A stretch of 55,568 nt of DNA, filler included, from Sphacelaria rigidula (lineage: Eukaryota): NCBI GenBank assembly GCA_964200075.2. It is 5 parts of 5 records of this genome, joined end to end, with 100 filler letters (N's around TTAATTAATTAA, not from the genome) between each part and the next. Parts side by side here need not be neighbours in the genome. Positions count along the whole stretch, not along the records: positions 22,270 to 33,302 come from CAXNAA020005502.1; 4 more parts are not named here. One strand, written 5' to 3'. The notes below the pieces were generated by a model. That model saw nothing but the letters and a program-made list of their open reading frames with translations. It was not told where the DNA came from and made no database searches. Positions 1-55,568 of this stretch are shown here, piece after piece. A program made the translations under genes and the position numbers. The number at the start of each line of letters is the position of its first letter. Position 1 is the stretch's first letter.

Positions 1-1290
1 TCCTGCTCCCGCCCGCGCGGGGGAGGGGGGCCCCCCTCCGTTTCTCCCCGGGCGGGGGGGGGGGGGGGGGGGGGCGAAACTGAATTGAACCCTGGCGCTT
101 TTCTCCACTCTCGTACCCACTCCCTACCATGTAAGAGGGGAGCGAGGCGTGGTCAACGTCACAAAACCAGATTGAAAGTAAGGGGAGTTCAGTGTTCCGG
201 GCGACGTTCTGGTAGCAGAAGCGGCTTCCGTACATGCTGGTTCATGCTTTCGATCCAAAATTCACTAATTAGCAAAAGCCTTTCGCGTTACTACCCGATC
301 GTTGTATGCATGGTATCCTACTGACCGCCATGGACATGAATAAGGGTGACGTGGTCGGATCTATGTTCAAGACCATACTGGCGGCGCGTAGCGCGTGTCT
401 TAGCACATTACTTTTAGATCGAAAATATACGGTGGTGTAGAAAACTCCCACCATCTGATAGGTGGTATTTTCAACCACCGTAATTTATGTCGATCGCAGC
501 TTACATCACAACCTATTGGATCGGAATTCTTGGTCTCTACCGCACTTTTTCGATCGAGGACCGATGTCCGAAGACACGGCATTAGGGCCATAAAAAACCC
601 AAAAGCGTACCTCGGCCAATCAGCGTCCTTGAAACTGTTCTGAAATTTAAAATGCGACTTCCCAACCCAATTGTCACCTTATTTCCACATGCTTTACATT
701 CTAGCAACGGTCATCAGCTCAGAAACCTGACGGGGGAAAAAAACGAAAAAGTTATTCATGGGATAGAATTATATACGCAAAACCGTGGTTGCTCGGTGAT
801 GTAGGGTTTCGGTGTCGTCGGATTTCCACTGATGATAAGCACCGAAGACCTCAAAAAAGGCTCACGATAGTTTTCCCTATATCTGCCGTAGGAAAGTTTC
901 GACTGGCATCAAACTTGCAGTTCGGGAGGTGTGGATACTCCAAAGGTAAAATATGAAGTGCTGAAGATATTTCAACTTCAATCCGCCCTTCACTGGCTTC
1001 CGCGGGTCCCCGCGTAAAGACCCCCCGTAAACCGGTACAGAATGCCAACAACTAAAAAATAATAAACTATGCGTCCTGGTGTATTCCGAGGACATCAGTA
1101 CGCTGTGTCGTTGCGTAATAAAATTTTTAAAAAATGATGCACTGGGGTCGTTTTGACGTCCAACGCACCCGCAAAAGTCGTTACTACAGCGAAATAGCTA
1201 GGATTTTGTACGTCTCAGGCCCATTTATTCGTACAGAGGCCGAAATATTCAAGCCGACTCTCGCGTTTAGAGTCTGAAAAATTACAGATA

Positions 1291-1471
1291 CCATGGGGCA
1301 TTTCGTAACTTCAAACGAATGGGGCTTCTTGTCTTTTTGCTTTCTTCGCCGTACTTCGGGGATTCAAGAACGACATGTTACTCCCCAGGACCCTGGGACC
1401 CGTTATGGTCGGCGAAAAAGAAGAGAAACACGAAAAAACCAATTCCTTGCAAGTTTCGAAATGCTCCATGG
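1291..1471. mobile_element. Small MITE-like element with ~20-bp terminal inverted repeats
   Basis: CCATGGGGCATTTCGTAACTT at 1291 and AAGTTTCGAAATGCTCCATGG ending at 1471 are inverted repeats with 2 mismatches. TA lies to the left; the interior is non-coding. Confidence 0.5.
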
Positions 1472-2038
1472 CATATGTGTGCAAATGTTCACAGTCTCAC
1501 TCCAAGAACCCGCGAAAATGTTCGCGGATGAGTGAATTTCGGGTCAAAAGCATGAACAACTCTGTACGTGTAATGAATAATGAACATAATGTTTGGAATG
1601 CGGACAATTCCCATCTTCATCGCTTGATGGTGAGTCCTTTAGCTGCTTCAATGCCTCACGACCCACAGGGAGCCTTTTTTTCCGGGGGCTTCATGATAAG
1701 TGTATCCCTCCGCGTCGTGTTCCTCCACGCGGGATGGTCAACCCGCCAGACGACAGCTACGTCCAACGTTTGAAAACACGCCAAAATAACGAAAGAACCA
1801 ACATCCACACCGCATAACCGGAATACGAAAACGCTAGCCAACAAGTTCAACCGGCAAACAGCACCATTCCACCCCACAACAGAAACAGAACTTATACTCT
1901 GAGTGAGGGCAGCGCGCGGACTCCGAACCCTCCCCGTGTAGACAAATGACACATCACAGATACAAGACTACAACACCAATGCTGAACTTTTCGGCGATGC
2001 CACCCACCCATCAACCCCTCTCACTCACTCCCGCCCAC

Positions 2039-5000
2039 CTGCGGTAGTAGTCTGGTGCATCCACTGAAGGACGGTTTCCCTGCGGCGGCTGAGTCGTTTG
2101 GCTGCCTTGTTCGCCGACGCCTCTTGCTCCTCACTAGGCGCGCCGTCCGACAAGGTTAGCGCGCTCGCCAGAAGGGTAGCTTCCAAAGTGGAGGCATCAC
2201 CACCGTCTTCACTCTGCACGAGGGAGAACGATGCAAGTACATGAAACAAGTGACGTAACAGCCAAACATCAAAGTAAGCACAGCACAGCACCGCACAGCA
2301 CCGCACAACCGAAGGAGGGCTGGATTCTGCGCCCCCCCCAAAAAACAAATGTCACGATTACACAGAAGAAACACGAAACGGTACATATTCGAGGGGACAA
2401 AATAATATATCATAGCCAGGAATGCCCACCGAGCCGGCCATGTCTCCTCTACTACTAAACCCCCGCCTCCACCTTTTACCCCCGTCGCGTGTGCCGCCGC
2501 TTAGATGCGTTCGGTGACCGGCCCAGCTTTGCGCGATACGTACGTTGTGCGCACGAACGGGAAAACAACCACAAGGGGATATACCGGAGAAAGACTGAAT
2601 AAATTGCTTTTTTCGCGCCCAGTCGTCAGTTGGCCGAACATTGGCCGGGCTTTCGAAGGGGGATGGGGAGAGGGAGGGGGATTACTCATGATCATGCATG
2701 CTGTAGTCGTACGACCATTGGCCTCACATCACGACAAAACTGGGACGGAGCACGCCGGGTTCTCGCCGGACCAGGCTCGTAATCGATCACCATGCGCGAA
2801 GCGCTGTGATGTGTTCGGCGAGTCATATAGGGGGTGAGCTGCATCCCGCCATGCCTGTTCGACCCGAAGCGTACTAGTAATCTTGCATACGGATGACAGC
2901 CTTGAATGAGTTGCTTTATTTTCTGGCATTGCCACTTCCAGAGACAGCCACGGGTTACACTACCTCATGGGTGTCTCACCATAGAAACACTACGTAGTAC
3001 GATAATCCCTTTGAGCAGAAATGAGGCACTCCACCCTGCGCAGTATGATCTAGTTCGACCACCATTATGGTTACCGCAAAAAAACGCGAGCGAGAGAAAA
3101 ACGATAACGTGGATGCCTAGCTCACGTAGTGAGTGGCGTGTTTTCAGCACCGTTGCCAACCGACGCCAACCCTAAAAAGGGAGGGGGGGGGGGGGGGGGG
3201 CGCCGGGGGGTTGTTTTCGGGGGGGGGCACAGCGCGGAGGGGAAAAAAGCTGTTCCCCCGCAAGGGGNNNNNNNNNNGGAAGCGAGCTGCGAGGAGGAGG
3301 AGAGGGGGGGGGGGGGGGGGTGGGGGGGGGGGGGGATCCGGGTAGTTGCTTTCGGCGGAGAGACAACGCCAGAGTAGATAAAAGCTGTTCCCACGCAGAG
3401 GTTGCGCGTGATGGTAATTCGTGCATGGGCCATCGTCAGCGACATTTTTCAGCCTCAGAACAGCAAAATTCAGACAGTACCGAAGCGATGATCGCGCCCA
3501 CAATAGTACACATATTTTGTCGTGGACGTACCAAGATTTGAACATACACAGCTGTTGCTGAACACCTGAACGACGCATCCGGTCAACGTGTACGCGCTGT
3601 ACATAGGCGGCGCGTGCGATTGTGGTTGAGTGGTATTTCAGTGTTGTACACCTCCGGTTTAGGTTGCATTTGCGGAAACCGCCCCCCCCGCATTGTAATC
3701 AACAGAGCAGAACGGGCGCGAGTTGACACAAACACACAAGAATCGCACATGATGTCGCAGCTGTGAGCTCGACCCCTTCAGAAGCCCCTGCTGCCCAGAC
3801 GGGAGCTCGTGGCGTTGAGAGTTGGGCAAGCGGGGTCGGCCCCCGTCGGTTCATGTGTTCCGAACATGTAGACAAGGGTTGCCCTAATCCGCCCCCCTCA
3901 ACCATTATGAAGACTGGCCTCTTGCAAGTTTTTTAGGCAGGAAGCAAAACTTGATGAATTTGATTGAGCACCCACCTGGTCCCCCGACGGTCATCTACGT
4001 GTACAATACTGTCACTCTCCAAAGACTGACGGGACTGTCCAAGGTGTATGTTCTCGAAACGATCGGAATCGGCCGACGAAGGGGTTAAGATAATCAAAAG
4101 CGAGTGTCAAGGATTTCCGGTGAGAAGAAAAAAACGTACCAGCTCCAAGATAGCCAGGCCATTCGTAAGGGCTTGCTGCTCGCCAGCGCCAGCGCCGGCG
4201 CTGCTGCCCTGCTGTCCCCCCGAGTTCTCCTCTACTTCGGCAGCCTCGGCTTCGATAGATTTTCTTACTTCTTCCGCCACTCCGACAGCCCACACTGTGT
4301 CGGTTGCGTTGGTGACTAGGAACAAATTCCTGGTCAGTCATGCGCGGACGGTGGGATACAGGGAGGGGTAGGCGGGGAACGGGGAGATCGAATTCACGTT
4401 AACCTATAGACCGCGAGACTAGTCTTTTTGGATCATGCATACTTTTTTTCACTTGAAATGGATGCCGATTCAACACAAGACTAACCTCGCGGTCTAAGGG
4501 TTAAGGGTTCCGCTATGCTCAGTCATGTTCACTGCTTAGATATACTATCTAGATGACCCACAAAGTCAACTTGAAATTGGAACGAATAAAATGGAATAGC
4601 GTCAGAACGGGGGGGGGAAATGCGGAGAACACATGAGAGAGGAAGGGACAAAGCGTTCGGAAGATTTGCGTCATGTATCCATCGAGCGTTCTTGGGCATA
4701 CACAAACAAAATCCGGTAAAACCCCGGTGAAGTGTGGGGCAAATGTGGCAGTCATGGAACGCGCTGGAAATACCCACGCACGTGTTGATGTTGATACACC
4801 CCTCTCGGAGCCACACGATAACGCTGCATCAACTATAAACAAAACGAGATGCTGAAAAGAAAAAAAAAGAGTGGTGAAGGTCCAAGGTCCAAGGCACGGC
4901 CAGCATAAGAATTGAAAAACCCAACACCGCAGTTTTGCTTCAGAGCTATCACGTGAGCAAGCACACCGCCTCTTTGAACTCCACCACTGCCGTTCAGCAC

Positions 5001-8000
5001 CAGACAACGGGGCAAACAAGAGGAGGGGGGGGTGGGGTGTACTCATTTGTTGCTTGCCTTGGTCGTTCGACCATTGACCGTGCACTCCTTTCCAGACGGA
5101 GCACCGTTCCTACTCCTAATAGAGACACCTCCAACATTTCGGTGCTCGTTATGTTTCTACAATACACTACTCAAAAACCTTTTACATATCTGATCCCCGT
5201 CCTGTTTCGCCGTCTGTGGCCACCATTCATCTCCTGGTATAGCCATCGTTTTCTCGCTACTGTCTACTGCATCAAACGATTTCACGCCACCTTAATTCAC
5301 TTCCCGCATTTCCCCTCAAGCACGTCCCGTTCCTTCTTGGGTAGTTTACATTTTGCCACTATACGTTGTAGAAACAGTAGAACACGTACTTCCTCCGTGG
5401 GGTAGATCAAACCACTCTAACCACGGGGTTGGAGATGTTCAAGTTAAGTTCATTAGAAAAAAGAGGGGGCTTGTAGGGGACGGGACGGGACAGGACGGAA
5501 TACAATTTGTGCGGAACTTTGGGGCTACATATTTCTAATTTTGGGGGAATTTTTCTTTATATATATATATATATTGAGAATTCCCTTGAAAATAGGAAGT
5601 TGATACCTTTGCACGCCAAGCCCCCAACACAGACTACACAACACAACGGAATCTCTCCTAGCAACGCCTTTCCCCATAAGCGCGGCCGTGACATATCTTT
5701 GGCCTACCGCTACGCCATGACCAAACCCTGAAACAGGGGGGGGAAATACTGCCATTCTTTAGGAAGACCAAGTTTTTTTCACGCCATCAGGATACCTGGT
5801 GGGGTACGCCCACGAAAAAACAAAAGCATTTAATAAAAATTTACAAATCACGCGTCTGCCACGATGAAGGACCCGTGTAAACTAGCCTAGTCTACCTATG
5901 AAACAGAGGGGGTACGAGCGCAGTGCACTACCTTGCGATCTCTTCCCGGCATGCCTTGAACGGATGGTCCAGGCCTTCCACCAAAAGGGGACAGAGCTCC
6001 TGAGCAATGCGTTCCGCCGTGGCCGCGGTGCCTTCGCGAGCGGACAGCTCGATCAAGACCGCTCCTATAAAACTCAGCCACTTCACCTGGTACATGGAAA
6101 CCATGGGTAAATCGGAGGAGGGAAAGGAAGGGGGCGTACTCATTCGTTGCTTGCCTCAGTCGTTTGACCGTTGACCACGCATCCCTTCCGAGACGGAGCA
6201 CCCTTACTACTGCTAATAGAGACACCTTCAACATTCCGGGCGCTCATTACGTTCCTTCCATACATTGCACAAAAACCTTTTACATATCTTATTCCCGTCC
6301 TGTTTCGCCGTCTCTGGTGGTGGTGGTGGTGGTGGTGGGGGGGGGGGGGGGGGCAACGGACATGGCAAACCCTCCAAGAGATGAGAAACCACGTAACCGT
6401 TTACTCATAATGCCCAAAAGCTGTTGCGAACACATCTTCATCCTACGCGGAGACAAAACCAGGGTGAGTGCTATAGTGGGAGGAGGCAGGTGGTACGGTA
6501 CAATGCACACAGACGAGGGACAGTATGCTGCGTTCAGGTGTGTGTGTGTGTTGTCACCCCATCTGCTCTGGACGCCAGTCTACGCCTTTCGGTATATGCG
6601 GGCGCATCAGCCGGGGTCACACGGGAGGAAGGTCAGCACAGGAGTTTTTTCTTCGGTTATTTCGTTGTGGTAAAGGTACCTCAAACTCGATTTCCGGTTT
6701 CCTGTTTTACTCGCTGGCTCGGGGTTTTGTACTATTTTTCCAAGTGAAAGTGTTGGCGATTCATAGGAGGACCTGACCTGGCGGTCAAAAGGTCTCATCA
6801 TCTGATGAATCGCCACCATTGTTCACTTGAAACTATAGAACAAAACAAACCAGGAAACCGGCAACCGAGTTCGAGATACGTCTAATACTCTCCCTTCTTT
6901 TTGCGCTGCTTGCCTTGTTTATTTTGTTTTCGCTAGAGGGATTCAGCAGTTCATTTCCCTCGTTGACCATGAAGTCGACTCTTGTGTACCCACGACGCAG
7001 TCGTTTTTCACTGTTGGGCATAGTGTGAGAAAAATCCCACATCGTGTGATTTCACCGAGATTCGAACCCACGACCCAACCCTCTCTAGGTTGCGAGATTA
7101 CCAACTGAGCCACCGGGGCGACCAGTGTTGAGGTAGAACGACAGTATGGCGGGTAGAGACAAGTCAGTTACCCACGTTGTACAACAGCACCCTGATACCG
7201 AACCTCCCTTTTCTACGGCGATGGACTGCACGTGGCCGCGCTGTCTTCACCCCGAAAAACCACGACGGCTACTACATTACATTATCCCTCGTCCTAGCTT
7301 GTTCTCACATATGCACAGAGCAGGTAGTCGTGAGATGAGAGGAACGTGCGAGGCTGGCCGAAGATCAGCCTTTGGAACAAACGTTTTTGCTCGCCAACCC
7401 GTTTATTTTTTTATGGAAGGGGAGGGACGGACGGAGGGAGGGACGGAGGGGTGGTTGCCACGGCGACGATGCGCTTGAAATTCTACATTTGTTTGAAACG
7501 CTTCATTTACGGAGAATTGCATCAGTCACCTCGGCACCTGAAGTATTCTTGTTGTCATCGGAGGAGCTCTTCTGCCATTTGCCTGAAACGACTACATGGA
7601 TAATGGCATCTCTGGGAAAAAAAGCAAGAGCTGATCGACCAACCGAAGTCAGTAATATATTGGCTGCTATCACCGAGGGTGACCATATCACCTGTCTTGG
7701 CTTTTGAAGGGTGCACACAATGGCGGTACGTATACGCACATATTTCTCAGTCAACTTGGAACGTTCCAAGCGACGTGAAACAAGAGGCACCAACACACCA
7801 TATGTTATCAGAGGCTTGCAGTCTCACCAGCACGGAGTAGTCATCTCGCCCTTTACCGCCGCCCTGAAGCACCGCTACTGTCCGCTCCACCAGTTTGGAA
7901 ACGAGGGGTTCAGCTCCGGTGGCGCTGCTTCCGTCCAGTGCATAGCGGATAGCATCGGTCCTGCATGCAGACAACCACGAACGTCACGTGCCGAAGGGGA

Positions 8001-10828
8001 TGGGGAATGGGGGGGAGGTGGCGTGTTCATTTGTTGCTTGCCTTAGTCGTTTGACCATTGACCACGCACCCCGTTCGAGACGGAGCATGGGGAGGGGGAG
8101 TAGTGCGACATGCGGGCAAACACCGGGCCAAGAAAGCCAGTGCAAGGTCCGCGCACGTGAAGGAAGGAAGCAGGTGGTTCGTGCCAGGCAAGCAAAGGCT
8201 TGGGAATTACTCCATCACTCTGGGCTGCCGGGCCTATAAAACAGAAGGAATCAACCGGCCCCACTTGAACATGTGCACATGGAATGGGGGGAGGGGGGGG
8301 CGGGGGCGTACTTATTTGTTGATTGCCTTAGTCATTTGACCCTTGACCACGCATCCCTTTCGAGACGGGTGGGGGAGACGGGTTATCACATTTTTGAAAA
8401 TATCGTCCAGGGTCGTCCAGGGAGCCGTCCGGCACACCCAACCAAAAATATGCCCACAAAAGTTTTGATGAACCAAACGCAACCGTTTACTGTGCATGGA
8501 CACATAGCAATTATTTCACCAAGTGCACGTCACGTTGATACACAGAACAAAAAGCTCCATTATGGTGGGAATCCCGGCATAGTGCTGTGGGCCGCCTGCC
8601 TGGCATGGCCGCACCATGCCGGGACCCCGCACTATGCTGGTACGGTGCAAATAACTTTGTATTTGTACTATGTAAACGGACCGCACGAACACTAGGCACC
8701 ACATATCGAGCTGTGTGCCGCACAGCAGTCGCTGGAAGAAAAGCAAACAAAAAAAAGCTTTCGGTTCGACATTCCTACCGTGCATTGTTGAAAAAAAAAG
8801 AAGCAAACATTGAAAATTGAAATTAAATATATGTATATATATATATCGATGCCGAAAAATTGAGTCCCAGGGCACGTTTCGAGCAAGCGAGCGTGTTTCT
8901 CGAGAAGAGCTGAAACCAACTGAACCCCCCCCCCCCACACACCGAAACAGACGCTTAGTACAATTGTCCCAAGCGGTAACTCTGAAGTCAGCCAAATGTG
9001 ATATACTTGGCTTGGCTACGGTTGATACAGAAGAGAGGTACTGTGTAGCACTGCTCTATTTCGACGTCTGCAGACCGCACACACCGCGCCAGGAGTGCAC
9101 TGTAGGGCGGAAAGATTACATAAATCACATTGTCTGGACACATCGCTAGTAACCGGACAACGTTCGCCCGAGCAGAACACCTCGTACCACGGTGAACTCA
9201 ACTGAGGCAAATGTATCGATCTACGCGCATATATTGCGCCAGTGTCCGTAGGTGACGGCGTTTGCATTGAAGCGTCAAACACACACATACACACACACAC
9301 CATTGCACCCTCATGAAAAGAAAAAACATCCTGACGATTATGGTTTTTTCCTGGCGCCATATTTTATTCTTAATAGTGCTTACCCTCTTCGTTATCGCAG
9401 CATCGGTCTAGGATGTTTCCAGTCGGGCACCCAAAAACGAAAAGATGAAAAAAAAAGTGGGTTCGGGATACGGTTCAGACCGACACGTCATCCACCACGT
9501 CTCCTGCGGTTTATCTCAATGTTCGGTGTTGAATCGATTTACATCCCGATGAAAACACGCCCCCACTAAAAAAGGGGAGGGGGGGGGAGGGGGGGGATCA
9601 CGTGGACGAATTTCCACGAAATATCTCAAACCCACCAGTCGAAGGTTCCCTCTAGGCTGACCCCCTCCAACTCTGTATCGATGAAGGGAATCAGCACGTC
9701 CCGTAGCACCGTCTGCTCCCGGCCATCCCCCTCGCCCCGCCTTTTTTTCCTTGCCAGAACGGCCACCACCCCCGCGCCCACTTCGGCGGCGGCGCAATCA
9801 AAGGACCGCTTGTCCTCGTGCGCCGCCGCTCCCTTAGCGCGCGCCACCTCTTCCAGGAGAACGCGAATGCTCTCCCCTCGGTGCTCCGGGGCGATGCCCG
9901 CAATCACCGCTGACACGAGACGCGCGTTACGCGCCCAGAAGAGCCGAGATCGGGCTGTGAAGCGCAGTCGAGGGAACTGCCGCGTAGTTTGAGAGGGTAC
10001 AGTAGCGGAAACGTGACATAGACATAAATAGGGTTAACTGCAGAAGGACTTCATCCACTATTGGCATACGTCCTGTGTGTACTTGGGGCGGTACTTGAAG
10101 CATGGATAGCAGCAGGAAGGGCGAAAAAGTATGAGACAGAGGAGGGTATGAGGTGTACAAAAATTTGGGGGAGGGGGGAGGGGTTCACGCGTGAAAAAAC
10201 ACACACGCACAGTAACCGAGATGATATGCCAGAATATATCAACAGCGAACGAAGAAGTACTCATCATGCAGAAGTCACAACCCACCAGCTCCCTATCCCC
10301 TCGTCCCGCGTCTTGCACAACCTCTTTCACCCCCAACGACCACTGCTCCGCGCCGGCCGAGCCGCCGCCCTCGGTGGCCTGCTTCTTGTGGTTATGCGCA
10401 AGAGCCCGGAAAAACGGCTCCAAAAATGCCCTCGAGCGCAACATCTCGGACACCTCGCTGCCCCTCCCCGCCGGGTGGGGAGCTGCGGTCGACAGCAGCA
10501 ACCTCGATAGCGCTCCCAGGGCCACCTTCTGCAGCGGCTGCCCATCTCCCCCGGACAGGCAATCCGCAAACCATCGCCACACGGCCATCGGCATTGGGGA
10601 CGCGCGTACGGTGGGTGTCGGGTCGGCCACGGTGGCTGGTGAGTCGCTCTCACCCGAGCCGTTCGTTGTGTTCGGAGCGGACAGAGCTGCAGGACGTATG
10701 AGGTGCATGAGGCACCAGGACGCCATCAGTTGGTATCGCCAGCCTCCGCTTGTGGACGGGGCACCGCCGCTGAATGCCGCCAGCCGTTTTAGTAGACCGT
10801 CCAAGAGAGCATCATGTTCCGCCTTGTC
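2039..10828 (-). CDS. PSME4: Proteasome activator complex subunit 4 (PA200/Blm10), partial; six internal exons: 10828-10286, 9976-9636, 7960-7828, 6086-5932, 4329-4140, 2213-2039
   Basis: All six exons have AG/GT ends and splice in frame (543, 341, 133, 155, 190 and 175 nt). The peptides follow plant/animal PA200 in order: WRYQLMA..., QKVALGALSRLL, RAFLEPFFRALAHNH, EDKRSFDCAAAEVGAGVV, SLEGTFDW|TDAIRYA, FIGAVLIELS, DHPFKACREEIAR, RETVLQW. No start or stop was found in this contig. Confidence 0.85.
2677..3172. repeat. ~500-bp interspersed repeat (family C), copy 1
   Basis: Colinear and similar to 31415-31927 along its whole length (e.g. GAGCACGCCGG..TTCTC..GGACCAGGCTCGTAA..GATCACC; GCCTAGCT.ACG.AGTGAGTGGCGTGTTTT). 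Starts in a G tract. Confidence 0.8.
4403..4500. mobile_element. 98-bp piggyBac-type MITE in a PSME4 intron
   Basis: TTAA at 4399-4402 and 4501-4504 flanks the inverted termini CCTATAGACCGCGAGACTAGTCTT / AAGACTAACCTCGCGGTCTAAGGG. A TTAA target duplication with CC...GG ends is the piggyBac signature. Confidence 0.75.
5033..5220. repeat. Interspersed repeat family D (G-tract anchored); other copies at 6130-6316, 8018-8087, 8302-8368, 23221-23290 (inverted), 36632-36704 (inverted)
   Basis: Shared core GG(T/C)GTACTCATTTGTTGCTTGCCTTAGTCGTTTGACCATTGACCACGCATCCCTTTCGAGACGG in six places on three contigs. Confidence 0.8.
6537..7124 (-). mobile_element. tRNA-derived SINE family A copy, interrupted by a MITE
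   Basis: The head (reverse complement of GGTCGCCCCGGTGGCTCAGTTGG...GGGTTCGAATCTCGG) is at about 7055-7124. The (CA)n tail is at 6537 and matches the other family A copies. Confidence 0.8.
6673..6882. mobile_element. MITE with ~30-bp TIRs inserted in the SINE
   Basis: GGTACCTCAAACTCGATTTCCGGTTTCCTG versus CAGGAAACCGGCAACCGAGTTCGAGATACG. The SINE sequence resumes on both sides, and related termini occur at 49261-49344. Confidence 0.65.
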
Positions 10829-11035
10829 CTGCGAAAAGAAAAAAAAACGTGCCGCGAAACAGTCGGAACGAGCACGTTGGGGGCGCTGCTACACTAGACG
10901 AGTTTATCTTGCTCAAGCTTCCTGACTGCGACTCACGAGGTGTTCGATATCACGGTCGTGGGGGGGGGGGGGGAACGCCCCCACAGCCCTGACCGTCCCC
11001 CCCGCCACTCAAAAAAAAACAAAAAAAACACATAA

Positions 11036-11135
11036 NNNNNNNNNNNNNNNNNNNNNNNNNNNNNNNNNNNNNNNNNNNNTTAATTAATTAANNNNNNNNN
11101 NNNNNNNNNNNNNNNNNNNNNNNNNNNNNNNNNNN
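11036..11135. other. Artificial contig-joining spacer N44-TTAATTAATTAA-N44 (also 22170-22269, 33303-33402, 44436-44535)
   Basis: The same 100-bp spacer occurs four times and its 12-mer gives stops in all six frames. The flanking segments have near-identical, non-increasing lengths. Confidence 0.97.
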
Positions 11136-11390
11136 AATGGACACAATCCCGGGGAGCGGTTGATTCTCATTTCAAAATACGTTCCCATTTTTCTGGCAAC
11201 TCTGTTAAACGCTGGGGATTCTCACTCAAGACTTTGATTTGGAGAATGATACTAGGTAGGCAGCGGCAACTGCTGTATGTCCAGGTTCCACTTGGAGCAG
11301 GATGCGTTTGGTGTCCGTCTGACGAAGTTATCCCCAGAAAAACGAAATCGATGAGGCTTTTAGACTGGAAAAAATCTAGCAAAAAAAATA

Positions 11391-11784
11391 GGGTCTTGCT
11401 ATTTACGTCAACGTTGAAGTAATCTGTTACATCCGTCAACGTTCGGCATCCGTCCCACAAGCTCCGCATGGACACAGCAACACATGAAAAACACTCACAC
11501 AGTCTCTAGCTATCGTTCAAGCCATCGCACGGAGCAAACGGACCCGTAACGGATGTGATACATGCTTATGGCAGAGTGAGCACGCTTGTGGCATGCCACC
11601 ATGCATCATGCATGTATCTCATCCGTTACGGGTCCGTTTGCTCCGTGCGATGGCTTGAACGATAGCTAGAGACCGTGTGAGTGTTTTCCATGTGTTGCTG
11701 TGCCCATGCGGGGCTTGTGGGACGGATGCTGAACGTTGACGGATGTAACAGATTACGTCAACGTTGACGTAAATAGCAAGACCC
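11391..11784. mobile_element. Foldback MITE with ~175-bp TIRs (Mutator-like)
   Basis: 11391-11564 (GGGTCTTGCTATTTACGTCAACGTTGA...) is a near-perfect inverted repeat of about 11611-11784, around a ~45-bp spacer. The flanks AAAAAAATA / AAAAAACTA are a candidate 9-bp TSD with 1 mismatch. Confidence 0.8.
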
Positions 11785-11899
11785 AAAAAACTATCGCAAG
11801 AATTCGATTGCAAGAATCCCGACGCAAAAAATGTATCGTACGAATCCGATCGCAAGAATCAGGACGCAAAAACGGAGTCGCAAAAAAACAGTTAGTCGA

Positions 11900-13575
11900 A
11901 TGTTTACCCGAAACAGAAACCAACTTCTCTTTGTAAAATTGGAATTGTGGTAGTTTTTCGCTCCTGCCGTTGTTCTTGAACGCACTGCCGTTGGCTATTT
12001 GACTCTTGCATTCAGAATTGTCGTGTTGTCGGTACGATGAAGATTGCACCACTTCACAGGCCTATTCCCGCTGTTTGACTGTCTTCTAAAACGACTGTCA
12101 CGCATATGGTGGCCAGAGTTCCCACAGTAGTAACGTTTTCCAGTGAACCTAATAGATGTTGTTGATTAATCAAACGGCGATGCCGCTATCATGGCGGAAT
12201 CATGACCACGTACCCCCTTCGACAAAATAACGCGTGCAACGCGATTTGAGTACATGTTTCGCATTGTGACTTGAATGTCGGAGATGCTTAAGTCGGGATC
12301 ACGCTCGGCATCATACTTTATCCGATCGTAATCATCACCTAAATCTTCCACCACGATATCCACCAGTCTTTCATCGGAAATGGGCTCGCCCATATAAACT
12401 AGCTGGTCACGAAGTTCAAAGACCTTGGTTAGAAACACGTCAGGTTCTTGTCCAGGCGACATTTTGATATTATCGAGCTGACGCATGAGAATTCGTCGCC
12501 GTTGTTTCGAAGAAATCTCGTATTTAGCAACCAGGGCCTCCCAAGCAATGTTTCCGTTCGGTTTTGCATAGCCCTTCGGCTCGAAGCAAAAGAGAAAACT
12601 ACCCGCTGGACCTCGAGTTGTCGAGTATAAAATGTTGAATAACTTCTCGTTGCAGCGATCCCAATTCTCAACTCCTGAACCGTTCACCACAATTCTCGCA
12701 TGTGTTTCGTCTCGGGTGGATTCCACGCCGCCGCCAGCCGGGTCCTCAACTGGATCACTTGCTTCGGCTGCCCCTTCACATGAAGACGGTGGGATTCCTT
12801 GGGAGCGCGTGTGTGGCGGGCTTGATCCTGACGCGGGTCGTGCAACCGGGTGTGACTTGGCATCTTGAATGTGCTCCACGCCATCAAAAATTTCCGCGAG
12901 GGGAATAACTCCGTTCATTATATCAAAAGTCCCTGGGTGCGTCAGGGAAATCGTGGCACGCGTGCTGCACTTCCATTCGAGGAAATTAGTATCGTCGGAT
13001 TTCCCGATGCTCATAATGACCTATGCAACTGGTGGTTCTCCTTCATTATTCATCTGTTGCAAATATGTGAAAAAAATATCATACCTAAAACCATGGGCAA
13101 TTCAAAAATCTGAAGGCTGGACTCTTCTCACGTTTTGCTGCTGTGACGACCTTGATGGAAAGTCCCTTCGTTGGTGCTGTCCGACGTAGTCTCGAATCGA
13201 AGTCTGATGACCTGGTGACCTACGTGGTCGCGAATCGAGGCTTATAACCTGTTGGATAAGCTCGTGTTATGTAGCACTGTCTCAAAGACAGACTGACTAC
13301 TGTCGCGCAGACAGTAGTATATGGCAGAGCTTACACCTGTGGTTGTGAGACCACTTGTTGCAGCTCAAAATAAGAATCGATAAGATAGATGGTTGATTGG
13401 ACTCTTCATCCGGCCGAGACAAAACAGAACGCACAGTCTCTTCTCGAAGCAGAGAACTGAGGGTGGTGAAGGAGAGTGATTGCATGTGGGTCGACTTGAC
13501 CAAGCTCAGCGCACTCAATCCTTGGAACAAAGAACAAACTCTACACGTGCGTGAGGCAAAAAGGCATCCTCGACA
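11900..13575 (-). mobile_element. Truncated Ty1/Copia LTR retrotransposon (5' LTR ~13575-13250, PBS, gag; no pol)
   Basis: On the minus strand TGTCG...CCAACA is followed directly by GGTTATAAGCC (13249-13239), resembling the half-tRNA-iMet PBS of Copia elements. The gag ORF follows, then a frameshifted KWCNLH..HDNSEC knuckle-like remnant at about 12055-12000. The outer LTR boundary is tentative. Confidence 0.75.
12166..13014 (-). pseudogene. Copia gag (Retrotran_gag_2/UBN2-like) ORF, 282 aa, prematurely ended
   Basis: NEKLFNILY, GNIAWEALVAKYE, LDNIKMSPGQEPDVFL, LRDQLVYMGEPISDERLVDIVV and DDYDRIK are typical of Copia gag. Confidence 0.8.
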
Positions 13576-13780
13576 CTGACGTGTTGGTTTGCCAGCTCAC
13601 AGACTATATTCTCCTCAACCTACGTGAATACAGTACGCTACTCACAAAAAATGGCAGCCCACTGTCGTATCCTACGAGCTAACGTGCCTAAGCTTGAAAG
13701 ATATCTACCATCAAGGATCCACATCAAACGGTACTATACCCAGGGTCATTGTTGGGTTTGGGGGCCTTTTTGAACCGGAG

Positions 13781-14128
13781 CTTTTTGTGCCACTAATTTG
13801 CTACAGAATCAAAAAGCCGAAAGGAAACAAACAGCTAGATTGCTGACTGTATAGGGTCTTAACAATCACTATGCAAAGTATTGTTCGCGTTTGGAAACGG
13901 ACTACCGCTTGAGGTGGTCGCGGGTCACTGCAGACCCCGTGCGTGAAGGTCATACTTTTTGTGCCACTAATTTGCTACAGAATCAAAAAGCCGAAAGGAA
14001 ACGAACAGCTAGATTGCTGACTGTATAGGGTCTTAACAATCACTATGCGAAGTATTGTTCGCGTTTGGAAACGGACTACCGCTTGAGGTGGTCGCGGGTC
14101 ACTGCAGACCCCGTGCGTGAAGGTCATA
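13781..14128. repeat. Direct tandem duplication, 2 x 174 bp
   Basis: CTTTTTGTGCCACTAATTTGC...GTGAAGGTCATA starts at 13781 and again at 13955, with about 2 substitutions. Confidence 0.92.
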
Positions 14129-14857
14129 CCCGCCTTTTTCACCAATGGCAAAAAATGCCTTTTTGCTAGCACACAACCGTCTCCAGTCTGTCACGGTTAT
14201 GCCGTAGCATTGCACCCGAAATGAGTACTCTCGACATGTCTTTCTACACAGACAAACACACGTTACCCAAGACCACACCCGTGGTCGCTGATAGGCAACG
14301 CTCATCTTGGCATGCGGAACACCCAATCGATACCCACGTCGATCTCTTCTTCCCACAACCAAAAACAGCGTTCTCTGCAAGTATTGCCGCAGGAAAAACC
14401 CGGCCTGAAGGAGCGCAATATGTCAGCACGAGCACCGCTTCCATGCGTGCACCCACGTGAAAGACAGCCGAGTGAAAATCAAATCGTGCGATAAGCAAAA
14501 CGCATGCCGGTCGGCACGCGTATCGGGCAGTGATCAGGACAACGGGCGCCTTTTTTTCGCATATTCTATGCCACGCGCTTCGACCACCACACGCACAGAG
14601 CAAACAAGCAACACGCCATTCTCCCTCTACATCCAGATCCGCCTTGGGGGCCGAGACGACACAAAAGCCGGGGAGTTATCAGCAACAAGCATAGCCTGAA
14701 GAAGCGACAAATGAGTGCCCGCCATTAAAACCCTAATGTTGTACAGTCAGTATATGGCAATGCTGCGGGCAAAAAAAGCAGCATTGTCACTGACACAGAA
14801 AGCAAACACACGAGATGCACACCGAGCAGACACACGGCACGGCTCAAACATCCGTCT

Positions 14858-17800
14858 CTACAACTCGTCAAAGCACTTGAACACCCGCCAGCTGGCTAAA
14901 CTTTTGTCTACGGCACCACCGGCCACCGCCGCGCTGGGAGCAGCGCCACCTGCGCCGGTCTCATCACGCGTGGGACCATCTTCATCTCCATCCGGGAGCA
15001 TCATTTGGCTGCTGCCAACACCCACCGCCTCGGCTGTCAAGCACTTGCCGTCGGCATCGTAGTGCAACATTCCGAAGCACAGTTGGCAGCAGTAGACGGG
15101 TTCCTGAAAGGGCCGAATTTGAAGGACACCGGGAGCAAGGGAAGGAAAAAATGTATCCCCAGCTTTGTCCAACGTGGTCCCAAGTAAGTTTGTATATGTG
15201 TATATATATATGCACATACCAAACGTCGCGACCCTTCATTTTTAGAGTCATGATCTGAACAAATGCGTGCATTCTGCTACACAGAGTAAGAACAACCTCA
15301 CTGACGTTTCATTTTTTTTTTGCTTAGCCTCTAAGGGCCGAGACACTCGTGTATTGAGGTTCTTGCTGCACATTTGGTCATTATCCACAACGGTGAATGT
15401 TGACAAGTCATCCCAAATAACGGGGCATGAAGAAAACTCCAGCACGGTTGTGCGTAACATGCATACCAACATGTGTATCAAGGTTTCAGGTCAGAAGTCC
15501 GAACACGCAAGAGGGAAGAACGCCTTGCACAAGTTGCTGTACTACTGAGCGGCTGAGTCCAACGGGTCGTATGACTCCAGACTACGCGGACGAAAAACAC
15601 TTGAGTATACTAAAAGGAGTAAAATGCCGGCCACTTACTTGACGGATTTCTCGTCATGCCGGATATGGACATTCTTTGTCTGTGATCGCTGCGCGATTCC
15701 GACCATGGCATTGTGTTCGCCCAGTTTCGAGTGCCGAGTGCATGTGTAATATGCTGTACATACCATGAAGTTCAGGGTTTTGACTGTAGCCGACCACCCG
15801 AGTTCTTTCTCGTTCCAAAATCATCTGAGTTTTAGTCACGGGAGATAATTTTCAAAACCATGTTGCATTTAGAGTGCGCGTATGTTCCCGAGGTATAAGA
15901 GGTTGAAAACAGAAAAGTCATCCCCCGTCTCCACCCTAGTTTCAGTTAGCGTGGGCAGGTTCCGCCCACCCGCATGATTAGGTCCACGTACATGAAGACA
16001 GTTTGCCCCGCACAATATGCAGTGCAAGGCACGGCACGAGGGCTTCCAAAAATATTACGGTATTTGTGGCAAACGGAATGAGGTATGTAGCACTGGGATG
16101 AGGTAGCGGTGAGCTCCGTACCAGCTATCGTCTGTGCCTTGACCGAGATGTGTATGTGTGTAGGTGTGTGTGTGTAGGTGTGTGCAAAGTTGCAGGGCGG
16201 CCGATTAGTCCACACGCCTACCAGTCGGTGGGGGGTCATAATACCACGATTGACGTGATGCACACGCGGAGAGACAACCGCGCGGTAGAGTACATCAGCA
16301 GCAGTACACAACACACATCGACAAAGCCGAGAAGCAATATACCCGTGCACGCCACATCTATCCTACGGTACTCAAGAACGAAGGGATGCATGGCACGAAC
16401 TCCTCTACATTGCGGTAAACTACTGTTGTAGAAGAGGCGATCAGAGGCGGGAACTCTGGTGAGATATATGCAATCCGCCGACGAGACTAAGTCTTCCTTA
16501 ACCTAGCATGACAAAATGACGCTCTTGTCACATATATGAAAAAAATGGGCTAGTCTTTTCTACGTCAAAATTTCGATCTAAAAAAAAAAAAGGTGTAGCT
16601 GATTCCTGCCTTCAACACCTTCGCATATTCGTGTTCATATTTTTGTTCTGGAACTTACAGCCCCCGGAAGCGGGCAACAAAACAACGCGTGTCGTGTATT
16701 TCGGATTACGATGGTCCTACTAGGTGAAGGAATAGATGAGACTGTACTGTACTGCTGCTGAACGGAGACGATTAGCACTCGATCATGACAAGGACCGCCA
16801 GCTGCGTACGTTAGGTAGGTGTCCCCTTTACCAGCCCAGGCAGCGGAGATTACGCCAAGACAGCAAGAAGCGCCTTCGTGAGGAGCCGAGATGACAACAA
16901 AAGCGAAAGTCAAGATCGCGGCCGTCCAAGTTCGGCGACAGGTCACAACGCAAGGTGAGAAATCTGGAGCCCGGCGACGGTGTCGAGCGGGATGCGGTTA
17001 GCGCTGTGAGGCGGAACACTAGGCGAGACACCAAGGGCGATCGCTGACAGATAAGGAATGAGACGGAAACCTGAGGGAGCGGTGACAATGGATCGCAAGG
17101 ATGTCACCAGAAGGATGCGTCAGAGTCTTCCTTTTTCCTTCCGATCAGAAGCAAAACACAGATGCGACATGTGCGGTACTCCACCAAAGGTGACCGGTGT
17201 GGAATGCACTGCCTTGATGCTTTGCTGCCGCGACCCAGTGGTATAAGGTGCAACTTGAGCCACTACAATAGTTCGGAAGATGCGAACTCGATCTCCGGTA
17301 TGTTCATTTTGAGTTTCCCTGATAAACGTTTTCGCAGTTGAAAACGTGAGAACGCTCGTAGCAAAAATATTTCATTTGCCAAGAGTCAATGCGGTGTGGG
17401 AGTACTCGTACTGACCCAATACATGATACCAAACTACTGGATGAGGCTTGTACCGAGGGGGAAATCGATTGATCCTTGAGAGAGCGGCTACGAGCTCGTC
17501 CCGAGAAATGGTTGAGATTGAACATATGTCATGTATGTATATATGTATATATATATATCGACGCCGATGATTGCGTGTGATCGAGAGGGCGAAAATTGTG
17601 AAGATGACATGATTTGCTCGGTAGCATCCGACACCTTGCCCGAACCCTCGAGTGTTTGGCTGTCGACGAGTGCACTACCGTGAAGATGGTACAGTGAGGT
17701 GCCGTCGGTCAACCGGGGATCCTTGTTTTCTACCCTGCTGCTGCAGCTCACTTTGCTTACGGTGGATACCCTCTACCGCTGTCATCTCGACCGATGTTGC

Positions 17801-20800
17801 CATGTATTGTCTCGTCTTGTCGTGGTATTTCAGTAATCCTTTCGGCACGGTTACCTCCCATCCCCGAGTCTGGCGCCTTCTACTACCTACATACGCCCAT
17901 GGTCGGAGAGGACAAAAGCGGCACATCTACACCTCCATGATATGCACATAAAAAGCAGGCGCCCTCGTGTGGTCGGGGCAGTTTCGTCCAATTGTAGCGC
18001 TCGCGCGGTGAGGCGTGGCCAATTCCGCACCAGTAAATGAATCATCACTTTGGAATACAAATTGTACAATGCACTAATTGTCATCATTGAGAGTGTCAGC
18101 TTCATAGTGCCGGAAGTCAAAATTGTGTTTACTTAAACCCGTAGAGCGTTCATGTAATATACTGTGGCACACGAAATCACGAAATTCGTTGCTGCTCTGT
18201 ACTTTGCACCATCTACGGCCGTAGTGACCGTGCGACCAAGCGCCCCACTCTCCGAATCTTGCACTGCACCCCGAGCATGCTCAGGGATGCGCCTTGCGGC
18301 CTTTTGTCAAACGTGAATGATCCGTGAAAACTGTGCTGTACTCCCCAGACGACCGATATCACCATTGATGTCAAGCGACAGTCAAACCTCGGTCTTACGT
18401 GGAAACTTTCCGTTTCATCACATGGTGCTCGTACTGCGAGTCATGTGATGGTCTTACAGGTGAATCCCTGCTTGTTGTTGAAGTGCAGTCTTGTATTGAC
18501 CGCGAGTACTACTAAGCCACTCTTGGTGCAGACATAAGCCACGACTGTGGGGGCTATTGCACCGTAGGCGCAAGTGTAGAGAAGGCGTCGATGGTACAAG
18601 CGAACGGTGTTGGCCTGTTCAGAACAAACTCCAAAAAATCAAACATAAAAGTGTGATGGTCGAAGTGGTATGCTAATGGGCACTGCTCATGGCTGCGGCA
18701 TACAGGTAGGTAGGTAATTTTTCCGGCTAGGCAACAAGGCAACATCCACCGCCGTCACTACCGTCGAACGTCACCCGCAGGTTGTGTTCATTGCAACTGT
18801 TGTACAGTGCGCGTAACGCTACTGCTGTGTGCTTATTATGCCGGGTGTACAGTAGTACTCGCCAAGACGACGCATCGCCTGGGGCTGTACCGCAACTGCT
18901 TTGCACCTGTCTGTGCTGGCGTACTGCTGTGTGCATACCAGGTAGTACAACAGGAACCGCGATCATCAACCATGGACGTCACTCTCAATTCTCTTGATGC
19001 GCGTGCACGGGTCTGAGAGTATCGCACTTTGGTTTAATCATACAGCTCGAACAATCGAAGAGTATCGAGCATGCCTACACAGAAAAAAGACACCTAGACG
19101 TCGTTATCGTGTACATGGTCAGTACCGAACGTTATAAACGCGTCTACTCATCCATCATAACATGCGGCGTCGTGCCCGTCGCCGTTCGCCTTCTCGTCTT
19201 GCGATGATGAACCGAAGGCTCCGAAAGAGGAGTGGTGACAGCAGAATGCCCATGGTTGTGTTGTATGTATTCACCAGTGTGACAGACTCATGTTGATATT
19301 CATATATTCTCGCTTGCACGTTAATCTACGCTACCTTTGACCGTATGTGTGAGGATGTTCTCTGCACTGACTGGCTGTTGCTGGCAGCTGCGGTTTGCCG
19401 TCTCTCTGCAGCACCGCCCCTCGGTCGTGGAATTTACTGTCCACCTATTCCATTGTCCTACACCTTTACTCCGCAGGGTCTTTGACAAGCGTGACAAATG
19501 GTTCAATCTGTTTCCGATCATTCGCCACGATTGTTGCAGATATGACGCCTACAGGAGTGAGTACAGGCAGTGAATTTATGGTGAGTAAATGATGAGCGTT
19601 TCTCGTCAGAATTGCAGGCGTACATAATTTTCGATATTCATGCAAATGACCCATCACACATTTCTCGCTGCTTGACGAATGGTGGCTTCTTTCTGCCCGT
19701 CTGCGCAATTTGAAAAAACACAGTTTTTTGTTTGTGTTCTTGTCGTTATCTAACAATATTCCCATGATATTTTTGGTTATTCAAAATGGGTCATAACCAC
19801 ATATGATACTGATATGAAAGACCACGTGACGGAGAAGGCGAACAAACGGTAATGTGATCAAATTCGTTCGTTCTCTAGGGAGTCGAGGCCCAACTGACAC
19901 CCGCCATATTCTCCGCTATGTTTCTCCGTGCCCACAACGTAGTCGGATACCTTTTGAACGAGCGAAGCAGGGTTGTCTGAACAGCTCCAACTGAACCCGT
20001 TCGCAGGAAGCGTGAAAAGGATTCAATTGGCGATTCATCTCTGTCTGGGGTCGCACCATGATGCCTCAATCCAGACTATTCCAACCGACAGAACAAATTT
20101 ACCATCTGTATACATAATGCCGGTCGCCCCGGTGTCTCAGTAGGTAACCTCGAAACCTTCTGACGGTTGGGTCGTGGGTTCGAATCTCGGTGCAATCACA
20201 CGATCTGGGATTTTGTTGATCGCATAATGCCCAACAGTGAAGAGCGATCATGTCGTCGGTAAACAAATTTCGACGTTACGGTCGACGAGGGAAAGTGAAA
20301 CTGAACACCTCTCGCGATGAAAAAGAAGGCACGTACCGCAGAAGGATTGTGTGGCTGTGTTGTGGTGTCGTCCCTTCCATTCTGGACGCCGGTCCACACC
20401 CTTCGGGATATATATGTGGGCGCACCAGCCGGGGTCACGCAGGAGGAAGGCCAACACAGAAGCTTTTTTTTATGCATCTATTTTTTGTGCCCCACCTTCC
20501 ATCTGCGGTGGTTGCTTTTATTTTTCATCGAGAGGAGGTTTCAGCAGTCCCTTTCCCTCGTCAACCGTCAAGTCGATTTCTTGTGTTCCCACGACATGTC
20601 GCTCTCCACTGTTGGGCATTGTGTCAGAAAAAATCTCAGATCGCTCCGAGATTTGAACCCACGACCCAACCGTCAGAAGGTTTCAAGGTTACCAACTGAG
20701 CCACCAGGGCGACCGGTGGTGTAGTAAAACAGAAAAAAAAAAAGTTCCTTTGTCGGCCTTCCTCCTGTGTGACCTCGGCTGATACGCCCTCATTTACCGA

Positions 20801-21691
20801 AAGATGTAGACGGGCGTCCAGAATAAATGGGATGACAACACACACATACTCGTTGGTGGGAAAAAGAAGCTTTCCCTCCACAGGTATCCGGCACACCTTG
20901 GGGTATGTTTGTTTGCAGGCGGCATCGAATCCTTCCCACATACTTTTGCACTGGAAATATTAGATATGGCGATCAAACCGAAAAAAAAAACGCGATACCC
21001 GCCCACCACGCAGTGCCATCTTCCCCCTTCTGCATTTCGTCGAACACGCAGAATATCATAAACCAACAGACACATGGGCACACACACACAGACAGACGCT
21101 TGGAAACGAGCACTTGGCGCTTTTCCAAAAACGTATACCCCTCCTCTCTATGAACACGAGAAACGGGAACAAGTCAATTAGTCTCTCACCTCATCTGCCA
21201 GCGGATGCCCGAAACTCTTGTACACAGCCGCCCTTACCATGCAGATGGCGCACCGCTTCACGTTAGGCTTAACCCGAAAGGTCAAACGTGGATAACCCCC
21301 ATCGACATTGCCACTAACCAGCACCTCAGCGCCCCCTTTCCCCACTCCAACGTCATCCCCCCCCGCCGGGTCCACACCTCCCTCACCCGCGACCCCTCCC
21401 ACTGCACCAACACCCCCACTCCGGGCATCAACGGTGTCGGGACGTGGATGGGGGGTGAGGGCGGGAGCCCCTTGTCCTTCTTCGGTTAGCGCGGCGTTTC
21501 GGGCACATGTCGTCCCCTGCTCCGCTGGATATGTGGAAGTAACGCTGATGGACGGTGGGAGGGGTTCTAGGCGGATATCGGAGATGATGAGGTGGTGCTC
21601 GCAGTCTCCGTGGTGTACGAACATGAAACGCTGGCCGAGGGCAGGGCGCAGGTCGTCGACGGTTACGTCGGATGCCCATACTAGGTCGCCT
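14858..21691 (-). CDS. SNAPC3: snRNA-activating protein complex subunit 3 (SNAP50), last two exons: ~21691-21190 and 15103-14858 (stop)
   Basis: zf-SNAP50_C motifs LGQRFMFVHHGDCEHHLIISDIRL, YPR...KRCAICMV and LADE|EPVYCCQLCFGMLHYDADG are joined in phase 0 by a GTGAG...CAG intron of 6.1 kb. The stop TAG is at 14860-14858. The upper acceptor is uncertain by about 2 nt, and earlier exons were not found in this contig. Confidence 0.9.
20120..20848 (+). mobile_element. SINE family A copy split by a nested copy (pieces 20120-~20346 and ~20716-20848)
   Basis: Box A/B head at 20120-20192. The body stops at GCAGAAGGA and resumes after 20715, continuing to the GGCGTCCAGAATAAATGGGATGACAACACAC tail. Confidence 0.85.
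20350..20715 (-). mobile_element. Full-length SINE family A copy nested in the opposite orientation
   Basis: Reverse complement of the complete ~360-bp family A sequence, from head (20715) to CA-rich tail (~20350). Confidence 0.85.
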
Positions 21692-21880
21692 CTTTTCGGG
21701 GAACACACACGCGCACACAGCCACACGAACGCAGGAAGGAATGCACGTATTCGCGCATGCACAGCGGGGTGACGGGAAAATAGGGGTCAGGCGCGAAGGG
21801 GGGGGGTGAGGGAGGAGGGAGGAGTAAAGCAAGGGAAACTCAAGCTCGCCACGTTTTCTATTCCCATGCAAAGCTACCGC

Positions 21881-22169
21881 GCCCCGGTGGTGTAATGGTC
21901 CGACTGTCGCCATTAGGGTGGAGAGAGCGACGGTTCGATTCCCGATACGTTCGGTTTCTTCTTCGTTGTTATGTCTGATCTCCACCGTGGAAAGCGTGAG
22001 AACGTGAGTAAACAAAGTAGTCGACTGAGTTTGTGTGATGTGAGTTGACGCGGGGCGGGAGTGCTGACCCAATCCGCGAGACCAAAATGTAAGGCGTGTA
22101 CCGGGGGGGAGATGGGTTGATCCTTTGGGACCACGGACTCATGTCGAGGAGGGGGGGGGGGGGGGGGGG
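21881..22169 (+). mobile_element. tRNA-derived SINE family B
   Basis: Box A TGGTGTAATGG and box B GGTTCGATTCC. The body (GACGCGG..GGAGTGCTGA..CCGCGAGACC..AAGGCGTGTACC..ACCACGGA) is shared with 48730-48893 and 53595-53927. Confidence 0.7.
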
Positions 22170-22949
22170 NNNNNNNNNNNNNNNNNNNNNNNNNNNNNNN
22201 NNNNNNNNNNNNNTTAATTAATTAANNNNNNNNNNNNNNNNNNNNNNNNNNNNNNNNNNNNNNNNNNNNTAATGTTATTATGACCTCTGTATGACCCGAC
22301 CCGCTTACTAATAACCCCGGGCTAGTCAACCCGGACCGTCTTCCCGGGTCTGTCACCCTGGGACTGTCATCATCCATTCCCCGGTCTGGGAGCATCATTC
22401 TCCCGTGTCAAGATGCCTCCTTGTGGGTGCATCCCCCATCCCGTCATTCTGTACCTCAACCCAAACCGACTTGCAAAGTCCGTCCTGTTTAAGTCCACGT
22501 CGCGGCTCCGCACACTCCGCACCCTTTCACCGAGTGAGGAGCTACAACCTACACCCGCCCACCGTCCCGGGTAGGATAAATCATTCTCACTGTCCGACTG
22601 TGTCTCATATTAATGAAGCTTTGATTCTTCGCATACCTTCGGAGCCAAGGCCAAGCTATATTCATGAGTTTCGGTAATACATTGCACATCACACTTTTAC
22701 GACAAGAACAAGACCAGACAAATACCACAGTGCTCTGCAATGCTTGCTCAATCAAGCTAAACGCATCTATCTGCACCGCCAATTTGCCTCCGATGTTGTG
22801 GTAGCAGATAGGGCCAACAGTCATGGGCGCTACCTCACCCAAGTCGCCCAAAAATGGATATTTATTGAGAGTTTCTTTATGTGAAGAAAACAAAATCCTA
22901 GCACCGCCGGAGGGGGCGAGGGGGGGGGGGGTACATAGGGTCTCGGAGA

Positions 22950-23045
22950 TTTGTTTTGGGCACCCTCGGACTGCACCGAAATTTGAACCCACGACCCAAC
23001 AGTCATGAGGGTATGAAGTTACCACCTGAGCCACCGGGGCGACCG
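22950..23045 (-). mobile_element. SINE family A, head fragment
   Basis: Reverse complement of CGGTCGCCCCGGTGGCTCAGGTGGTAAC...GTCGTGGGTTCAAATTTCGG. Confidence 0.7.
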
Positions 23046-23467
23046 ACTCTCTACGTTGTACAAATGACATACTTTCGAAATATTCATCAACGGCACGTGG
23101 CTCCCACCAATGCCGAATTGAAAATAGGCAGGTGTGCTAAACGACCACCGCTCTGGCTTCGAAAAAAAGAGGCATAGGTCACACTGTCATTCACGTGACT
23201 CCCCTTCTTCCCCTCCCCTACTCCGTCTCGAAAGGGATGCGTGGTCAATGGTCGAACGACTAAGGCAAGCAACAAATGAGTACCCCCCCCCCTCCCCCCC
23301 CTACAGTGACGCTCAGTACATTCTCTGAAACGAAAAGTATGCTGGAAAATGGCGAGTAAACAACGCTTGGCGGAGAGTGAAGAAAACGGAAACGGATAAA
23401 ATCAGGGCTGAATCATCACCGCATATAGTACATCGACACAACTAACAACGCTAACACCAACACGCAC

Positions 23468-26400
23468 CTTGAAGTGGAGCGTGATCAGAGAAAATACAAG
23501 GCACTTCAGGTCCTGGATCAGGTAGTAGAAGATACGCAGACCTTCCGGGTCATTGCTTTCCTGCACGTCTAGTAGCGACCCGATCTTGGAGCACTGATGG
23601 AGCGCCAAAAAACAAACAACCAAACACACACACAAGGACAAAATCGCGAGTAGTTAAAGGAAAACAGACGAGGAAAAAAAAAGACGGAAGCATCAGCAAC
23701 GAATGGAGGATTTTCTTCATCATGTCGCCGTAAACGACATGCTCAAGGTGAAGGAGGGAGTCAGGACACACACACACACATGAACGTGGATCATGACTAT
23801 TGTATCACCAGCGCCTGAAGCCTCACCGTGAAAGAGATGTGCTCGTTCCCAAGTTTTACTTCCAGCTCCTGCCGCCCCACGCGGTCAGGCTCCGGCCAAT
23901 TGTGATCATCTTCTCTGTTCGTTTTGGTATAGTACGGGCCATATGATGTGTGTGTATTAATTCCAAACAGAATAAAAAAAGTCGACGTCATATTAGTCCA
24001 CGCCTGGTATTTTTCTAGGAAGATAGAGGTGACATTGAGTGACCAAGTTCATGAGTTTGCCGCGAGGGGACCTCTCGGATTCTTCTTCTTTTTTCTGACA
24101 GTTCCGTACTGTGTTTTTGCCCGTTGCTGTATTCCTCCATTCTGCCGTATTCGCAGTGTCGTGTTCTGGAGATGGAAAAAAATGATGTGTCAGTGACATA
24201 TATAGAGAGATTATTGCGATGCACAGAATAATGTGTCAGGCCAATATTGGCGCCGGATGCGCGATCCAACACACACACACACACACACCGCAAAAAAAAC
24301 TCACGCGATGATATCCGCCTCCTGAATGATCCGGCGTACTTCGTCCAGCACCGCCTGGCTGACCACCACTTCTTTCCTGATCATGCTGTCATTCTTGTAG
24401 TTCGAATTGTTCGCGTACCGCAGCTTGCCCGTGCTCGAGAACTCGAACTCCATAAACTCGTGTCCGAATTTTCCCTTGTGCCCGACACTTTCATAGAGTT
24501 GGGGCAAAAAATAAACGAAGGAGTGCACGAGAGATAGAGAGCGAGAGTAAGCGGGAAGATAGCAGGAGAACAAAAGACGGCTTCTATTTATGCGTGGATT
24601 CTTTGCCAGAAACATTGCGATAGGGGCCTGCCGTTTCTTCTTTTTCCAACTTGGGAGCGGCATTAGGCCTTAGCTTGGGGAAGATCCGAAATCATCCAGG
24701 CTAAAGCCGGGCACCGCAAATCCGGTCGCCCCGGTGGCTCAGCTGGTAACCTCGAAATCTTCTAATGGGACATGGGTTCGAACCTAGGAGCGATCTGGGA
24801 TTTTTTCTCACACAGTGCCCCACAGTGGAGAGCGGCGATGTCGTGGGTACACCAAATTCGACTTAATGGTCGACGAGGGAAAGGGAACGCTGTCCCCTTC
24901 TCGCGATAAAAAATAAAGGCAAGCGCCACAGAAGAAAGATGGGGTATTGAAAACGAAGAAGAAAAAACTCCTGTGTTGGCCTTCCTCCCGTGTAAACGTG
25001 GCTGGTGCGCCCACGTATACCGAAAGGTGTAGACCGGCGTCCAGAATAAATGGGACGACAACACCGCGAATTCTTACTTCAAAAGAAAAAAAATATACTC
25101 TGATCGGACATGCAGCAGAGGCTCCGAAGGCCGGAGAGATGGAAAAATTGAAAAATATCGCCTTATTTTCGGTGATGACTATTGTACACTTGACATGACA
25201 AATTCGACGTATTGCGACCATCTGATGAATATTCCCAACCCGGAAATTGATTTGACGACATCAGATTGGTGGAGGGAAGGCACATTTTTGTGAGGACGGG
25301 GTCATACAAGCCGGTGCAAACGCAAGATGAAGGTTTCAGCAGCTGCGACCGACTGATCGTGAACATCTTCGAACTACAGTCGGGCAAAGTTAGCAGAATC
25401 TAAACATCTGTCTGCCTGCCCAAAATCTCATCAGAATTGCGGCACAGCTACGCTGTAGGCATTCTAGAGATACCTTTCCCCTTCCCGGGGGTATAGCCAT
25501 TCGTAACCTACAGGCAAAACGGTAGATAACACCCCCTAGGCGTATTTGGGCAGGGGATGGAATGCTTTTATCCGCTTTCATCAACGCGGGAGTGGCGGGG
25601 GAGATCATAACAAAATAAACACGGTAGGATATAGCGGTTTAGTGATATCTTTCCCATCCCCAGGGTCACCATCATTCGAATAATGTACGCGCACCTCAGG
25701 CACGTGGAATAGCGCCAAATTTGCGAAGGGACGTTTTTGACCCGGGGTGAACTGCCCTCACTCCTTCGAGCGATCAGACCTCATAAATCGTAGATTTGGT
25801 GGTGAGAACCGGTGATGATTCGACCAACACTTGCAACGTTCCAAAAGCGTAGAGATCGACGTATCTTATACAAGTCACGCAACGAAGCCACACTGCACCC
25901 AGTCGCGCAATGGCCGCTGCAGAATATATTAAAAAAAAAATGGTGACCAAGCTTTATGCGCTGCCAAGCGTGTCAATGGAACAGCAAGTGCGGTGCTACC
26001 TCACCTGTCCTGTTCATCAAAATCAAAGGTCGCAACTCAAACGTTTCAGACATCCAGCATGAAAATCGCGCTAGTAAAACGCGGTTACATGAATATCCCT
26101 GTAGTAGCCCCCCAAACTCTCGGAGGTGCACCGCACAAGTCCAAACCAGTTGACTGAGAAACTAGGAACAAATTGTCACGTCGTATTCCCTTCGTGCTCG
26201 CTACGAAATGTCTGATGATTGACGGCTTGATGGAAAACACAGTATCTTTTTCATCGTAGAGGATTGCGATCGACTGTGCGCCTGAACAACTCACGATCAC
26301 GAGTCGTTCATACATAACGTGGAGTCAAACTTTTCCGGGGAAACGTCCCAAACCTATTTCCCAAGTTACGGCTGGTCTACCCAAGCAACTGTCTCGATTG

Positions 26401-27760
26401 GCATCACATGCAAAGACTGCACATCAGGCCAAGTGTCTGGGGTTGGTAAGGCAGGTTCTCTCACGTTCATGAATAGTACTTTTCTGTGCTGCGAATCTTT
26501 CGTTCAGGAAAATAGCGTGGGGGTACGGTGAATACTACCCACGTGATATTTACATCCATGAGGGTGACATACAACGTACCCCCCTGACTTAACTTGGCCA
26601 GTCGGATGCACGCGATTTGCATGCAAAGGGGGAAGTGATAGCGCGCTAAATTATATGCCTTGGGAAGTCAAATTCTCAGGGGAGGAAGTATCGCGGGGTG
26701 GTACACAGGTATGGGAAGATATCATGTTGCCCTTGTTGCTCTCAATGTCTGCTGCTATATATACCCGCCGCGAGATGTGACAACTGATGATCTTCGGTTT
26801 TTCAGTATGTCAGCCAACATTCAAACAAGGGTGAGGTCGTCACTCGTAGGACATGTAATACACGAGCGCTTTCCTATCGGAAGATGGTGGTGTACAGCGT
26901 GATGAACATTATAATGGATGTAGTGTCGAAAGCAGCCGAAAATTCATCATCTGAAGACCAGGGGTGATATACAACGTATCAGTGATTGAACATGAAAGGC
27001 CTTCAGTCTGCTACAACATTCGTGAGCATAAGCGACAAGTGGCCATGCAAGGAAATGCGCTAACCGCCTGTAGTCCCTGGTGGTTGGGTCGTTGTTGTGT
27101 AAACCTTGAGCGTTGCTACATGTGCTGCCTGTGCGCGTTATGCTGTGCGATTCGTTATGTGAGGTGAGCTTCCCCCGTCTGGCCCCATTACAAAGCACTT
27201 CATTACAAAGCACTTCGGACACAGAAAACCTTAAATACGGCAAACGCTGTCTGTACTACATATACTACTGCTTATAGGGGCATCCATGACAGCAAGAAGC
27301 TCAGCGGAGACAAACCCACCACCTTGCACACGCGTACAATACCGTACACCATCAATCTCAGGGCCATTTGGTGATGAACAAATGAAGCGGTATCCTGCAC
27401 CGACAGTGGCCACATGGGACTGATGACGCCAGCACGCACAGTTTTCGAAACAATAATCGACCGTAAGTACCCCCAGGTGAAAGCCTTTTCGCGAGGCGGA
27501 ACAACACAGACAGTGCAAAAACAGTGTCGTGTCAGACAAGTATTGTAGGGAGGGACACGAGATACGGGCGATCGTGAGCGTTGGGGGTGGGGGGCAAGGA
27601 ATCCAATCGTAGCGCCGAATGAAAATCAAAACACCGAGCAGGCGCGCCAAATGCAAGTGGGCGAGATGGCACCGACAGCCAGCCAAAACAACAGCCGTAC
27701 TATTCTGTACTGTCTGTTGTCGACGACTTACTAGTATCGACAGTAGAACTGATCCGCCAT
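23468..27760 (-). CDS. MAGOH: Mago nashi (EJC core subunit); exons 27760-27732, 24487-24305, 23914-23827, 23593-23468; last ~4 codons not found
   Basis: The spliced product is [142 protein letters not shown] (142 aa), an unmistakable Mago sequence. Introns are GT-AG with phases 2, 2, 0, and a further GT donor lies at 23467. Confidence 0.97.
24722..25061 (+). mobile_element. Full-length SINE family A copy in mago intron 1
   Basis: Box A/B head and family tail. Flanked by CACCGCAAAT (24712-24721) and CACCGCGAAT (25062-25071), a candidate 10-bp TSD. Confidence 0.85.
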
Positions 27761-30700
27761 GGGTACGTGGAGCGCCGAGTTTGCAAATTCCTTGCAATCC
27801 CTTTCCCCCCGCCTCCCCGATTCCAATCGTCGCTTTCAGCTGCGCTTCCCTCCTGGCGGTCTTTCAATCTCCCCCACACAGCCCTTTCGTTTTACACGCA
27901 CCCCTCAGCCGCCCCAAACCAAACGGCCAATATCTCAGGACCAAGATAACGACGGGAAAGGGGCGGCGGCTGAGGAAAATAAATTACACGTACTGCCTGT
28001 AGGAGGATTCGTAAAGTAGAGAACGGCACTTCACGACTTGACTTGACTTTCTAAGGGATGGAGTCGCCTCAAAGCTTGCCCATCAGCATGTAGTATGTCT
28101 TTAGGATGTGCGTAGCAAACCTTCATTAAAATGGCATATGATTGTAGTATGGCTTTGGGAAAAGCGTAGCAGAGACAGCGAACACACCCCGTTGCTTGGT
28201 GCCGCGTGAAAAAGCTAGGTCAGCTGCCGTAAGAAGAGGATACGAGCAGATCAACGACAACAGGTGCATAATTCATACACACAAATTTGCCATAGTTATT
28301 GTAAAATCCGAAGGCAGTGCCGCTTGTTATTGATCGACTCGTTAGATTGAATGGAATTTCAAAGGGAAAAAAGGGGTAGCGTTGCCTCGTGGCGGAGCGG
28401 AGGGGAGGCGCGCGCGGGGCGTGACGGGCGGGCGGGGTGAGGAAACTGGTCGGCACCTGGGTTAGACTCCCTTCAAGTATGAAACAAACGTGAATGATGA
28501 ACAGTGTTTGGGCCATGGATTGACTGCGCCTTCGAGGCAGGAAACATTGTTGTGAGATGCAACCGATGGAACGCACGCGTCGAGGACAACTTACAAACGT
28601 AGCAAACCGCGGGATTTGGGAGGTGCTCAAGGACCGTCGACGGGAAGACTCTCGTGACGCCCATGCTTATTCCTGTGCAAAATACATAAGTGCACGGAGA
28701 CCTTGTTAGAACGTCCGAACTGCGACGCCTCAGTACAAAGGATTTGATGTGTTGACTGATAGTGACCCCGCTCATCATCATCTGGCGAAGGGTGACATGC
28801 CTTCCCCAAAAAATACTGTTTGGCTGTGCTGTCGAAAAATAGGTGGATGAGGCGTTTTCGTGAAACGAGCACGTACAGTATCGGGCAGCACCTGAACTAT
28901 TTTTCCTTCAAAAGGTTTTTTTTCTCGCGACTACTCTTCGATAGAATTCGAAAATGCTAGCGTCGGTAGATGTTGGTAAGATAAACAGATGGTGTTCCCC
29001 CAGTGCCCAAGTTGGTGCTGGTTGATGTTATCAGGTGGTAGGAGTAGATACCCCGTTTACCAGGAGGGTGTTATTGAACGTGAAACACTGTTTTTCGGCT
29101 CCAGTGCAATGAGTAGCAAGGACTTAAAAAACACAAATCTGCACATTTCTTCACGAATACGATCGGGACAGGCTCGATCGACCTAAAATAGCGAAGAGTC
29201 AGAATCTGGGCTGAAACGTATGAGGACCCGCGATGACCGGTCAACCCGCAAGTCACTCAATATTGAGAAAGTACACATGTTTTTTTTTCTGGGAATGTGG
29301 AGCGGATACGAATATTCTCAGATCCCCAATGTAAAGAGCGGTGGCAAGCGAAAAAGCCCAAGAAAATCGCCAATTACGAAGAAATTACAAGATGAAAAGT
29401 ACAGGTGCCCAGTACTGTACGTTATTATGGAAATGGCACCAGACGTAACGAAATGTCGGGTGCAAGTCTTCGTGCTGCGTACCGCACCCATATTATGAGT
29501 TGGTGCTTGTGTAAGTTATCCACGCCGACAGCATTCGGTGAGCATGTGTGGAATGATACTTTTGGGGATGCTGCTCACACCAGAGCACGAAAAACTTGCC
29601 GTGCCCAACCCAAACACAAAACAGCAACGCACAGCCTTGTCCAGGCCAGTTTGTTATCACATGTGCTTCTAGATGCCTCCGTACTTCGATGGAAGATGAT
29701 GAATGTCGCGGGTTGTGGGGACCATTAGCACAATATTGGGCATAAACCACGGCTGCTATCAAGCTCCACTTGTTTATTCGGGAGAACTTCACTTTCAAAA
29801 GTGCGACGAGAATTCTCTACAATCGCGTTCGGGTGACGAGAGGAATTTCATCGTGTATGAATTCCCCAACTTCTTTCCGTGTTCTGGATTAAATGTACGC
29901 CGTCAGTCTTGTGCTCTGTAATGGGCGGAACTGAGCCGGATTTGTTGAGGAAAGTATTTGAAGTCTTGTTCTACACCTTTATACCGATTCGTTTGTGACC
30001 ATGTGCATCGTCGATTCTTGTGACTCCACTATGCCTCGTTTTCGTAGGAGGGTGTTGAAAAATGTGAAATGTGACACTAACCAGGCACAACACTGAGAAT
30101 GTTCAATCAACGGTCAACTTTGGAGCATGACTTCTTGGGCAGGCTATATTACTGGGGTCTGCATACATGCAGTACGTGCATGTACTGTGCTATTCTATTT
30201 GTTGTGAGCAATGAAGGAAATAACGTTGAGAGTACTACAGAGTAATATGTCGCACTTCCACCGGTAGTTCTCTCGGAGCCGTTTGGACCATTTACAACAT
30301 AGATGCCCCTTTACCCCCGATCCCCGTACACTATCAGGGATAGTTGGGCACGAGAGAACTGAAACGAACCAGGGCTCAAATCGCCGTCTCACAATTATGC
30401 CCCCCCCCTCCTCTCTTCCCCCTCCCTGCGCGCGCTACCCACTCAAGCATATCACGCACTCTTAGTCATTATCCAGCCATCGAACTTTGGTCCCGGAGCA
30501 AACCTGATTCGTGAAGTCTTGACGATAATCGAAATTCTATGTATGGGCTTCTCATCTCTGCATCAGTATCATGCACTCTTTGCATTGAAGGTCCCTGGTC
30601 CATCCGTGGGCAACGTCGTGCGTTTGGTCAGCAAGAAGTCAGTGCTGAATGATCACTCTCTTGGCCTCGGTTGATATGGTGGAAGGAGAATACTGTGCAT

Positions 30701-30871
30701 CATTGGTGATCAGTCCATATAAACACATGTGTTCATCTGCCCCCTCCTTCCCTCCTCCCCTCCTCCCCTCCCCCCCTCCCCCGTGCCTCCCTACGCAAAC
30801 GCGGCCGCACCAAGCTTGACACCAGCAGCCCAACCCAGAGAGAAGGGGAGTGGTCAGCAAATCAACTAATC

Positions 30872-31119
30872 ATGGCGGATGAGGTAGACTTCGAGCCGGA
30901 GTACGAAGAGGAGCAGGCAATGGATGATGACGCAGAGGAGGAAGAGGAGGAAGACCAAGGAGAGGATGATGACGATGCTGATGCGGCAGGGACAGGGGGC
31001 GCGGGAGATGCCGATGGCGGGGGCGGAGGGGGCTCTAACGGCAAGGCTGCGAAGGGTGGCAGGAAATCGGGCACGAAGGGGAGGGGTCACCAAGCCGTGT
31101 CTATGGATGTTGGGGATCG
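30872..31119 (+). CDS. RBM8A: Y14/RBM8A/tsunagi (EJC core subunit), first coding exon only
   Basis: MADEVDFEPEYEEEQAMDDD...KSGTKGRGHQAVSMDVGDR resembles the Y14 N-terminus (plant-type VDFEP-acidic-MD, then K.KGRG). It ends at a CG|GTGAG donor at 31120. The RRM exons were not found before the contig ends at 33302. Confidence 0.8.
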
Positions 31120-31414
31120 GTGAGTTGTTGAATATGCAGCGCTTTGTTTCTGATTCGTATGGTAATGGGGGGTGACTTATTTTTGTGCTGTTGAAATCAG
31201 AAAGTAAAGAAACTTTCCAAGGTTGTGTTCTGTTTAGATAGATGGGGTATACCCGGAAGTGGAGGATTTTTTGTTGGTATACCAGACCATACCGGATTGT
31301 CTATCGAACATTCCGGTGTGCTCGGGGAGGGTATCGAGCCCTGTTCCGAGCACTCTGGAACAGGGTATCGAGCCCTGTTCCGAACAGGACTCGTCCCAAG
31401 AAAGAGGAGGACGG

Positions 31415-31927
31415 GGGGGTGTACTCTTGATCTTGCATGCCGTAGTCATATGATCATCGACCTTGCAACCCTACAAAGCTGGGACAGAGCACGCCGGATT
31501 TTCTCTGGACCAGGCTCGTAATTGATCACCAAGCGCGAAACGCCGAGATGTGTTCGGCGAGTCGCATGAGGGGTGAGCTGCATCTTGCCAAGATTGATCG
31601 GCCCGAAGCCTACTGATTACCTCCCATTTGGATGACAGCTTACAATGAGTTGCCTCACTTTTTGGTGTCGCCACTTCCGGAGACAGCCACGCGCTTCTAC
31701 ACTGCCTCATGGGTGTCTTACCATCACCATCTAAAAACCACGTAGTACGATCATTCCCTCTGCACGGAATTGAGCTTCTCCCACCCCGCACAGTATGGTC
31801 TAGCCCGACCACCATCATGCTCACCGCAAAAAAACACAAGCGCAAAAAAAGGTTGTAACCTGGCTGCCTAGCTTACGCAGTGAGTGGCGTGTTTTACAGC
31901 GTCATTGCCAACGGACGCCAACCCCAT
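31415..31927. repeat. Interspersed repeat family C, copy 2 (in putative Y14 intron 1)
   Basis: Homologous to 2677-3172; begins GGGGGGTGTACTCTTGATCTTGCATGC. A short terminal fragment is also present at about 45538-45578. Confidence 0.8.
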
Positions 31928-33741
31928 GAGGGGTCCGTCCTTACAAAGCCGGGACGGAGCACGCCGAGTTTTCGCCGGAAAGGGAGGGGGTGGGGGGGTG
32001 TAATGAAAATAAACGTGAAAAATCAACCTTCCATTTTTATGCAGCTTACTTACTACATACTGATGGTAGGGTAGTCCATTGGATACAAAAATGCGGGCAT
32101 GCACAGGCAAATAACGAGTAGTAAAGTGTCCGGCATAGTATATCGGTGAGTGGGAAAAAGATAATGGTGTGTTCGTCGCGCTGTATAGTCGGTAACGGCA
32201 AACTACCGATATATCGTATATAACGTTTCTATGTCTTGACGATATTATCGGCATCAATGCCTAAGCCTACCCACCACTCCCTCGTATTTTGCACCCGTAG
32301 GGGTGTCCAATCGAGCTCCGTAGCGTGCGAGCAGCACCGGCTAGTGGTGTTTATTGTTGGTAATCGGGTGACGCGGTGCTGAATTTGAGAAGTTGGGCGC
32401 TGAAATTTGTACACGATAGTTTTATCACCAACACGCGCAATCTCTCGAGATGCCAAGTAATAAGATACAGAGAAAGTCAGAGCGATTTGAAATTTTGGCA
32501 TAGACTGGAAAAATGTAAATAGCGCCGTCAAGAAAAAACGGTGGCATCCACACTATGTTGTACGTACTTGCGCGCAGGAGACCCCGGTAGAATTCGACGG
32601 AAATTTTCTAAAATTGAGCCCAGTGTGGAACTTTTTGTGTGGAACCGCTGCGCACTGACTGTAATCTTACTGATGCAAGAGACTCCAGTTATGGGAGTCA
32701 AAGGTTCGAATCCCTACAGATTCCTTTTATTTCGCAGAATCTGATTCCGTCGTTAACCCTTTTGGGACCGACCCCCCACTAACATAGGGCTGACCCTGTG
32801 TTCGTGAAATAATGAAAAAAGTCTTCGAGTGACCTGCCCCATCACGGTGAGGCGAAATTTATCGACCAGACCCGAACGACCAGTGCGGGGATTGTTGGCG
32901 AGTGTGATGCCACTGTAAACATCGTGTGAGGACCCTATCCCTGGCCCAGATAAGCCTTCCCAGGTTTCCAAGTGCAGGGTGGTCGGAACTTTGCTATATG
33001 GTATTACTTGCACTTAGTGTAGCGTTCCCGAGTTTTCCGTTTTTTTGGGGGGGTCACAATTTTATACTAAATCATAGTAATTACACTAACACAGGGTCAA
33101 CCGGGAAAAACCGGGAAGGAGTGAACATGCGACCATGTGGTTATTTTCACGGGGCACTAAACCCAGGTGGGCCGTGGAAAGACAAAAGGAGCTACCGTCA
33201 TGAGTTCTGCCTATCCCTCTGCCGATGACTTGCGATGTGCAGTCAACCTGTATGTAGTGGGCGGGGATGAAGAAGCGGTTTATAGGCAGTTGATCTCGGT
33301 AGNNNNNNNNNNNNNNNNNNNNNNNNNNNNNNNNNNNNNNNNNNNNTTAATTAATTAANNNNNNNNNNNNNNNNNNNNNNNNNNNNNNNNNNNNNNNNNN
33401 NNAAAAACGAGCGGAGGCCGGAGGAGCGTGCGGGCGGGGGGTGTGGGGGGGGGGGGGGGGGGGGGGGGGTGGGGGGGGGGGGGGGGGGGAGGGGCTATCG
33501 CGGCATCCGTCACCCTGTGTACGCTGGTGTAACTGTCAATGGTCACCAACTACGATAACGTCTGATGCTCGCCTTTTCTACGTGATGGTCTTGATCGATG
33601 ATGTGTGCCATGTAGGCAGTTTAGTTATATTCCCCTGGATCATGACTCCGACACACGCAAAGGTAGCCGCCCCGCGCTCCAACTCCTCTCCTCTCTTGTT
33701 CGTCCCTTCACTCGTCCGTGCGTCAGTCTTCGGGCACCCAG

Positions 33742-36466
33742 GTGCGCCGAAACCTGGTGATTCTTGGATGGATTTCCAAGTACATTCACTTCATTGGAGA
33801 CACCATTATCCTTGTTGGCGCCCTCAGAGCCCGCCAGAGCAGTCTCGCCGGGCATGATCTCCAGACTCAACAAGCAGGTACTGTTGTACTATAGTACATG
33901 GTTATATTTTGCCGTGATCGTCTCTTTGCTCGTCGTATACTTGGGGTCCCACCAAAGTGCAGGGTTCTCCGATCCGCTACGTATACTGTTTGCAAAAACA
34001 TACTTTGTTGCAAACCCGATCCGCTATACTGATATGAAGTAGTTGAAGTATACCACTATAGTGCGAGATCTCCTGGCGACGCACCGCACTATGGCGACGG
34101 GATTACTCACCACTTTGCGCAGACAACCGCCCCCGCTTCTTGGGGACGAAGCTGTGTTGTTGCAGTCTCTAGATATACTATCCATCCCTCCGTCGGTGCC
34201 TGTATTGTGCTTGGTAATTTCGAGCGTCGAGTTAACGTACACCGCCAATTTTCATCGAATAAGGTCGCTTTTTCTTATGATCCGGGAAAAGAATAAATAA
34301 AAAAAAACTGGAGATCTGCCTCTCTGATCCTTCTGCTTCGTTTCACGCCCGAAAAAGAGGGCTAGGCGGGTTTTCGACCCCCTCAAAATGACTCGCTGAG
34401 TATGTTCTTCGAGGCAGTTCCCAGGGCACCTTCGCACTTCCTGGTGGCCGCAGTTGTTTCTTATGGCCGGACTTGCAATTTTTCTTTCGAACATACCTCA
34501 AGAAAAAACAAATCCCTTGAAGGAAGGTGAAAACCTCCCTCACCCAACGGATTCGCGTACCGATTACCCGGAGGCTCGGGTAGACCCGCCTTGGGGGGCA
34601 GTCATGTGGGGTAGACATCTCGAGCGTTCGAGAAACGTGTGCTGCAGACCGAATTAGTCCGAGGCGGTAGTAGCCTTCTGCTCGTCGTGCCAAGCAAAGA
34701 TCGCGGGAGTGGAAGAAAGGCACTAATAGGACATATGATGAGAGTTTTTTTTTTCGGAGCGCAGAAAGGGGTCCTGCTACCTGACGACTCTCGTTCGTAG
34801 TTCGTACTCCCGTTCGCTGGCAGCAGACTTAACCGGAGTTAGAGCTACAAATTTTCAAGGCTATGTTCTGTAGGGTACGGTTCTCTGTATACCCGGGGAA
34901 GTTTGCCGGGTATTCAACGTACCCGACAGTTCTGTGACTTCTGTAAGACTTTTGTACCGGTACCCGACAGTTCTGTAATATCTGTAAGACTTTTATACCC
35001 TTACCCGATAGTGCTGTAATCTCTGTAAGACTCCCGTACCGTTACCGGGGGGCACGGGTACGCTTTTGATAAGATACCTGATTGCGGGTACGTTTTCTGT
35101 GCAACCTCATAACGCTACCCGACAGTTTCTGTGAGTTCTGGACAGAAATTTTCCCCTGACCCGAGGGGCGGGTATGCCCTTAAAGAGTTACCCGATTGCC
35201 GGTTTTCTGTAAGTCCCCCATACCGTACCCGACAAGTTCTGTAATTTCTGTAAGACTTCCATGCCGGTACCCGACAGTTCTGTAATTTCTGTAAGGAATA
35301 TTATACCCTACAGAACGTACCCGTACCTGACAGAACACACCCTTGCAAATTTGGATCACTTGGTTTGAGTGTGATCAATAAGGATCGGATCTTTAGTGGG
35401 GCTTCACAGTCCCGTGTGCTCCCATTATGGCGTTCACAGAACGCGTTTTCGTCCAAATAGGCACCATAGGCACTGATTTGCCCAGGGAACCTCATACACC
35501 CCATACACTGGCTTTTTCCGAGGGTTCTCGTTATGCCTTGGGTTATGGTTATGGTGAGGGTTAGGGTCAGCGTTTGTTGTAAAATGTGTCAACCATGGAT
35601 AGAATGTAGCCCAACTCTGGTTGAAGCCATCGCGGCGAAATCACGAAATGCCCAACCATTCCACCTTTTACGGCACTACAACCGTTCGTTGCTAGCGTTT
35701 TCTTCTTGTCCTTCGTTTTTTCTTTTCCTTCTCTTTTCTGTTCTTTTCTGTTCTTTTCTGTCCTCTGTACTCTGTTCTCTGTTCTGTTCTGTTCTGTTCT
35801 GTTCTGTTCTGTTCTGTTCTGTTCTGTTCTGTTCTGTTCTGTTCTGTTTTGTTCTGTTCTGTTTTGTTCTGTTCTGTTTTGTTCTGTTCTCCTCTTCTCT
35901 TTTTTTTTTTTTCTCAAGTGTTTTCTGTTTGTCTGTTCCATCTCCTCTCCCTTTTTCTTTTCCTTTATTCTTTCAGCGAGTGTTTCACGTTTTGTTTTTT
36001 CATCTCGGGTAAGTTTTGCCAATGTAGTGACCGCGGCTGCATCATCCCCGGGGAATCAGTTGAAAGTGCGACGATCTATCAATCAATCAAACCAATAAAT
36101 CAACCTTTGAACTCCTCAGATATCTCAAAGCAAGCGTCGCGCGATCCACCCTTCGTGCTTCTTTTATCACAAAACAATAACTCAGGTTCCGGCTACAGCG
36201 ACATTTCCTCCTCCCGGATGGCCCGTCGACAAAGCCGCAGAGACCACTCGATAGCCCCGTCCGCGAAGATGTCACCCTCCGACCTCACCCTCGACGTGGC
36301 TCGTGACCTGCCTGCCCCCGCGGGCTGTTCAACAAGCACTGCATCAGCTACTCCTTCACAGCGAGCCCCTGAGAATGTGGAGCGGACTAATATGGAGCGG
36401 ACTGGATCCTTCGAATTCGAAGATGGCTCGAACAGCTCCACGTATTCTAGTGAGAGGGGGCACTGA
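33742..36466 (+). CDS. Hypothetical protein, last two exons 33742-33877 and 36186-36466; hydrophobic segment then Ser-rich tail
   Basis: A polypyrimidine tract and CAG precede 33742. The exon reads VRRNLVILGWISKYIHFIGDTIILVGALRARQSSLAGHDLQTQQA and ends at G|GTACTG (phase 1). This joins in frame to CTCAG|GT-SGYSDISSSRMARR...SSERGH-stop. Confidence 0.55.
34885..35335. repeat. Degenerate array of TACCCGACAGTTCTGT..TTCTGTAAGAC units (likely non-autonomous TE interior)
   Basis: At least six imperfect copies of the motif are visible. Confidence 0.7.
35735..35890. repeat. (GTTCT)n pentanucleotide microsatellite
   Basis: Directly visible; it accounts for the spurious EQNRT / SVLFC ORFs. Confidence 0.97.
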
Positions 36467-38494
36467 TGGAGGTGGGAGAGGATAGTCCTACGGTCGGGGG
36501 CGGGGGATGCAATTGTCTGCCCTTTGACTATTTACAACATTGATTGCATAATACAAGTTAGAAGCTACCACCTATGTTATATTTCGCATGGAGAAGTGAT
36601 GCCGCGATACCCCGCCTCCCAAACCAGTTTTGCTCCGTCTCGAAAGGGATACGCGGTCAACGGTCAAACGACTATTAGAAGGTAAGCAATAAATTAGTAG
36701 CCCCTCCCTCCCCCCGAACCATTCCCAAAACTGCGACAAAGAAAATGACCATACAGCGCATGATGGCTGGTTTCAAACAGCATGAAGCGCCTCATATGGG
36801 AAACGTTGGCGAAAACGATCCCGTACGTACAGTAGGGGTTCCCAGCTGCTCAGTGTGCTCGATCCATGCCATTTTGATTCACACCTAGATTTTGCCTCGT
36901 CAAACCAGCTACTTGTCTGGGGAGGGGGGGGGGGGAGGCACTATCGCGGCATCGGTCGGAGAGGTACTTCGATACAAAAGCAGCAGTGTACGGCGTAATG
37001 GCACTTCGGCACGCTCAACCGCTTCTTTCTGGCCCAAACCTTACTGTGATTTTCACTAACCCTTCCCCGGCGAGACTTGTAATCTCAATCGTGACCTCCT
37101 TTCGTTAGTCTGGTACCTGAGCCTTATCCTGCAAGGGGGGTGTTTCGACATATGAATGTACCTTATTGGTAACAAGCGCGGTCGAACAAAGTTTTTGTCC
37201 TTGGCAACGATTTGAAGTGAAATTACCGAAGGAAGCCCCGCCCCCTCCTCCACCCCCGCGCTATTATCGCAGAACGAGTCTAGAACCCTTTACTGATGTA
37301 GATTCGTCGTTGTTAGTCATCAATAGGTCTGAAATTGTGCAATCCCTCCCCCCCGCCCTGCCCCCCCGAAGCAGCCCGAAAAATGTCACGAAAACGATGG
37401 CCGATTAGGCCGTGGCTCCAGGCTAGTTGCTTGATCAATTTCACTTGACAGAAATATGCACGACCCAGATGGACTACCCTTGCGGTCTAATGAGGGCTCA
37501 GCGCCATACCTGGATGGACAACACTCGTTTTCTTCTCCTTCCCTTTTCTTTGGGGAAGTTTTTTATTAGCATATCTGTTTCCTTCTTTTTTGCCACCTTG
37601 ATGAAACCGGGGGAAGCTACAGTTATCATCTGTCTGCTTTCCTGGCGTCTCTCTTCTTGTTATTTTTAGTCTGAAGTCTCTGAAAATATGTCTTGTAAGG
37701 AATTAGCAGGACGGTGTTGGAAAGACGAGCCTACGTCTTGACCACGGGTTCGAGAGATCGGACCAATGTGCGGAAATAATAGTAATAAGAAAGTCGCTGT
37801 AGGTGAACGACCGACCCCCGATCATGAAAAATTATACAAGTGTGTCCTGTACACAGCAATTACTTTTTACGGGTGTGCGAGTAGTGTGACGTAGGGTGGT
37901 ATCCTGGGTGCAGGACCACTCGCTGGATGCCGGTGCGCAATCCCTGAATACCTCCTGCGTCACTTTTGATTGGTTGATTGATTATCTCACAATAGCTGAT
38001 TGCAACCATCCAGCCCGTAGTCAGGAGGGCCAAAAAACAACAGAATGAGGAACAAAGAAGGAAAGAAACAGGAAAAGACAGAAGCGACAACTTCGGAAAG
38101 GGAAGAACAAAGGGAGCAGCGACCCTTTTGTGCACAACTGACCTGATGAAAGTAATTTATCCTTTGACGGCGAGAGGACTGTAGGTCATTTGAATCGGCA
38201 TCACTTTCACCTGACTGAAAAGGGTACATAAGTGATCCAGGTAGGCTTTTTTTTTTTTTTTATGCTTTTCGCATAATTCGCATAAATTACGCGTTCTTGT
38301 CTTTCGGTCTTGCACACTGATATGAAGTAATTGTAACGTCGCAACGGGGTTTCCGCTTCAAAATGACCCCCTTTTGAACGAGACGCATATTTTGTTTGAG
38401 GATGAAGACGCATAAAAAACAAAAGCCGAGATCCAGTCGGACTACCCTCCTCGCGATCAAGGGGTTTAACTGTTCCGAAAAGGGCTACCGCTTT

Positions 38495-38871
38495 GTGTGT
38501 TTTGTGTGGTGTCATCCACCAATTCGGGACGCTGGTCTACATATTTCGGTATGTTTGGGCGCATCAGCCGGGATAACACAGGAGGAAGGCCAACACATAG
38601 GTTTTTCTTCTCCCTTTTTTTTTATTACGAGTACTCAGCCTTCCTTCTCCGATGCTTGCCGTACCTTTTATCACGAGAGGGGTTCAGTGGTCCCTTTTCC
38701 CTCGTCGACCGCGGAGTCGAATTTTGTGTACCTAAGACACAGTCGCTCTCCACTGTTGGGCATGGTATGAAAAAATTCCCAGGTCGTGGGACTTCGCCGA
38801 GACTCGAACCCACGACCCAACCGTCAGAATAAGGTTTCGAGGTTACCAACTGAGCCACTGGGGCTACCGGC
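38495..38871 (-). mobile_element. Full-length SINE family A copy
   Basis: Reverse complement of the head (GGTAGCCCCAGTGGCTCAGTTGGTAACC...GGGTTCGAGTC), body and CA-rich tail. Confidence 0.82.
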
Positions 38872-39121
38872 CAATAACAGCATTATTACTTGGTGAGGAT
38901 TGAGCATTATAATACCAGAATAATACGGGGTCCCAGTATAGTGCGGTCATGCCGGGTGGATGATCCATCGCACTACAACAACAGTATAAAACGACCACCA
39001 CCTTATGGCCAATCATGTGTTTCGACAGTGACAAAATTACTAGTTGAACAAGGGTACTGTACAGAAACAACAGCGAGGTTTTACAAATCGAGCGCGCATG
39101 TATTTGACCCTTGGACTGCGA

Positions 39122-39483
39122 GGTCGCCCCGGTGGCTCCGTTGGTTCCCTCGAAACCTTTTGACGGTTTGGTCGTGGGTTCGAATCTCGGAGCGATCTGG
39201 GATTTCTGCTCTCACAATGCCCAACAGTGGAGACCGACTATGTTGTCGGTACACAAAAGGCGACTTGATGGTCGGCAAGGGAAAGGGACCGCTCAACCCC
39301 TTTTGCGATAAAGAAAGAGAGGCATGTACCGCAGAAGGACGGTGGAAAAGTAAAACAAACGACCAAACAAAAAACTCCTGTGTTGGCGCTCCTCCTGTGT
39401 GACCCCGGCTGATGCGCCTATATATATACCGAAATGTGTAAACCTGCGTCTAGAAAAAACCGGACGACAATACAAACACACGC
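39122..39483 (+). mobile_element. Full-length SINE family A copy
   Basis: Head, body and tail present; ACTGCGAGG is repeated at 39115 and 39484 (candidate TSD). Confidence 0.85.
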
Positions 39484-39609
39484 ACTGCGAGGGTAGGTCA
39501 CCTGCTGAATCTGAAAGTGAGTCCGATGGCTTGACAGCCTAGAGGGCCCCGGGATTAGCCTTTGTTAAGATCTCACAGATACCATTGAGCTAGACATCCA
39601 TCCAGAAGG

Positions 39610-39980
39610 CCGGTCGCCCCGGTGGCTCAGTTGGTAACCTCGTAACCTTCTGACGGCTGGGTCGTGGGTTCGATTCTCGGAGCGATCTGGGATGTTTTCT
39701 CACACCATGCCCAACAGTGGAGAGCGACTATGTCGTGGGTACACAAATTCGAATCAGCACTCGACGAGGGAAAGAGAGTGCTGAACCCCTCTCGCGATGA
39801 AAAATAAAGACAAGCACCACAGAAGGAAGGTGGGGTGCTAAATACAAAATAAAGAAGAAAAACACTCCAGTGTTGACGTTCCTCCTGTGTGGCCCCGCTT
39901 GGTGCGCCCACATATACACCGAAAGACGTAAACCGCTGTAGACCGGCGTCCAGAATAGAAGGGACGACAGTCACACACAC
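39610..39980 (+). mobile_element. Full-length SINE family A copy
   Basis: CCGGTCGCCCCGGTGGCTCAGTTGG (box A), GGTTCGATTC (box B) and a (CA)n tail; CATCCAG occurs on both flanks. Confidence 0.85.
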
Positions 39981-42779
39981 ATCCAGCGGTAACTGTCTAG
40001 CTCGGTGGTATCTATGACATCTAAACAGAATCGGCATCACTTTAGCTCGAAACAAGCATAAGTCATGCAGATGGCCCACCCGCATCGCGGCGCGACCTAT
40101 TTGCAGGTGGGGTATACAAATAAGAGCGTACAGGTCGCCAACGCCTCCACAATCAATTCCACGACAAACCCAATCTCAAATGCTGATGAGCACACGAAGC
40201 AACGGGCATACTCCACAGTAGTGCACAGCAGGGCGGTAACACCAATCATATTTCTTTTGTTGTAGGGCAGGATGCTGTAAACGCAGTCGGCGATGAGTTC
40301 TCTGCTCCATACTACACCGGGAATCGTAAAATCAATCGTTTTTTCTTGGGGCACTTCTTTGAGAGCAAAAATATGTCGATATTTGACAGTTGCTGTGGCA
40401 TGGACAACAAGATATTAAGATATGAGCTGGGCGTTCATGTGTAATCCTGTCATCATGAGAGTGTGCATTACGTAGTGACAACCGTTCACACCCGCCGCAG
40501 CCCATGCACAGGAACACAGTGTATCCGGGCAGATGACGACACTGGGATGCATGGAGCATTATACACGGCGGCCGTATACCCGCAAGTAGGGAAACTTGTG
40601 AAACCACACCATCATTGCACTACAGGTACCGCTGTCTGCTGTCTGCCGTGCGGACTGTACACTCACCATGTACAACGGACAACAGACAACAGAGCAGTAG
40701 TAGTACCGGAGTGCTACTGTTGTACATGGGCCTATAGTGCTCTGGACGCAGTTGACAAGTGGTGCGATATAGGAACACTCCCACTGCTCATACTGCCAAT
40801 TGGATAGCCTGCACAGTACACAGACAGTGTAGAGACAGCGTGTTGTCTTGTACAACAGCAGTGCAACAACAGTATGATATGGTGGTATTCTCGATGGCAA
40901 GCAGCTGATGGATACTGTATACAGTCCGTATCGTCAGAACATCCATACCACCGAGCATGCGCGGTGCTTGGCTGGCCAAGAACACAAGACGACTGTTTGC
41001 TCGTCAATACAATATCGAGCAGAGAGTTCATCGCCGCAGGCGTGTGTGGTCTCCTGCCCTACGACATGATGTTTGCTTTACTACCCCTGCTGTGGACTGC
41101 TGTGAAGTGCGACTGACCGTTGTTTCGTGTGTCCAGGATTTCGATTTAAAATTGGGAGGCGTTTACGACCTGTACGCTCTTATTTGCATACCCCTCCTGC
41201 AAATGGGTCGCGCCCCGTATCGCGGTCTACGGATTAATAAAGCATGGAATTATTCTCGAGAACAAGATGCACATGCACGGCGAGTTGTTAGTGTAGTTTT
41301 GAGGGGAAATGAACATTACTCCAAGGCCTTATCTCAAATTTTAGCTCAAGTTTTTAGAACTGTGATTTCAAATTTAATCAGCATGGAGAACCACGAAGGT
41401 GTGCCGAAAACAAAAATGGACCCTCATATTGTTTTCCATGAATATTAAGGCGTTCTCGTGAAAAAACGGATTCACCACACTAGAACGCCCTAAACCGGTG
41501 AAAAAAATACAAGAAATCAACCTGACCCACTGAGGAGGTTTGTTAACTATGCCCTAGTGAATGCCCGCACGAAATTTCAACACACAAAAACCAAACGTGG
41601 GCCGGTCAGTGGCCTGCGGAATACTGTTCCGAATTTCTATCGACCCGGTTTTTAAAAGACGAATGCACCGGCCAATGTTGAGTTGAAGCGTAAAAATTGG
41701 TATGGACAATGCATGGGGCGATTTTTGTTTTTTAAGAATGCACCAGAAGTTTTTTTTCATGAGTTAAGGTCAATAATCACTTTTAAAATGCCCTCTACTC
41801 ATGAATTAGATTTTATTTTTGTGCTTTCGTAATATTTTTTTTGTGCCCTATGCATTGTCCATACTAAATTTTACTCTCCAAATCTAAAGTTTTGGCCGGC
41901 ACATTCGCCTGCAAACCATAAATTTGCTTCACGGCTGGCCCAGCTCGTACGATATGCCTATCCAGCCGTCGTGTGTAACCTCGCTCACGCTGAAAAAGTA
42001 GTCAAGCCGTAATTTGCGAAGTCCCGAGTAAACGGGGCATTCTGACAAATAAAAACATTTTGTCCACGTGAATGAGCGGAGGTCGAAATTGTTGGGTATA
42101 AGTACGCAATTTTACCCATCGCGCATGCATTATTTCGAGGATGAGCGAGGACGCACGTCACGGCCAGAGAAAACATTTTTGTTTCTAGAATATTCGGATG
42201 CTTATTATTATGGAGGCTCCGAAGGTTTATCCTTTGAAAAACATCCGTTCTCAAGTTGAGAAAATCCCGTGTCTACAGATGCAGCCAGTGGTGCTCATCA
42301 TGGATATTTTCCCCGCAGTACACGTACAAGCACAAAAGACAACCACAGCCGCTTGGGAGGGGTGCCTTATTCATCCACTATCTAGAAGAAAAAATGTTGA
42401 GAAAATGCACAGAAATTTCTCCGATTCCGCCGGGCCTCAGTGCGATTTGTTGTTGTCATTTTTATATCTATTTTAAACTGGTATCATTTGTCTTTTTTTG
42501 TTTGTCGCTCTTTAAACCCCTTCCCTTTCTTGGGACCCCCACACCTCTAGACTCTTGGGCTGGCGTCGAGTGGCAAGGGCGCTGTAAAACAAGCCACCGA
42601 AACCTAGACAAGAAATGTACTGACTGTCACCGTACATATACCAGGGACCGCCACAGAACGAGGAAAGTCCCGGACCGAGAGATACAACAGACGTGCGAAA
42701 ATCTGAGTAACCCGATTTATTTCCCCCCAAAACACACACAAAATGGGTATAGACGTGATACACCATTTTTGTTTTTCCC

Positions 42780-43855
42780 CCAAACCGTATCACAGCTCGG
42801 GCACAGACACAAAATAAAGAAGCTAATCCTCCTTTTTCTTCAACCTACCATAATACAGCCCGGACATAGACATGAAAATAAGAAGCTAACCCTCCTTTTC
42901 CTCAACCTACCATAACACAGCCCGGACATAGATATGAAGATGAAGAGGCTAATCCTCCTTTCCCTCTCAACCTACCATAACACAGCCCGGACATAGATAT
43001 GAAGATGAAGAGGCTAATCCTCCTTTCCCTCTCAACCTACCATAACACAGCCCGGACATAGGTATGAAGATGAAGAGGCTAATCCTCCTTTTTCTTTCAC
43101 CCACCATAAAACAGCCCGGGCTTAAACAGGAAATAGAGAAGCCAAGCCTTCTTTTTATTCAACCTACCATGACACAGCCCGGACAAGAACATGAAATAGA
43201 GAAGCTGATCCCCCTTTTTATTTCATCTACCATGACGCAGTCTGGACATAAATCTGAAATTAAGAAGCTAGCCCTCCTTTTCCTCAACCTACCATAACAC
43301 AGTCCGGGCTTGGACAGGAAATAGAGAAGCTATCCTTTCTTTTTCTTCAACCTACCATAACACAGCCCAGACTTGGACAGTAAATAGAGAAGCTAGCCCT
43401 CCTTCTTCTTCAACCTACCATAACACAGCCCGGACATAGACATGAAATAGAAGAGAAGCTAGCCCTCCTTTTTCTTCAACCTACCATAACACAGCCCGGA
43501 CATAGATATGAGATGGAGAAGCTGGCCCTGCTTTTTCCTCAACCTACCACAGCACAGCCCGGACTTAGACATGAGATGGAGAAGCTGACCCTCCTTTTTC
43601 TTCAACCGACCATAACACAGCCCGGACATGGACATGAAATAGAGACATGGACAGGAAATAGAGAAGCTAGCCCTCCTTTTTATATACACCATAATACAGC
43701 CCGGACATAGACACGAAATAGAGGAGCTAATCGTTTTTCTTCAACCTACCATAACACAGCCCGGGCATACGCAGCCCTGGCATAGACGTAAAATAAAGAA
43801 GCTGACCCTCCTTTCATTCAGCCTACCATAGCACAGCCCAATGTAGACGTGGAAT
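42780..43855. repeat. ~60-bp minisatellite, about 17-18 degenerate copies
   Basis: Unit approximately CAACCTACCATAACACAGCCCGGACATAGACATGAAATAGAGAAGCTAGCCCTCCTTTTTCTT, recurring every 60-61 bp. Confidence 0.95.
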
Positions 43856-44535
43856 AGTGAAAAATAACATATCTACTTTCCCATACCAAATCCGAAAACA
43901 ACCTAGATTCTCTCCCATATAATAACAAACGTAAGACAAGAGTGAAGGCCAAAATCTAATCATGTAAGTAATAGCATGAAGGTTGACCACCCTGCATGCG
44001 TATGGAAAATACAAGAAATATAACCAGTACGGATAGGGTAGGGTCATCACCCTGTCCATGTCAAACTCACATGGAGGTTGGGATCTTGTCGTGAGATACC
44101 CTTGAAACCTAACCGGTTTTTATTGGGTGGTGGAAGTCTGGTCAGTCATTTCCAGAAATTTCCGACATTAGGTACAAAAGGTGCCCAATGGAAGGAAGGG
44201 GTGGACAATGCGTGACGTAAACGTCAAGACCTACTGCACTTATGAAACAAACACCTTACTGATGACCGACCACATGACCTACGAGAAGGAGCACCAAGTG
44301 GTGCGTAGATTTCTTGATATCTTGGAGGATAAAAGCTGGTACAAAGTGTGGGGGAATCGTTCGCCAAGCTTTCGGCAGCGAAGGTCTACTCGCAAGCATC
44401 AGTGGAGTATCGACCCATGGTGAACCGTACACGGANNNNNNNNNNNNNNNNNNNNNNNNNNNNNNNNNNNNNNNNNNNNTTAATTAATTAANNNNNNNNN
44501 NNNNNNNNNNNNNNNNNNNNNNNNNNNNNNNNNNN

Positions 44536-44568
<33 letters not shown>

Positions 44569-44606
44569 GGGTAGTAGTAGTGGTAGCAGTAATAATCGTA
44601 GTAGTG
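44536..44606. repeat. (TAG)n microsatellite at contig start
   Basis: Directly visible. Confidence 0.95.
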
Positions 44607-47600
44607 GTAAAATAGTGAGGCGTCTTGCGTCTTGTGCTACGTTCTACTGCACACAGGCAACGAGGATCACCTTGTAATGTGGTATCAAGAGAGACAATGG
44701 GAAAAACGGCAAGTCTTCACATGGTCCGCACCTCCTTCGGTGTTAGGACCACAAGAGCAGTAGAGTCACAGATCCACGTGGCATCGTCGTATGCATATGG
44801 TACCGTATATCACAAAACGTTTGTATCACGAACGGGGGCGGGGTAATATGGTCTAAGTGCTGTCGCAAAGAGCTTGAAGCTACGACTCACCGACATTTCG
44901 TGTGCTGTTTTGTTTAGCTATTTTTGTGCACGGAAGGAAATGATACGTGCAGCACTACTACGCTACTCTTTTCTAAAGGACAAAGTCATTGACTCCTGCT
45001 ACCCGTTAGACCGCTTCGCGCGTGCGAGCTCCATAGTATCGCAAAGATAATGGAGGTTGCAATTTATCACCCGAATGTAGGTGATATCCACCATCGCCCT
45101 ACTGAATTAATAGGTAACCCAGGCTGGTGAAACAAGGGCTATAACAATGCGGCTCACTTCAAGTATTCAGCTCACTAAACATTCACTGTAGCGGAGTAGT
45201 CCTTGCCGTTGCCATCATGCTCAAATGCTGCATCATGCAAGCGACAGTCGTTCCATCAATATCGTCGATAGCAAAAGCCGACCGTCCCTGCCTTGCTGCC
45301 CCCGCCCCCTCCTCTGTCACTCACCACTAGACCCTTAAACTCCTCGGATGTTTTTAGCTCGGCGTTGTCTCGCACGATCGAGGCCACGTGCGCCGCTTCG
45401 CTCTTATGGTCGAGGGTCATGCTCTCCTCTGGAAGTGCCGATGGTTGATCATGCCCGTGCCCGATGGGATGTCCATTTGGAGACACCTGCTTCATTAAAA
45501 GTTGACGGCAAGAGGGAGAGAGGGGAGACGGGAGACGTGGTGTACTCATGATCATGCATGCTATAGTTATAAGACCATGAGGACGGGAGAAGGGGGGGAT
45601 ATTACTAAAGTAGTAAGACTATCGCACAAGGTAGAAATCTACTGTGACTTCATGAACCCCCCCCCCTCCGGTACGCGGCTGCCATTTGAATCTTTGTTCG
45701 TTCCACTAGTGTCGTATTTCCCTAGGATACCCGCTATCCTCATTCTGTACGTACTGTCCGAAAGGGCGGAGGACGGGGGCAAAAATAAGGTCGACCAACA
45801 GGTTCATGTCTCTTATGCTTGCCGTTGCTTATTTCAACAGGACAAAGTCATACGTGTACATGTATGTGTATGTAGGAATCATGGATAGGCCTCCCGCCAC
45901 GAGCCGTACTGTACTTCACAGTAGGGCGGAAGCTTTTTTTTGTCATTACCGCTCCTCTTCCCCATGACCATGTGACACGATCATGTGGACCCTACCCTCG
46001 CTTTCACGAGACTTGCGTACCTATCTGGAGGGTGAGGGGGTGAAGAGAGACATACCCAGCAAGTGCTTGGAGCTCTGATATTATCGGGGGCCATCGCCCA
46101 TTTCTGCAGATATCACGGGCAGAGTCATGACGCTCAGAGTCTGCGAATAATGTGGAAAATGAGGCATAGTCGTACAGTTGCCAGGTGCGTTTTTTCAGGC
46201 TGTTGGCCACCGCCCGGCTTCGAGGGGAAAGACACGCGCGCGGTACACACGTTGACTGGTTAATTTTTGGAGGAGCGGGAGACGGTGCGTATTAAAAGTC
46301 AAACCAAAAAGAATGATACTGATGTACATCATGAGCGTTTGTAGACCCAGTTCTGTTATATTAAGAAGAAGATGAGATCACAGAGTAGTCGAAGGGACGT
46401 TGCGAAGAATATGCCGAGTGCAGTCGAGCACAGCATTGTGCCATTGATCTCCTGGTACAAAATGAGCTCGATCAGGGACCCGTGCATGAGTTCTTAAGGA
46501 GCTTGGGGCACGCACTTACACATACAATATCAAGACAACGTAATCAGAATAAACGACAACTCACGACCTTTAAAAAAGAGCGGAGAAGACGATAGATTTG
46601 GCGCGCGCGCGCGGGGGGGGGATGCACATTGAGAACCAGTCAAACAGTTGACTGTCCATCCCCTGGCGTGGCGTGATCGACTTTGGATTTCGTACGTATT
46701 GTGGGCAAAGACGCAGTTGTCCGCGGTATTCCTGACTGATGAGAAAAAAATGAGCGACGAGTTTCACCCCAACAAATCGGGCGTAGTAGCCGTTGCCTGC
46801 TGGCACAACAAACAGCGCAACGGCTCGAATTGTGTATCCATCCGCGTGTCGATTGGGCGCATAGCACCCTCGGCGACATGTGATTCTAGATCGGAGAAAA
46901 ATCTAACTGCATTATCGGAAACCGTTTCAACAGCGCGCGTCATTCTAGGGATCTTTACTGCAGGAAAATCAACTGATTTGGTACATCACAAGCAAGTCAC
47001 GCGGGAAAGTCCGCAGCGGGAAGCGCGCCGTGCAGGGATGCTAACGGACGCTTCCAATCACCCGTTCACCATCACGCGGTTGTAAACCCTTTCCAGCAGG
47101 AGAACCATCGGCTGGTGCACACCGACCATATCATCACAGAGCTCCCGCAGTAACATGTCCATGACCTCAAATTCGCCTGCTCATTGTGGAAAGAATATAC
47201 TCCTCGAACTGCATAGGTTTTTGGGATCATTCAATTATACGAGATTGTGAGATTTTACTGGGGGAGCATTGATTGGCGTGCTTAAATAAACTCACGAACG
47301 TTCCCATTGGTGCTCTTACATGGACTCAAAATGACTCTTCGAAGTCACCGGCGAGAGCGGTTAAAGAGCCTCGCCTGACCGTTGGCATTTCTTTACGAAG
47401 GACGGTCGAGCCCACGCTTCATGTCCTCCATGCACGGCGGTGCGTACGTGACTTATGCTCCATGCGACTGGGTGCTGCTGTATTTAATCCTTTTGAAATC
47501 AATTGACGACTCGTGTTTTCTGTGAATTGGTATCATTTTCATGCATTTTCAAGCCAACATCATGCCGAATCACAAAAACAGTAATCGTCAATGGGCTCCC

Positions 47601-47833
47601 AAAGGGTTAAGCGATGATCGGATGCCTCTTTCAGCGATACATATCTCCAAAACGCGTCGTAGTTTCAAAAGACTAACTTTGGTAAGACCTGATCGACAGA
47701 TACGAAATAAACGTGCTTCGGAATTTTCGTCAACAGCCAGTCTGTGAAAATCTGGAAGGAAAAGCATGGTCCATGTCCGAGTGATAGATTGTACGGGTCT
47801 GCCCGGCGGACTGTCCTTGTTTGCAGTGTTCAG

Positions 47834-47835
<2 letters not shown>

Positions 47836-47885
<50 letters not shown>

Positions 47886-47889
47886 GTGT
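47836..47889. repeat. (TG)n microsatellite
   Basis: Directly visible. Confidence 0.97.
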
Positions 47890-48729
47890 AGGGGGGGTGT
47901 AGCGTCACAAATATTGAGTACTAAGGCGAGCAAGTGACTGCGCCTACCTCCAAGTATGGAAAGAAGCAGAAGCATCGAGCTTCGCTCGCACATAAATGTG
48001 GTGCGGTGGTGCGCCGTGCTTTACTGCAAGGGCCCCGTATGGCGGATGAGAATCTGCAGCAAGAGGCCGGGTAAGAACTGAGCCTTGTCTCAACTCGTCA
48101 ACTCTTTCTGCAACGTCGATGTGGCGTGGATATCCCCTCCCCTGGTGGACAGACATCACATGGAGAAGCGGTATGTAGGCTATATAATGCGGGCTCTTAA
48201 ATGCGGCGCTTTTTCGAAGGCCCGTGTACCATAGTTTCCGGAAACGATCGTAGCATCATACCGCCCAGCCAAACTCTGGGTAGTGTAGACAGTATGCATA
48301 TAAAGGAGTATGGATCCGCAGAGACCCACGCGATCTTCGGTTCTTCGTCTGTTTTTGGCCCGAGCGTAGATCTGTTGACGATATGTGAATGCGCATCGAC
48401 AAAGGGGTACGGGGGTTGAGGATAAGGATAGTTACAGGCGTAACTTCAAGGTTTACTGGTCGAGGAATAAAAAAAGAGTACCACAACGCGTTTTTGCTTC
48501 AAAAACACGATTCTTCCGACAACTAACTGGCAGCGAATGGTGTGCCGTAGGGCAAGACTCACGGTGTGTCTTTTTTTGAAAATATACAGACGCCGCGGAA
48601 TTGTAGTCGAAACCGAAATGGTAGATCTCCACACCGGTTGGGGTCAAATCAAGGGCTTTTTTTCTGAGAAGTTTCTGACTCCCGCCGGTGAAACTGTTTC
48701 TGAGAACGCGAATAGCAAAGCTTTGTTTT

Positions 48730-48893
48730 ACGAGTGTCGACGCGGTGCGAGAGTGTTGATAGTCATGATCCAACCCGCGAGACCGAAATGCGAGGCGTGT
48801 ACCGTACCGGGGGACAGAATGGTTGGTCCCATTACAGCACACCACGGAGCCGTCTGGAGGAGGCGGGGTGGGTTGGAAGTATGACAACAAAAC
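48730..48893 (+). mobile_element. SINE family B, 3' part
   Basis: GTCGACGCGGTGCGAGAGTGTTGA..CCAACCCGCGAGACCGAAATGCGAGGCGTGTACC matches 22044-22150. Confidence 0.65.
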
Positions 48894-49260
48894 ACAAGCG
48901 ATAAAATGAAGAAAAAAAGTACAGTAGTACAGTAGTGGTCTCCGCTCATAAAAAACGGGTTTGTGAGAAAATCAGGCCGAGACGTGAAAAAAGAAACAAA
49001 AAAGGTCTTGTTGAACCTCAGCGACCAGAGCTGTACTACGTTCAATACAGTAGGCCGGCCATTGTATTATACCACGTAAGAAACTCGAAATGAGCCTGAT
49101 TTTCCAGTTCTTTAGGGTGAGCGGGTCCCGCAGCAGAACCAGTTCGTCGAGCCGCGGCGTCAATGGCGAAGTCAGTCGTGTATCTCACATCGACAATTCT
49201 CCGAAGGGTCCATCTTCTCATCATCGCCCCATAAAGAAATGTCCCGATATTTATTACCAG

Positions 49261-49344
49261 AGGTACATCAAACTCGAGATTTCCCGGTATACTCCACGGT
49301 AATTTATAGTTGAATATACCGAGAACCTCGAGTTTGAGATACCT
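49261..49344. mobile_element. Minimal MITE related to 6673-6882
   Basis: Inverted termini AGGTACATCAAACTCGAG / CTCGAGTTTGAGATACCT. Confidence 0.55.
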
Positions 49345-52300
49345 CTACTGCGTTTGAATTTAAAAAGTACGTTCCTGGGCAGCAGGCAGGTGTGGCTTGA
49401 GGCAAGACCGGATGTGATAGTACAGGGTGCAACACAAGAGTGTCTGTCTGTCTTACTATCATTATCACGAATCAAAACCAGAAACCGTGAATTGTTTCCA
49501 CTCGACCCTCCGGTGGGAAACTACTCCAAGATGAGAAAAAAATGTCTGCGAAAAAGCAGTTACTACTGTACTAGTACCTGAACAGAATGTTCGCGGGGGT
49601 CTTGCTAATCTCCGTCTTCAAGGAGATGAGATGATATGGTTCGGGAAAGTCGGTGATTGCAGGCGTGGTGCGGTGCCTGGAGTAGATTTGATAGGATAAC
49701 CTGCCCCCTAAATTCATTCCTTCGCCAGATTCAAACTCAACCGTATCCTTCCACTTCGAATTTCTGTGACAGGGTTGAAGTGCTAGAACATTGTATCCTA
49801 CATCCTATGATAAATTAATTCATCCGACGGTGGAGATGGCTGTTCGGGGGGTCCCGCCGTCAAGAGTGCGTAAACAAAAATCGAGCCAGTGTGGTGCCGT
49901 GGCTAGCGGAGATAAGGTACTGCAGGGCACGTGCAGTAACTAACTATACCGTATTTTTTCGCCACATTTGTGGAAATAGAATGAATGGCGTCTTGTTCAT
50001 GCTTCGATTTTGCTTCGCCGTGCTGCAGTATTCGTAGTATTCCACTGTTTGTCCCATGATCTGATTGCCAGATGGGTTGGGTGCGGTGGGTTGTTTGATC
50101 AGATATATGCTTCTTGAGTAGCACTGGCCGACTGATTGATCGACTCTGTGCTTGTCGCACATTCACTGAGCCTCACTACAAAGTATATGTTACTACATCT
50201 ATCCATCCTCTGATTTTCGTGCTACAACACCGTGAGGAGACTAGCAACGTACATGGTACACCGGACGCTACCCGAATCGCAAAGTTACTTTTGAACAGCC
50301 TGTAGCTTAATGACTAGGGGTACACCGAGAGCGCGGTCCACCTGAAAAGAAACACCCCGAAGTACTTGAGATGTCGCAAGGCAAGCTGGCCACGAGAACC
50401 ACAGAGGGAGGCATAATAATGCTCTTGTTGAATTTTATACATGGATATGACATGGGCATCTCAAAGAAATGAAACACACACACATTCGGTAAGTTAAGGT
50501 CGCCTCCATTTACCCGAATCTCGAGTGATTCCCCGTCACAATCTTGAAATTCTTGCGGACTTTCGGGGGTGCAGCGCTAGGGTATTACACGTTCCGCCGC
50601 TACAGTACAGTACTTCGATAGCGGGACCTCGCTGAACTACCGTTTCGAGAGTTGCGGTTGGATCTTCGGTTGCACCTTACAGTTGGGCAGATAAATCACC
50701 GTCAGGGTTTCCGGACTATCCATCCACAAGCAAGAATGGGATAGTTCATGCATGATTGAATATCAATTCGAATTTATGCCCAACAGCGTGCTTGCACACG
50801 CCCTTTCTCTTTGGGGGCAGGGGGGGGGGATACCGCGACAGCATTGTCTACGATTATGTACTGTTCCGGCGTGTGCGGTGTGGATACATCCTGTACTTTT
50901 GGGGAATTACCGCGCGACATTAATGTTGAACGCATTAGTTACGTAAATAAACCTAGGTGTGCACCAGTAGGTACGTACCGAGGTGGCGAGATATTAAGTG
51001 AAGCAGCACGTCATTCAACCCTCCTCGTGCGTGCGTCAGGCGATAGCTCTTCCACAAAACATATTTTTCCCTTGTCCACACCACCGTCATCACTACCATC
51101 GTTCGTCAGACGTAGTAGCAGGTGGCATCGATCGTCCTCGGTGCATGGTGCGGCACACATAGTAAAAAGACAATCTCGTCTTGGGAAAATACAAAATACG
51201 GTGTATCCCGCAGAAAGCGGGTCGTTGCGGTTTTGCCTGATTCCCGCTACTCTCATGTTCCGTTTGCGGGTTAGACTCGTCCCGTGCAGACTACTTCACT
51301 TGGGGCCCTTGGAGCGAGGCCAAAACATGTCTTGTCTCTTACCCGGTCTACTAACGTGGGATTCTTTTTCGGCGTTATTTTCTTGCTCTGCGGAGGCTTG
51401 GACGCAAGCTGCTGCGACGTACAACCAACCTGCCAGTACGCCGTTTTTTCTGATGTACCTTTTCGGGTTGGCAGCGGGATGATGTGTGTGTGGTATCTAG
51501 GGGAAGCCTGAACCTACGTGTTCCTTGCCATCTACCTGTTTTCATCTTGATGTGTCAACATATGAGTACCCGTTTACCTTGGGGTTACTTCTGGCCGCGC
51601 CCAAAACGCAATGATTTCGGGGGTCGAAGACGCTCGGTGAGCCACGCCAACAACACTTCGAAAGTCGTCTTGGTTTGCGCAGTATTTCCGGGATAGAGCC
51701 ACGTCGATCCCCAAGGCTTTTGTCATGCTGGCTGATGTGTGTTGGAGCGTACGCTGAATGTTTCCGTGAAACGGGGAATATTGGAAACGTGATCTGAAAT
51801 CATTCCAATACTATACTAGCGTCAGGTGTAAATACAAAATGTTCGTATTTCCGCTGTACATCGGGATTGACCCTTGCTTCTTCTTCAGCCGACCTTATCG
51901 CGCCTCCTCCCTCCAAAACAACGCGTCTAACTAGTGACTGATTATTCGGATCTCCGGTTCATCGTTGGGATCATGTGTCCCATTAAAAGTAGTCGATCGA
52001 GCACAGACCATCGTGCCTTTTTTGCTATTGCCTTACTCTTATCCCCGCGCCTCTCCCTCTCTATGCAGCACGAGCGCGTACTCTCAGGGAATCAATCCAT
52101 ATCTTCCCTGATATTTGGCTGACGACAGGTTATTATCAAGAGTCGGCTGCCGCAGTCCGTCGACCTGCGCCGATGTTGTTTGTGTTCTCTCACGTTCAAT
52201 CAAAAGGCGACGGGCGTAGGGCTTCTAACCCACGAGGTCCACCAAAGGTGGCCGTTCATGTCCTAGTTGAACCTCCGGAGTACGGCGGAATACATCCTGT

Positions 52301-53594
52301 GTGCTGTATATGGCTCATGATGATTGCAAGGGTTCTCACGAAGGGTTGATCTTTGCCCGCGGTATCCAGGCGGATTTGCGAAATTGCCGCGAGCATACTT
52401 TTCGGTGCTTGTTTAGCCTTTTGTGGCCCTCCATGCCATCTTGCAGTTGGCTGTATTGTAGCACCCATACACTGCCACAGTGTAATGCTGGGTGGGTTAT
52501 GCATGTGGCACAATTGCCTTCAAGTCAGTAATGGATCATGGCATGATCGGAGTGACTGACACTTTCTACGTTAGCCTCCCCCTCCCAAAAGTGCCTGGTT
52601 TGGGGAGGCAAAATCTTCACGTAAACCGATGTGGAAAAAGCAGAGCACAACGAGCAGATGGGAATTCCCACGCTTGCGTTCGTTCTCGTCAATGTCATCC
52701 ATATGAGGCGCTTCATGCAGCCTGAATGCAAACATCAGGCGCTGTATATCCATTTTTTCGTGACACTTTTGGGCTGGTTTGGGGGGGCGGGGGGTATCGT
52801 AGAAACTGTCGACTCGAGAAGCCGGAGATGCAGTAACGTATTTTGGGCGTGAACTGAACGAATGGCGATATTATAGTTTTTCAGGTCTTTCAAAAAGAGG
52901 CGCCGACAGTAGCAGCAGCCTCTCGAACTGTTCGACCTTCTCTCAATGGTGCTGAGTGTGCTATAAGCCTGACATCCACCTGCATGGAGCTGACCAAAGC
53001 GCGTTCGATTGCTAACCCCAAATCGTATGATGGGCGAAACATATTTACCACTTACTGAACCAAACACCTCGTTTTTAATCCGAAACTTGAAATAAGAATA
53101 AAACGTAGCGTGAATTTGCACAGCTTACAAACACAGGTGAAAAGGCATACATTTTTTTTCAAAAGTCTGCACGAAATTAGCAGCGAATACGATAATCTCA
53201 AAGTTTTCAAGAGTCACGAATCTGAAAAAAAAGAACGAAAAGAGACAAGAGTAAAGCGATTTATTTACACGAAAAAGTGAATACCAGTAGACTACTGCCG
53301 AGATAGCCCTCTCCCGAACCGGCCAAAAAATTGTACGGAGGCGATGATCATAAATCCCGTTAGAGCTGGTTTCGTGCTGCACGACGCGACTCATTTGGGC
53401 ATTATAGCTGATTTCGGACTGCTACACGCCTCTCATGTGAGCGAAGTTGCTGCAAACGAGCCCAATAGTGGGATCGAAGCCGGTTGGTCGGACGGTCTCC
53501 GGTGCACTTCTCGTGGGGGGGAGATCTCGGCATCAGTCGGTAGCGCGATGCAGATAACGCCTGAAATATAGAGATATAGATATGTAGATATACA

Positions 53595-53927
53595 TTTGTT
53601 TGTCTCACCTGTAAGCGTTCATCTCCTCGGGATGAGTCCTTGGTCGCAAGGAATCCACTCATCTCTCCCTCAGTGCAAGCCTTACATTCTCGTATCGTAG
53701 CGCGGAGTGGATCATGGCTATCAGCACTTCCGAACCGCGTCGACGGTTGCGTCACAAACTAAGTCAAACAGATTCTTCATGCTACTAATGAATTCCTTAC
53801 GTTCCCACCGACGAAAATCAGCTGCTTCTGATAAAAAAACGAAACTATCAATAGGCGCACCTAGCGGAAATCGAACCCCCGTATTTCCGCCCTAGTGATG
53901 TGGGTTGTACCATTACACTATCGGGAC
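53595..53927 (-). mobile_element. SINE family B, full-length copy
   Basis: The minus strand reads GTCCCGATAGTGTAATGG (box A)...GGTTCGATTTCCG (box B). The body matches 22020-22150 and ends in a GACAAACAAA tail. Confidence 0.7.
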
Positions 53928-53934
53928 TCGGCGG

Positions 53935-54232
53935 CTAGGTACGTATGTATTGCCACTTAACCTGCAACTGAGGTAGAAACAGCACCACATATTGTACCTT
54001 AACCGCTGCACCATCCACATATGGTACCTCAACTATACCCCAACCACATACTGCACTTCTACTACACCTTAACCTCATGCAGTACCTTTGTCGGTATTTC
54101 AACCACATACTGTGCCTTAAGTGTACCCCAATCACGTACTCCACCTCTATTATACCTTGTCACTCACCATGCTGTACCTTAACAGTTACCTCAACCACGT
54201 ATGATACCCCAACCACGTACTGTACCTTAACG
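53935..54232. repeat. Degenerate tandem repeat of CAACCACATACTGTACCTTAAC-like units
   Basis: About ten imperfect copies are visible; they yield the repetitive VKVQYVV ORFs. Confidence 0.75.
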
Positions 54233-55568
54233 ACGGGCGGTGCAAGCGACGCCTCTACTCCCGCCTTTCTGGTGTCACCCACCGCTGGTTCTCCCTTGGC
54301 TTTCTGTGCTCCAATTCGCGCGGGGCGGGCCAGGCCCGCCGCCGCGCGCCGCATCTAAAGCAACGCNNNNNNNNNNCCCCCCCTGTTGCTCCGCCCCTCC
54401 GGCGACCCCCCGTTCCCCCACCCCCCCCCCCCGCCAAGGCGTGAAAAAAAAAGGAGTGAAAGTGGCAGCGGGATCGAAGGTGGAGATCTATAAACAGTTT
54501 TTTTTTAATAAAAATGCATGCGAATGATGGCGCTGCACGTAAAAAGGTGTTTGGGTGGGCAAGGTGAGTATATCTCGTATGCTTATACGGTATATTAGCT
54601 CGCGGGGAGATAGTTGAGCTACTGTCCCGTACCCTGGTACAACACATAACACACCAACGGCTTCGCACAAACTAAAACGATATGCGCAGTTTCAATACTA
54701 TCAACAGCAAATCTCGGTAAGTACCGTTCCAATTCTTGAAAGGGAAATGCGTTTTGTAGAAGCAAACGCTTCGTCGTGGGACGGGGAGGTTGGTCACTGT
54801 GCTGTTACCTGTATATAGAGCTGTACAATAGAAATATATATGAGCACCAGAGACCTTGAATATATAGAAATTCTTGTTATGCGCTTGAATTATATACTTC
54901 GAACGACATGTACGTGTATGTGAAAAACAATATTGAGAGCCGTGGAGCTGCTCTTGGTGAACCATATCTCTGGACGCATAGCTCAACGCAACTCTGCACA
55001 AGCTAGGCGTTAATTATTTTCGGTGTATTTCTTCATACGAGTTGGAGCACGTATAAACAGCGCGAGAAGAGAAAGCGACTTGTTCGCCTGCTCATGTTCT
55101 TGGTTCCGTTGGCTTGGAGCTGTGTGCATTATTGCCGTCGTCTTGTCTATGTGAACATGTGCGTTGAGAACTATAGATTGAAATGACAGGTACACAACGT
55201 GCTGAGTAGAATTCTGTATATGTCTATATATATATCTCATTTTTCAGGAAGTACAAAAACGTTATTCTATGTTCAAAAGGTTCACAGGCGAGTAGGTAGC
55301 GCCGCTAATGATGATTTAGGCTTGGGCATTGGCGGCAGCATCTAAATCGCCACTTTGCTATTTGTCCCCCGCCCCCGTATATCTTGCTGCCCTGTTATTT
55401 TTCACATTAGCCCCTTTCCGGAAATCTAGCACCCGTGATCACAACGTCATGGCACAGGGAGACAAAAATACACACAAAAAAAAAAAAAAAGAAAGGAAAG
55501 GGAAACACGGCGCCCCGAAGAGCGGGGAGCCATGGACATGGCGGCAAAAAAAAAAAAAAAAAAAAAAA

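Follow-up and report, generated by a model that had tools for sequence, protein, structure and literature searches.

In the exon junction complex (EJC), Mago nashi and Y14/RBM8A are obligate partners, and to our knowledge their genes are unlinked in human, Drosophila and Arabidopsis. The question raised by this locus of the brown alga Sphacelaria rigidula is whether the genes for these two partners are instead neighbours, as was originally predicted from a Mago ATG and a putative Y14 ATG that diverge from one contig. Our analysis indicates that Mago nashi does lie head-to-head with an expressed gene, and that the first coding exon of this gene most likely encodes the N-terminus of Y14/RBM8A, a reading to which we assign a probability of roughly 0.6. 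The divergent arrangement in the original prediction is thus real, and is tighter than had been claimed, while the Y14 identity of the partner is something that we continue to infer. The suspicion that such an arrangement is undescribed also seems justified, as a literature search for linkage of Mago and Y14 as an EJC pair found no paper. The words 'adjacent', 'synten' and 'chromosom' have 0 occurrences in the accessible part of a survey of both families (PMC3885619).

The minus-strand gene is an expressed Mago nashi

The window, meaning the whole stretch of 55,568 nucleotides that was analyzed, is made up of five pieces (11035, 11034, 11033, 11033 and 11033 nt) with artificial N44-TTAATTAATTAA-N44 spacers at the piece junctions that start at 11036, 22170, 33303 and 44436. 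Both ATGs fall on one contig that was correctly described as gap-free (the N count is 0 across 22270-33302) and as having no recognizable gene between them, with 0 of the 54 other ORFs of at least 70 aa on this contig giving a Pfam match at E <= 0.01. An Rfam scan of the contig gave no match, a search for long internal repeats in it found none, and a bacterial-type promoter and terminator scan, which is a type of scan that is irrelevant to this genome, was empty. For 150 of 284 ORFs of at least 70 aa at positions 1-23136 of the window, Pfam analysis gave two matches, to a fragment of copia gag and to an exon of SNAPC3, and these are located on other pieces.

Expression was addressed by comparing contigs assembled from sequencing runs over positions 23300-33302. 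Runs X1-X3 are RNA-like and represent three samples from one study, with X1-X4 labelled only 'RNA?' and no matching run on record as RNA, and X6 is DNA-like. Contigs in all three RNA-like runs jump over 24488-27731 and 23594-23826, and the splice joints of both genes are absent from X6. Transcripts of Mago and of its partner are both present in 3/3 of these RNA-like runs from the one study, with contig depth unable to rank the two genes.

These results confirm that the minus-strand gene is a real and expressed Mago nashi (Table 1). The predicted Mago ATG at 27760 on the minus strand holds up, as no ATG precedes it in the first exon, which is 311 nt long and is defined by pieces 27732-28042 in X2 and X3 and by the joint 24487>27732 in all three RNA-like runs. 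All Mago donors and acceptors are canonical, and exons 2, 3 and 4 each score above the gathering cut-off of PF02792 (27 bits, with a profile 142 positions long). Position 23468 is the final base of exon 4 on the contig, and the last exon, which is located off the contig, supplies five codons and a stop followed by the 3' UTR. The loose end before 23468 is identical in 3/3 RNA-like runs, and the 30-nt sequence that continues Mago past this position is absent from the window, as are its peptide readings. The spliced product is 142 aa long without a stop and, once the 5 residues of the off-contig exon are added, aligns collinearly with the 147-aa brown-algal Mago proteins P0001 and P0003. A partial Mago (P0107) is 100% identical to the protein encoded here, and exon 2 is 82% identical to its counterpart in the green-algal Mago of Klebsormidium (P0022). 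Relative to the Mago-Y14 (RBM8A/Tsunagi) system of animals and land plants, this Mago is therefore a typical PF02792 orthologue of 147 aa.

Table 1. Positions in the window of the Mago nashi gene, its divergent partner and the region between them.
Feature	Position	Strand	Details
Contig holding Mago and partner	22270..33302		11033 nt; artificial spacers either side (22170-22269, 33303-33402)
Mago exon 4	23468..23593	-	Pfam E 3e-19, 69.9 bits, profile positions 97-138; phase 0 end
Mago exon 3	23827..23914	-	Pfam Mago_nashi E 5.5e-10, 39.8 bits, profile positions 68-96
Mago exon 2	24305..24487	-	Pfam Mago_nashi E 2.2e-27, 96.2 bits, profile positions 7-66
Mago intron 1	24488..27731	-	3244 nt; very high-copy repeat inside at ~24636-25303
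Mago exon 1	27732..28042	-	282-nt leader without upstream ATG, then CDS 27760-27732 (29 nt); donor GTAAGT
Divergent promoter region	28043..28216	.	Between outermost contig ends of both transcripts; ~48% GC over 28043-28233
29-nt direct repeat, two copies	28089-28117 and 28143-28171	+	83% identity, starts 54 nt apart; candidate cis-element for both genes
Partner exon 1, non-coding	~28217..28436	+	Alternative donors after 28263 (X2) and 28436 (X1)
Upstream ORF, 46 codons	28351-28436 joined to 30815-30869	+	Long-leader isoform only; computed on exon coordinates
Partner 5'-UTR intron	28437..30814	+	2378 nt, or 2551 nt from upstream donor; high-copy repeat ~28978-29645
Partner exon 2	30815..31119	+	57-nt leader, ATG 30872, 82 codons + 2 nt; donor GTGAGT; putative exon for the Y14 N-terminus

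The partner transcript starts with a non-coding exon

The partner had been described as beginning with an 82-aa first exon. This exon is in fact the second of its transcript, since a non-coding exon is spliced upstream to 30815 in 2/3 RNA-like runs. The leader joints are 28261>30813 (cut +2) and 28435>30814 (cut +1), both GT..AG, with the X1 piece spanning 28234-28435. The plus-strand ATG at 30872 does open a frame of 82 codons that runs to the GT donor after 31119, and it is the 'Y14-like' label placed on this ATG that no search supports. In the short-leader isoform this is the first ATG, with A at -3 and G at +4. In the long-leader isoform, the TAA stop of the upstream ORF falls 2 nt before the main ATG and lies ~250 nt short of the following exon junction.

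Splicing onward from 31119 to an RRM had also been proposed as a check. Contigs from all three RNA-like runs leave the genome exactly at this position with the same continuation, and the next exon is absent from the window, as are the 30-nt continuation after 31119 and its peptide readings. The X1 contig (1047 nt) has 539 nt remaining past 31119, which is room for an RRM and a tail.

A phmmer search of 1.84 billion representatives revealed three homologues of the partner exon (E 7.6e-10, 4.2e-6 and 3.0e-5). All three are genomic ORFs that lose similarity just past the same ...DR border, which is also the exon border. Their alignment shows invariant blocks at both ends, with variable acidic and glycine-rich linkers in between where indels keep the frame. 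Judged from this pattern of sequence conservation, partner exon 2 is coding. The exact exon peptide, tried with two borders as 82 or 83 aa, is absent from the protein collection.

Both genes are transcribed from a gap of less than 200 bp

The 3.1 kb reported to separate the two genes is correct when measured from ATG to ATG, and overstates the distance between the transcripts. Transcript contigs end at 28042 (Mago, minus strand) and at ~28217-28234 (partner, plus strand) and, although contig ends do not define start sites, these positions leave an untranscribed gap of at most ~175-190 bp. The remainder of the 3.1 kb is accounted for by the 282-nt leader of Mago, the partner non-coding exon and the 2.4-kb leader intron of the partner. 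The two genes thus form a bidirectional pair, in the sense of divergent 5' ends that are less than 1 kb apart without a Pfam family in the intervening ORFs. A single contig in the DNA-like run X6 covers 25686-28941, which places both first exons and the promoter on one DNA piece. Within the promoter region, the 29-nt direct repeat occurs nowhere else in the window, and two matches were obtained in 0/100 shuffles.

Divergent transcription from a gap of less than 200 bp is consistent with co-regulation. In the portion of the brown-algal literature available to us, genes as a rule have a head-to-head or opposite-strand neighbour at a short intergenic distance. Such packing means that orientation alone is not special at this locus, as some divergent neighbour of Mago would be expected anyway.

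Candidate Y14 motifs in the partner exon

The case that the partner is Y14/RBM8A, which we consider probable, is built on N-terminal motifs. What we take to be the order in plant and animal Y14 is an acidic DFEP-type motif, an M-D-acidic motif, a basic KGRG and, ~19 residues on, an aromatic-acidic FES. The partner presumably follows this same order, with the FES read from the 30-nt continuation past 31119, and in this respect resembles the animal and land-plant proteins.

Searches of sequence collections gave no independent match. The protein search with the 82-aa exon, which had been proposed as a check, reached no Y14, and a search for longer homologous proteins with the whole exon and with residues 43-82 gave no match. 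The library of 1.84 billion representatives held no longer protein carrying the partner N-terminus. A Pfam scan of the exon returned no family, and no match was obtained with the exon in an Atlas search or in prokaryote genome contigs and viral contigs. The PDB contains Y14 chains, and a PDB search with the exon and with a four-sequence profile (E <= 10) returned no Y14 match, which is a weak test as it covers the disordered N-terminus only. The same holds for any similarity test against known Y14 proteins, as this N-terminus is the only usable part. Pfam detected no RRM between 31195 and 33225 (21 plus-strand ORFs of at least 35 aa on the contig) and none among 150 of the 229 plus-strand ORFs of at least 35 aa downstream of 31195, all but 21 of which are on other contigs. 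Y14 is defined by a single central RRM, the domain that binds Mago, and this would lie beyond the contig, which ends at 33302, so that no RRM is visible here. Regular expressions for RRM and Y14 motifs also had no match in the window and the fetched loci, a blank that carries little meaning because the same expression missed a Pfam-confirmed RRM in locus L006.

Alternative explanations for the locus

The partner could instead be an unrelated gene, with a disordered N-terminus that is acidic and then Gly/Lys/Arg-rich, which came to lie beside Mago through head-to-head packing so that there is no EJC cluster. This is less likely, although it has several points in its favour. No search ties the exon to Y14, the exon is of a low-complexity type found in many nuclear proteins, and alternating strands with short spacers are typical of brown algae in the literature that we could access. 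In addition, the neighbours of Mago differ in every one of the 20 other lineages examined, with no Y14-type neighbour present in 19 distinct metagenome lineages and one contaminant contig. Against this stand several short motifs that seem to keep the order and spacing of the Y14 N-terminus, the conservation of exactly these motif blocks in the three homologues, and the small chance that a random neighbour would mimic the partner of the adjoining gene.

Two further explanations question whether there is a linked coding gene at all. One is that divergent transcription from the promoter yields a non-coding plus-strand RNA whose 82-codon frame is fortuitous, and the second reading frame that is also open across exon 2, as well as the failure to match a known domain, would fit with this. 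It is nevertheless very improbable given that it is the protein sequence of the acidic frame that is conserved, with invariant residues flanking linkers whose indels keep the frame, that onward splicing occurs at the conserved border in 3/3 RNA-like runs, and that the ATG context is good. The other is that the adjacency is an artefact of a chimeric contig joined at repeats. The assembly is indeed fragmented into 11-kb contigs, and contigs from the DNA run break at the high-copy repeats 24746-25038, 28941-29361 and 31357-31969. Still, the X6 contig described above runs uninterrupted through both first exons and the promoter, and splicing carries contigs across both repeats (24487>27732 and 28436>30815), so that a chimera is hardly credible.

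Implications of a probable Mago-Y14 pair

If the partner is Y14, as we favour, then a shared bidirectional promoter may co-regulate the two genes, and such co-regulation would lead to the two subunits being made in matched amounts. The linked genes may also co-evolve, as was originally suggested. The head-to-head genes on one promoter would in that case set this locus apart from animal and land-plant Mago-Y14, and would add to a known kind of arrangement in which partner subunits share a bidirectional promoter. Human HSPD1/HSPE1 and the divergent histone H2A-H2B and H3-H4 genes are such cases of complex partners on one bidirectional promoter, and pairs of this type are thought to give co-regulated, balanced output. 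The S. rigidula genes are likewise two divergent genes with one short promoter; what differs from HSPD1/HSPE1 and the histone pairs is that the partner has a leader intron with alternative donors, and that one of its isoforms has its own upstream ORF. In brown algae, the head-to-head M1PDH3-M1Pase1 pair of the mannitol cycle, for which the accessible text documents conservation across brown algae, involves two enzymes of one pathway and not an obligate heterodimer.

A bolder version, which we regard as doubtful, is that the bidirectional Mago-Y14 pair is ancient, is conserved throughout brown algae and senses its own product. An upstream ORF ending ~250 nt ahead of a junction could make the long-leader isoform a target of EJC-dependent NMD, which would provide negative feedback on EJC dosage.

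Should the partner not be Y14, this locus would be an ordinary brown-algal head-to-head pair. With Y14 as the partner, it would be, as far as the literature was searched, the first described case of both subunits of the EJC heterodimer on one short bidirectional promoter, as well as a natural test of dosage balancing through gene arrangement. It would also flag an N-terminal Y14 exon that brown-algal gene models have missed, given its absence from the protein collection under both borders. Finally, the compact ~180-bp promoter with its repeated element could, if real, be a possible tool for two-gene expression in brown algae.

Transcript structure of Mago and its divergent partner

The original prediction, which had placed Mago and a Y14 gene head-to-head on this DNA, proved largely right in its observation and can be refined to a true bidirectional pair. 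Its interpretation as a Mago-Y14 pair is plausible but unproven at the key point, which is the identity of the partner. Contigs of four public runs were aligned to 23300-33302. Three of these, X1-X3, are small runs from one study that carry the label 'RNA?', which is a guess, and that behave as RNA. Specifically, contigs from all three runs omit 23594-23826 and 24488-27731, with CT..AC ends that correspond to GT..AG on the minus strand. The large DNA-like run X6 covers all bins at about 70-fold depth and contains none of these splice joints.

Spliced contigs define four Mago exons with canonical splice sites throughout (see table), and the predicted minus-strand ATG at 27760 is indeed the earliest ATG in exon 1, which is 311 nt long. 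The spliced frame of 142 residues is collinear with the 147-aa brown-algal orthologues P0001 and P0003. Exon 2 (60 aa in frame) retrieves brown-algal Mago proteins at 90-98% identity, and exons 2, 3 and 4 match Pfam Mago_nashi at consecutive profile positions 7-66, 68-96 and 97-138. Beyond 23468 contigs from all three runs enter a last exon of five codons and a stop, which matches the C-terminus of the orthologues; a search of the window did not find this exon, which places it past the end of the contig at 22270. The deposited Mago model, P0107, is 100% identical where it overlaps but partial (122 aa), with an internal Met start and a read into the intron after exon 4, and it lacks exon 1, which sits 3.2 kb upstream. 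We also observed that the 756-nt Mago contig of X1 departs from the leader at 28023 into Mago's own last exon, a circular join that probably arose in assembly, as no AG is present where the two parts meet; the X2 and X3 contigs extend past this break to 28042.

Regarding the partner, contigs of X1-X3 cover the predicted exon and depart exactly after 31119, at a GT donor, into one identical 30-nt continuation that adds ten codons to the frame. This 82-aa exon is not the first exon as had been supposed, given that a non-coding exon is spliced upstream of it in X1 and X2. A 1047-nt X1 contig joins 28234-28436 to 30815 (GT..AG, 2378 nt omitted), and X2 joins a piece from near 28217, with an upstream donor after 28263, to the same acceptor. 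With the short leader (donor 28263) the first ATG is 30872, and the long-leader isoform carries an upstream ORF that spans the leader junction and terminates 2 nt ahead of this main ATG. The isoform-specific ORF could possibly serve translational or NMD control, and its position ahead of an exon junction raises the speculative but testable idea of EJC-dependent feedback.

A short gap separates the two transcripts

The predicted head-to-head orientation stands, but the distance of 3.1 kb applies only from ATG to ATG. The partner transcript begins no later than about 28217-28234 and the Mago transcript extends at least to 28042, which leaves at most about 175-190 bp of untranscribed sequence between them. 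The remainder of the 3.1 kb comprises the 282-nt Mago leader, the partner non-coding exon, a 2.4-kb leader intron and the 57-nt leader portion of exon 2. No recognisable gene lies between, as had been proposed: one contig bridges the partner leader intron, and none of the 54 other contig ORFs of at least 70 aa has a Pfam match at E <= 0.01. A chimeric interval had been named as what could undo the arrangement. However, a single X6 DNA contig spans 25686-28941, which places both first exons and the gap on one DNA molecule, and spliced contigs cross two high-copy repeats where DNA contigs end, making a chimeric join very unlikely. The gap also holds a 29-nt direct repeat, a degenerate pattern of which has no further occurrence in the window and did not yield two matches in any shuffled sequence; this pair is a candidate shared regulatory element.

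Features of the window
Feature	Position	Strand	Remarks
Copia-type gag fragment	12169-13020	-	Pfam E 1.8e-10; another contig
SNAPC3 (snRNA-activating complex subunit 3) exon	21181-21786	-	Pfam E 7.5e-12; another contig
Mago exons	28042-27732, 24487-24305, 23914-23827, 23593-23468	-	spliced contigs
29-nt direct repeat, two copies	28089-28117, 28143-28171		83% identity; starts 54 nt apart
Upstream ORF, 46 codons	28351-28436 + 30815-30869	+	long-leader isoform (donor 28436) only
Very high-copy repeats	about 24636-25303, 28978-29645, 31316-31983, 32652-33302		depth in DNA-like run

Identity of the partner

HMMER against 1.84 billion representatives returned three relatives of the partner exon, P0124 (E 7.6e-10), P0125 (4.2e-6) and P0126 (3.0e-5), which are short ORFs each from a single Logan contig of 2-4 kb. 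When aligned, N-terminal acidic and C-terminal basic blocks are nearly invariant, the linkers between them differ in length with the frame intact, and similarity ends just past the same ...DR that forms the exon border. As judged from this alignment, the pattern is the one expected where a conserved exon encodes a disordered region.

The exon predicted as 'Y14-like' is real, expressed and spliced, but its Y14 identity drew no support from any search. Neither the whole exon nor residues 43-82 gave a match in word-indexed searches of longer proteins, the representative library contains no longer protein bearing the exon's N-terminus, and the peptide is absent from the protein collection whichever of two borders was used. 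PDB sequences gave only low-complexity matches with the exon and none with a four-sequence profile, and Pfam and Atlas searches gave no match. No RRM was found in the 2.2 kb downstream, and the RRM that defines Y14 cannot lie on the 22270-33302 contig. Such blanks fit an unrelated acidic/basic nuclear protein, a reading that we consider rather unlikely. The blanks weigh little against Y14 because the query is only a disordered, low-complexity stretch, where transcript assemblies tend to break; the contig alignment skips 30929-30998 within the exon. The Y14 N-terminus of plants and animals opens with an acidic DFEP / F-x-M-D-E-D type motif, followed by a basic KGRG motif and, 18-20 residues on and just before the RRM, an aromatic-acidic motif. 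The exon plus its ten-codon continuation has what we take to be these motifs in the same order and at similar spacing, and the blocks kept in all three relatives are presumably exactly these. A further 539 nt are left in the X1 contig, with room for an RRM and tail. On the strength of these motifs the partner is probably Y14 (probability about 0.65). If this is confirmed, then partner subunits would share one bidirectional promoter, an arrangement of a kind already known and of moderate interest.

Mago neighbours in other lineages

As a broad control we used metagenome loci encoding Mago, taking the best 80 of 450 confirmed (580 candidate stretches). Of the fetched loci 38 were at least 3 kb, forming 19 groups by Mago identity. 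One representative per group was scanned for ORFs of at least 110 aa within 4 kb of Mago (233, from 345 of at least 90 aa in the representatives and 829 across all 38 loci). The one RRM_1 match is no Y14: it falls within a poly(A)-polymerase-like ORF of 832 aa. Locus L081, a contaminant contig in a prokaryote bin, has adenylate kinase and BING4-type WD40 genes beside Mago (34 of 40 ORFs of at least 60 aa scanned; five excluded for overlap with Mago and one left out by mistake). A Y14-type neighbour was seen in none of the 20 other lineages examined by this method, which is blind to intron-split genes.

A full-text literature search found no paper on Mago-Y14 linkage, and the words 'adjacent', 'synten' and 'chromosom' are absent from the searched passages of a family survey (PMC3885619). 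According to sections of a brown-alga genome preprint, neighbouring genes in brown algae tend toward opposite strands and M1PDH3-M1Pase1 is a conserved head-to-head pair with linked functions; the preprint's methods set out a test of short intergenic regions against opposite-strand pairs. These sections suggest that orientation and closeness are ordinary and that only the partner identity would be special.

Make-up of the window

Four 100-nt spacers, N44-TTAATTAATTAA-N44, at 11036-11135, 22170-22269, 33303-33402 and 44436-44535 break up the window, leaving pieces of 11035, 11034, 11033, 11033 and 11033 nt, and TTAATTAATTAA has stops in all six frames. The pieces look like five separate contigs of a fragmented assembly that were concatenated in order of length, and with artificial spacers at all four junctions synteny across them is unsafe to assume. 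Mago and its partner lie entirely inside the third piece, 22270-33302, which is free of N, in agreement with the claim that both ATGs share a gap-free contig. The SNAPC3 exon and copia gag fragment are on other pieces and hence are not Mago neighbours. Summed contig depth in the DNA-like run rises to at least 10^5 at the high-copy repeats versus about 70 for unique sequence, and DNA contigs end at these repeats. One repeat copy appears tRNA-like by eye at 24720-24790, a stretch for which ARAGORN and Rfam gave no match. Finally, some contig ends carry poly-G runs (22141-22169 and about 33440-33490).
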